NCBI RefSeq assembly: GCF_964188315.1
Contig: NC_135662.1
Location: 45,384,001 to 45,448,000 of the forward strand
Length of the DNA stretch: 64,000 nt
Direction of reading: 5' to 3'
Origin: Podarcis muralis
Lineage: Eukaryota
The translations under genes and the position numbers were made by a program. The stretch's first letter is position 1. Each line of letters begins with the position of its first letter. Of the stretch, positions 1-64,000 are shown one piece after another. The notes under the pieces are model-generated. The model did not search any database and was not told where the DNA came from. It saw only the letters and a list, made by a program, of their open reading frames with translations.

Positions 1-30
1 CTCAAATGCACATGTATTCTAAAATGTTAC

Positions 31-187
31 CTCCATCCATGCTCCCTTGGGTGCTGTTAGCCCTTCCCAATGAAAGGCTACGATGGCTTGCATTGCGAAA
101 TTGTGAGAAGGATGAGGTGGAGTCTATCGTGTTTCTTCGTCCTCCCAAAGCGTTGGTTGGGAAGAGAAACTGGGTATAAGAAACAGT
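31..187 (-). CDS. CABLES1: CABLES1 coding exon 6 (157 bp; TVSYTQFLFPTNALGGRRNTIDSTSSFSQFRNASHRSLSLGRANSTQGSMDG)
   Basis: Manual minus-strand translation matches recalled vertebrate CABLES1 (TVSYTQFLLPTNAFGARRNTIDSTSSFSQFRN). Acceptor ttcttcttag at 189-188, donor G|gtaac at 30-29. Phase 0 in, phase 1 out. Missed by the ORF track. Confidence 0.96.
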
Positions 188-448
188 CTAAGAAGAAGAA
201 AAAGAGACACACAATGTTGATTTTTTTTTTTATTGCTCCACAACATGAAAGCTCGTGTAAAGAACCTGTTTACTTTAAAACTTGAATTTCAAGAACTGAA
301 TGTTCTGAATTTTTACAGATGCTTAGAAGCCACTGTTTCCTTAAAAAATAAGAGAATACTGTTGCTTAAGAAATAGTAACTGTAGGATACAAATGTGATT
401 TAACATTTGATTCACGAGATTATATGTTGGTAGGATAAGTAGTCTTAC

Positions 449-551
449 CTTCCCATTGGCTCCCAATTCCACACCTTCAAGGCCAACGATGTCTTTCAAG
501 CAAACTCCTGCCGCAGAATGGCATGGCCTCCCACCTTCTGCTTTCATATCC
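449..551 (-). CDS. CABLES1: CABLES1 coding exon 5 (103 bp; DMKAEGGRPCHSAAGVCLKDIVGLEGVELGANGK)
   Basis: GLEGVELGAxGK motif of Cables proteins. Acceptor ctcttcccag at 553-552, donor AAG|gtaaga at 448-447. Phase 2 in, phase 0 out. Confidence 0.96.
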
Positions 552-1504
552 CTGGGAAGAGAAGCCAGTGGTTAATATATTTTGCATGTAACTAGATATA
601 AATCTTGTTTGTTCAACGCCCTTTCTCAAACACAAGTAAGAAAATAATGATAATTATGTAGAACAGGACTCTCTTGCCAAAAATTTATATGCTAATACTA
701 ATAACGAACACAAAATCAGAATACTCTTGCCCAGGGAAGCAAGCATTAAGCAGAAATCATTAAGCAGAAATAACATTTATTGGATTATCTGAATATGGAT
801 ACCGACCTATAAAAACCTATGCGGGAGTTCTGCGGGGCATTCTCTCTTTAAGGGAGAACAATGGCCAAACACTCCAGCATGTGAATAATTTAAAGCGCAA
901 TTAAAAATTAACCAGGTTTTTTTAAAACCTGGGAACAAAATTGAAAAGCCAATGCTCTGTGCAACAACAGAAGCCTCAGAACACAATGCTTTTTTGAAAT
1001 CTTATGCACTGTATTTACATGCAGTTCAAAATATGGGGGGGGGGGCTGCTTATAAGACCTGGGGAAGGAACCAGTGGCCGAAGAGCTGCGTGTGGCACCA
1101 ACTTTCTGTAGGTGGGGGGAAGCTGAGTGGGGTGGAAGAAGGAGAAAGAGAAGGGGCTGACAGAAAGAAAAAAGGAGTAGCCCGGCTCACTTTTGTTTCC
1201 TGTGTACAGCCATCATGCAGGCCTCTGCATATTAATCCTTTGACAGTATAAGGTTCTCCACACTTGTGGTAGGCAGATGAAGTCTTATACAGTCTGTATT
1301 TCAAATTAATGGAAACTGAGTGTAAGGGTCAAATTAAATGTGACCTTAAATGTGACATGCCCGTTTTTGAAAATAAAAATAGCTGTTAGTTGTGTATAGA
1401 GGATGACTACAGCATATGAGTGAAATTTTACTCCTTCCTCTCCTCCTGCAGTCCTGAGGAAGATTCCTCCTCAGAAGCTGGATTTGTTTGGAGTAGGTGC
1501 CCCA

Positions 1505-1680
1505 TGAAACGCTGTCCCATTGGATGTCAAGGACATAAACATCTACATGACTCTTAGAAGACATCTGAAGGCAGACCTGTATAGGGAAGTTTTTTAATGT
1601 ATTGTGTTTTTATATTTTGTTGGAAGCTGCCCAGAGTGGCTAGGGCAACCCAGTCAGATGGGTGGGGTAAAAATATAATA
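1505..1680 (+). mobile_element. L2-clade LINE 3' end
   Basis: Same family as 16809-17102, opposite orientation. Confidence 0.7.
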
Positions 1681-2002
1681 CGGAGGAGGAGGAGGAATCT
1701 CTCACTGGTACAAAGGCAATTGCCAGTTTCAGAAGAGGAATTTGAAAAAGTAGGTGCATGCTATCTGATACAAGCCCCTGAGAGCATCTCTCCAGTATTA
1801 AAAGAGCTCCAGTGGCCTTTAATTAATTTTTGGACACAATTTAAAGTGTTGGTTTTAACCTTTAAAGCTTGCATGTAGAAACCTGCTAGTGATGGATGGG
1901 GCCAGAAGCATACCTGGCACAAGAAATGTTGTTGCTGTTTATTATTATTATTAATTATTAATTATTATTACTTTAAGACCATCAGAAGAGCTTGGACCCA
2001 AA

Positions 2003-2030
2003 GGAGGAGGAGGAGGAGGAGGAGGAGGAG
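2003..2030. repeat. (GGA)n microsatellite
   Basis: Read directly. Confidence 0.93.
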
Positions 2031-2114
2031 GGACACAATACCTTGCCTAAGAATATACTGTCCTCAGGAAGTCCTTCCTGAGACTGGTATGGTAAGGAAA
2101 GGGAAGGGAAGGTA

Positions 2115-2425
2115 GAGGACGGTACAGGCTGGCGACATTAACCCTGCCACATGAGAATCCCTTGCAGACAACAAGACAGTCAGGTTGTGCATCCACAGCA
2201 GTGACCAGAGGAAGAATGACCGCTGGGATGAGCACAGAGAGAAGATACGCCATGGTGCATCTGTAGCAGCACGACGGGCGCCTTCATTTGCTCCAGCTGC
2301 AACAAAACATGTCTCTCCTGTATTGGTCTCTACAGCCAAAAGCAGGCGCTGTAACTCTACCATGGTTTGACTTTACTCCCAAAGGCACACTCGTTCACTG
2401 TCTCTTGAGACCGATGCCAACACGT
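2115..2425 (+). mobile_element. Degenerate RTE-clade LINE 3' end (not BovB)
   Basis: With frameshifts it reads ...DQRKNDRWDEHREK...AFICSSCNKTCLSCIGLYS.SRRC, the terminal zinc finger of RTE ORFs. Boundaries approximate. Confidence 0.65.
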
Positions 2426-2764
2426 ACAGTACAGATGAGATGGTACCAAATGAATAAAACGTTGAGGTACAGTCTACAGAAGCAAGCTTTGTCAGAACAT
2501 ACTGCAAGGCTGTGTCAAAAGCATGGGCTTTCAAGAGTCCCTTGGGCTACTTGAAAGAGTAAAAGCCCACTGTGTTGCAATGCCAAGGAACGTGATTGTA
2601 CTGGTACCAGTTTGAAGTTGTGGCGCTGCATTGGCACTACAATCCTTCATCTCTAGTGCTATGGTTGTGCAGATGACACACCACCAGGCCTTTCAAGAAC
2701 AATTTTTTTTAAAAAAAAGAAAAAGCAAGTGATTTTTGAGAGCTGACAGAACAGTCCAGAAGTA

Positions 2765-3002
2765 CAGTGGTATCTCAGATTACATACGCTTCAGGTTACG
2801 CTTCAGGTTAAAGACTCCACTAACCCAGAAATAGTTCTTCAGGTTAAGAACTTTGCTTCAGGATGAGAACAGAAATCGGGCTCCAGCGGCACGGCAGCAG
2901 CAGGAGGCCCCATTAGCTAAAGTGGTGCTTCAGGTTAAGAACAGATTCAGGTTAAGTATGGACCTCTGGAACGAATTAAGTACTTAACCCGAGGTACCAC
3001 TA
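2765..3002. mobile_element. Tc1/mariner-pogo (Tigger-like) MITE, family A, orientation 1
   Basis: CAGTGGTA-type TIRs, TA flanks, internal TTAACCTGAA-type repeats. Five related copies in the window. Confidence 0.88.
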
Positions 3003-3468
3003 TATGATTAAAGGATTGTGTTTGGTTTGAAGTGCCACCTCTATCTATAAAAAACTTTTATTTCAGATACACCACACTTAATGCATTGTTAGCAAATTCA
3101 AATGGTGTGAAGTGCGGTCAGTCGCACATCAGATAAGACATCATTTATACTCTGTACATCACAAATAACAATATCACTTGCTTTGATTTCAAAGACAATC
3201 CATTCCTAGTCATAGCATACAGCAGCTTCTCCCTTGGTTCAGAGTATGCCACGTTGTGATAAGGCCAACTGCAGATCTGAAATGCTGAAGAAAAACTGCA
3301 GTTCCTGTTTACTTCTTTTGGAAGTGCAGATACTGATCATCTGTCATGGGCAAACATTTTTAATTAAGTTTACCGTTTTTTAGAAATGTCATCTGCAACA
3401 TCCCTGATGCATGTAGCACATAACATTTACCCAGAAAATCTCAACAGGTATGAAACAAATATACATAC

Positions 3469-3546
3469 CCAACATGGCTACAGTCCCGATACGGCAGCAC
3501 TGAAAATATGCTGCAGAAGGATCTTCTGCCACTAATAAGGACTATT
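3469..3546 (-). CDS. CABLES1: CABLES1 coding exon 4 (78 bp; IVLISGRRSFCSIFSVLPYRDCSHVG)
   Basis: Near-identical to recalled human IVLISGRRSFCSIFSVLPYRD. Acceptor ttttctag at 3548-3547, donor GG|gtatgt at 3468-3467. Phase 2-2. Confidence 0.97.
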
Positions 3547-4087
3547 CTAGAAAACAAATAAAGTAAAGGCTATGATAGAGGGTAGCAAATCCAGCAATTC
3601 AATTCAATTCAAACTTAAAACTTTGCTTGGCAAAAACTGCTTTCCGCTATCCTACATTACTTTCTATTGCACTGCTGCAGACGAACTGGATCTATTCTCA
3701 CTCATAAACTGCACTGCATGTTGCGCTTACCAACATCTGACAGGCCAAGCACCACAAACTGACATAGGACAAGGGAGGCTTAACACTTGGTTATCAGTGC
3801 TTTAAGAGAGATCACTACTAATCATATCTCCAGTGGAACAAAAGGGGGAAAGAGCCTTATGCATAGCAGTTTGGGCGCAGAATGAAAAGCTTGGGACTTG
3901 AGCCAATGCATATCCACCATTACTTTGCTCTCTCTCTACACCATTCTGAGATTCAAATGGACAACAGGGGGGGAAGAGTGGCTTTAATAACGCGGAAGCT
4001 GGTCCTCTTAATTTGGCTAAAGAAATGGAATAAAAACAAGTTGGTAACACTACTTCACTTGTTCAGACATGGTTTACTTTGAGTCTT

Positions 4088-4216
4088 NNNNNNNNNNNNN
4101 NNNNNNNNNNNNNNNNNNNNNNNNNNNNNNNNNNNNNNNNNNNNNNNNNNNNNNNNNNNNNNNNNNNNNNNNNNNNNNNNNNNNNNNNNNNNNNNNNNNN
4201 NNNNNNNNNNNNNNNN
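4088..4216. other. Assembly gap (129 N) in CABLES1 intron 3
   Basis: Run of N read directly. Confidence 1.
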
Positions 4217-5139
4217 TTTTGATCTGGTTATTGGCATAAACCTCCAGGAACAAAACCAACAACTGTCACTGTTTTTTTGTCACTTTCATAACTTCACATA
4301 TCTTTGACAAGGAAGCCCAAGGGAAACTATTAATGGGTCAGACAGCTGTATTTTGTTTTTGTTTTTTAAACACAGTGCTGTGCCAGAAATGGTTGAGAAA
4401 TAAATGGGTCCTCTAGTCCAGAGTTCATAAATGCAACGATAATTGGAGTCTGCCGAACAGATGACAATACAACCACTTCTGCATTAAGAGATCCAAAATC
4501 AAACAGATGGCTTCACTCCGCTGTGTTTTCACACAAATTTTTACACTAACTACTGCAGTTCAGAGCAGTAATTAAGTCTGCAAAAGCATCTGACGTGCCA
4601 GCCTTTTCAGAGCATGCAATCTAATGTCCCTGTACGCAATGAATTTTGCATGAAATGTGCAGGGCTTCCAACTGTAAATGCAGACATAACTGGAGGGAAT
4701 AGGCCATGTTAGATACCAACGTACTAGGAATGTCCCTTTAACCTCAGCATGCAATTGCGCTAGCAGTGAACATCAGGAAGCACTTACAATGAACTCTTCA
4801 CCCTTCAGGTGAGGATTATAAATCATCATTAGCACGCAATTCTACTTTTAATTGTGTTGTCCTATTGCAAGCAAAGAGGAAAACTTCTTACAAAGCACAG
4901 CATCGGAATATAGAACAAGATGCAGATAGTAATCAGCCATTTCCCTTAAAATTAAAGTATTTGTGATGAAACAGAAACCATTGTTGAAACTTCACACATA
5001 TAAATGATTTAGTTAGCCTATAGATCTACAAGGAGGCAAATACCCAAAGGTATTTCAAAGCATGTTCAGTCGCATCAGTGGGGCAAATATCTTTGATACT
5101 ACACAACAAAAGAAAACTCACTATGAACATTAGGGGAAG

Positions 5140-5330
5140 TCTCAGAGGGAGAGCACACACTTTGAATGCAGAAGATCTCATGCTACAGTCCTGGCACTGC
5201 TGCTGAAAAGCCTCAGGCAGCCGAAGATGTGAAGGACCTCAATGTCTCAATGCTGCCAGTCAGAGTAGGATATATTGTGTTAGACAGACAAACAGGCTGA
5301 CCTGGTATAAGGCAGCTTCCTATGATGTTT
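5140..5330 (+). mobile_element. Old tRNA-derived SINE (Ther-1/Squam3-like), degenerate
   Basis: Head GAGCACACACTTTGAATGCAGAAG and tail GGTATAAGGCAGCTTCCTATG resemble the recalled consensus. Boundaries approximate. Confidence 0.55.
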
Positions 5331-6527
5331 CTACAATGCAGTGTGCTATACTTTTAATCTGAAGCACGTTGAACTATCTGGTCAATCCTTAACATTAATC
5401 ATGCTGGGAAACAGGATTGAACAGAAGTGTGGCCTACTGCTGAGGCAGAAGCAGAGTTCTTAAATAGGCAACACAAAACGGCTCAGGCAAGTTTCATAAA
5501 CACAAAAACAATACCTTTCCCCCCACAGGTTGGAACACTTCTCATTGCTAATGGCTGACAAGGGATCTAGCTACTAAAAAGGAGCTCTCTGTTTTCCAAA
5601 GGCATTTTAGCACCCAAAGCTACTGGGTGCTTGGAGCACTCAATGTACTGTATCTCCTCACCCACCAAAAGCTCCTCAGGCAGGCTGCTGAAATTCCTTG
5701 GCTTGACTATCCCCCTACATTCATCCTGACTACTTCCAAAAGCTTAGCAAGCACCAGAAGAGACATCTGCTCTTGGATAGAACCTTGCAAGCAACATTGC
5801 ACTTTGGTCCCACTCTCCATTCTGTACTTTTCATAGCTGGAGATTCTTGACGGCTGCTGCTCACCCAATGTAACCTTAGTTGGCTTCTAGGGCACCTGCT
5901 CACTATTTTTAAAGTCCAAGTGAGGCCCCTTGCGTAGTATTTCATCTCCCTATAACATGCCTCCCTTTATAATTCCTGCACCTATAGAGCATACACCAAA
6001 AGTGTTAACCAAGAAGAGAAATTTATTTCAACTGCTACTTTTGCCAATGGGCTTTACCAGACAGATAATGTCTGGCTACCATGTTACAGGCAGTATAGTG
6101 ATAAGCATCCATGGGACGAAGCTTCTATCCTTCAACTGCAAAGTGTATAAACTCTCACCTGCAATGCTGCATACTGTGTGGCTAGCAGCCCCACCCACAT
6201 CCAGTGGTAGCCCAGGATGGGGAGGTTGTTCTCACTGTGGGTTAATCCTGCATCAGTAAGCGCTTGTACACACTTACCACTTGGCAGTGGATAATTTGCC
6301 ACTGCGGATCCTGGGGCAATGATTTTTACATGTGTTTTTTTTTTACCATTTAGCCTTGCTTGAAGACTACAGAATACAGAGGTAATTCTCTGGATATGTC
6401 TTGCTTTTCCTTGCAGAGGATTCTTGCATTAGGAAATGTGGTGATCTGCATACAGAATCCAATTTCCACATGTAAAAGATGACCATTGTCTCCTACAAAG
6501 GCACACTGCTCTTTGCCTGCAAAATAC

Positions 6528-6620
6528 CTTCCATTCCTTGTATCATTCTGTCGCATGTTCTTGATGAAATGAACCTTCTTAAAGTTCTTTGGTCTGGGTG
6601 AGCCTGACAGAGTCCGGCAT
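6528..6620 (-). CDS. CABLES1: CABLES1 coding exon 3 (93 bp; CRTLSGSPRPKNFKKVHFIKNMRQNDTRNGR)
   Basis: Matches CABLES1 CRTLSGSPRPKNFKKIHFIKNMRQ. Acceptor tatttttcag at 6622-6621, donor AG|gtattt at 6527-6526. Phase 2-2. Confidence 0.97.
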
Positions 6621-7171
6621 CTGAAAAATAAAGCAATTGAAACCAATTAAGTTCTCTGCTGAATAGCCAAAATATCTCAACACAAAGGCAGGAAGGAAAG
6701 ACCAGACAAATTATTCAGTTCACCATCCTCCCCACTCAGGAGTCTGTAGCAATAACGAAAACAAGAATGTCTAGAAACAAAAGGGGCTTTAAAAAAATAA
6801 TAGAATGAAGCGATATATTTAAAAATGAAAAACAGAACTTCCTGGATTCTGTTACAGATCCCAGGAAAGATGAGATAGGGAAATGGAAGAATGATGTGTA
6901 TTTTCATAACCACCAGAATTCTCTGTAATAGTGCAAACCAAAATGTTTTTCAGTTTTTAAACACTTCATAATGAGTAAAGTTCCTTTTGCTAACAAAAGT
7001 AACTGGATTGTGCAAGGAGGTCTTCTCTAAAATATGTTTGCTTCCTCTTTTCCCTCCTCTTCTAAGTCTGTTAACACACTCCCATTTACCCTGCATCCAG
7101 TATGCTCCCGCCCCTGGTTCGGGAAGTGATCTATACACAAAATTAGCCACAATGTGTTGTTTCTTATAAAA

Positions 7172-7351
7172 CAGCAGCGTAGTGTGGGTTGTCAGCACCC
7201 AGGGCAAGGCAAGTAATTTGCGCCCCCTAACCCGTGGATTTGCGCCCCCTAACCTGTGGATTTGCGCCCCCTAACCCGTGGATTTGCCCTAACCCCAGAT
7301 GTTGCGCCTGGTGCGGCCGGGCCCCCCTGCACCCCCCACGCTACGCCACTG
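7172..7351. mobile_element. hAT-type MITE carrying a 22-bp tandem repeat
   Basis: Imperfect TIRs CAGCAGCGTAGTGTGGG / CCCACGCTACGCCACTG and 8-bp TSD TTATAAAA at 7164-7171 and 7352-7359. Confidence 0.88.
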
Positions 7352-7687
7352 TTATAAAATACTGCATTGTGATGCATTTCCCTTAAAACCAGCTTTGACT
7401 ATTGCGAGAGAGAGAAAAAATGCCCTGGGTGTAAAGCCAGTAATGTGTGCACAACCTAAGCTGTAGGAAAGTGGTGCAAAACGCAACATAGAATGGAAAA
7501 GGTGTTACGTCTAGGTAATGTGTTGGACCAAAGGGAAGGGAAAGATCAAAGGCACCCAACAGAGGAAGGGCAAAGAATAAAGCACCGATTAACTGAGGAC
7601 TGATTGGCAACAGATTGTGCATGAATTGTGACAAGTGGATACGGTGGTCTAGGAAGGGATCGGAGGATAGACATGAGAGGTGTAAAG

Positions 7688-7823
7688 CAGTGTTTCCCAA
7701 CCTTGGGCCTCCAGCTGTTTTTGAACTACAATTCCCATCATCCCTGACCACTGGTCTTGCTAGCTAGGGATGATGGGAGTTGTAGTCCAAAAACAGCTGG
7801 AGGCCCAAGGTTGGGAAACACTG
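7688..7823. mobile_element. 136-bp foldback hAT MITE
   Basis: Near-perfect palindrome CAGTGTTTCCCAAC...GTTGGGAAACACTG with 8-bp TSD GTGTAAAG at 7680-7687 and 7824-7831. Confidence 0.93.
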
Positions 7824-8546
7824 GTGTAAAGGATAAATGCACTGATGTAACAGACACACAAAAATATGACAATGAGAGATGGAAGTGAAGGGATCTGCTA
7901 GCACACAGAGAGCATGTTTTCAGCTTCAAAAGTGTATTTTCACATGGCCCTTTGCTGACAAGCAATCTTAAATCCAATGTATTTGATGGAGGGCCATTAT
8001 TTGAGCTTTAGGCAGGTTAGCCAGATGAAAAGAGGACAGGGCTCCTTTAATAGTTGTACAGAAGACAAGACTTTCAGCAGGCATAGCTTTTCCTGCTGCC
8101 ATTTCTCCCTCCACTCAACTATTCCTATCAGCAGTCACAATGGGCTCCAATTAAAAGAACCCCCACTGCGAGCAGAAGTCCACTGGAAGGAGAAGCACGA
8201 GTAAACAATCTGAAATATTAAACATTATTTATTTCTTTGGGCAATTATAGCTGCATTTGAATAATTTATGACTGCACTTCACAATGCTCTCATGAATGCT
8301 TTGTTACATACGGTCTAAAAAGAACAGTCTCATTAAGAGGAAGCAACGGATTTTGCTATTCAGGTTTCTTGCCCCTTAGGAGATGAGGAAACGGTTCTGT
8401 TCAATTTGAATTAGGTGGATTTCAGTAGTAAATACTGATAAGCTAAATTACTCAGGCCTTGACCTATGGAGAACTTTATAAAATTTCTGTCTTGCCAAGG
8501 GGCTATACCACAGGCAAAATGCACAGGGTGTGTTACTTTTTAAATA

Positions 8547-8898
8547 CCGTATTAGCCTGAATATAAGCCTTACTTTTTTCTCAAATTCCAACAGTGAAAA
8601 GTTAAAGTGTGGCTTATATTCATGACCTTAGGGTATGCAGCCAGGAGCGCAGGGCAAACAGCGCCAGGAGCGCGGCACCAGCCCCACTCATAGTCCCCGT
8701 CCTCTCCCCCAAGGCTGGGAAGGGAGAGAGTGAGGAAGTGAAAAAGCCGCTGGCAACGCAGCACCCTGCCCCCGCCCAGTATGCAGCCAGGAGCACCGAG
8801 GAATGGAGCAGCTTATATTCAGGTATTTTTTCTCTCCCCATTCCAATTTTAAAGGTGCGGCTTATATTCGGATGTGGCTTATATTCAGGCCAATACGG
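8547..8898. mobile_element. Tc1/mariner-type MITE with CCGTATT termini
   Basis: TIRs CCGTATTAGCCTGAATATAAG / CTTATATTCAGGCCAATACGG, TA TSD, repeated internal GGCTTATATTC motifs. Confidence 0.88.
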
Positions 8899-10395
8899 TA
8901 ATTATACTGCTAAAACACATATATCATATCATATCATATATCATATTTCTTCCATTATCAACTGCAAGTGCATTTCAATAAGAGCTCTTTTTTTAGTTTG
9001 CGTTTCTTCATAAAACAAAAGAAATTACTGGTTATGGTGTGCACCTGGATACAGTAAAGATCCTTTGGAACGGTTTGAAACAAGCAATTTAAAAAGCTGG
9101 AAAAAATGTATTAAGAGATGTTAAAAAGTACAATGGAAAAATCTGAACACCCTTTGGATGAATGAAAGCATGGCGTGTATTGGCCAGGCAAACGTAACAA
9201 ATTCCACGGATAGCAAACAGTTAGTGTGATGGTTTCTATTAGCTCATTTTCGTATAGGAAACATGGGACAAACACAAATGATAAAAACGTTTTCTCTTTA
9301 TCACAAGCAAGTTCAAAGTTTGTGTAGTTTTTAGGAGTCTGTGACTTGTGTCCCTTTCTAACCTTATAGAAGGATGAGATTGGCAAGTTATTCATTTCTT
9401 TATTTTGTCTTTGTGAATAATTAATCATGTTAAAAAAGAAAGGGTTGTAAATAAACAGTTCTTTGACTCTGAGCAAGGCTGCCTCATGTTATGAGCTTGT
9501 TTTGGGTTCCTATCAAAGCCCCAGCTCCAGTTGATCCTCTGTCCCTCTGTCCCATTGAACACAAATGCTTTGATGAAAGAGCAACACTATCCTGAATTGG
9601 TAAACAGATTATTAGTCAGTCATGCAGCATTTGGATTCTAACAGGGTACATAGTATCACAGAGCATACTGCATTGGCGGGCTAACTTTGTAAGAGGTCTT
9701 TACAAACGAATTTGCCTTCTGGAGGCACCTATGTTTGCAGCATTATGAATATATTTGGCATGAAATGTCAGATGCTACAGGACAGAGACCTTAAAAGCTA
9801 CGGGTTGTCAAAGAACATTGTATTTATATAAGGTGTGCCCCAAACAGCCATGTGTATCACTTCAGCAGTCCCAAGAAGTTCCTTGTGGAGTGAATGTTCA
9901 TCAGTGATCAAAACAGTACTTGTAAAGAGCTCCAATGTTTACATTCTTTTTGCACTGACCAAGCTGAAACAATTCTATAACAGAGTCTGTATTTTGTGAG
10001 AAGGACTCTTCACACATAACAGATTTAAATTGCGCTTGCTAGTCTCACTTCCTTGTTATGTCAGGCAGGGGTGGAGACCATCAAATCTAGGGGGCCAAAT
10101 GTAGCCCTCCAAACCTTTCTATTTGGTCCTTGAGAATTTCCCCTGGCCACACATTCTCCCTCAAGGCCTCATTCCCCGAGTGCTTTTGCCTGAATGGAAT
10201 GTGTTCTTGAACTGTGTTAATCCTCTGCTCACTTTTGCCTGAGGCTGTGCCCAATTTTGTCCCCAGTGGCATGTGGTGTTTGGAAGGTTGCCCATGAAAA
10301 AATGTGGACCTTGGTCTGGAATAAGTTCTACAAGCTTGCTATACGTGTTCATTGTAACCTATAAAGAAGCCAATGTGGCAGGACCTATACTGTAT

Positions 10396-10531
10396 TAGAC
10401 ATAGGCAAACTCAGCCCTCCAGATGTTTTGGGACTACAACTCCCATCATCCCTGACCACTGGTCCTGTTAGCTAGGGATGATGGGAGTTGTAGTCCCAAA
10501 ACATCTGGAGGGCCAAGTTTGCCTATGCCTG
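10396..10531. mobile_element. 136-bp foldback hAT-like MITE with (C/T)AG(G/A)CATAGGC termini
   Basis: Palindromic, and shares its central core with 7688-7823. No TSD recognised. Confidence 0.82.
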
Positions 10532-10536
10532 ATCTA

Positions 10537-10781
10537 CAGTGGTACCTCAGGTTAAGAACTTAATTCGTTCCGGGGGTCCGTTCTTAATCTGAAACTGTTC
10601 TTAACCTGAAGCACCACTTTAGCTAATGGGGCCTCCCACTGCTGCTGCTGCGCTGCCGGAGCACGATTTCTGTTCTCATCCTGAAACAAGGTTCTTAACC
10701 CGAGGTACTATTTCTGGGTTAGCGGAATCTGTAACCTGAAGTGTATGTAACCTGAAGTGTATGTAACCCGAGGTACCACTG
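10537..10781. mobile_element. Tigger-like MITE, family A, orientation 2
   Basis: TA|CAGTGGTACCTC...GAGGTACCACTG|TA. Confidence 0.92.
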
Positions 10782-11524
10782 TATATGCATACGGAAGAGG
10801 ATCAGCCCTTCCAGCAGAAGCTAATGTGGTAGGAGCTGTGGAACCAATCCAGTTCATTTATACACAATTTGTAATGTGGGGTGGGGACATCTTTTCCTTC
10901 ATCTCATCCCACAAAATGTATTGGGTCAGCCTTGCATGCACAGAATCCCTTGTGACCTAAGCACATAAGGAGTAGGGATGGACACAGCCCTGATCTCTTC
11001 CCTCACCCCCTGTCCCTGCAATTATTCCACATGTTCTTGGGTGGAACGATATCAGTTTTAAAGAAGTTCTGTAATGGTCCAAATTCTAACAAACATCAAA
11101 ATAAACGGCAAAGGGGAAGGGGAACAGAAAGAGAAGACAGAGAGAGCTACCGCGCTCAAGTCCTAGTTATGTTGGCACCTGGTTCGCCACTGTGAGAACA
11201 ATGCTAGACTAGATGTGCCTCTGGTCTGATCCAGCAGAGTTCTTAGATGTTCACATGTAAAGCCTGGCCTATACATGGGGATGACGGTGGAAATGGGTGC
11301 AAACAGGGCTGCAGATCAGAAGAGGGCAGTGGCTTCAAAAATAAGGTTGGGAAGATGAAAAGGGGGGTTAATAGTAGCTTAGTGGGAAGCAAGGGGATTA
11401 ATGTGGGGAGAGCGGCAGAGGAGTTGGTGAGCAAGGGGGCAGAGCCTTTTACCAAGGCATGCCAGTGGGATAATCATTTCAAGGAAAAAAACAACATGCA
11501 TACACTCTGTATAGTTATAGTTAC

Positions 11525-11596
11525 CTCCGTAAAGGAGCATTTTCCTCAATATCTTCTAAAGTCTCCAGTGAAGACCTTTGGGAAATCAACCGACGT
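11525..11596 (-). CDS. CABLES1: CABLES1 coding exon 2 (72 bp; RRLISQRSSLETLEDIEENAPLRR)
   Basis: Identical to the recalled human peptide. Acceptor cccttcacag at 11598-11597, donor AG|gtaac at 11524-11523. Phase 2-2. Confidence 0.97.
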
Positions 11597-11935
11597 CTGT
11601 GAAGGGAAGGGAAAAAAGAACAATTAAATACTAAAACCATATGCAATTTATTGCCCCAACCTAGACAAATAATAACACACTTTTTTAAACAAAAACTGAG
11701 CTGAACTGGGCTAATTTAAAATAACGATATAGAATAAAACTTTTCTGCTTCTTAGTTTCCTTCACACTTCTCTTCACCATAAACAAGGCTGTCATGCAAG
11801 AGAAGTTATACTGCAAGCTCTCAAATGATCTCGGGCAAATATTCACTACTTCAAACCCCCAGTTTGATCTAAGGGTTTTAAAAGTAAACACTTGTTGCCC
11901 AGATTTCAGTCTGTAGATCTGTATATGCACAGTAA

Positions 11936-12276
11936 AAAGGTAAAGGGACCCCTGACCATTAGGTCCAGGCGTGACCAACTCTGGGGTTGCGGCGCTCATC
12001 TCGCTTTATTGGCCGAGGGAGCCAGCGTACAGCTTCCAGGTCATGTGGCCAGCATGACTAAGCTGCTTCTGGCGAACCAGAGCTGCGCACGGAAACGCCG
12101 TTTACCTTCCCGTCGGAGCGGTACCTATTTATCTACTTGCACTTTGAAGTGCTTTCGAACTGCTAGGTTGGCAGGAGCAGGGACTGAGCTCACCCCGTCG
12201 CAGGGATTCGAACCGCCGACCTTCTGATCAGCAAGCCCTAGGCTCTGTGGTTTAACCCACAGCACCACCCGCATCC
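11936..12276 (-). mobile_element. Sauria SINE, full length
   Basis: tRNA-related head (GGTGxxGCTGTGGGTTAAACC...GGTTCGAATCC), diagnostic body, (ACCTTT)n tail, all on the minus strand. Confidence 0.93.
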
Positions 12277-13853
12277 GTATACATGCCATATAAAAACCAG
12301 TTCTCCTGTCTTCAGGCTTTTCAAACTGCTACTGAGGTTTTTCCTATGCAACCTGAATTAGGTGGGCAACCTGCAGCCCAGGGCTCAAATGTGGCCCCTG
12401 ACATCATTTTCTGTGGAATGCAATGTCTTCTTAAACTTTCATCTGAGTTTCTTCCTTCCTTCCTGTTTGTTTCCTGCTTGTTTGTCCTGGTTTTTAAGAT
12501 CATAAGATCAGGATCATAAGATCCTGGATCAGGCCAACCATCCTTCTAGTCCAGCATTCTCTTCTCACAATTGCCAACCAGATGTCTCTGGGAAGGCTGC
12601 AAACAGACCCGAGTACAACAGTACTCTTCCCACTTGCAGAATTATTTACACCAGGAAACAAGATGCCCTTTTCTGTTGTATGAGAAAAAAATATTTCCCT
12701 TTACGACTCTGGAATCTCAAACTCAGCAGCAGCTTACAGCCCTGGGGCCCAATTATGACCCCTTGCAGGTCGCCAGGTGAAAGAGCTGTCAATCACTATC
12801 TTCAGCTCACGTTGCTCGCCTTCCTGCTCCCTATATGTCCTCTATGGTTTCGTATGATGAAGCAGGAGCAACAACAAAAAGACCAGGGGGGAAAATGGAG
12901 AGAGGAAGGTGGCCACATCACAGAGGAGACAAGAAGAAAGGGAAGGGGAAGCTGTGGTGGCGAGGGTGAGGGGACGTGAATGAAAGGAAGTAAGATCTTC
13001 CTTGGAAACGAGGCGATGACTCAATATTTTTTAAGCATACATGCTTAAACTTCAGTAATTTGAGGGGGGGAATGCAGCAAGATAAAATCAATTCTAGAAA
13101 AAAACCGAGTATCATACAATGAACATACAATAGATAGTATCAGATTGCATAATCAAAACAAAACAAAAGAAGAACTATAATCAGATTGCCTAGGAGGGAA
13201 GTTGGAGAGACTTAGAAGTTTGTTATCTCTTGCAGAAGAATCAAAAGGTATTACCACATTTCAGATAGCATAAATAGCTTCCTGTTAACAGGGTTATACA
13301 AATAAGACTACACTAATTATTAGATATTTATATACACACAAATACACATGCACAGAAATACAGCTAATGTCATCTCTTCCATTATCTGCATTAGTGATTT
13401 GATTTGTTTACAGCTAACTTGGAATCTCTGGAACATTATTCTATTTTATCTCTTCCTGGTACTGAGGATTTTCTGTTATGTTCTTAAACTTCTTTATTCT
13501 TTTGTTTTGGTAACTGCTTTGGGGGTCTTTGTTAGAGCTGAAAGAAGGTTTGTAAATATTTAAAACCACAATACATTCATGGAGGAGTAACAATAAATAA
13601 ACCATTAAAATTTTAGAATGCACAAGCCCCAAAAGTTGAGGGGGAATAATGACATCTTGTACACCTATTGTGTTGTTCAAAATCATAGCCTGCCAGCTAC
13701 AACATGTATATCAATTCTTTGCCAATGCAAATTCACCTGTGATGTCATTTGAATTGGATTTGTAATGTTTAAAAACAAAAACAGAATTGGGTTCATACAC
13801 TTCTCTGCATTTTGTTGTGGCACTAACCTTGTGTTTAGGGTTTTAAATAAATG

Positions 13854-13855
<2 letters not shown>

Positions 13856-13888
<33 letters not shown>
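13856..13888. repeat. (CA)n microsatellite
   Basis: Read directly. Confidence 0.95.
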
Positions 13889-13890
<2 letters not shown>

Positions 13891-13964
13891 ATTAAGAACA
13901 TCTAGTGCTAATTTTATTCTAATGTAAGATTTCTTACTAAGACCTTAGTCACTGGCTATACTAG

Positions 13965-14230
13965 CTCACTGGAAGGACAGATTCTGAAGCTGAGGCTCCA
14001 ATACTTTGGCCACCTCATGAGAAGAGAAGACTCCCTGGAAAAGACCCTGATGTTGGGAAAGATTGAGGACACAAGGAGAAGGGGACGACAGAGGATGAGA
14101 TGGTTGGACAGTGTTCTCGAAGCTACTAACATGAGTTTGACCAAACTGCGGGAGGCAGTGGAAGACAGGAGTGCCTGGCGTGCTCTGGTCCATGGGGTCA
14201 CGAAGAGTCGGACACGACTAAACAACAACA
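13965..14230 (+). mobile_element. 5'-truncated RTE-BovB LINE 3' end
   Basis: MRREDSLEKTLMLGKIEDTRRRGRQRMRWLDSV peptide and (AAC)n tail. Appears to interrupt a hAT-MITE-like sequence. Confidence 0.92.
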
Positions 14231-15092
14231 GTGCTAGCTAGGGCTAATGGGAGTTGGGATCCAACAACATCTGGAGGGCATTGTGTTGGCTACCCCTGGT
14301 GTAAGATGAAGCCTGCCAAATTCAGACACAGCCCATTGGGACGTTCTAATGGGAACAGAACAAGAATTCATTTCAGCAGGACTTACACAGAAACATTTTC
14401 TGGTCTTGGTTTACTGCATGGATGAGGAACCTTTTGCCCTCCAGATGTTGCTGAACTAGAACTCCTATCATCCTTGGCCATTGGCCATGCTTGCTAGGGT
14501 TAATGGGAATTGTAGTCCATCTGGTTCCTCGCTTTAGTGAATAGCTAGCCTGCAGAAGAGTTGTGGGAAACTCAACATCTTTTTTGTTTTTAAATAAAGC
14601 AGGTTTAACAGACGTTCTGAAGAAGATATCAAAAGACCTGCTCTTATTTCATGACTACAGTAACAGCGCATTAATCATGCAGCTCCATCTAGAGCAATTT
14701 ATTTCTGGATGCATTTAGCCTTTGGCTCATCCCCTTGTTGGCTAAGAAGAATACATTATTCTTTTATACAAGGGAGCTTCTCATCCAGCATTTCATACTG
14801 TCTCTCCACCTATAAGCATACAAATGCATCTTCCCCAAAGGATGATGTCATTGAATTTTTAACCTGAGGTCTATTTTTAGTGCTATGCTTTTGAGCTCTA
14901 AAAAAATTCTTCAGTGACCTAGCAACTGATGAAAACTGTGATGGTAGAGAAAGAGCTCCCAAAATACATGAAATTAAGACTCCCTGGCAGTCAAATGCTT
15001 TGGTTTCATCCCCTTCCCATGCTAACAGCCTTCTCTCCTCACTTGGTTGGTGAGGAAAATTAACATTTTTTACCCTCTTTGCAAATGGAATA

Positions 15093-15094
<2 letters not shown>

Positions 15095-15142
<48 letters not shown>
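15095..15142. repeat. (CT)n microsatellite
   Basis: Read directly. Confidence 0.95.
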
Positions 15143-15146
<4 letters not shown>

Positions 15147-15439
15147 ATGGTGGTGAGGACAAGAAAATACAAGGCAGCACAGTGTGACAATACAAACATG
15201 AATGGTAGTGGAAAGGCCCCCTCAGCAGCACTCCTCTTTGGCTCAAAAAAATAAACTGCCATGAATTATGTTTTGTTGGCTTATGGTTTGTTTGGAGGAA
15301 CAGGATGGGTTTTATTCTTCTGGTCTGTTCATAGCATTTGATTTTTTTATTTTTTGTTGTTGTTTTCAATGAGTGCTTCCCAGAAAAGTGCCGCAGAAAT
15401 ATTTAATTAATAATAATAATTTAATGTATTTATTTATTA

Positions 15440-15681
15440 CAGTGGTACCTCGGGCTAAGTACTTAATTTGTTCCGGAGGTCCGTTCTTAACCTGAAACTG
15501 TTCTTAACCTGAAGCACCACTTTAGCTAATGGGGCCTCCTGCTGCTGCTGCGCCGCTGGAGCACGATTTCTGTTCTCATCCTGAAGCAAAGTTCTTAACC
15601 CGAGGTACTATTTCTGGGTTAGCAGAGCCTGTAACCTGAAGCGTATGTAACCTGAAGCATATGTAACCCGAGGTACCACTG
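15440..15681. mobile_element. Tigger-like MITE, family A, orientation 2
   Basis: TA|CAGTGGTACCTC...GAGGTACCACTG|TA. Confidence 0.92.
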
Positions 15682-16772
15682 TATTTGTATTTTAAAAGTC
15701 AATCTGCTATATGCAATACTATTCAACACAGTGTTTTTAATGCATGTTTTCCATGTCTCAGCCACTGGTGTGACCAAAAAGGGGCAGCTGCTGAAGAGGT
15801 GGAAAATTAAGCCTGACATTTGTTTTTACAACTTGCTGCATTCTGTTTACAGACACTTACTCACAGGGCCATTTTTCTCACACTCTGGAAATTCCTGTTT
15901 TCTTATATCATATCATGGATTGTTGTGCTCTTTGTAAATCAGAGCTTTTATTGCTTTTATTTTGAAAACTGCTGCTGTTTTATCCTAGATTATGTAACAG
16001 ACTAACAGCATCATTCTAACCAAGGCTACTCAGAAGCAAGTCTTACTAAATTCAACTAAATTCAACGGGGGTTAGGTGGGATTAGAATTTTAGCCTACTA
16101 TACTGAAAAGCCAGAATGTGAAACAACATATCTTTTACTGCTGTTTTGCACTAAATAATCCACTAAATAAATCAACATTACAGCTAAGAGCCAGCAAGGC
16201 AAATTCCAATGAAATCTTGGATAAATGAGGTGATAAGTCACTGCCTCATACATAATGCTGTAAAAAGTAGGATTAACATTGACCCACCTCACAGAAATTG
16301 TGAGCTTCTGGGCCTGTCCACATGGTAACTGGGTAATGGTAACAACAACAACAACAACTTGACAATACAATGTGCACAACTAGTTGCCTACTAGCTCATG
16401 TGGTGCCACCTACCCTTCCGCATTCCCTCCTGTTATATTCTAGAAAGTCGCTGTCCCTGTTGCCTTTTCAGCGCCTAGTGAAGACCCTCCTCTTTCAACA
16501 AACCTTTTAACTGGAGATCCTTATCCCACAGTCTGCATCTGTATTGGTTCTATTTTAATTGTTTTTTAATATATGGAATTGTTTTTAAATGTTTTTCTTG
16601 GGTTGTATCCAGTGTAGCACTAAGTAACTGATTCCATTGCTGAACAGATTTACGCTTGTGCCATGTTTATGGGGAAGACCCCAGAATATGCAACAAACAA
16701 ACAAGCCTCCTCTGCGAAGAGTGCAAAACACTGCTTGCATGTTTTAGGCCCATTTGTAATAACAATAAATAA

Positions 16773-16777
<5 letters not shown>

Positions 16778-16808
<31 letters not shown>
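16778..16808. repeat. (TA)n microsatellite at an L2 tail
   Basis: Read directly. Confidence 0.95.
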
Positions 16809-16812
<4 letters not shown>

Positions 16813-17102
16813 CCCTGCCCATCTGGCTGAGTTTCCCCAGCCACTCTGGGCGGCTTCCAATCGAGTGTTAAAAACAGTACGGCATTAAATATTAAAAACT
16901 TCCCTAAACAGGGCTGCCTTCAGATGTCTTTTAAAGATAAGATAGCTACTTATTTCCTTCACATCTGAAGGGAGGGTGTTCCACAGGGCAGGCGCCACTA
17001 CCGAGAAGGCCCTCTGTCTGGTTCCCTGTAACCTCACTTCTCACAATGAGGGAACCGCCAGAAGGCCCTCGGCGCTGGATCTCAGTGTCGAGGCTGAGCG
17101 AT
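16809..17102 (-). mobile_element. L2-clade LINE 3' end with (TA)n tail
   Basis: Aligns by eye with 23336-23622 and 1505-1680 (GACATCTGAAGGCAGCCCTGTTTAGGGAAGTTTTTAAT on the element strand). Confidence 0.75.
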
Positions 17103-18525
17103 TTGTATATAAAAAAACGAGCCCCACCACATGCACACAAGACCAAGTCTGTCAAAAATTTAAGCAACAGAAGATCTGCCAGCACATCAATGTGCTCCAT
17201 TGTAGAGAAGGAATGGAGAACATCCCAAGAGTTGCAATCCTCATGGAGATGTGAAAACACTAAAGAATAGAGTTTTAGCGGCAGCCAAGATAGATCTACT
17301 CCATTTATCTGGAGTTAATTCCTCTTTAGCCATGATAGTGCAAGACTCTGCCACCAAAGCATCTAAAGTAGAAGCACAGATACAGCTGCACATGCAAGAA
17401 CAACACCTTTCTTGCCCCTTTAATGTAATTAATTTTATATGTGAAAACAACTGCCGTTTTAAGCCACACACACTGGGACGTAGATCTGACCCCTGCCTTC
17501 TGAACAGCATATTCCATGCCCTAGTCTCACGCAGAAGAAACAGAAGCAAAGAAAAAAGGAGCACTTGTTCCAGTCAAATTAACTGCATTACATGAACTAC
17601 ACAAAAGGGCAAGAGGTTCATTAAAATGTGTCACAAAAACAACACTTCAAGGGCTCTTTCAACACATACATGGGAGCTTTGCTGCAAAGAAGAAAGAATG
17701 TTTGAACAATAAAAGCACTGTTTACTAGGATTATGCCTATAAAGCATAGTTTCATTGCTGCAGTTGCCATATCTCACTGAAGGAGTGATTCATTGGCAGC
17801 CCAGCCCAGCAGAAGTCGCAGAGTGTGCATCATTAACAGCAACTTTAAAAAATAAATGCCCAGTGTTTTAAAAATGCCTACCAATGTGCTGTAAATTCTA
17901 TTCTATCCTTTTCCCTTAATGACAAAACCAAAGTGTTTTATGCATTTTATTTTTGGGAATATAAAGTGAACAGTATTCACTGATTACCAGTGGTGTTTAG
18001 TCACCCATACGTGCCTCTAGTTTCACAAGAATTATAACTGTTTGTACAATTCCTCAACCAAATAACTCACAACGTACGGTAAGTTACAAAAAGCAAACCT
18101 CAGGTCTCCTCGGATGAGCAGCGGGATCCTCCAGCACATCTCCATTCTGCCAATTATCCCAGATCTGGACATCCTAACCCCAGGACTGGAACTGTCTGGT
18201 TACATATCCCTCCTGCATCTCTCCCAGGGCCATAGCAGCAGAAGAGATGGTGAGTAAAGCAGGACCCTTGGACTCAGCAGCTCCAGGACCCAACAAGCTG
18301 CACACAAGGCTACTCTGGAGGAGGAGAAGCACATGGGAAACACCTGCTAAGATCAGGGCCTGATCAAGAACCAGGAGGGTGTGGAGTCTCCAGATCCTTC
18401 TTAAGTGCCATGTCTGAGCTGCTTAATTGTTGAAGCAACAGCTCTTAATCCAATCTCCAGCCTGCCTGATCAGGGAAATGGACAAGCCGCTTGTGCCATT
18501 TGTGCCTTGTTAGCTACTGCAAGTA

Positions 18526-19313
18526 CAGTGGTGCCTCGCAAGACGAAATTAATTCGTTCCGCAAGTCTCTTCGTCTTGCGAGTTTTTCGTCTTGCGATGC
18601 ACAGTTTCCCATAGGAATGCATTGAAAATCAATTAATGCGTTCCTAGGGAAACCGCCTTCAGACCAGGTCCGGGGACAGTCTGTCCCCCGACCTCTTCTG
18701 AAGGCTGGGGGGGGGGGGGACAAGGGCCTTTCTTCCCACCCCCAGCATTTTAAAAAACCCCGGGACAGCGGAGGACGTCTCCGCTGTCCGGGGCGATCTT
18801 AAAATGCTGGCAGGCGGCATTTTAAAATCGCCCGGGACAGCGGAGGACTTCTCCGCTGTCCGGGGCGATTTAAAAGCCCCTGGGAAGGCAGGCAGGGGAG
18901 ACAAAGACTTTTGCCCCCGCCTGCCTTCAGAAGAGGTCCAGGACCTCGTTCCGATGCCGGGCGACGGGGTGAGAGGTTCCCACCCCGCTGCCCGGCATCG
19001 GGGCATCGTTCCGATGCCGGGCGGCGGGGGGAGAGGTTCCCGCCCCGCCGCCCGGCATCGGGGCATCGTTCCGAAGCCCAGCGGCGGCGAGAGGAGGTGT
19101 CCCCGCCCCGCCGCCAGGCTTCGGAGGAGGTCCGAGGACAGCGGGGAAGACGCGCTGCGCTTCCCCGCTGTCCCGGAGATTTCCCTATGGGCTGTCGTCT
19201 TGCGAAGCAAGCCCATAGGGAAATTCGTTTTGCGAAACGCCTCCAAAACGGAAAACCCTTTCGTCTAGCGGGTTTTCCGTCTTGCGAGGCATTCGTCTTG
19301 CGAGGTACCACTG
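18526..19313. mobile_element. 788-bp Tigger-like MITE with a GC-rich internal hairpin array
   Basis: 22-bp TIRs CAGTGGTGCCTCGCAAGACGAA / TTCGTCTTGCGAGGTACCACTG (1 mismatch) and TA TSD. No transposase similarity in the overlapping ORFs. Confidence 0.9.
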
Positions 19314-19810
19314 TACTAAACTTCTCAGCCTGCTCTACACAAAGCCAAGTATATGAAAATACTGCACTGTCTGGATCTTCAAAAATTGCTCACTCTACTC
19401 CTGCCAATATGCTCAAAGAAATGCTGCAGAGTTGTTCAGAAAGATTACCTAAGTAAGCATCAGGAAATGTCAACAGGGAGAAATGATTTCAAGTCGGTCA
19501 TGTGCCTATAATTAGGCTACATTATTGAGAACAAGCTGCAACATGGATGAAGATAAAGAAAGACTTCTGTGAGAAAGGGACAAAGGATATGAACATTGAT
19601 CCCTGTTTTGTTTTTAATCACTTGTTGACTATGTGCCAAACGAATCCTGCTATACAATGAACAGGACTTTCCATTCACTAGAAATGATAAATCAAACTAC
19701 TTTGTCCTAAAGCAGTGTGATATGGTCAGGTTAACATGGAACAAAAGCTTCCCTTGTCCTTTTATTTAAGTTTTGTTTTCTCTCCAGTGTTCTCAGATTA
19801 AATCACAATT

Positions 19811-19823
<13 letters not shown>

Positions 19824-19854
<31 letters not shown>
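19824..19854. repeat. (CA)n microsatellite
   Basis: Read directly. Confidence 0.95.
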
Positions 19855-19857
<3 letters not shown>

Positions 19858-20432
19858 CTTCATCTTGGGTTTTTTTTAATGGTATGGTAGATAGCCACAG
19901 GCTACATTCACACTCCAATTTATTCTGTTTCACTGCCGTTACCCTAACTGCTGTTTTGCGCAATTTATTTGAGCTTTCAGCTGACGTAAAAGCAACTTCC
20001 GGAAAACTAATGGAATTTAACGGAATATAGCACTAGTTTAATGCTTATTTCCATGCTATTTGATTTCAGAAAAAATCTGCTTGCAGCTTCTGAAACTTGG
20101 AAAAATCGCATGAGGCAAACTTTCCAGCCTTTGTGATGAGCTGTGGGGCGGCACAATGGCGCATGCCGCACTCGTGGTTCACACTTTTTTCTTTGTCTGA
20201 TGAGGAAGCGTGTGCCAGTGTTTCAGCATAGAAAGTCATGCCAAGCAGGTAAAGCCTGGAAGAATGGCAGAAAGTAGAGGAAGAGGGACAGCATGGAGGA
20301 ATGACATGTGTGAATGACATTTATCACAACATGGCAGAATAGCATTTGAGATGTGGTGGAAGAGGCAGACACAGCGTAAAAGGAACTTTAGAAAGCAGGC
20401 TGGAAGCACTAGCTTTATAATCATTTAAACTA

Positions 20433-20658
20433 CAGTGGTACCTAAGGTTACATACGCTTCAGGTTACAGATTCCGCTAACCCATAAATAGTACCTCGGGT
20501 TAAGAACTTTGCTTCAGGATGGGAACAGAAATCGTGCAGCAGTGGCACAGTGGCAGCGGGAGGCCCCATTAGCTAAAGTGGTGCCTCAGGTTAAGAACAG
20601 TTTCAGGTTAAGAACGGACCTCCAGAACAAATTAAGTTCTTAACCTGGGGTACCACTG
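20433..20658. mobile_element. Tigger-like MITE, family A, orientation 1
   Basis: TA|CAGTGGTACC...GGTACCACTG|TA. Confidence 0.92.
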
Positions 20659-23335
20659 TAATGCAATAAATTCCACGTGTGAATGAAGCAAACAGTCTGA
20701 CTGTCCGGTAGGGGTAAGCAAGGATCCCCTTTGGCAACCAGCAAAGCAAGCTATTGTAAATTAGGAGAGAGCTGGTCCTTTTCTTCTTTTATGCTCACAT
20801 TAAGTCACACTTGGCCAACACAGCTGTAAGCTCCTGTTACTCAAGAGCCTATAAGTTTAGTTGGTATATCTGCACCAACTACCACTTTTATGAAAGGTCG
20901 TATGAAAAAACTGTCCCAATGCAATTTCTGTTTGTCTCATTCCAAGTAAAAAAACCTGAAGAGCATACTGACCCCAACACCAACCCACACCCACTGTTCT
21001 TTATCATTCTTACAGCTATCTACCAGCACAACATTGCTCCCTGAGCTATTCAGGACAATACAACTGTATCTTCCAAAATCTGGTGCTGTGGCAAGATGTT
21101 AGCAGCCAGTATTACAGATATTGAGTGCTGGGATGAGGAGCTCACAGAGCTGGTATCACATAGGCACAAGGACCAGTGGAAGTTCCACTTCAGCCTGCCA
21201 TAATGGGGATAGTTTGTCCAGCGCTTAGTACATTTTCCACAAGACTCTTTTAAGTCCTAGCCTTGAAAAACATAAGAAAATATCTCCTACCACACATTTA
21301 AAAAGTGCTTTGTTACTGCAGAACTGTTTACAAGGATGCTGGCACTGGCCTTTCATGCCAACATGAAAGCATCTTTCACTGAAAGATAATCCATAAAGAA
21401 AGCTGAACTTTTCAAAGAGATCTGAGTAGAAACGAAGAGGGAAAAGGTCACTTTTAAGAATTATACATTTGTTTTTGTCCTTTGAAGCAGACAAAGATGC
21501 TGGTAGCTACTTCCAGTTTTTCCTCCCCCCCAAACTGCAGTGGGTATTATATATCCACTATATAAATGAGTTCCACCTCCTATTTCTGCTTTTAACAGAA
21601 GAGATTCAACTTTGTGCCTTTTAAAGATAACAACAGCAACACCACCACTGAAAATAAAGCTGAAATGGCAATGGTGTTCACATCATTCCACCAGTGCAAG
21701 ATGGATTCATTGTACAAAGACAGCAGAAGTGCATTTGGTTCATTCCTTCTTCCTACTTGTACATACACTTCTGTTTAATCCTCTTCAAAGTTTTAAGACA
21801 ATTCTGTAAAATACAGCTTTGTAGTGCTATAGTCCTGAACAGTTTTTTCACTGGTATCAGTTAGAATTTTGCAGATGAAACAAAAGGACTTCCAGAAACT
21901 AAAACTTGAGTTATGACCACTAAAACGTCTCAAGTACTACAAACATAGAGCACTTATTTATTTTACTTATAAACCACTTTTCACCTATATAGTCATAAAG
22001 CACAAAACCTCCTAGAAAACTGTAAGCCACTGTACATAGCTATAGCTCACAGACAGGATGTAAAGACTTTCCTGTGGCTATTGTGATGCGGAGAGGGGAT
22101 ACTGTGAAAAGAAAACAGAATTGCTGTACAGACTAAGGAAGAAGATTGGGTTAACAAAATGAAACCACCATTCCAATGATCCCCACTTGAAGAAAAGTAG
22201 GCGGAGAGAGATCTCTTACACCACATATTCCTCAGTGTGTTCTGATTCAAAACAGTAGATACTGGGAATGATGAGAAGGATGCATTTTTTTAGCCTACCT
22301 CAAAGTAAATGTACTCACCTTTTGCATTTTCATGTTTATATATGTCATTTGAGATTAAGGACAATGGACATGATGCAGGACACTGCAAAGGACTGGCTAT
22401 TCCCTGTTCTCCTAGTTATTACCAATAAATGAAAGACTGGTGGACTGGATCCAGACAATATCTGTTCATTACCAACTTAAGTCTTGGTACGAACCACTAG
22501 GTTTAAATGACTACAGATGCTTATTGTTGTCTGATTACACAGGCATTATTTGGTTAAACATATGGGACCCAAATATGCCCTTATTTTGTTAACTTAAGTA
22601 GATATGTTTTTAAAAAGAATATGAAAGCACACCACAACAATCTCATCTGGTGAGTGAAGTCATCCTTATACTCACTTCTCAGGACTAATTCTAGTCATTA
22701 TAATTTGATTTATACACATTACTAATGTAATGTATGTTCAAAGGCAGGCTGGACAGTGGTAAAATCATCTTATTACATGTTGGCGAGGAATAAGCAATGA
22801 TTACTCTCTACAATTATACTGAGATAGCAATGACAGTGTTTACATCATTGTTTGGATGAGATTCCGTTTCTAAATTGGGAACGGAGCATCTCAAAACAAT
22901 CCTTCATCGTTATGTGTAGGTAGATCTGAGGTTTCCAAAACGAGCCTGCTAATCTATGAAAGAAATAAGTATATTTAAACCTACTATAAACAAGCTTGAT
23001 TTGGAGATTAACAGCCCCTGAACTTGATTCAGCCTAGAGTTTACATACACAACCGAGGGACAACCCTCAGGCTGCAGTGAGTTCAAAGTGAGATTGACTT
23101 GGGGCAAAGGAGTGGGGAACTGATCACAAGCTCCCTCACTTCAGCCACGCTGAAGTTCATCAAAAGACAAGCAAATGTGGAAACAACAGCAGGATTATTC
23201 CATCTTGAAAACCAATTTCACGGTTCCAGAAAATTCATACAATAATATAGTGAAGGATTAACATAGACCCCTCTCTCCCACCGTGTAGATAGCCTCTATA
23301 ATCAAGTGAGTCTTCCACATGAACAGTTGCAACCC

Positions 23336-23622
23336 CTCTGGGCGGCTCCCAACAGAATAATAAAAACACGATAAAACATCAAACATTAAAAACTTCCCTA
23401 AACAGGACTGCCTTCAGATGTCTTCTAAAAGTCAGGTAGTTGTTTATTTCCTTGACATCTGATGGGAGGGGGTTCCACAGGGTGGGCACCACTACTGAGA
23501 AGGCCCTCTGCCTGGTTCCCTGTAACCTCACTTTTCGCAGTGAGGGAACCACCAAGAAGGTCCTTGGAGCTGGACCACAGTGTCCAGGCTGAATGATGGG
23601 GGTGGAGACACTCCTTCAGGTA
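23336..23622 (-). mobile_element. L2-clade LINE 3' fragment
   Basis: Same family as 16809-17102. Confidence 0.75.
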
Positions 23623-23624
23623 TA

Positions 23625-23848
23625 CAGTGGTACCTTGGTTTACAAACTTACATAATCCGTTCCAGAAGTCCATTCTTAAACCAAGGCATGCTTTCCCATA
23701 GAGGCGGGGGCCTCAATTTACAAATGGAGCACGCTCAACAGAAAGCGGAACATGTTTTGCTTCCAAGGCAAAGTTCACAAACCAAAACACCTACTTCCGG
23801 GTTTGCAGCGTTCTTAATCCAAGTTGTTCATAAACTAAGGTACCACTG
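23625..23848. mobile_element. Tigger-like MITE, different internal sequence, abutting an L2 fragment
   Basis: TA|CAGTGGTACCTT...AAGGTACCACTG|TA. Confidence 0.85.
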
Positions 23849-26464
23849 TAAAGTAAGGTACCACTGTAAAGAGGCCCAATGTGTATTATTCTACCCTCCA
23901 TCACTGCCCATATATTTTGAGGGAGAGAAATAATGTGAAATGAGCATCTACATGATTGGGTCCATAAAGTCAGGCCTACTTCTCAATGAAGGCTATTTGC
24001 ATGATGAGGAGCAAAGGGTCATGTTGCTCAGTCAAATTATTTCAATACTGCCCCTGTGAACATGTGACTGTGGATGAAATGTAGATTCAGAGTTGGCGTG
24101 ATGTTAGATCTGCCAGCTTATTAATTCATGTAGCTGTCAGCACCCTTCTTGCATTGGCGGGGAAACATTTTTATTTATTTATTTATTTATTTTTATTCCA
24201 AAATGTAAGCCACTCTACATTCAAAAAAGTACCTAAGCAGTGTACAGAAACAGAATATAAAATATAATGCAGAACACAAAAAAAGTATTAAAACATATTT
24301 GCGTGTGTGGATCAGTTTGGATCAGCTTGCTTTTGTTTTATTATGTATTTTGTGTTCTCAGTTTTGTATTTCCATGTTGTGAACCACTCCTATGATCTTT
24401 GGATGAAGGGTGGTATACAAATTTAATAAATAAAATAAATAAATAAAATCATAATGAAAATTTGAAGAAATAAACTAAATTGGAAAGCCATGGTAGAAGG
24501 CTTCCTTCACTTCTAAGGGAAGAGAAATCCAGGGAAAGCATGGTGTTAATAGTGCTCACAAAAATGATTTCCACAAATAGGACATGCAAGTAGATTACTT
24601 ACAACAATTTGCACAAGTTAACTGGCAGATAGCACAGCCTAACTAGCTGTCTATTTATTATGGCAAAGTAACAAGTGTGGCCCCTTTTCCTTTTATGCAT
24701 GTTGAATATAATTTTCAGGTTTTGGTAGCCATCTGCAGAGATCAGAACACATCTCCAGATGCAGCTAGTAGCTTTTACTGTGTGATCATCTCAGTGCTGA
24801 CAACAACCCCCATAATCTTCATAGTTAAGAAATGGGATGTTTTGTCTTGACAGACCATCCTAATTGATAATCATGCATTTGCTCTGTCAATTTCTCTGTG
24901 CACTGATTAGCAATTCTCTTATCAGTGGATGCATATCTAGTCCTTCAGTTTATGAGACTCAGCAGAACTTTCTAACAAGCTGAAGCCTTAGAACCTCTCT
25001 GCACAAATGAACATTAGACTGAAAGGAATGTTTAAGCTGTACGGTCTTAATTCATACAACATTCTGTTTGTTTTCCTTTCCTTTCTCCCATTAATAGGTT
25101 TCTTTTTATTTGCTACCTAGATTCATAGATGTGCTTTCCCTTCCTGAAAGAGGGATACAAATAAAGATTTGGCTCACTCCCATCCCTCTTAATGTCTTTA
25201 CAAGGTTTGCCTTCCTCAGGCAGCAAATTGTGAATTACACTGAGTCAGAGTATTATCAACCCTGAAGCACACCACTAAAGAAAAAATCTATACTTGGCAA
25301 CTTCATTGCTGTCACAATATGCAATGAATTATGTGAGATTATAGTCTCTGAAATGCTTCCTGACTAAATGGACCTAAACTTGTATTTTTGTTTTACAAAA
25401 CTAGACTGACAAAAGAAAGCATAAAATGTGGATGATAAAAGTTTTTAAGGGACGTGTACTTCAATCTTTTGGAAGATAGCAACACATGTTTTTATTTTTG
25501 ACATTTTTTATTGTTAAATCTCGTCAAGTTGTTTTATGGGGAAGTGATCTGTAAATAAAATAAACAAATAAATAAATACAGAATTTCCCACTAACATTTA
25601 CCCAGAGAATTTCCAAACCAGCACTATGCTTTCTGCACCTACTAAATTTGGGAGGCTGCCAATGCTGGGGTGGAAACAGCAGATAGATACAGTGGCTGGT
25701 GCTACATGTTATGACTATGTGTACAGGCCATTTTCAACAGATTCCACATGCTGTTTGGAATGTGTACACCCATAACTCAAGATAAATTTCTGCTAATGCA
25801 ATGTGGTTACTTAACCATTACAGATTGTTTATTTCTCATTCAGGGAGAAATTCTGAATTAATACTGTTTCAGAATGACAGCAAAGTGGAAAAGAAGATGA
25901 AGTTGAGAAGACATGGATATGGAAAGATTTAAAAAATTTGTCTCTGGAGGTTCCTAGAAATATGTACAAACTGGTATAGTGGAGTTCCATATGATTTGGT
26001 TTAACCTAACTAAGGTCTTTAACTGTGATGGTTAAGGTTTCAGAGGCCTGGTAGCAAATATGCTTTGCATTATGCGATCTCACTGCTTTGCATGTTTCAG
26101 GCATTTCTTATTTAACTTATTCAGCCTCAACAGGTTATAGTCTCGACCATGATGGTAAACCCATGCCTTGATTAAAAAACACATGCACACAGAAAAGTAA
26201 GTATCATGGGGAAACTAGGCTACAGCCCTTGTCCCAGAGGTGCTAGATTTCTATTTGCAGAATATTTTTTATGGAGGATCATTCAGTCTTGTGAGTTCCC
26301 AGATGTAGTCTGAAGTTGGTATAGTACAGGAAAAGAGAGTTACCACATCACCGAGAACTAGGTCTAGAGTCCTTGAAGATTCGTAGGATTGTACAATTTA
26401 ACTATTATAGTTGTCTCTCCTGGACCTTCTACCATTGGATGATCCACTGTTGCAAGAGCAAGAC

Positions 26465-26570
26465 TCCCCTCTTTCCAATTTCTCTACACCATGCATAATT
26501 TTGTATACCTTTATCATGGCCCCCTGCCCTTACCTACCTATTTTCTAAAGAAAAAGCCTTAAACACTATA
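26465..26570 (-). mobile_element. CR1 LINE ORF2 C-terminal fragment
   Basis: Minus strand reads GAMIKVYKIMHGVEKLER, like the CR1 GDMIEVYKIMHG motif. Confidence 0.6.
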
Positions 26571-29246
26571 GGGCACTGGTCTTTAGCTGATGGGAGAGGA
26601 CCCACTTCTGGGTTACAGCCTGGTCTAAGGCGAGTCACAACAGCAGACCACCACAAAAATATATCACTTAAAAATTAAAGGAACAGGTCCCCAAATGCAT
26701 GTTTGAGTTAAAGGTGGACCGTAATCTGAAAAAAAAGGAAGGCTGCAGTTATAGGGGACTTGCTCCACTGCCCTGATCAATCTGATTGCTCTTTTCTGCA
26801 GCCTGTTTGGAAATCTGGACTGTCATGCCCTGTCTTGATGATGGTCTGGGCTAAGAGTCCTCTTCGCATCCCACCCTGAGCCTTAAAGAGATGAGGCAAA
26901 TCTCAGCTACAGCAAGAGCATAGGAGAAAAGTTGCCTGTGTCTAACTCCTTTTCTTCATCCTACTGCCCAATAGTCAGGGTAGGTGGGTAGGAGGGGGAG
27001 ATGATATCAATTAAGATGGGGGGTGAAGAAGAGAGCAGCAGTAATATATTTATTAACATGGTGTCTAATTAAATCAGGGACACTTTTTAAAAATGCATGG
27101 AAATGATTAATCAAAAGCTGCAACCCTAATTTAAAGTCTTTTCAGATAAATTATTAACATGGTGGCATTCATGGAAGGAAAGCTTTTACAGATAAAAAAA
27201 CCACACAGAAGTACATGTGTGAAGTACAGGGCCCTCCATTTCAGATTCATTAACAGCCAACAAAAAACCAGGAACAGGAGTAGAAAACATAATCTGAAAA
27301 CCAAGAGAGAATATAAAGAATTTACTAAATGGCACACCATTAAAATATGAGAGGCCTGAGAGATTAAAACTATTCACCGTCAGATACCCCTTTATTAAAT
27401 TAGAGAGAAAACAGGCACTTCCAAAAAAGAAAAAAGAAAAAAGGAACATGTCCCTTTTACAATGACAAAAAACTATAAAAACTATTGCTAAAGAATATTC
27501 CTCAGACAGACCATGGCAATCAATAGAGTGCTGGGGCAAAGATGTACTTGAAATCCTAGGTGTATGGAATGTCAAATTTCTAAGCAAACAGAAAAACATT
27601 TATTTGTTTCCATCCATTCTAGGCAGTGTTCAAAACTCCCATTGAGCTCTGGGCAGAGTAGTGCACCTAAGATTTCAGATTAAAACTGCGGAGTGAAAGG
27701 AAAGGAGGGCCTATTTCTGCCTCCCTACTTCCAGCTACTTTCTGAAGACTGGAGAAGAGACCCTCTTAAGAATATTAGGGCGGTGGGCAGAATGACTAGA
27801 CCATGTGAAAAGTGAGCATAATATTTCATTTTCAGCTTTGTATTCTTGTTATTTAAAAAGTGCACATAGACATTCTGCTGTTGTGCCCATAACCTAAGTT
27901 TAAGTTGTCATTTAGCTCCTAGCTTTCGTATCTCAGTTTCTAACACTGATTATAGGTTCCTAAGGGTTGAAAACATCTGGCTTGAAAACCTTTATTGATG
28001 AAACTCAGGTGTTCAAATAGTTGTGACTACTCAGTAGCAAGGGAAAGGCAGTCTGGATATACTCAAAAGCACTCTTGCCTTCATTGTAGCATCCCATGTT
28101 GCAGAGATGAGACAGGTTCTAAAGGCAGGACTTCAGAATTAAGCTCTAGCAGTGTCAGTGAAACAAAGCATCTTAAACTCCACTAAAACCATCTAAATGC
28201 ACCCTGAATTTACAGTGAATTTACTGCAATTCCCCCTCTCCTTTCTTATACACAAAAACATCAACAGCTTTATTGGACGGGGGCTGTGTGCGTGTGTGTG
28301 TGTTTGGGGGGGGAGTAGGCTGGTAATTTTATTTCTTGTGAACACATGCACAACTCAAACCCAAACCACACTAATTAAATATAATCTAGTATGTTAAATA
28401 TAATCCAGTATGTAATTACCTAAACTGCTAACACAAACAGAAAAGACAAGGAACTCTGATTATAGCTTTACAGCATATTCAGAAGCTTTGTGAAAACAAA
28501 AATGCACAGTGCACCAGGTCTTGCATGATGTAGCCGGTCACAAAAAGTGACTGTATTACTTTGCTGATAATGGATGGAACAGATCCTACCAAAGATATCA
28601 ATTCTTTCAACTGGAAGTTCAAATTGCAGGAACATTACAAGGTCAAAAAGCATACAGCGTAACAAATGACTGAAGAAAAACCGGACCCTTTTCTTTCAAT
28701 TCTCCCCTTCTTCTAATCCTCACATGGCTTCTCTTTGATAATGTCTATCTAAAGGCTCACCTTGAGTTGCATTAATGTCTTTCGGCAAGCAATTTCAGGG
28801 CTGCACCTACTCATCCTGCTGATAAGGCTTGTCTGCCTACAAGGCACTGCTTCCACATTTATAAGGGGCAAAAGGTTGCCCCTGAGTTGAGTATTTCTTG
28901 GGTTTATGCCAAGAATGTGCATACTTAATTATTCATTTTATATCTAAATCACTCAGAAAATTCAAACACAGTAAATGTAACTAGATAAAGTGAATAAGAC
29001 TGAAAAATTAAGTTCATCAATCAATTTGACTCTCTGAAGAATGCAAAATTCTTGGTGGGGAATTTACTGCGAAAGTATTATAAAAGTGCTCAGTGGACTA
29101 CACTGGGGTAGTCACTTGAAACAGTCCCAAAAAGAGGAACTACATCCCCCACGAAACAGAATAAGATTTGTGTCACATGTGTATATGCTAATTATAGGGG
29201 TGATACTGTTTTGCTTGTTTATTTTTTGTTATGTATTCTGTGTTTG

Positions 29247-30248
29247 TTATGTACTGAAGTTCTCACCCTGGGCCAGCAGGGGGATACTGTAGATAGTTAT
29301 GCAAATAAGGGATCGAAAGTGACATTCAGCTTGCGTCGTGTAGGCGAGTCGGTTTGGCCAATCGTGGTTCCAGACGGGCAGTGGCAGTTGGTGAGAGCGA
29401 AACAGCTTTCCTTGGCGGACTGGAGTGAAGACTTGGACTTGCGAGTCGGTGAAGGGGGGGGTGTCAGACGGAGCCGATCGGCAGACCTTAGCGATGTGGC
29501 CCCTTCTGGAACACTTCCGACAGATGGCATCTCTGAATCGACACTTGGCATGGGAATGGTGGCCTCCGCAGCCGGCACATTCCGATTGGCCCTTGGACTT
29601 CTTTTGGAACTTCCTGCACTCCCGCTTTGTCTGGTGCACGTCATCGTTTTCACTGGAGGATGCCTTATCACTGCTGGCCTCTTCATGATGCACTGGAACT
29701 GGCTTCCTAGCAAGACGCGGGCTGCTGGCCTTGTGGATCTCCTGGGGGGAGCGTTCGGCAGCTTCCGAAGCCACGGCCTCCTCAATGGCTTTCTGCAGCG
29801 TGAGGTCTGGCTTGGCAAGGAGACGCCGTTGCAGATGGATGTCCCGGACCCCGCAGATGATTCGATCCATCAGGGCATCGTCTAAGTCTCGGAACTCGCA
29901 GTGCATTGCAGCCTGTCGGAGGGCGGCGGTGTAGTTGTTAATTGACTCCCCCTCTGCCTGGTTCCGGTGGCAGAACGCATGGCGGGCAGCAATCTTGGAC
30001 ACGTAGTGGTTGTGGAGCTTCTCTTTAATCATGTCCCACGGTGCTGCCTGGACTGCTACAGGCGCAACCAATGCTTGGGCCGTCTCGAACACCTCAGGTC
30101 CACAGAGGCTGAGGAATAGGCCCCGCTTACATTCCTGTGATACTTCCATCAGCTCGTTGGCTTGGAGGTAGTAGTTGAACCGAGCGAGGTAGGAGTCCCA
30201 TGATTCAGAGGCTGGCGCAAATGGCGGTAGAGGCACAAGTGAAGCCAT
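29247..30248 (-). CDS. Retrotransposon Gag-like ORF (333 aa as read; capsid-like N-terminus plus CCHC knuckle CRKCSRRGHIAKVC)
   Basis: PPF..SESWDSYLARF, LFLSLCGPE, RHAFxxRxQxEGES, LMDRIICG and LTLQKAIEEA are typical of Mag/K02A2.6-type Gag. The tail after about residue 265 is probably frameshifted at a C8 run (29454-29461). Confidence 0.85.
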   Translation of the reverse strand: MASLVPLPPFAPASESWDSYLARFNYYLQANELMEVSQECKRGLFLSLCGPEVFETAQALVAPVAVQAAPWDMIKEKLHNHYVSKIAARHAFCHRNQAEGESINNYTAALRQAAMHCEFRDLDDALMDRIICGVRDIHLQRRLLAKPDLTLQKAIEEAVASEAAERSPQEIHKASSPRLARKPVPVHHEEASSDKASSSENDDVHQTKRECRKFQKKSKGQSECAGCGGHHSHAKCRFRDAICRKCSRRGHIAKVCRSAPSDTPPFTDSQVQVFTPVRQGKLFRSHQLPLPVWNHDWPNRLAYTTQAECHFRSLICITIYSIPLLAQGENFST

Positions 30249-30410
30249 GATTCAGATACCGATGTGGAGGCGATGGATGGAACACAGTGCTCTAGCCAGA
30301 ACAGTGAGCTCTGAATTGGTTCTGTTCAGTGATTTCGCTCGGTGTTTCAGCTCAGTAATTCAGCTCCGCTCAGAGGGTGGCTGCATCTGGCTGTGCTCTG
30401 TTGTCCATCC

Positions 30411-30428
30411 ATCCCATCCTCGTCACCA
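30411..30428 (-). promoter_or_regulatory. Primer-binding site TGGTGACGAGGATGGGAT, complementary to the tRNA-Ser(GCU) 3' end (17/18)
   Basis: Lies 1 nt downstream of the LTR end. The recalled vertebrate tRNA-Ser(GCU) 3' end gives TGGCGACGAGGATGGGAT. Confidence 0.8.
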
Positions 30429-33084
30429 GTGTTAGGTTGTGGGTGAACATATCAGATGACACAGCGATTCTTCAAACAGCTCTTATTTATTCACAGGCCA
30501 GGACAGAACTGAAGGGTTCAGTCAGCCTGCTTATATAGAACTCCAGTACAATGTAACTGTAACAATTTTCTAAAACTATCCAATCACTAAACGTCACTTT
30601 CGATCCCTTATTTGCATAACTATCTACAGTATCCCCCTGCTGGCCCAGGGTGAGAACTTCAGTACATAACAGTGTTCTCATTTTGTATTTTTATGTTGTG
30701 AACGGTCCTGTGATCTTTGGAGAAAGGGTGGCTTACTAATAATACTACTAGAAATAATAGTAACGTGAGACCTGCCACATTTTTTTTTGCTGTGTAGTTC
30801 TCAGTGCCTAACAGTAAATGTTCCTTTTAAGGGTTCCAAACTTAACTCTCCTCACTATACTCCATTCCATCACCCCTGTTTTCTATTTTTGTTTTCCAAC
30901 TGATACTAAACAGCCAGTGACTACTGAGCATGCTCAGTCCTCATGGGCTTGTTTGTGGGTGGGTTTCCCCCACATATCTTTAAAATATATTATTTAATAC
31001 ATTTGGGGTTCCCCAAATCAAACTGACACCTCCCGCTTGTTTCACAGTAGCTCTGTTTTGGCCCATTTCAGTTGGTACTCAGCACCCTAGTTCACTATTA
31101 AAGGGAGTGATTAAATTCTTTGGAGTCTGATTTTTTTAATAAAAAAAAAAAACTCCAAGTGGGAGGTAGTGCCATTTTAAAATAAACATTTCCACATCTC
31201 ACATCAGAGACTTCTTTTAAGATGGTGCCCACTTCATCATGTGCATGTTTCGCCTAAAAACAAAGGAATGATCCTGTTTTCTTAAGAAGCGTTGTTTTTA
31301 TTCACATACAAATCCTCACGGATTTAATCTACTGTATTCTAATTAATGACTAGAAAGTATGTTTGCCATTTCATCACAGTCAACTGATCTGTAAAATACA
31401 GTAAATAAGAATGGCAAGGGCTCGTCTCTGCAGGTACACTGATTCTAAGAGCAACCTGAAAGACAGAAAACAGGCCTCACCCTTCACTGATCTGAAGGCA
31501 ACAACCTTTATTGTGAACTGGTCTACAATGCAAAACTTTCAGGGAAAGCATATCAACACTTTATGCAAAATATGAAATCCATTGTCTTCACTTCCTATTG
31601 GCATGTTATATTTATCTCGTGGCTTTAGAATTCAATAAATATTTCAGTCACCAAGAAATAAACTCTAGATGACACCTTGTTCCACAGTCTGCAACTGAAA
31701 CATGTTGCTAAGGAAATGAGAAGTGGAGAAAGTTTTACTTGGTATTTTGTTAGGATGTGGTGATTTAAAACAAAACAAAACTATTTTCATGCAGTGTAAG
31801 AACTTAATTTGTATTCTGTGTCTGGTTCTGGGTTAGGAATCTAAATAAAACAGGAATCTAAATAAAAAAGGTTCACTATTTTGCGAAGACACCAATATCT
31901 AAAGTTAGTCCGCATATGCTTGAGTTCGGCCAAACAGAAGAAAATGTGAAGGGAAAACAAAAACTCAAGAGTCATTTACAATTTATATGTTTCACTTTGA
32001 AGTCTGTTGCTAGAATCACATAAGAACATGCTGAAGCCAAAGCAAACTAATATATCATCAGTATATTCTACTGGCATAGCTGGTTCTGTCAGGGGATTTC
32101 TCTATGAGCAGAAGGCTGTTCTCCCTCCATTTCCTATCGAAAAGTATGACTGTGAATGCTTCTTGCAGTCTAAGAATGACTAATTTGCATTATGCTTGGA
32201 AACTTCCAGTGCAGTGCAGTCTTAAGCATACAGTATTTAAGCAGAAGTCAGTCCCACACAGTTCTATGGGATTTTCTCACTTGTAAGTTTAGTAAGGATT
32301 TCCCTGCTATGAAAAACAAAGCAACAATTAGATAAAACAATGCCGAATGACATAAACATTCAAGTCTTGGAGAAATAGTGAAAGAAGTACCAGTAAAGAA
32401 AAGAAAATTTATGTAGATGTCACACTCCAGATACCACTTTTCTTTAGAAGGTAGCAAGTTCCAAAACAAAGCATGTAAAGAAACCAATATCCATGATGCA
32501 TGACTACAGCTGGTATTTAGCTGATAACGCCTGAAGGAAAATATGCCATATATCACTTTAGACATGGAACAACACCAGAGATAGTAAACACAGAAGCATA
32601 GTTACTGTCAATAAAAAAAAACTACTGATACTAGTCCAAAACAACAGGGAGTCATTTACAGAGAGTGAAATTCCCACAGTATAAATGATGCAATTTTGAT
32701 TATAGACACTGACGGCAGGAAAGTAGGCATGAAGCTGAAATGCACTTTTCAAAAGTAAAAGTACAGCTGATGGCAGATTATTATTTTTAGTCCCTACAGA
32801 TCAACAGTTAAGGTGGGAAAGTGTAAGCAGCAATAACCATTTGTAGCTGTTCTTGTGGCTCTTCTGAAAAGCACACAAGACATTCCACTGATTTCACCGG
32901 CACAATGCTGAACAGAAACCAGTATTTACAGCTAGACTAAATATTTGATGCCTTTCTGTAAACTGGGAACAAGGTCTGTTGCCCAAAGGAATTAATAAAT
33001 AAAGGCATCCTCACTGTGACAAAGGAGAGAAGCCATAATAAAAAAATGCACCTGTGCCACGTGAATTCCTATACAAGTGTACAA

Positions 33085-33720
33085 GATATAAATCTGCCTT
33101 CATGTGCCTCTGTAACAACAGTGCTTGAATGGATGAGGGCCAATAAACTGAAGCTCAATCCAGATAAGGCAGAGATAGAGAATGGTTTGGCTACCAGGGT
33201 AAATAATGTTCAACCAATTATGGGTGGGGTTGCACTCCCTTTGAAGGTACAAGCTTGTAGATTCAGGTAGGCGGGTGTCTGCATCTATTACTGTCACTGG
33301 AGGTACAAGTGGCTGCTATGGCACAGAGCACTGTCTACCAGCTATCTGGAGTTTGATAACCTGGCTTCAGTCGTCTATGCTAAGGCTTTTCAGACACTGC
33401 AGCTGGTGCAGAATTCAGCGGCCTAATTCTAACAAGGCAGTCTAAATGTATAATACCAGTTCTGGCCCAGATGCGTTGACATCCGCTATTCGAAGTGCTG
33501 TTTTAGCTATAGAACCCTAAACAGTTCCAGACTCCAGTACTTTACAGATCATCTCTTCCAGTATGAAGCTGTCCAGAACCTTAGGTTGTCATTGGAGGCC
33601 CTCCTCCTGCTCCCAGAAAAGGACTGTGGTTACAAAAGTTTGGGAATGCTTTTTCCAGGGAGGTCCACCTGGTGCCAACATTACTGTATTTACAGTGACA
33701 TGCCATGACTTTCCTTCACT
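33085..33720 (+). mobile_element. Degenerate L2 LINE ORF2 fragment
   Basis: WMRANKLKLNPDKAE motif (post-RT region), followed by decayed LQLVQNSAA- and LLLPE-like segments. Confidence 0.7.
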
Positions 33721-36700
33721 CCGAGGCATTTGGTTGTTATTTTCTCTCTCCTTCTGCCTGATTATTTTTGTCAGTTCACTGTTTTAATAATTGGCATAGT
33801 GGTGCAGTTGGGGAAGGAGGGGTAGGAGTTAGTTTATGATCACTTCTAGGTTTTTTTACTAGTGCAATGTTTATATTTTACTAAATAAATAATTTTATGA
33901 TAAGAACTGTAGCTTACAGACACTGTGTTGCCTTCTTATTCCTTGTATTCAGATCAGCCTGGACTGCTATCATGGCCCAGACACAATTATATGATTTCAA
34001 TTGTAATGCTTGAATTGTCCTGCAGCAGCTGAATGCTTGCTCCACTGTTAATTGTTTTGTTAAGGTCTGATCATGTTCAAAGCATTTAGGGGAACGGGTT
34101 TGCTTAAAAACAACCAGCTATCCGTGCAGGGTTGTCATTTGAAGCCTGTTATTTATTCATCAATCCCTGCCTACAAGACAGCTTTTTTTAAAAAAAAAAA
34201 TCTTTTAAACAGGTAAACAGAATGCTTACACTTAAGCAAACATGCTGTAGCAGCTCCCTATTAACTAGAGATCAATGCTGGAGAATAGCAGAATGAGAGA
34301 GATGGGGCGGTGCATCAACTCATGAGTAATGCATGATAACAGCCGCGAATAAACGAAGGATTAAGATATCAGATTCAGAGACAGATCACAGTCAGAAGAA
34401 AATGCTGCTGATTAATAAATGCATGTACATTACTTTACATCAGGGATGGAGAACCTGTGACAACGCAGATGTTATCAGGACATGTTGGCTGCAGGGCCAC
34501 AGGTCCTGCTTTAGATTGTATTCCACCTCTTTTCCACCTCTACATTGCAGAGATGTTCACCCTACTTCTAATTATTTTTACTAAAATCCCCTGGAATGAA
34601 GAGGGTGTGCAAAGAAAAGGAATTTAGTGATCTCTGTGTAATATGCTAAAAAACCATTCTGACAGCTTATCAGAGGACAAAAGTGGGGGGGGGGGGTTGA
34701 GAATGAGGTTCCCCAAACAACCTCTTTTAGCATACAAAGGTTGGACAACATGGTCTCTTGCCACATGGAAGATGTTCTACTTGTCATATGAAACCAGCTT
34801 CTTGAGCAGAAAAGAAAGGTGGGGCTTGTTATGGCTCTAGGTGTAACTTCAAAAACTGGAAAACAGGAGGAGTGGCTGTCCTTTGGTCATCTAGTTAGCA
34901 TTTTAGCATGCCTTTAAAGGCATTTCGGAGCAGCACACAAGAAAATCTCACCCCTCCAGAACAACACACACTTCCCAAAGTATTTACTTAAAAGCACAAG
35001 CCTTCAAGCCAAAACAAGCTACACCAACGTGATGGATTACATTTCTAGCAGGGCTACCTAGAGGATGTTTTGCGGGTGTCCCTTGCTCTGAACTGGTGAC
35101 AGTGAGATACTTATCCATCCTTGTGGGGTGACCATAAGCCCCCAGTCCTTTCAGTGGTCTGTGGCTTGACTTAACAGTGCACTGCTGTTTACTCTTACTC
35201 AGACTAAGTTCCACTGTGTTCAATGGAGCTAACTCCCAGACACTTGTATATAGGATGTAGTATTGTTCATTTTTAAAAACTTGGGGCAGAAACCAACAGA
35301 CTAAAGAGCAAACGTGAAATGCTTCACTAAATTCAGTTAAAAGCATAAAAGATCCCAAAACATCCAAGTGACTATCAACATCAAAAACCTTGACCTGAAT
35401 GGAAAAGCTTTACAATGCTTCAGAAAGTCGCTCAGGGCAGTTTCAGGCTCTGACAAGTTGCTAGATGGAGAAAGTTCTAATGTGTTTTGGTAGACCATAT
35501 GGTATTTGTAAAAAGAGCATCCTCCATTAACCCTAGAGAGCACTTTAGATATTATGGTCAGACTTTGATCATAGGAAAAAACCGGCACAAAACAAGATGT
35601 TCCAGAACAACCCCAAATATTTGTTCAGTCGATGAAACTATCCCCAAAGCACCAACGGAATTCAGCACAGCCTCTTTGCACCAATGTCACCAAAGCTTAT
35701 GTCAAAGCAAGGTGCAGCAACTTACATGAGCAGGGAAGGGAGACTATTGTGAAGAAACATTTGACTTAAGATGGAAAATGATTTGCCTGTAAACTTTTGA
35801 GCACTGTTCCTATTTTTGTAAAAATGTTTGCATTTTAAATAAGAAAAGATCCATCTGTTTTATATTAAGTGCATAGGGTTTCAGTAGTATGGTAGTGAGC
35901 ATGCCAAACAAGCAAACCATTTCCACAGAAAAGGATAGTATTCCTTGCCAAATGCATTTCTTAAACATTAGAATCATACTTCAAGGGTCGTGTAGTCCAA
36001 CCGTCCGCCAATGAGCGAAATCCTCTGCTACAGTGGCCACTCAGTCTCTAACTTTGTACTGTAATAGGTATTTTCCTACCACCCAGGTGTGTTTTTCTCA
36101 CATCACCTCCTACTACTCCAAATTCTATGTATTCAAGAGATAGTGAAAAAAACTGCATTTGAAAAGGCAGAAAACATCAAAAGTTCTCAGATAAGTGGGC
36201 ATTTAATAGAAATAAATAAGTTCTAAATAAATTACACAACCTGGCTCCCAAGTAAGTAAAGCAGAGCGCAGCACCCAGAGAGGCATGGTGATGAAGTAAA
36301 TTTGTAGATTAAGTCTAAGTTTAGTAATCTAACCATTTAATGTTTATACACTGCCAGAAGCATGCAGGTTTTGCAAAGAACACAGAGGGGACAAGAGTCT
36401 GGTTCCTGCCTAGGAGGTTTCAGGTCTACATTTTGGAAGCTCTCCAGCAAGTGGCACACCGTGTGGCACACTCTGTACACTTCAGCAATTGATATCCATA
36501 TCTCACAGAAGCATCTCACATCTGAACTCTATAGTTCTTCTGGTCCCTCACCTTAGTTCAGTACGAGAGAAGTATCTATATATATTTCCATTTCACAACA
36601 AACAAGGTCTTATAAATCTTTCTCCGTTCACACAGTGGATTAGATTCTCATAGAGAGACATACTGCGGGCAGAAGGGCCATAAAGAAAAGCAACTGTCTT

Positions 36701-37178
36701 ACCATCCTGGCTGTAAGTACAGCAGTGTAATTAAAGGCGTTAATGAGTACTAATCCCTACTGTATGATCTTTGGTATGTGCTCGCCTAATCCCTTTACCC
36801 AGAGTTTTGACTACAGTTCAGCTCCCTAATCATCTGAGCAGCCCTAACGCAGCTTTCACCAACATGGTGCCCTCCAGATGTTCTTAACTCCTTGCACTGG
36901 CTGAGGCTAATGGGTGCTGCAATCCAGAACATCTGGGAGGGTCACTTAGTTGGCGAAGGCTGTCCTAGTGCCTCTGAAACCACAGTCCAGAAGGAAGTGC
37001 CTTCGAGCATGCACAGAGTGCTTCCCCCGCACCAATAATTCAACCGACCCCCATGCATCTTAGATGAGGAGTGAACTTTTTTCAAGAACCCCTTAAATCC
37101 TGGCACTTCACTTCAGAAGGTGGAGGCCCTTTATTTTTAAGAAAATAATTCAAGTCCTTCAGGGAGTCCTGAAGGAAC

Positions 37179-37181
<3 letters not shown>

Positions 37182-37214
<33 letters not shown>
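37182..37214. repeat. (GA)n microsatellite about 40 nt inside CABLES1 intron 1
   Basis: Read directly. Reads (UC)n in the pre-mRNA. Confidence 0.95.
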
Positions 37215-37217
<3 letters not shown>

Positions 37218-37256
37218 CGAGCCCCTTCTGGGTGTAGACGCGTGAGCCTCACTCAC

Positions 37257-37942
37257 CGGGACCTCTGGAGCTCGAAGGCGCTGGTGCCCGCAGGGCCTTG
37301 CTCGAGGCAGCAATAGTTCTGCGGGACGGCTCTGGCGAAGGAGACGGGCAGGATTCCCTGAGTGAAAGAGTTGAGGCGACCTCTTGCGCCGCCCGCCGAG
37401 GGGGTCCCGCAGGAGCCCAGGAAGGCGGCGGCGGCGACGGGCACCTGCACGGGAGCGAAGGCATCTTCGTCCTCATCCTCCTCCTCTTCCTGCTGCTGCT
37501 GCCCAGCCGCCCTCGAGGGGCTCGTGAGCCTGGCGCCGCCGCTGCAGGAGGCGCTGGGGTAAGCCTGCGGGGCGACGGGCTGGAAAGCGCCCAGGCTGTG
37601 GCGAGTCCTAGCGCTGCCGTTGCTGCAGGCTGCTGCTGCAGAAGCCACCCTCGCGGCCGCCAGTGCTGCAGCGCCGACGCCGCTCTGCTCGCCGCTGCCT
37701 CCTCCTCCGACGCCGCCCTCGTCGTCTTGCGGCACGGCGGGCCGCCCGTCCAGCGAGATGTTGGTGAGGAAAGAGAGCGCTGCCTGCCTGCGCCGGGGGT
37801 CCATGCGCGGCGGAGGCGGCGGCGGCTTCCTCAGGCAGGGCTCCAGCTGCTGGTGGAATGTGCCGCCGCCGCCGCCGTTGTTGGCACGAACTGGGCTGCT
37901 GCTGCCGCTGTTGGCGGCGGCAGGAGCAGCCGCCGCCGCCAT
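37257..37942 (-). CDS. CABLES1: CABLES1 coding exon 1 (686 bp; MAAAAAPAAANS...RMDPRRRQAALSFLTNISLDGR...RGRLNSFTQGILP...FELQRSR)
   Basis: Diagnostic MDPRRRQAALSFLTNISLDGR and RGRLNSFTQGILP motifs distinguish CABLES1 from CABLES2. ATG at 37942 (acaATGg). The ORF-track start at 38017 is a GTG. Donor CG|gtgagt at 37256-37255, phase 2, in frame with exon 2. Confidence 0.96.
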
Positions 37943-38259
37943 TGTCTGTCGCGCCCGCCCGCCGCCGCCTCTCCCGCCCTCGGAGTGGGCAAGAGTAATA
38001 ATCGCCGCGATAGGCACGAGCTCTCAGGCGGCGGGCGGAGGGTCAGCACCCGGCGGCAGGGCGGTGGAGTCGCAGCCGCGCAGCCGAGGGGAGTCGGGGC
38101 AGGCATGGCATGTTTCCCTCCTTCCTCTCGGCTGCCTGCATGGACAGCACGCCCGACTTTGTACAGCAGCCGCCGCCTCCTCCTCCTCTTCCTTCCCTCG
38201 CGTCCTTTTGCTCCAGCCTTTTTCTCTCCCCCCCCCCCCCGCCCTCCTTGGCCAAAGTT

Positions 38260-38323
38260 ATTGGCTTTTATAGGTAACACTCGCCCCGCCAAGCGCTCGG
38301 CGCAACAACACAGCAATCACGTG
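38260..38323 (-). promoter_or_regulatory. Candidate CABLES1 core promoter: E-box CACGTG (38318-38323), GC box (38284-38290), TATAAAAG (38272-38265), CCAAT (38264-38260)
   Basis: Motifs read directly, in plausible order on the gene strand about 330 nt upstream of the ATG. Implied TSS near 38240 is inference. Confidence 0.5.
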
Positions 38324-38849
38324 TGGAAAACAGAAAGCTGGGAAGAAAAACAAAAGCTCCGGCCTGGAGGAGGAGGAGGAGGAGGATAAAAGGGGGAGGA
38401 GGAAGAAGAAAGGAGGAGGAGGAGGAGGCTGAGTCCAAGTCTAAGGAAGCGCCTTCAACCTTTCTTTTTCTCTCTCTCTCCTCCCCCCCCTCACCCGCTG
38501 CGTGTTTGGTAGGAGGAGAAGTAGGGAAGGTGGAGTCTGCCTGTGTTGTGCCACAGCACATGGCCTTGAGGAGGTTACATTAACAGGAATAAAAAGGGCG
38601 GGCACCTAGGAGTTAATGGAGTGTAGAAACGCGTGGATTCCTCACAGGCCTCAGGGGGCCCTTCGTGAACAAGAGTGTGCGTGGATATGCTGCGTGGCGC
38701 ATTTCCCTCCCCGACATTGTTGAGGTCATGCTGCAGCTGCCCGTTTGACCACTAATTATGAAGATCCACCCCCAACCTGAAGGCTCTGGTCCTAATTAAT
38801 AAACACCCTATCCAGAAGGTGCTGGGTGTTCTCTGTTTAGAAACGATTG

Positions 38850-39054
38850 CAGTGTTTCCCAAAGTGTGGTACGTGAAAGGGTTTCAAAGGGTACACAGCA
38901 TTATTTATTTATTTATTTATTTTACTCTACTACATAATGTTTAGATAAAATAGTAGTATTATAACTACCCCCAAATTTTATGAGAGAATGAGAAAGGGTA
39001 CTCTTGTAAGAGTAAAATCTCAAAAGGGGTACTAGATTATTTTTGGGAAACGGC
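38850..39054. mobile_element. Degenerate hAT-type MITE upstream of the CABLES1 promoter
   Basis: CAGTGTTTCCCAAA left end and TTTGGGAAAC right end. Boundaries approximate. Confidence 0.55.
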
Positions 39055-41622
39055 TCTATTGAATTGCTAATCAAATGCTCGTCGCTATTGAAAAGTTGAT
39101 CCAGCCCAATGTAAGGATTATCTGTATATAATTTAAGAGCTCAGGAGGGCTGCAAACCACTTCAATAAACCTTTTTTAAAATAGAAAAAGGAATACAGGG
39201 AAATAGATTTTTTTTCCTCATCTGAGCTGTCCCAGGTTTCTTCAGTTAGCTCAGACCATCATTTTTTTGGTATAATATTTTTACTAATTTTCACAAAATC
39301 ATTTTGATGGGCTTCCTTACCCTGCCCTGCTGCTTTCTGTGTCCCCGGGAGTGAGGAGAAAATGACTAAAGATGCCACATTCCCTTAACTGCACAGTATT
39401 ATCATTTTTATTTATATTTCTTACTCACCCTTCACCATAAGGTCACAGGACAAATTACAACAGTGTAAAAAACAACAAGAAGAAACACAGTTAACAATTT
39501 ACAATCTAATGAATAGGTTGGTTATAACTATATATCTCAAGTGCCAAAGGCCAGGAAAAAGCCTTGTGTCTTTAGCAAATCACAAAAGCTATACAATGGA
39601 GGTGTCAGACGCATCTCTGTGTGGAGGGAATTCTGCAGTTTAGCAGGTGCTACAGAAAATGCTCTCAGGCTGCCAACCCTAGAACTTCTGATAGCAGTGA
39701 AACTACCCTAAGCAAGTTTAGAACTGCAGTTTAGACTGTTTAGACTTTTTTAGTAGTATGTGAAATCCACAACTTGCCAATCTACTATTAGAAAAAACAG
39801 ACAATTGGCTGTGTGTCAGAATCTTTGCCAAATCCCTCTCTGTGATATCGGTTGTAGTTCAGTGGCAAGAGCATGTGCTTTACATGTAGAAATCTAGATG
39901 GACTATTGGTCTGACTCATTAAAAGGCAGCTTTTTGTGTTTGTTTTTCCATGTGTTCTTAGAGGAAGGAAATGATTTGTAGGCATAATCACACTCTCTTG
40001 TGGCCTCATTGACTCCTCAGTGCAAATCTGCAACATGTTGGCTGGTTGGCACATTCTGGGATGGTCACAGCTACCAACTGGTACTTTGGCAATTGGTTGA
40101 TATTTGAAATACATCGGAAGTTGCCGCACACTCAACAGCATTTACCCACTTAGCAGTATTGAGTGAGGTAATGTCTATTTATTTCTTTATATAAGAAAAT
40201 CGTACTCCTTACCATATCACCGAAACACAATCTTAATGCCACTTGTCTCATGGACAGACCATCCATGCTTCCATTTCTCACAGTATGAGGGAGGTTGTTG
40301 AGAACTCCAGGCAAGCTGTCATTTGTGTGGTAATGTATGCTGTATTTTGAACATTCTTTCTTGTCTCTCTGCAGCCTCCCACATCTTCCAGCAGACAGCT
40401 TTTAATGATACACTTTAATGGATTAGCTTTATTCTTTAAAGTGTAATACTTTGCTCTTATCACATACCCCAGGTATCTAGCATGAAGAATATGCCAAAGA
40501 TGACTATTCTGTTGTGCTTGGCAAGGGCTTTTGATAATAGCATACATCTCTGAAGATCACCTGTGTAGCAAAAGTGATTAATATTCTGCTGTGACTTCTA
40601 ATCTTTGTTTTGGTCTACAATAACTCTTTTTTTGCAGCTGGAACTCGCCGGAACTCAGTTCTGGCCCCTCTCAGGTGGGCGCCATTGCCATTCTAAGAGC
40701 TGTTTCTGGTGAATTCTGGCACCCTTTTTTCTACAAAAATAGCACTGGATCTACACTGTATGATGTAGAGTAGATCTGGTGCATTGGAAAAGAGGACAGG
40801 TGACAAAATGGGTGTTCTGCAGTAATTGATTTGCATTGCCTCACTCCCTTATCCCCTTACTTCCTTTCACTCAGCAATTTCCACATTCCAAAAGGAATTG
40901 TTAACAAGACTGTGTAACCCTCACCCACATGCTACCATTCCCCCAATTTCCAGCTCCATCTGACAACCAACACGTTTCTCTCACATGTTTCTGTTACCAC
41001 AGAAATATAGAGCCTTAACTTTTTCTAGCTTCCAGTTTTTGGTATCTTTGTGATGCTGTGATACCTTCTGGATACAAAACTAAAACCTTTGTAATTGTAT
41101 TTTCACACCCCTTGAGTGCTATTATATCCAAGTTCTGCTTCTTGTGGGCTTCTCATGGACCAGTTGGCCCCTGTGAGAAATGACTGCTGGACTAAATGGG
41201 TCTTTGGTGTTGTGCAGCAGGACGCTTCTAGTGTTATATCATCATGTCCTTTTTTTGAACTAGATATTCCATTTATTTAATATTCTACTTGTCATCACAA
41301 TCTCACAAAGATGTCAATAACATTTTTAATCTACTGTTCCTTTAGTCATGGCCTCAGAAGCAAGTGAATTCTCTCCAGGGCCGTTGACACGCTGAAAATT
41401 GGTTACCTACATAAAGGTCTAAGAAGCTTAAAATTCAATGTTTCAGGTTGATTAAAATTTAACATCAAAATCCAAAGTGAGGCAACTCACTAAGCTTTCT
41501 TCTAAAATCTTAGCATGTTAAGAGTCTGCAGTTTGAGTCCCATTGGTATTAAACTGGACTGGGAAAGAACAGCTTGACAATACGTGGAACATGCTGATAA
41601 CTACAAATGAAATAACTCCTTA

Positions 41623-41998
41623 GATGACAGACTTAGCTCAGTGGTGGAACACAGACTTTACATGCTAAAGGCTGAAGGTTTAGCCACCAGCATCTCCAGG
41701 TAGAGTGAAAAGACTCCACCAATCGATGTAGAGCCCGTCCATACACAGTCTGTACATACATTGTGAACCCCTTGTACTGTCTTTAATTCTCCCTTGGCCA
41801 TTCAGTGTTCTTCTCCCAACTATGGCTGTCCCACATTTTTTCTTCCCTGAATCTGAGGATTTCCCGTGCAGACAATGTGACTCTCCCTCTCCAATTTGGA
41901 TTTTCAAGTCCACATTAAGCTGCGGTATGGGCAGACCCATAGGCGGTGCTGAACTAGATGAACCAATGTTCTGACTCAGTTTAAGGCAGGTTCCTGTG
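41623..41998 (+). mobile_element. Squam3-like SINE head (41623-41716) and tail (41947-41998) separated by an unrelated insert
   Basis: TTAGCTCAGTGGTGGAACAC...CATCTCCAGGTAG head and CTAGATGAACCAATGTTCTGACTCAGTTTAAGGCAG tail. Confidence 0.55.
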
Positions 41999-42309
41999 TA
42001 AGCTGACATTGGAAGGAATCATTCTTTCATGGAACAGTTACACAGCAGAAGCAACTCACTCAAGCATGTCTGTGATTTTCTCTTAACTGCAGGATAACTG
42101 CTCTGGAAGATTAGGAAACCTTAAATGCACTTGTAAAATATTCTGTCCACAATTGACAAGCTATAGTTCTGTTTTTATTTTTGCTGTCTAATAACTATGC
42201 TGTTTGAACTTAGTCAACAATTCTGTTATACACACATATTCACACATATGTGTATGCTATAACTCACAAGGTATAAGTGAAGTAACACTTTATTCAAAGA
42301 AACAAAACA

Positions 42310-42831
42310 GGTCAGGCCTAGTGAGCACAACTCTTCCCAGTACGTCTTGCCCCAATGAGGCAGTTGCAAGGACTGAAAGTCCCTTCCTTCCCCCTGCTCT
42401 TGAAGGCTCCTCCTCCCCCGGTTCATTCCCAAGCAATCTGAGGCTCCTTCATCCTGTCTGCCTCTGCTCTGCCCTCTTCATACCTCTGTGGGTTCTGGGA
42501 GACTGGGGGTGGGGAGCTGGTCACAGCAGCAGGAGGAAACTCCCTGGCTTCTTCAGCAGTCTGCCTGATCTCTGCCTCTTGGCCCCCCTCCTCTCCAGCC
42601 TCTGCTTCTGCCTCTGATTCCGAACTACCCTCTGCCACAGCCTCTTCCTGCTCACTAAACCCTGTTACCTCTTCAGCTTTGAACACCTCCTTCTCCCAGT
42701 CTGTTCCGTCTTCTCCCTCTGACCACTCATTGTCATTCCACTATTGTTCCCCTGGCTTTGAGCCTTCTTCCCTTGGATGTTCTCCAGCTAGTGCCTCCCA
42801 CCACTCCTCTGCATCTAGACAGTCCATGACA
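42310..42831 (-). mobile_element. Putative LTR-like repeat beginning TGTCATGGACTG
   Basis: Purine-rich GAG/GAA tract on the minus strand with an abrupt composition change and a TG start. The other end and TSD were not resolved. Confidence 0.4.
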
Positions 42832-45800
42832 TCAACTCCCTACCACAAAAAAATGATTTGAACTGAGGTCTCACCTTCAGTGCACAATTAACCCATGTAA
42901 CCTAGAAGCAATGCTTGTCAAGTATAATCAGGTGGTTCACTTCTCCCTTTCAAGGAATGCAGCCGTGCAAACACACCCTGTTACATCACCCAGCCCTTAT
43001 GTAACTAATTGATAAAATCTTGAACAAAAACATACACTGTGTGCAAAGTCACATTGCAAAGCACAGTATCACAATTTGAGATGGAATGTCTATTTTATTT
43101 TAGTGTGATTTGAATTCACATGTTTATGTTTGCAGTTAGGCTACTTTTGGAAAAGTAGATAGACCGTGTTTGGATTGTTGGGGTAAAGTTTGTTGTTGAA
43201 ATAATAATGCCCTCTTCCATATATTTATGTATATAGCTAAATATTGCCATGCATTCTTCTCACATTACTTGTTTCTCTAGAGTTGGAATGAGCAAATCTG
43301 GTCAGCTTGTGTTATACAAACATGAAATCAAACCTCAAATTGCCTTGCAATGGAATGATCCATTTTAAAATATCTTTATGTTTAATGGTAAGCAGGGAAG
43401 AAATAATCTTATCCTTTGTGTGTTTGTCAGGCATATGTACTTATCCTACTGCAGTGTTTATGCTGATCTTACTTGAAGTTGCATGCATGTTTGGTTAAAT
43501 AAATATATCTTTTTTGGTATCACAATCAACAGAGAGTCTTGTGGCACCTTATGTAAACATTAAACAATATATGTGCACAGAGTGAACAATCTGGGGACAG
43601 AAGAAGTGAGTGCACTTTGCAGCTCAATCCTAGTCAATACTTATGTCCACTGAGCAGTAATAAGATCACTCTGGACTGTCAACCTATTCCTGGTCAAGGA
43701 TATGCTAGCATAAGGATTCTGTGCTTGTGTGACACAATTGTTCTGCCTTGTTGGTGAACACAACCAGCTCAAGGGGGGGGGGGGACAGTTTAGATGGTGT
43801 TTGAAAAGGGTGGAGTGGAAGTTAGTTGGGGTCATGTGCTTTTACAGGGGTAACTCCCATTCCAAACAACATACTGTTATACACATTATATTTTGCAAAA
43901 TTAGGGAGCAAAGACCAAAGAGTTTTGCAATACTCCAAGGAAGAGAAGGACAATTCAGTAACACCTCTTATTCCCCTGCCCCCCAAGGGTTATAAATATG
44001 AACACGTCAAATCCCCAGACCCTTCTTTCCATTCCCAGCTATTGATATTGAACTTTCCTTCCAAGAGTTATCTACATGTATTAACGGCCAGTTGAATATA
44101 GTATAGTAATCTATAGAATATAGATATAGTAATCAAGGTTAGACTGAAAAGTCTCTTTTGGAGTAGAACTATTTAAAATTGGGTTACTGCTTTTACTCTT
44201 AAAACTGATCTGCTGTTGTCTCTTACTGAATCAGGCTTATCCGTTTTCCCCTCTGAAGCCTTTTGCTTGCAGGTCAGGGTCAGATATAGTAAGTTGGGAA
44301 TTTTCCAGTAGGTCGTTCTGATAGTCTTCTATAACAGTCTTGCTTGGAAGGGGCATATCCTTTTTTGACCAAATCCTGTAAGGTCTGCATGCCTTCCAGA
44401 ATCCCATTCATTGCTGAGGACAATGTCAGCTGGGGTTTCAAGGCTGATTGAATTGTTATCGAGATCTTGGTTAGATTTGTTAGCAGTTCTTCCCAGACTT
44501 CCATGTCTGTTCATTTGAGGTGAATACCAGATAGAGACTACGTACTGCTTTTCTATCTAATTCTCCCCATGTACCCACACGTTGAGACATCCGGTATTCT
44601 GCACATATGTGCTTGCACACCTTGCATTAGCAGAAGTGCCTGTGCTGCCTCTGATTTGGAATCCCCATGTAATTGCCTGGCAGCACTAGACCAATGCATC
44701 TGGGTGTGTTCCCACCATTTGAGTGTGTTCCTAGCATAATTTATTTATTAAATTTCTATACTGCCCTTCATCCAAGGATCACTGGGCAGTTTATAATGTA
44801 AAAACATAAATATACATACCATAAGTAGCATTTCTGCTACTTACCTCATCCTGTTACTGTCTCAGTAGCGTACTATGTTCTGATTGCATCAGAGCAGCAT
44901 ACACTCAGTGACATAAGGGGGGGGGGGTTAAAGCGTGAGCATGCTTTGTTTTGAAAACAGCAAGTGTTTAAGGTTAGGCTTCATGAATCTCTCTATGCAT
45001 TGTCTTCCTTGAACTGGACAGCTTTGTCTGTTGAGGTGAGGGGCTGAATACGAATATAAAAACAAGTTCTAATTGCATCAATCTCCAAGCTTTCAAGTAC
45101 AGAGACCTCCTGAATCGGCATTGAAATGCATCTCCTGTATCCTCTAGACTCTTGTTTAAAATTTATTACTACCTGTGAGCTATAACATCTGGTCACCTCT
45201 GCGTTTTGTGCAGTAGACATCCTAATTAGCTGATTAAGTATCTCCTGTACCTTTTAATTAGCATCTCAGCAGAGTTCCTTACAGTTTTGTGCATTATTTA
45301 AAAACATAAAAATAAATCGCCTATGCTCTCCCCATCTATGCTTGTACACCATGGTCAGATTGTAGATAGGGAGACAGTGGTGCATATATAAAAATAAGCA
45401 CTGAGTCAAAATTTTAAAAAATTAGGGGGGGGGGAAGGCTGGAAGAAAATCCAAGATGTTATTTTAAGCAATTGTGAATTAGCATTTTACTGGGACAAGC
45501 ATTGGCAGAAACTTTTTGTTGTTGCCCTCTTTAATTTGCTCCCATCTCCCCCTCCCCCAATTTCATTCAGAATGCTGTTGCATCATGATAGCATTATTCT
45601 AACTATGGCATTGTGGAAGCACATGGTGGCCTACCAGGCTACCAATTCAAGCGAAGGAGCTATTGAGTTATAAAGAAAAAGAGAAAAATGACATAAAGCT
45701 GCCCTTGTAAGAACCCCCCACTCCAATGAATAATTGCCTTCCTAAATAAATATGGTGATTTACAGGTAAAATGAAGATTTTTCAACACCTTAGTCCTCTT

Positions 45801-47095
45801 CAGGAATTCTAGCTCCCATGCAGGGCAACACCTCTGATGTCATGATACAACCTGGAACCTATGCAATCTGGATTCCAGCTAACAATTAAGCCTTCACACA
45901 TACAGCTATATGCACAAAGTTCAAGCTGCATGCATGGGCACCAGAAAGAGAGGATCCCTGGCAGGCACAACATCAGGGGCAGGGATACTTGCTGTGGTTC
46001 AATGCCTACGTTGCGTAAAATAAAATCAAATAATAATAGGATCATTTTCATTTTCTCAGCCAAACTGCTCATGGCTGAGAGGCCCTGACCACATTGTCAT
46101 TGCACACACCTCTGATCAAGGCTGATCAAGCCTGAAGATGCCAGCAGGCAACCCTTCTATAAAGGCTGTTCCAGAATTTATGCAGTGGTGCATAGATTTT
46201 AGGTGGGGAGGACATGGACAACATTACTTCTCGACAGAGAGGGGCAGCTGCCGGGTAAGAAACAGGCAGTGGAGGTGGAAGATAAATTCTGAAAATATTA
46301 ACGAGTAAGGGGTCTTACTGGGGCAAGTGGTAACTTTTGTTGTTTTCTTCTTTCTAATTTTGTTGGGCTATGTGTGAGACAAAGACACAAGAGAGAAAAA
46401 GACCCATCCCAGGCTGACCACTTTGTCTTCTGAAGTGCATTCATTGAGAATGATGACAGTTCACTGCATTCCACTTAGATCAAACAATTCTTTACTTTTA
46501 AGTCTCACTATATATCAGTACAGTATATATCTTCCATGGTTTGTTACAGCATAGCAATAACTGCAAGTCTACTTTTCATATCAGCTTTCTTGACGATCTG
46601 AATGGCGGTATATTGGAAATGCTCCTATCAATTGCAAAGAAATGATAGCTACTGAAGTTTTGTGAAGGTGTTGGTTTCTTTTTTTATCCACCCCCTTCAC
46701 CCCTCCCGTCACATTCAAGCAGCAATGTTAAGTAGCAGGTGTCCTCAGTGCTTATTTAGTTACATCTGAAGCTGGAGAACATAAGAAACAAAATGCAGAT
46801 TATATTCCTTTAGATAGATTACATTTAGTTTCCAGTGGCTGGACCAGGCAAAGCAAAATAATATTTTTTTGCCAGTGATACATAGCAATTCATTTTTTAA
46901 AGATAATTTAGATGGCATTTTTTGTAACATCGTTATAGTATATGAAAATATCGCTTTTCCACACGACCTCCAGCCTCCAGCCAGCCTCAAAGCATCGGCT
47001 CTAGATATTTTGGTCTGGACTGGAGAGGAAGAGTTGGAGAGCAGGGGGAAATAGGCATTTAGAGGCTTTTTGGAGGGTGCTCCCCACTTTACAAC

Positions 47096-47461
47096 GGGAT
47101 GCGGGTGGCACTGTGGGTTAAACCACATAGCCTAGGACTTGCCGATCGGAAGGTCAGCAGTTCGAATCCCCGCGATGGGGTGAGCTCCCGTTGCTCGGTC
47201 CCTGCTCCTGCCAACCTAGCAGTTCGAAAGCACGTCAAGTGCAAGTAGATAAATAGGTACCGCTCCAGCGGGAAGGTAAACAGCGTTTCTGTGCACTGCT
47301 CTGGATGGCCAGAAGCAGCTTAGTCATGCTGGCCACATGACCCGGAAGCTGTCTGAGGAGAAACCCCGGCTCCCTTGGCCTATGGAGCGAGATGAGCGCC
47401 GCAACCCCAGAGTCGGTCACAACTGGACCTAATGGTCAGGGGTCCCTTTACCTTTACCTTT
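47096..47461 (+). mobile_element. Sauria SINE, full length
   Basis: Same family as 11936-12276, with (ACCTTT)n tail and 12-bp TSD CCCCACTTTACA at 47082-47093 and 47464-47475. Confidence 0.95.
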
Positions 47462-49114
47462 CACCCCACTTTACACTATTTCACTTATGTGTGTGGTCCC
47501 AACACAACTCCCTAGGGAGATATCTGTAAAGGCTTCTCAGCATCCTTCTCTGTAGTTTGATGATGTGTCCTGGTGGACTCAAAAACTGTCTCACTATTCT
47601 GTGACATTTTGATTGGCCATAATAAAGGGATTTTTTAAATTAAAAAAAAGTGGCAGCCTTGGCACACCTATGTAACTTACCTCTTTCTCTGCTTAGCTTA
47701 TTTTGATGGCATTTCTCAGATCAAAACTTACTTATCTTGCATGCAGAAGATTAGCAAATAGCGCAAATGGCTACAACAGAGCATAGCCATAGTTTATATA
47801 TTTGTCGGAAGAAACCCAACCCTTGAGACAAGGGGTTGCAGCATACTACAAATTGGACCTGCAACAAAATGTTATAGTGTGAAGTTCATGGGTGGGAGCA
47901 GCCAGCCAGCCATGCATTCCTCCAGAATCTGCCATTCTATTCTCTCTCTCTCCCCCTGTATTTTCCATCTCTTTCCAGTCATTTAGCATTCTGGGCCCAC
48001 TGAGCATGCTCAGTCCTCACTGGGCTATTGTTGTTACTGTTGTTTTGGCTACAGAAGGATGCATAACTGGATTTGCTGTTGCTATATATGAAATAGAAAA
48101 TTAAGGCTACCAATTCAGAGATTATAACTTATTTGTCATTCAGCCAAATTCTATGTGCATTCATTTGTAAACCAGTCTTACTGAGTTGGGTGGAGCTTAT
48201 TCCAAGTACATAGGATTGCTGCTTTAGTGGCCAAATTATTCTAATTGCCAGTGTTGTGTTCCTGGGTGGAAAAGATCCTGATGTAGACAGTATAATTTTC
48301 ATGATTGTACAGGCAAGCTCAACATACTTTTTTAAAAAAATGCCCAAGCTTATGATTATAGCACTGAAACAAATTGAAAAAGCAAACAGCAAGTTTGTCT
48401 GTAAGGAATGGACTCTATAAACTTTTCATGTTGGTGACACATGCATCATTTTGCGATACAATAATTCAATTTTACTAGCAAACCCGAGGTTAAACTAACC
48501 CCTTTCCAGCCCTGGGAAGAGTGTGGGGAGCATTCACCTGGCACACCTACACACTGCAGCCGACATACTAACATTGTGACACAGTTTGCAAAGCTCTGGT
48601 TTAGATACATTCCTGGTATCTCCTTCCATTTTTACAATTACCGGTATATGTTTCTTGGTTTTATTTCTTGCATGGGGGCTGCATGCACAGACCAAAGGCT
48701 TGTTCATAGCTGTACATTTAAGCACAACTACACTACATGTGTAGATTAAGTTTTGAAGAACAGATTGGTTTTGCACAGGCCAAAAGACAATTGGGTCAAG
48801 TCAACCTGAAAGCTAATTGTTAGTGTAACTGCAAAAGCTATTGAAATGTGCAACCTGTATTTAACTTACACTAGTTGTCTCCTAGAGGAGAAATGATGGG
48901 CATGAATATCCATTAATGTATGTCTGCCAAATCCAACCAATATTCAGTGCAAGCAGAGATACTGGTTAGTAAAGTATAGTGCTTTAGAGACCAGGTTGTT
49001 TTGCAATTTATCTAGGGTGCTGAACATAAATACCAACTTTTATTCCAATCTTCAAATGTTTGAGGGAGATACAACGTTGTAGTGTGTTACCTTCTTTGGG
49101 TTCCCTTAATGTGG

Positions 49115-49478
49115 CAGGTGGCGCTGTGGTCTAAACCACTGAACCTCTTGGGCGTGCTGATTGGAAGGTCGGCGGTTCGAATCCCCGCAATGAGGTGAGC
49201 TCCCATTGCTCGGTCCCTGCTCCTGCCAACAAAGCAGTTCGAAAGCACACCAAAGTGCAAGTAGATAAATAGGTACCGCTCTGGCGGGAAGGTAAGCAGC
49301 ATTTCCGTGTGCTGCTCTGGTTTCGCCAGAAGTGGCTTAGTCATGCTGGCCACATGACCCGAAAAAACTGTCTGCAGGCAAACGTTGACTCCCTCGGCCA
49401 GTAAAGCGAGATGAGCGCAGCAACCTCAGAGTCGTTCACGACTGGACTTAACTGTCAGGGTCCTTTACCTTTACCTTT
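49115..49478 (+). mobile_element. Sauria SINE, near full length
   Basis: Same family, with (ACCTTT)n tail and 9-bp TSD TTAATGTGG at 49106-49114 and 49479-49487. Confidence 0.93.
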
Positions 49479-52093
49479 TTAATGTGGAGTTCCGCGTTGA
49501 ATGTGAAGAGTATCCTAAACATACACACCAGCTTTAATTATGGCATTTATTCTACATTTGAAGTGTTGCATAATAATTGCATTTTCCTTCTCGCTCCTTG
49601 CAAACAGGTGCAGGGAACTGAGGTACTTGAGTTTAAAACACAGAATCATATTCTGAATATAGCTACATGATAGCTCAATCAGCTCTGTAGCCAGCCACCC
49701 TTGGTTATGCGAAGCAGCTGCATTTCTAGGTGCAGCTTTTTGGGAGCAAGGGGCAAAGCATCAGCCAATCTCCTTGCTACTCACTGGTGGAGAGGATGTG
49801 AGGGCCAGGCCAGGAGAAGAGGAAGATACTCCTCCATGCAGAGGGTATGTTAACTTACATAATGGGCTATGTAATGTCAATATTACACAAAATTTAATAT
49901 GAACACCAAGAATTAGATGACTGGCATATTTATTTGTTTCATAAATAAAAAGGATGTTCAGGATACAGTGAACAAAGGGATACTAAAAGGTGTAAAAAGT
50001 GGGCTGCTGGTTTGTTGGAATAGCAATGTCAGAGGACCATTCCAACAAGTGTAAGTTAAGGGTTAACTGGTCCAGTGTTTTAAAGCCACTAGGTGCTGTA
50101 ATACCAAGAACCGCTATCCTCTGGTTGCACCCTCTGGTGGCTGTTGCTTAGCAACTTGGTGGAGCAAAATTTATTTCAGGCTGTTTTTTAAAAAAAGAAA
50201 TAAAATAAAAAAGCATGTTCATTATGCTCTAGCTGCAGTAGTAGTTTCATTCTGTTGGAAGCCTGGCTTCACCTGCTGTCTGGCTACTTAACCCAAGGAC
50301 TCTTGTCTCCTGACAGTGTTATTTTCAGCAGTCTTACTGTTCAGCCCACCTTTTGATAACTCAGTGAGTTTGCCAGGCTTTTCACATTCTGAATTCAGTC
50401 TGCTAGCACAAGTGAATATTCCTTTGACTCCGGCAGTGGGACAGCACATCTGAGGGGAGCAAGTTAGCACGGAATGCAGGACAGCCTGTGTGTCACACCC
50501 AGCCCTTTTCTTCGGTACCTCATTGTTCTTCCTGTCAGTCCCCACACCACCAAGGTCACCCCCCTTTAGAAAACTAGCCTTGGAAAAGGAATACTGTGGC
50601 AAGGATGCATCTAGACCAAACAGATGTCAGCAACATAGACAAAAAGGACAAGGGATTACTAGCTGTCTGGCTCATGAACAGTATTTCAAACAAATATTTC
50701 AATAAAGAAGGCTATATTTACAAAACAATCTCAGGCTACCATTTCTAAATGAATACCGCAGTTCTCTCAATGGGATTCCCCCCATATACTGTAGCCAGTT
50801 CTCAACCCTCACAAGGAAGTGCTGTACAACTAGGTATCTACTTAACTTAATATCACACCAAGAAAAGAAGTGCTTCTTTGTGAGTTTCATGCAGTGTCAG
50901 ACAAAAAAAGAGGGGAGCTTTAATGTGACAATTTCAACCTTGTGCAGAGCTATCTTTCATACCCACACATATATTTAAGGCACTCTTATACTATTTTAAC
51001 TGCTACGACTTTCCCCAAAGAATACTGGGAACTTTAGTTTGTTAAGGGTGCTGTAAATATTTCGGGGGGGGGGGGAGCCATAACAGTTAAAAGTGGTATG
51101 ATAATGCTTTAAACACTTTAAAGGTATGGTGTGGATACTTTGTCTGATTCTGAAGGAAGTGAGTTCACCTTTTAATTTCTGTCTGTTGTAAAAGTATTTC
51201 CCCCAGAATATCCTGGGGTGAACATTCAAATGAACTCGCGTCCTTCAGAATCAGACAAAGCTTCCCAAGTTCAATTTGTTCCTTTCTTTCCAGAGTGGAA
51301 AGAGAACTTCCAGAGTAATTACACCTCCTAGGTAATCCATGGTGTCAGTTATCTAGTTCAGGTTACTTGTAAAGTAATGTAAATAATTTAGTGGTTTGGT
51401 TTAGGACAGAGGGTCAAGTCATTCTTAGAGTAGTTTTTATTACTGACTCTTTGCTCTCCTCCTATAGGAGAAGGATTCTAGAACTTTTCTCACTATCATG
51501 GAGCACATGGTATCAGCAGTATCTGATACATTACACTATACATGCAGAAATGGCTTCGTTAGTTTGCTCTCCCCCCTCCTAATTTCCCCAGCCTCATTTC
51601 TTTATTATTTCATGAGTTTGTTCTGCACTGCACCCCATTTCTTCTGAGTTCTGGTGTAAGCAGGGGGTTTCGAAGGAGCACATCTGTGGTCCAAAACCAA
51701 TAGTGGCACTTTTACAACCAGATTGTCTATAGCGACCTGAGAAAATAAACAGCTGAAATGATTAGCAACCCCCTCCCCCCCAAAAAATCAGTTCCAGAAT
51801 TGTGATCATGCAGTTCCAGGATCTTTCCCCTCCCCTATGTTACCACTGCAGATCATGGGCATTAATAAAACACTGAGGGGGGGAGCAATCTTGATGAGAT
51901 TATGATTAATTTGGTGCACCAATTTACTGATCTCACATGCAGTCCTGTGATTCATTTCTGTTACTGCAAATACCCATTGAAAATATTTTCAGGCTCAACT
52001 CTTCATAGTCCTTCTACTCTAACTTATATGCTACTTGAGCAGGAGCTCAGGTAGCATATAAGACTGCAGCTTTAAGAAGCATCTAGAGATACG

Positions 52094-52489
52094 TTGATGC
52101 TTTTGAATTATGATGATTGATGCTTTTGAATTATGGTGCTGGAGGAGACTCTTGAGAGTCCCATGGACTGCAAGAAGATCAAACGCATCCATTCTTAAGG
52201 AAATCAGACCTGAGTGCTCACTGGAAGGACAGATCGTGAAGTTGAGGCTCCAATACTTTGGCCACCTCATGAGAAGAGAAGACTCCCTGGAAAAGACCCT
52301 GATGTTGGGAAAGATGGAGGGCACTAGGAGAAGGGGACGACAGAGGACGAGATGGTTGGATAGTGTTCTCGAAGCTACAAACATGAGCCTGACCAAACTG
52401 CGGGAGGCAGTGGAAGACAGGAGTGCCTGGCATGCTCTGGTCCATGGGGTCACGAAGAGTCGGACACGACTAAATGACTAAACAACAAC
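52094..52489 (+). mobile_element. 5'-truncated RTE-BovB LINE
   Basis: Open BovB C-terminal peptide IDAFELWCWRRLLRVPWTARRSN...HGVTKSRTRLND*, (AAC)n tail, 12-bp TSD AGAGATACGTTG at 52085-52096 and 52490-52501. Confidence 0.93.
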
Positions 52490-53386
52490 AGAGATACGTT
52501 GTAGGAAGAACAACCTGCAGAGGATAGCATAAGTGTAGCACATGCTACACTTAAAAAATTAACAAAGGAGCCAAAGGTTGGAACACGAAAATATAGGTGG
52601 TGGTGTATTTTAAATGAATCTTCCACCTTTAGCACAAAATAATTGGATAGATAGTATGAATAGTAGTTAGAATACTTTTTTAGTCATAGTGGTAATGATT
52701 TAATAATTATGTTAGCAGCCTGATTTTTCATTTTATTCAGGTGTTGATATGGGGAACACTGCATTTAATAGTTTTGAACAGCATGAAAAATTATTGTATT
52801 CATTTTAAAGTTCCCAGTAGTTGAGTTTTTTTCCTATGTAAGTGATGCTTTTTCTCAAGTGGCTTGGTGTGGTCTGCACATCCTGGTAAGCCAAACTATG
52901 GCTTGTTCTCACTGCACAAATGGGAAGGCTCCCAACTTCCTTTGCTCCTCCCTTTTACGCCCATGCCACACAAGGGTGGGGAACCTTTGGCCCAAAATTG
53001 GTTTGCCAGGTGTCTCCTATTGGTCTGTAGTTAAATCAGGCATAGGAAACCTCTTGTCCTCAGATGCTGTTGGACATCAACTTACATCAGCTCCAGGCAG
53101 AGTGGCCAATGGTCAGGGATGTTTGAAGCTGTAGTTCAGGGACATCTGCAGAGCCACAGGTTCCTCATCCCAGTGGTAAACCATAGGCAGTGGCATGCAA
53201 GCCAGATTTTTGTCTCAAATTTTTGCTGTATTTGTTAGGGGGGCTTTGTAATGATGGTGTAGGATTAATAATACATCTGCTAAATTAAGAGTGTTAATGC
53301 ACCTGTTGGACAAATAAGTATTTAAATCCAAAATAAAAGATTTGGGAAAGAGCAGGTAGGAAGAGTCATAGTTAAGAAAATCCATT

Positions 53387-53737
53387 TTTATTAGATTTTT
53401 TCCAAAAATTATTACAAAAGGAAAGTGGTTACAAATTATTTAAGTTATCCAGTGCAACATGGAAGCACCCTCTAAAGTTCCAACTAAAGTTCACAGGAAT
53501 CTCCTAGACCTGAAGTTAGCAGCTGCAATGTGCTTGGCCCCCGAAAGTGACACCAACTTACACTATGTAAATGTAGCCAGTAGGGAGATGAACTGCAGAC
53601 TCCAAAGGAACAGAAAACAGGTCCTCCAAACTACAAGGTGCAAAATCAGGACAAGACACAAACATATATACAAAACCCAAAATATATATACATTAAATAG
53701 TTGTGTTTAGGTACCATGATTTTCAGATGGATTTATT
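53387..53737 (-). terminator. Candidate RBBP8 polyadenylation signals, AATAAA at 53737-53732 and 53392-53387
   Basis: Hexamers read directly about 75 and 420 nt after the stop codon. Which is used cannot be determined from sequence. Confidence 0.5.
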
Positions 53738-53809
53738 TTTTCACTGACTTTAAATATTTATGGAAACAAACGAAAGGATTTATCAATTTGTAAAAGGTTA
53801 TTCCTCAAG

Positions 53810-54004
<195 letters not shown>

Positions 54005-54089
54005 TCAGTGTTAAGTGGCTTTTAAAATTTTTATATTAAAAATTGTAAAAAAGTGTCCATACGAAAAGTCTAATGTTAGAAGCAATATA

Positions 54090-54331
54090 CAGTGGTACCT
54101 CGGGCTAAGAACTTAATTTGTTCTGGAGGTCTGTTCTTAACCTGAAACTGTTCTTAACCTGAAGCACCACTTTAGCTAATGGGGCCTCCTGCTGCCGCCA
54201 TGCTGCCGTTGTGCGATTTCTGTTTTCACCCTGAAGCAAAGTTCTTAACCTGAGGTACTATTTCTGGGTTAGCGGAGTCTGTAACCTGAAGTGTATGTAA
54301 CCTGAAGCGTATGTAACCCAAGGTACCACTG
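54090..54331. mobile_element. Tigger-like MITE, family A, orientation 2, in the RBBP8 last intron
   Basis: TA|CAGTGGTACCTC...AAGGTACCACTG|TA. Confidence 0.92.
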
Positions 54332-54368
54332 TAATCATTACCATTTCCTAAAAAATAGTGGAGAAATG

Positions 54369-54518
54369 TTAGCTTGGGTAGTACAGCCTAAGACTCTTAA
54401 TCTCAGGGTTGTGGGTTCAAGCCACATTTTGGGTGAAAGATTCCCGCACTGCAGGGGGCTGGACTAGATGACCCTTGTGGTCCCTTCCAACTCTACAATT
54501 CTACAATTATATGATTCT
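54369..54518 (+). mobile_element. tRNA-Lys(CUU)-derived SINE with CR1-type tail, second copy
   Basis: Aligns by eye to 59948-60091 (AGACTCTTAATCTCAGGGT...GGACTAGATGACC...ATGATTCT). Confidence 0.82.
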
Positions 54519-54669
54519 GTTGAAAAGTTTTTCTTAAAAGTTTAAGGACTATTTTGAAAATAAGTTCAATGTTACTGAAGTTTCTCATTTCAGGATTCAT
54601 ACACATAAAATGGAAAGAATCTGTCCATTGCCTATGAAAAAACCTCTCCTCTTCCCCGAGGGGAGGTGT

Positions 54670-55437
54670 TGTGAGCGGAAATCGCTTCCCGCGCTTGCAG
54701 GGGGGGGCATGGCTGGGCCCCTGCGTCACTGGAGTCCTGTGCCCGTGTCACGCCACGCACCCCAGCCAGTCAATCCGGCTGGCTGGGGGGCGTGGTTTAG
54801 CTGTTTAAAAATGGCCATGGGCACACAAGCACTGCCTTGTTGTTCTGGCTTCCTCGGATCACCTGCCTGCCCTCCCTCTAGGTTTTGCTTCTGCACCTGA
54901 CCTTGCTATGGACTTCGGTTGGTCACCTTGGTTGTCCAAGGGGCCTGGTAGGAATTTTTTTCTACTTGGCAGATTGGCACCAGCCACTTGGTTTTTCGCC
55001 TACCTCGTAGCAAATCGTCAGAACTTTGTAAGGTTTGGTGGTTAGGCATTGGAAAATGCGTTGTGTACTGGAGGGGAGGTTGTGGCCATCACCTACCCCT
55101 CCCCTTGAAGGGTATTCCGTTAAAGGAATTTGGTGGTCGTGGTTCCTGTCTGATGCCCAGGTGGCCAGGGCCATGGCATGACCCTCAGGTGACTCTAGGG
55201 AAAAGCTTCCAGTTGATTTGCATCAACAAGCTCCCCCTACAGCTTGTTAACCCTTGTGTGACTCCCTGCAGAGCGGGCAGGAGTCAAGTATAGTCTGTTC
55301 AGATCCAGTGCCTAAGCCAATACCACTTACATTCTGTAACCAATAAAGTTGTGGCCTTTTTTAGCCCATTAACCTAAAATGCTTGTGTCCATGTGTCTTA
55401 TTTCATCACTAAGCGGGGAGCAGGGCCTCGACTCACA
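54670..55437 (+). mobile_element. Putative solo LTR-like repeat (768 bp) in the RBBP8 last intron
   Basis: TGTGAG...CTCACA termini, GC/CpG-rich body unlike the flanks, AATAAA at 55342-55347. No TSD found. Confidence 0.6.
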
Positions 55438-58277
55438 AATTTGTGAAATTATTTGCGCTCTTAACAATTTATCTGGTTAGAATACATTTCTTTTAAAAGT
55501 TTGTACTTGAAATAAGCTTCTGATCCAGGATTACAAAGAAGTATATTGGATTTCAGCCAGGAGTGATTAGGAAGCGTATGCCTGTGGAACTACTGCAACC
55601 AAACTATTGTGGTCAGCATACCAAACAGTGTTATTTGGCGTTTTAAGCTTCTTAACTGCTATTGTGGCACAGCTTTTAGTTCCAGATGTAAGGGTAACTT
55701 TCTATGTTGAAACAGGGAAACAATTTGCTAGCATACTATAGTGGTTACAAAAATAAGCTTAGAGTGGAGGTGTCCCTGGTTCATTTTTCACCACAGTAAT
55801 GGACTGATTGGGTGACATAGGTTACTATCACTTCGACTCAGGCCTGTGTCTGCAATAGGGAGATAATAATATTGAGTCTACCAAGTAAATGTTTCTGAAA
55901 GTATGTTTGTAATGTACTTCCAGCACTTAGGAAAAGTGCTAAATAAATTGAAAATATTATCACTTGCTATTATTATAAAGATTAATGAATGTATGTATTA
56001 ATATTTAACAGGGTGCACAACTAATACATTTAAAACACCGATGAACTCTCATGAGACATGAATGATATTGCAAAAAACCCCAAAGACTACCAGTACAATC
56101 CACTGAAATAAATGACCACGCTCCCATTTATTTTAGCTGTCCTAGTTTAAGTTTCCATAGCACCCCAGCCAAGACAATTATCTGGTACATACCTATGTCA
56201 TACAAGCTGTCCTAGCTTTATTTATAAGAAATGTTTCTTTTGAGCAATAGTTTGACACACTGGGCACAATGCTGGTTATGCACCTGATGATGAAATCTTG
56301 CTTGGCTTAGGGTTTGAACATGGGGTATATTGAACATGGATTCAGTTTCCCCTATTAGCAAAATCCAAGTGAGCCAACTGGTACTGGCAGTTCTCTGCAG
56401 AAAGTTTGTGGGAGGTCTGGGCTTTGCTAGGTCCCTATGTTGGACATGGCATCCCTTGTACAGAACAGGAAAGACTCTACCTGTCCCAAACGAGTAATGC
56501 CTGAGTCTTGTCTAGTCTTCCTGCTAGTAAAACAGGTGACCTGAGCTCCAGAGACAGGACAAATTGGCTCCCTGCTGTTCCATCTCCTCGCATAAAAATG
56601 TTAGTTCAATAAGTTGTTCCTTGTTGTGAAGTGCCACTGGCAGTGCAGAGTGAAAAAAGTTAGGCGCCTTTCTCAAGTACACCCACTTAAATAATGGCAT
56701 TCTAAATACCGGTAACTAAGAGTAACTTTGTGCTTGAAAGGCTTCTAGCATGAAAACTCTAAACTAAACAAGAGGTATTTTATGAGGAAGCTGATGATCT
56801 CTAGATACTCTTTAAAAGGAAATGGGATTGATATAGTTTTTTTCATGGCTTCCTGCATATGAAAGCAGTATAGCACTAATCTACTGGGAGATCATTTAAT
56901 GCCTGGATTGCATTCAGATAAAGAATGTGTGTACTGCAGCAACTAGAAACTGATTTAAGGAGGATTCCACCAATGAATACTACTTCTGATTACATATACA
57001 GTGGTAAACTATACAAAACATATTTTTTTCTTGAATATTTATGTGCTGGGTTTCTTTTTCTTTTCCCCACCAAACTATTTCAAGTTGGTCACATTTGCAC
57101 ATCATGGTAAACCATAATTAATTGTTTACAACAGATGCACAGATGGCTCCTGTTTCATTGCCCCCATAGTGTGAACAAAAAAACTACAAAATCCCTGACT
57201 TAGCATTACATTTGAACCATTTGGCTTATGCAAACCAAACAGAAAGCAGGAAGTAAAGAACAAACCCTTCCTTCACACTCTGGTTTGACTGAAACAAATC
57301 AAACCATGATCTCCAGTTCAGATTTAACACTAAGCCAGGCATCATTGTTTAGTGCCAGGAAGGAGCCAAGCAGGTATTGCTTATGTGTTCATAGCAAACT
57401 AGTAACTGGTTTACCATGAAGTGCAATGCAGCCATTGTTTCTCATTCTGAAACATCAACAATCCTAAGTTCTGTTATCAGGCAGGTGGGTAGCTAAGTAA
57501 AGGGAACACTTTGTTAAGTATTTGAAATACTTTAATAAATGTAAAAATAGTGGGAGGAATTCAACGTCACACTAAAACATGTTCCACCAATGCAAGCATT
57601 TCTGCTTGTCCAATGGAATGACCTCTCTCCTCCGTCCCACGTGCTGTTCTGGTTTTTCTCCCAACCCTCTCAAAGCCAATTTTGACATACATGGGCAGGG
57701 GAGGGGGGAAAGCCCCTCTGTGCTAACAGGAGCCCTTGTATGGGCTCCTACTAGTGAAAGTACTTAGTTGAATCTGGCCCAGTTTCCCCCCAGTGGTAGT
57801 TCTGTAGGCTGGTACTGTAGATTCCTGTAATGTTCAATACAACCCGATTGGCTGATGAAACATTAATTTTAATATTTGTGAACTGCACTTTCATATAAAC
57901 TATCTCAAGGCAGTATACAGACTAAAAACACAGTATTACAATGAAAACATCAAACGCAGCAGTTAAGAGCTGGTTGGCAAAGAATCTCAGGTTTTAAAGT
58001 CCTGTCACAATTATATAGTTTTAAAAATATGTCTAAAAATGATCATGCCTGCCAAACCTGTATTGGCAAGGATCATGCCTGGCAAATTTGTGGCAAGGAG
58101 TTCCACAGGGCCGTGCCTGTCCCACTAAAGACTCGGTTCCTGATAAAGGCCAGCTGAACCTCAGGGGTCTAGGCGACCACCAAAACAGCCCCATCAGAAG
58201 ATCTCAACGATCAAGTCTGAATATGAAGAAGACAGATCTGTGTCTGTTAGTTGACTGTACCACCTTTTAAGCCACTA

Positions 58278-58433
<156 letters not shown>

Positions 58434-58541
58434 CTAAAGAGATATTGCAGAAACTCAGTATTAAGAAATAACTCCTGAATCAGAATACCCAAAAAAGGTT
58501 CTCTTACTTATCCCCCCCCCCCCGGCACTCTTGAAAGAAAG

Positions 58542-58800
58542 AGGTTTTCTAGCTCCATTTCAATCAAGGTTTAGGCCAGGGTTTGGCACAGAAACTGCTT
58601 TGGTTCATGACTTCTGTCAGAAGAGAGACAGGGATATGTGTCCCTGTTAATTATCCTTGACCTCTCAGCAGCTTTTGATACCACCAACCATGGTATCCTT
58701 CTGGAGTGGCTGCCCGAGTTAGGGATAGGTGGTACTGCTTTGTGGTGGTTCCGATCCTGCTTGGATGGTAGTTTCCAGAGGGTGATGCTGGGTGAGTGTT
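58542..58800 (+). mobile_element. L2 LINE reverse-transcriptase fragment
   Basis: FQSRFRPGFGTETAL and LLIILDLSAAFDTTNHGILLEWL...GGTALWWFRS RT motifs with frameshifts. Confidence 0.82.
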
Positions 58801-59947
58801 TGGAAATTTCAGCTGGTGCAGAATTCAGCAGCATATTTCACCAATTCCAGCCTGACAGTGGTACAGTGTTACTCTTGTCCTTCCTGCTCCCCATTTCACC
58901 TCATGTCTATACTGATTCTAACAGGATAATATATTAATGTTCCTTTAGAATGGGATGTCTGTTGCCAGATTTTTATTTATTTTAGAATTTTAGAACAGGT
59001 GTGTTTTACAATCTTTTTCCTCTTTAAAAGTTTGGTACACTGTTTCCTGCTTCAGGGTAATGAGTCTAGGCGACCTTTAGCTTCTTTGCAGTTTGACAGT
59101 TCTAAGGTTCTGAAAACAATGTACAGTATATTCCCACTGACCTGAATAACAGCTACAAACTCACACATAAAGGCTCTCTAAGAAGGCTCCATAATACTTC
59201 AAGAGGGAGTACATTTACTCCCCTTTGCGTTTACTAAGATAATATGCTGTGCTTCAAGCCATGGTCCCCGTCAGAACTGTATGATACAGATATTGTGCAG
59301 TACCACATTGTCTGTATGTATTCAGAAATCTCTTTCTTAAAGCTAAATTCTTGCTTCAGTTGAACTAGAAATCTAACAGCTTGCAAATTCCAAACACTGA
59401 GGAATCATAAAAACGGTCTAATATATAATGCCAAAAGGGGCATATCATGTAGGCAGTGAGTAGAAAATATCAGTTTCTGAAGAGCTTTAGAAAACGTGTG
59501 GGATTTTAAAGGCTGGTTTACACATTCAAGTTCTGGTGACTGAAGGGATGAAAAGCATGGGCAAAACAAACATCACATACAACACATTCACATCACCTCC
59601 CATGCAGTGCTTATCCATGGAGTCAGTTCACACATTCAGCTGACCTAAGATTTTCTGCTGTGGTAATGGTGGGCCTTAAGGCCAGTCCCTAAGTTTTCCC
59701 TACTTCCATCGACAAAGAAAAGAGGAAAGCAGAGGAACCTAACATCTATTTTTTTAAAAAAATAATCTCAAGAAAGGGTTTAGGCAGAGTTCCACAGTGC
59801 GCTGCATTCTTTCTTAGGATTTTATTTCATTTATGAAGCTTAGTGTACCAAAAAAGGTGCCTTTTGGGCAGGGTTTTTATTTTAACCAAACAACACGAAA
59901 CACTATCATATTGGCTGTACAAAATAATGAATGTAGTCAACCCATAT

Positions 59948-60091
59948 GATAGCTCAGTTGGTAGAGCATGAGACTCTTAATCTCAGGGTCATAGGTTTGA
60001 GCCCCATGTTGGGCAAAAGATTCCTGCAGCGCAGGGGGTTGGACTAAATGACCCTCGTGGTCCCTTCTAATTCTACAAATTCTATGATTCT
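59948..60091 (+). mobile_element. tRNA-Lys(CUU)-derived SINE with CR1-type ATTCTATG tail
   Basis: Head TAGCTCAGTTGGTAGAGCATGAGACTCTTAATCTCAGGGTC resembles tRNA-Lys(CUU) and continues into a CR1 3' end. Confidence 0.85.
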
Positions 60092-60729
60092 GCCTCACAT
60101 CCCATTATTTTGGTGCAATGCTACTGCTGAAATTCCACCTGCCTTTGTGAAAATAGTTAGCTTGGGCTGCTTATATTAAAAGCCTCTTTCTGTAAGCGTT
60201 TTAAAATTCTGCCTTTATTCTGAACATTTCTTCATTATAAAAAATATTCCCCATGTGTTTCCAATCTCACTGCTATGAGTAACTCACCAAAATCTAACAA
60301 GAGACAAGTTCTTAAAGAGAAGTCTTGCACTGTGCAGAGACAGGAAATTAAAATTGTTCACACACAGCTCTTGGCACAAGACACAGAGCTGCTTTTATGT
60401 CCCTTTCTTATTATTCTAGGCTTCTGGATTTCACATATTTTGGAACAAAATTAAGCTTCACAGTAGGCTATAGATTAAGCTATGTGCAATACAGAAAGGT
60501 ATCGCAAAGTTTTTATTAAGTTTGTATTAAGCTCCTTATTTTTAAATATTTAATTTCAGAAACATACAGTTGAGTGTGTGTTTTTTTAAAAATGGGAAGA
60601 ATAGATACGAAAGATGGAAATACAAGTTAAAAACAGTAAATGGAATCTCTTACATAGTATAAGACTCATCTATGCTCCCCAACAAATTGTAGAATACATT
60701 AATGAATGAATTACATGTGCTCTTACAGC

Positions 60730-61320
60730 CAGAGTGGATTTGATTTAAATCAAATTGATTTAAATCACTAGTCAGTAAGGCTTGATTTAAATCATTTTTA
60801 CAGAAAGGTTCAACCTTGCTGGCATCCTCTTAATATTTACTACCAGAGGAAGGTTTCATTTTTGGAATAATAAATTTTCAGAATAGTTTTTAGTTACCTC
60901 AAAAATTACTGATTTGGTTATACTATCAGAAATACATAGACAGATAATTATGAAATTATTGTTTATATCTGGACAACTTTTCTGCTGTACTTTATTGGAA
61001 GGAGAAAAATAATCATTTACTTAATAACAGTGTAAACAATTTATTTAACTAAAACAATAACATTATAGCATATGTATCCATGTTTGTTAACCGATGTGAT
61101 TTAAAAAATTTTAGTTTTTTTTATAAAAAAACACCTTAGACTGAGTTTTAGCACACATGAAAAACTTTAAACAAATCCTTATTTCCTGATGAATAGACTA
61201 TAATGTAACTTAAATAGAAAACTATCTTTAGAAAGATTTTTCCTCCAAAAGCATTTTATTTTAAAAATCCGATTAAAAAAATCTGATTTAAATTTTAAAA
61301 TCCAGTTTTAATCTATACTC
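60730..61320. mobile_element. AT-rich non-autonomous DNA transposon (hAT-like) with subterminal GATTTAAAT repeats
   Basis: CAGAGTGGATTTGATTTAAATC left end, related GATTTAAAT/AATCCGAT motifs at the right end. Family is recalled and ends are approximate. Confidence 0.5.
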
Positions 61321-61575
61321 TTATTTTTGCACTGTTCAAAATCAGGAGTCTTTATTGCACTCTGTTATTTCTATTTCTTCCCAATACATATTATAGTCAA
61401 GCAGGTAGCTAAATATTCAAAAATAAGGGTCATGCATACCTTGGTTAAATGCACACTGCACCATTTCATCAGCTATGCTACAGATATATGTCTCTGTATA
61501 TGAAATTCATGAGTTACCTAAATTATTCTATTGAATAAACAGAATGAGGTTCATGATATCAAGGAAAAATAATTA

Positions 61576-61710
<135 letters not shown>

Positions 61711-62124
61711 CTAGGTTGCAAATATTATTTTTTGCATAAGAAAACTATAATTTACTTATTTATTACCTGCCTTTTACCCTAAGGTCCCAGGGTGAATTAC
61801 AGCATTAAAGCACATTGTTATAAACCATTTTACAACTTAAAACTATTTAAGACAACTATGTTGGTTTAATGTTTCATCAAGTTGCTTTAGCAATTTCGGT
61901 TTTGCTGTTGCTTTACGATTAATTATAAAACATACTTAAAATGGGATCTATAACTGTTGTGGCAGCTAACTTAAATATTGTACATCTCAATATTTTGCTA
62001 CTTTTTATGTTTACTGCTTTTTTCATGTTTATATAACCAATGAGAGTTAAGAACAGATGGCCACCATAACTGTCATTCAAATCCTGATCACAGTATTATT
62101 TTAGGTAATAAATCAGGTGCAATC

Positions 62125-63420
62125 AGGTGGTTATCACCAGTGGAGGCCAAGGCGAGAAAAAGACCCAATATGGAGGCCGGCCGGCCGAAATACTGGGAAA
62201 TAATAGAAAAAATTGGAGATAACTGGAGGCTGCAGAGCTTCGAAAAATTAAAAAATAGGGTGCAGGATTGGTTTCTTTATGCTCAAGTTCAAGAGGTTTT
62301 TAAGTCGGATAAAAAATTAGGATTCCAGGTGGAAAAATCAAAATTGGAGACGGAACTGTTAGAACCTAAGACTAAGGTACTTTCGAGAATGTATAACTTG
62401 TTGCTTAAATGGAATACTCAAGATGAGACAGTTAAATCAGCCATGATAAAATGGGCTCAGGATATTGGGTACAACATTATGTTTGAAGACTGGGAAAGGT
62501 TATGGACCACTGGAATGAAATTCACGGCATGTAATGCCTTGAAGGAAAACATTATGAAAATGATATCTAGGTGGTACATGACCCCAGTCAAGCTTGCAAA
62601 AATATATCATCTGTCTGATAATAAATGTTGGAAATGTAAGGGGGCTGAAGGGACTTTTTTTCACCTTTGGTGGACTTGTCCAAAAGTGAAGGCCTTCTGG
62701 GAAATGATCTATAATGAGCTAAAAAAGGTGTTTAAGTACACCTTTCCTAATAAACCAGAGGCCTTCCTCCTGGGCATTGTTGGCCAAAAGGTGTTAAAGA
62801 AGGACAGAACCTTTTTTATGTATGCAACTACAGCACCAAGAGTACTTATCGCAAAATACTGGAAGTTACAAGATCTTCCCACACTGGAAGAATGGCAGAT
62901 GCAATTGATGAACTATATGGAACTGGCTGAAATGACTGGCAGAATCCGAGATTTGGGAGAAGAAACAATGGAAGAGGACTGGAAAAAATTTAAGGACTAT
63001 TTACAAAAACATTATAAGTTGTATGAATGTTAAGAATTTGCATGATTTGGAAATTTTATCTTTAGCAACTAGACTCAGTGATCAGGAAACTAAGTTATAA
63101 GTAAAAAAAAGGTTGAAATTTAAACTAAATTATATCTACTTTAGGGTATAAGTTATTGACAAAAAGTATTTTAAATTTCGAAGTATGACATTTGAAAGAT
63201 ACCAATATGATATGAAATAAGGGAATAATTTGCTGATACGTGTATTGTAAGGAACGCAGGGTGAGGGGGATGTGGGGAAGTCCAGTTGGTAATGTAAAAA
63301 TGTTTCTGAAAGTTGGATTTTTTATTTCTTCTTTCTTTTGTTTTTCTTTCTTTCTAATATGTCTTACATGTTTCTGACTTTGTAACTGAAAATGTAATAA
63401 TTTTTTTTTTTAAAAAAAAC
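62125..63420 (+). mobile_element. 5'-truncated L1-clade LINE, antisense in an RBBP8 intron; open ORF2 C-terminus (about 62170-63033) plus 3' UTR and A-rich tail
   Basis: CWKC...TFFHLWWTCPKV zinc-knuckle region typical of non-mammalian L1 ORF2. Probable TSD ATCAG(G)TGCAATC at 62112-62124 and 63421-63432. Confidence 0.88.
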
Positions 63421-63819
63421 ATCAGTGCAATCTACTAAATACTGTTACTGTTAATCTCTGTTCATCTTTGAAGGGTGCTGAACAATGGACAGAGAGGCTT
63501 GGAAGGAACGGTAAGGATCCCATGTTAATATAACTGACAGTAATGGAAGATATATCCCTATGTCTTTCATCTTCTTCATTCTCCACAAACTGGAAACAGG
63601 TATATGTTTAATCTACAATTAACTAAAATAAAGCAGTGCATTTTTACACTCAATTCACATTCTTTATGACTCTTCTCAAAGTTTACTTGATCTTTTTCAA
63701 ACTACGACATCCCAGTTCTGCCATGTAATCACTTGAAGAAAAATAAGCGAATCATCTTATTTTATACAGAAGAAGTCTGGTTGCCTTAAAGATGATTTTC
63801 ACAAGCATATTGTATGTAC

Positions 63820-63889
63820 CTTTCATCACTTTTATAATATGATTCCACAAAAGCCTTCTGTTTGGTTTTATCTTGTTTGTCTCCATGCC
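63820..63889 (-). CDS. RBBP8: RBBP8 coding exon (70 bp; HGDKQDKTKQKAFVESYYKSDER)
   Basis: Matches human [23 protein letters not shown]. Acceptor tattttcag at 63891-63890, donor AG|gtacat at 63819-63818. Phase 1 in, phase 2 out. The gene continues beyond the right edge. Confidence 0.95.
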
Positions 63890-64000
63890 CTGAAAATACA
63901 GAACACGTCATCAATTTAAGGAAACGAACTTGGTCCCAGCCAACTACAATATAGATTTCTCAGTACTTGAAAACAATGATAATTTCCCTTGAACACCTAG

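What the first reader, a model, noticed from the sequence alone, without database searches (positions are those of the whole stretch)
29240..30676. LTR retroelement integrated with two inverted U3 ends and an intact TSD
Seen: on the minus strand the insert reads complete 242-bp LTR, tRNA-Ser PBS, then gag. Instead of pol and a direct 3' LTR it ends in a perfect 79-bp inverted copy of the start of the same LTR (29245-29323 equals the reverse complement of 30593-30671). The 1427-bp unit is flanked by the direct repeat GTGTT. The junction lies in a patch of partial homology (gag side CTGAATGTCAC, LTR CTAAACGTCAC). Established: Ty3/Gypsy integrase normally joins one U3 end and one U5 end, leaving direct LTRs and a 4-6 bp TSD. 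A simple post-insertion deletion would leave a U5 end, not a second U3 end. Inference: integrase used two U3 ends. One route is two cDNA molecules integrated head-to-head at one site and then joined by microhomology-mediated repair. Another is a copy-back (panhandle) cDNA made by RT template switching, analogous to defective-interfering viral genomes. The product looks like a TIR-bounded DNA transposon carrying gag. If the same junction recurs at other loci, it would be an undescribed mobilisable non-autonomous element class.
Basis: partly seen in the sequence, partly recalled or inferred. Interest (0 to 1): 0.82.

Follow-up and report, generated by a model that had tools for sequence, protein, structure and literature searches.

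The report
Retrotransposon inserted with two U3 ends
A lizard Ty3/Gypsy retrotransposon copy went into the genome as a broken 1.4-kb DNA whose two tips are both the "left" (U3) end of the element, still with a normal 5-bp insertion footprint; it is a rare, apparently one-off accident of the element's copying machinery, not a new kind of mobile element.

Summary
Window 29245-30671 is a 1427-bp insert with TG..CA tips. On the minus strand it reads a 242-bp LTR, a PBS and gag. It ends in an inverted copy of U3 nt 1-85 (79 nt perfect, 83/85 overall) and is flanked by GTGTT on both sides.

- **The duplication is real.** A paralogous copy of the host repeat in the same window (24325-24422) runs unbroken across the insertion point with a single GTGTT.
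- **The family is ordinary.** It is a lacertid (Podarcis-type) Ty3/Gypsy family with direct LTRs, PR-RT-RH-IN order and 5-bp TSDs, seen in natural P. lilfordi copies.
- **The junction sits on built-in homology.** The gag/pro boundary carries the exact reverse complement of U3 nt 74-85. This 12-nt match is the longest LTR-versus-interior inverted match in copy L004.

Best reading: an aberrant linear cDNA with two U3 termini formed before integration, by a strand switch or annealing at this patch. The element's integrase then inserted it in one concerted reaction.

I found no sign of propagation, but the test was limited. None of 10 P. lilfordi copies has the junction. The copy's most diagnostic private letters sit at about single-copy read depth. 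Its gag decays neutrally (13 nonsynonymous, 5 synonymous changes). Independent reads across the inner junction could not be inspected.

I rate it a neat natural curiosity of moderate interest.

The parts
29240..29244 (.). Left copy of the 5-bp target-site duplication GTGTT
   Evidence: The paralogous uninterrupted host repeat at 24325-24422 has a single GTGTT.
29245..29329 (+). Inverted arm: U3 nt 1-85 of the same LTR, read on the + strand, so opposite in orientation to the rest of the element
   Evidence: 85 nt, 98%; 79 nt identical; unique to these two places in the window.
29318..29329 (.). Junction patch: 12 nt shared by U3 nt 74-85 and the reverse complement of the gag/pro boundary. This copy has one transition here, at a CpG
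   Evidence: exact 12-mer in L004 at both places, 11/12 in L001, L005 and L006. (longest LTR-versus-interior inverted match in L004).
29330..30248 (-). gag (capsid-like part plus two CCHC knuckles at 29481-29579), cut off exactly where protease begins in full-length relatives. The open frame 29247-30248 (333 aa) runs on into the inverted arm
   Evidence: ORFs; 82-88% identity to Podarcis gag proteins; relatives continue into the protease motif after the breakpoint.
29452..29462 (-). G-run where this copy's gag frame shifts relative to most family members (a one-base length difference)
   Evidence: alignment changes frame after the knuckles; table 4 (277 of 344 reads differ in length at 29454).
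30411..30428 (-). Primer-binding site, starting TGG one base after the LTR
   Evidence: The tRNA identity was not tested.
30430..30671 (-). Complete 242-bp 5' LTR (TGTTA...TAACA); its first 85 nt (30587-30671) form the other arm of the inverted repeat
   Evidence: LTR ends agree with P. lilfordi LTRs.
30672..30676 (.). Right copy of the target-site duplication GTGTT
24325..24422 (+). Paralogous copy of the host interspersed repeat into which the element inserted; it serves as the empty-site control
   Evidence: The same repeat explains the roughly 70-fold excess read depth at 30692-30758 and the 52-54 contigs per run that place left-flank-like sequence directly before GTGTT (tables 2 and 7).

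Best explanation
This is a single, dead-end insertion of an aberrant cDNA from an ordinary lacertid Ty3/Gypsy family.

Before integration, a linear DNA formed that carried a U3 terminus at both ends. It consisted of the 5' LTR, PBS and gag on one side and an inverted U3 nt 1-85 on the other. The two parts met in a 12-nt stretch where U3 nt 74-85 is the exact reverse complement of the gag/pro boundary.

The most likely way to make it is a strand switch during plus-strand DNA synthesis. A nascent plus strand primed at the polypurine tract reaches U3 nt 85. Its 3' end then anneals to the complementary 12-mer on a plus-sense strand at the gag/pro boundary and copies that strand back to its U3 start. 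Annealing and repair between two extrachromosomal cDNAs would give the same molecule.

Both tips were then authentic TGTTA... U3 ends. The family's integrase inserted the molecule in one normal concerted reaction, producing the family's usual 5-bp duplication.

The copy has no pol, no polypurine tract and no direct 3' LTR (no second R), so it cannot be copied again. It has since decayed neutrally.

Shown: the anatomy, the duplication, the family's normal structure, the 12-nt inverted homology and the neutral decay. Inferred: the timing (before integration), the enzyme that made the junction, and that integrase acted on one molecule.
For: Anatomy and uniqueness of the inverted arms.

The TSD is genuine. 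A paralogous uninterrupted host repeat has one GTGTT. In each of runs X1 and X13, 52-54 contigs place left-flank-like sequence directly before GTGTT (table 7).

The family normally makes 5-bp TSDs with TG..CA LTRs: solo LTRs in L002 (CAAAA, AAAAC), L003 (4 of 5) and L005 (GATAT), all.

The family has direct LTRs and PR-RT-RH-IN order.

The U3 and U5 tips share TGTTA.GT, so a U3/U3 pair offers integrase nearly the same terminal bases as U3/U5.

The 12-nt patch is a family feature. It is present in 12 of 13 P. lilfordi LTR copies, exact at the gag/pro boundary of L004, and 11/12 in L001, L005 and L006. At 30589, 1056 of 1078 reads carry the family letter that completes the match (table 3). It is the longest LTR-versus-interior inverted match in L004 and ties for longest in L005.

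The flanks are direct, not inverted. This contrasts with L004, where a host-level palindromic duplication carries the flank along with the U3 start.

An independent individual (run X1, flank 0.6% different) has a contig running from the left flank 25 nt into the + oriented U3 start (table 8).

One-off status: no such junction in 10 P. lilfordi copies or 37 homologues. The most diagnostic window-private letters are carried by only 0-8 of about 200-400 reads, where single-copy depth is about 2-3.

Neutral decay: 13 nonsynonymous and 5 synonymous private changes, 9 of the 18 at CpG.

Precedents for TSD-bounded complex elements formed before integration: PMC1950507 and bioRxiv 10.1101/452573. Integrase assembling on two copies of one LTR end in vitro: PMC11054761.
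Against: No independent read or contig across the inner junction (about 29318-29330) could be inspected. The read tables were cut to the best-supported rows and no long-read run was listed.

The X1 contig overlaps the element by 25 letters, below the tool's 31-letter rule for bridging.

Recurrence was tested only in another species' assembly and indirectly by read depth, not by a genome-wide search of this assembly.

The sequence alone cannot tell a reverse-transcriptase strand switch from host repair of two cDNAs. It also cannot strictly exclude a post-insertion rearrangement.

In the simplest strand-switch scheme, one strand needs extra trimming or extension to give two blunt ends. That step is conjecture.
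Confidence: 0.64

Rival explanations
1. Two separate cDNA molecules were each joined to the target by their U3 end in one two-donor concerted reaction. The two free inner ends were then resected and joined by host microhomology-mediated repair at the 12-nt patch.
For: It gives the same final structure: 5-bp TSD, U3 tips and a junction in 12-nt homology. Integrase complexes built on two separate DNA ends work in vitro (PMC11054761).
Against: It needs an intasome that bridges two different cDNA molecules in vivo, plus loss of 157 nt of LTR and several kb from the inner ends, with the join landing exactly on the longest inverted homology. A preformed single molecule needs fewer coincidences. There is no direct evidence either way.
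Confidence: 0.12
2. A normal full-length copy inserted here. A later replication error with two template switches then deleted pol and the 3' LTR and filled in a templated inverted copy of U3 nt 1-85. The first switch used the 12-nt patch. The second used the 5-nt TAACA that the inverted U3 start shares with the U5 end.
For: Both microhomologies exist in the element. Deletions are common in this family: L001, L004, L008 and L010. A host-level inverted duplication of a U3 start is seen in L004.
Against: The second switch must fall within the last 5 nt of the LTR to mimic a perfect integrase-made end. Any other position would leave inverted flank or U5 sequence, as in L004 where the flank is inverted too. 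Run X1 shows the same U3-type left boundary rather than a U5 end (table 8).
Confidence: 0.08
3. The same U3/U3 product forms repeatedly, or is somehow mobilised, so it is a multi-copy class of inverted-repeat-bounded gag elements.
For: The 12-nt inverted homology is built into the family and often present in 2-3 tandem copies in U3, so the same accident could recur. The family is abundant: gag depth is about 400 and LTR depth about 2300, against about 2-3 for unique flank.
Against: None of 10 P. lilfordi gag-bearing copies and none of 37 homologous proteins shows the junction. The most diagnostic private letters of this copy are at about single-copy depth. The element lacks a second R, a PPT and pol, so it has no known route of replication. 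Retroviral-type integrases do not excise DNA (established knowledge). The family's real non-autonomous derivative keeps two direct LTRs (L010).
Confidence: 0.06
4. Assembly artefact: a fold-back or chimeric join inside a repeat.
For: The inner junction was not seen in independent reads (tables were cut; one search listed no long-read run). The family is highly repeated.
Against: The join lies in a 12-nt biological homology, not at a random point. The arms are only 85 nt and differ by two substitutions, unlike a fold-back read. The unit is framed by a verified 5-bp duplication. The left boundary is seen in another individual's contigs (table 8). Long-read assemblers do not join on 12 nt.
Confidence: 0.04

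Closest known systems
TSD-bounded complex LTR retrotransposons made by template switching or extrachromosomal recombination before integration (Sabot and Schulman 2007, PMC1950507; Zeng and Sun 2018, bioRxiv 10.1101/452573)
   Same: An abnormal cDNA architecture framed by a single target-site duplication, best explained by an event before integration. L005 in P. lilfordi looks like such a three-LTR complex of this very family.
   Different: Those elements have three direct LTRs and normal U3 and U5 outer ends. Here the second end is an inverted partial U3, and pol and the 3' LTR are missing.
Autointegration products of Ty1, retroviruses and Arabidopsis SISYPHUS (inversion and deletion circles; PMC7197481 and Garfinkel et al. 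2006, cited there)
   Same: Aberrant cDNA forms that carry inverted or deleted segments and one LTR.
   Different: In autointegration the LTR tip itself is joined to an internal site, and the products are circles that do not reach the chromosome. Here the join is inside U3 (nt 74-85) at a homology patch. Both tips stayed free and were integrated with a TSD.
Concerted integration in vitro by intasomes assembled on two copies of one LTR end (reviewed in PMC11054761; PFV integrase, PMC2615609)
   Same: Integrase pairs two like ends and makes the correct staggered cut and duplication.
   Different: Those are test-tube reactions with oligonucleotides. This would be a natural chromosomal example with a Ty3/Gypsy integrase.
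DIRS-type retroelements with inverted terminal repeats
   Same: A retroelement with gag and inverted termini.
   Different: By established knowledge, DIRS elements use a tyrosine recombinase, make no TSD, and carry inverted repeats in every full-length member. This family has an rve integrase, direct LTRs and 5-bp TSDs.
Copy-back defective genomes of RNA viruses
   Same: By analogy only: the polymerase leaves its template and copies back along a strand of the opposite sense, giving complementary termini.
   Different: Those are replicating RNA molecules. This is a DNA product that cannot replicate.
Non-autonomous LTR derivatives (LARD or TRIM types; L010-type internal deletion of this family)
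   Same: They lack pol and are short. L010 is 1.37 kb.
   Different: They keep two direct LTRs, a PBS and a PPT, and so can be copied in trans. The L010-type breakpoint recurs in three proteins encoded at separate places in the P. lilfordi assembly. The window element has none of the 3' signals.

Membership tests
Ty3/Gypsy (Metaviridae) LTR retrotransposon | LTR with TG..CA termini followed by a PBS | tested here: met
   242-bp LTR TGTTA...TAACA, then TGG-initiated PBS one base later. The same ends occur in P. lilfordi LTRs.
Ty3/Gypsy (Metaviridae) LTR retrotransposon | pol domain order PR-RT-RNase H-integrase in full-length relatives | tested here: met
   L002 pieces hit RT_RNaseH_2, Integrase_H2C2 and rve above Pfam's cut-offs, in that order. 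Asp_protease and RVT_1 hit upstream below cut-off. Full-length alignments exist in L003, L005 and L009.
Ty3/Gypsy (Metaviridae) LTR retrotransposon | gag with CCHC zinc knuckle | tested here: met
   Two knuckles lie at aa 224-236 and 243-256 and are invariant in the alignment. Pfam itself gave no hit for this gag.
Ty3/Gypsy (Metaviridae) LTR retrotransposon | Short fixed-length target-site duplication | tested here: met
   5 bp here and in four relatives.
Ty3/Gypsy (Metaviridae) LTR retrotransposon | Two direct LTRs with a PPT before the 3' LTR (in this copy) | tested here: not met
   The 3' side is an inverted U3 nt 1-85 with no PPT. So this is a derivative of the family, not a canonical member copy.
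Ty3/Gypsy (Metaviridae) LTR retrotransposon | PBS complementary to a specific host tRNA (tRNA-Ser claimed) | not testable with these tools
   No tRNA-Ser gene was found in the window or loci. The resemblance to tRNA-Ser(GCT) rests on memory only.
DIRS-like retroelement | Tyrosine recombinase, inverted terminal repeats in full-length members, no TSD | tested here: not met
   rve integrase, direct LTRs, 5-bp TSDs.
TIR DNA transposon or new mobilisable IR-bounded class | Several copies with the same termini and internal junction at different sites with different TSDs | tested here: inconclusive
   No second copy in the window, in 10 P. lilfordi loci or among 37 homologues. The most diagnostic private letters are at single-copy depth. 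A genome-wide search of this assembly was not possible.
TSD-bounded complex element formed before integration (Sabot-Schulman type) | Abnormal internal architecture inside one intact TSD | tested here: met
TSD-bounded complex element formed before integration (Sabot-Schulman type) | Three direct LTRs sharing one internal LTR | tested here: not met
   Only one full LTR plus an inverted 85-nt piece.

The most novel reading that the evidence does not exclude
The 12-nt inverted homology between U3 and the gag/pro boundary is built into this family and often sits in 2-3 tandem U3 copies. The same U3/U3-ended cDNA may therefore form again and again. If so, lacertid genomes would hold several independent insertions with the identical junction but different 5-bp duplications. 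That would be a natural, countable record of copy-back cDNA formation. It would also show in vivo that a Ty3/Gypsy integrase accepts two U3 ends. The same complementarity might also pair the gag/pro boundary with the 3' U3 in the genomic RNA.
Probability: 0.13. Interest if true: 0.6.

Novelty: new variant of a known kind. Interest (0 to 1): 0.42.

Why it matters
LTR-retroelement integrases are assumed to pair one U3 end with one U5 end in cells. Pairing of two like ends is known from test-tube reactions. I found no report of a chromosomal insertion bounded by two U3 ends inside an intact duplication, in four full-text literature searches.

This copy is a clean natural example. It shows that a misassembled cDNA can still be a good integrase substrate. 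It also shows that short inverted homology inside an element can steer what misassembled products arise.

It has a practical side for annotation. Such copies look like TIR-bounded DNA transposons carrying gag and could be misclassified.

It does not reveal a new class of mobile element.

Tried and rejected
**Searches that gave nothing**
- Long-read validation: a search for PacBio runs listed none.
- Read support for the inner junction: the single read-laying run returned only the best-supported loose ends and joints, so junction-spanning reads and the expected gag-to-protease loose ends were not shown. No conclusion is drawn from that.
- Exact-protein look-up of the 333-aa ORF: not on record.
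- Pfam on this gag: no hit.
- Earlier notes of this scan: nothing on this structure.
- Literature: four searches found complex direct-LTR elements and autointegration circles, but no U3/U3-bounded insertion.

**Readings rejected**
- DIRS-like inverted repeats: relatives have direct LTRs and an integrase.
- Autointegration: the junction is inside U3, not at an LTR tip.
- Host inverted duplication of the L004 kind: here the flanks are direct and contiguous in the paralogue.
- Domesticated or selected gag: 13 nonsynonymous against 5 synonymous private changes, half of them at CpG, plus a frame shift after the knuckles.

**Left tentative**
- Contigs that look like empty sites, in organism B (X13), in X1, and in one X23 read, may come from the orthologous site or from paralogues of the host repeat. 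I treat them as tentative (tables 5 and 5c).
Full report
**What is there.** Window 29245-30671 is a 1427-bp insert with TGTTA...TAACA tips. The two ends form an inverted repeat, arms 29245-29329 and 30587-30671. It is 85 nt long and 98% complementary, and the outer 79 nt are identical. The 30-nt terminal sequence occurs only at these two places in the 64-kb window, with none expected by chance. GTGTT stands directly outside both tips, at 29240-29244 and 30672-30676.

On the minus strand the insert reads as follows:
- a 242-bp LTR (30671 to 30430), with a TATA-like box near nt 137 and AATAAA near nt 185, so nt 1-85 lie in U3;
- one spacer base;
- a TGG-initiated PBS (30428 to 30411);
- a leader;
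- gag from the ATG at 30248, with two CCHC-type knuckles.

The open frame of 333 aa runs through the junction into the inverted arm.

**Which element family.** The gag protein is 82-88% identical to many Podarcis lilfordi and P. muralis proteins, so the genome is a lacertid lizard. I fetched ten P. lilfordi loci that encode such proteins.
- Natural full-length copies (L003, L005, L009, and L002 12840-17712) are about 4.8-4.9 kb with two direct LTRs.
- Their pol pieces hit RNase H, the integrase zinc domain and the rve core above Pfam's cut-offs, in that order. Protease and RT hits lie upstream, below cut-off.
- This is an ordinary Ty3/Gypsy layout, not a DIRS-like one.
- The family's normal target-site duplication is 5 bp: solo LTRs in L002 (CAAAA and AAAAC), L003 (4 of 5) and L005 (GATAT).

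Laid reads put unique flank at about 2-3, gag at about 400 and the LTR at about 2300 (table 2). That implies on the order of a hundred or more gag-bearing copies and roughly a thousand LTRs at 90% likeness or better.

**Where gag is cut.** In relatives the protein continues from ...RRKLNV straight into the protease motif. In the window the native frame (the 173-aa ORF 29297-29818) reads ...RRKLNV and then enters the inverted U3. So the break is exactly at the gag/pro boundary. This copy's frame also shifts at the G-run 29452-29462, where it differs by one base in length from most family reads (table 4). That is why the long ORF is in another frame over its last 60 codons.

**The duplication is real.** The right flank 30672-30758 is itself part of a host interspersed repeat, with depth about 210. 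A paralogue of that repeat lies in the same window at 24325-24422. It aligns at 83% over 98 nt with the left flank joined to the right flank, runs straight across the insertion point, and contains one GTGTT.

In each of runs X1 and X13, 52-54 contigs place left-flank-like sequence directly before GTGTTCTCA (table 7). The whole 1427-bp unit therefore entered at one staggered 5-bp cut.

**The junction.** Nearly all family LTR reads have G at 30589, where this copy has A (1056 of 1078, table 3). The P. lilfordi sequences agree:
- U3 nt 74-85 reads AGTGACGTTCAG in 12 of 13 LTR copies, often in 2-3 tandem 47-nt units.
- The gag/pro boundary reads the exact reverse complement in L004.
- The boundary matches 11 of 12 in L001, L005 and L006.

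This 12-mer is the longest reverse-complementary match between LTR and interior in L004, and ties for longest in L005. The break therefore used the best inverted homology the element offers. The window copy now carries one transition on each side of the patch, one of them at a CpG. These are the only two differences between the 85-nt arms.

**Mechanism.** A plain deletion cannot put a U3 start next to the far duplication. Autointegration joins an LTR tip to an internal site and gives circles (PMC7197481). Here the join is inside U3 and both tips are free.

A host inverted duplication would carry inverted flank with it. L004 shows exactly that: arms 6995-7157 and 7484-7646 include 88 nt of flank. 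In the window the flanks are direct and contiguous.

The economical reading is that a linear cDNA with two U3 termini existed before integration. I favour a strand switch of a nascent plus strand. Primed at the polypurine tract, its 3' end lies at U3 nt 85. It moves onto the complementary 12-mer of a plus-sense strand at the gag/pro boundary and copies back to that strand's U3 start. Annealing and repair of two extrachromosomal cDNAs would give the same product.

The U3 and U5 tips share TGTTA.GT. Integrases can also assemble on two copies of one end in vitro (PMC11054761). A U3/U3 molecule is thus a plausible substrate for one concerted reaction.

TSD-bounded complex elements explained by events before integration are the nearest precedent (PMC1950507; 10.1101/452573), but those have direct LTRs only.

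**One-off or family?**
- None of the ten P. lilfordi copies has gag followed by inverted U3.
- No homologue ends in a peptide read from the inverted arm.
- At 18 gag positions this copy differs from more than 75% of family reads. At the most diagnostic of these (for example 29561, 29971, 30172) only 0-8 of about 200-400 reads carry its letter, which is about single-copy depth (table 3). Several others (for example 29529, 29603, 29618) are shared by some 20-40 reads and look like subfamily variants.
- Of the 18 changes, 13 are nonsynonymous and 5 synonymous, and 9 sit at CpG. This is neutral decay.
- About 2% private divergence in gag and 2 of 85 between the arms suggest an age of some millions of years. 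This rests on my own rough knowledge of squamate rates, with a wide margin.

The element has no second R, no PPT and no pol, so no known route copies it. The family's real non-autonomous derivative (L010, 1.37 kb) keeps two direct LTRs.

**Independent support and limits.** A contig of another individual (X1, flank 2 differences in 320 nt) runs from the left flank 25 nt into the + oriented U3 start. That is what a filled site with this unusual boundary predicts, but it falls short of the tool's 31-letter rule (table 8).

In organism B (flank about 4% different) the flank contig stops matching exactly at 29244, and single-copy-depth contigs skip the element (tables 5, 5c, 8). This suggests an empty site, although paralogues of the host repeat cannot be excluded.

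The inner junction itself was not seen in independent data. No long-read run was listed and the read tables were truncated.

All comparisons are with natural copies.

**Verdict.** The best reading is a single aberrant U3/U3 integration guided by 12-nt inverted homology. There is no evidence for a new mobilisable class.

Noticed in passing
L004:6995-7646 and L004:9950-16810: In P. lilfordi a copy of this family sits at the edge of a 176-bp satellite array (26.8 units at 90% match). Its U3 start plus 88 nt of flank is duplicated in inverted orientation (arms 6995-7157 and 7484-7646, 94%). This is a host-level palindromic rearrangement and makes a useful contrast to the window's case.
   Followed up: partly
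L010:6575-7950; proteins P0013, P0017, P0020: A 1.37-kb internally deleted derivative with two direct LTRs fuses the N-terminal half of gag to the last residues of integrase. The same fusion point appears in three proteins encoded at separate places in the P. lilfordi assembly, which suggests a propagated non-autonomous subfamily.
   Followed up: partly
L005:7589-13974: A three-LTR arrangement: LTR, interior, LTR, about 1 kb of other sequence, the last 210 nt of interior, then LTR. The outermost ends share the 5-bp GATAT. This is a complex element of the Sabot-Schulman kind in the same family.
   Followed up: no
window 30573-30618 (LTR nt 54-99); L002, L005, L006 LTRs: U3 holds a 46-47-nt unit that is single in the window's LTR but tandemly repeated 2-3 times in many family LTRs. 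About 190 reads per run show the extra unit. Another large subfamily diverges completely after LTR nt 54 (about 620 loose ends per run at 29298).
   Followed up: partly
window 29318-29329 and 30587-30598; L004:7645 and L004:8927: The 12-nt complementarity between U3 and the gag/pro boundary is kept in two lizard species. It could pair the 3' U3 with the gag/pro boundary within the genomic RNA. No covariation evidence exists, and it may be shared ancestry only.
   Followed up: no
window 29213-29244 plus 30672-30758; paralogue 24325-24422: The target is a T-rich end of a host interspersed repeat with roughly 70 copies at 90% likeness (read depth about 210 against 2-3). I did not identify its family.
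   Followed up: partly
window 59942-60014: A tRNA-Lys (CTT) gene on the + strand, the only tRNA found in the window.
   Followed up: no
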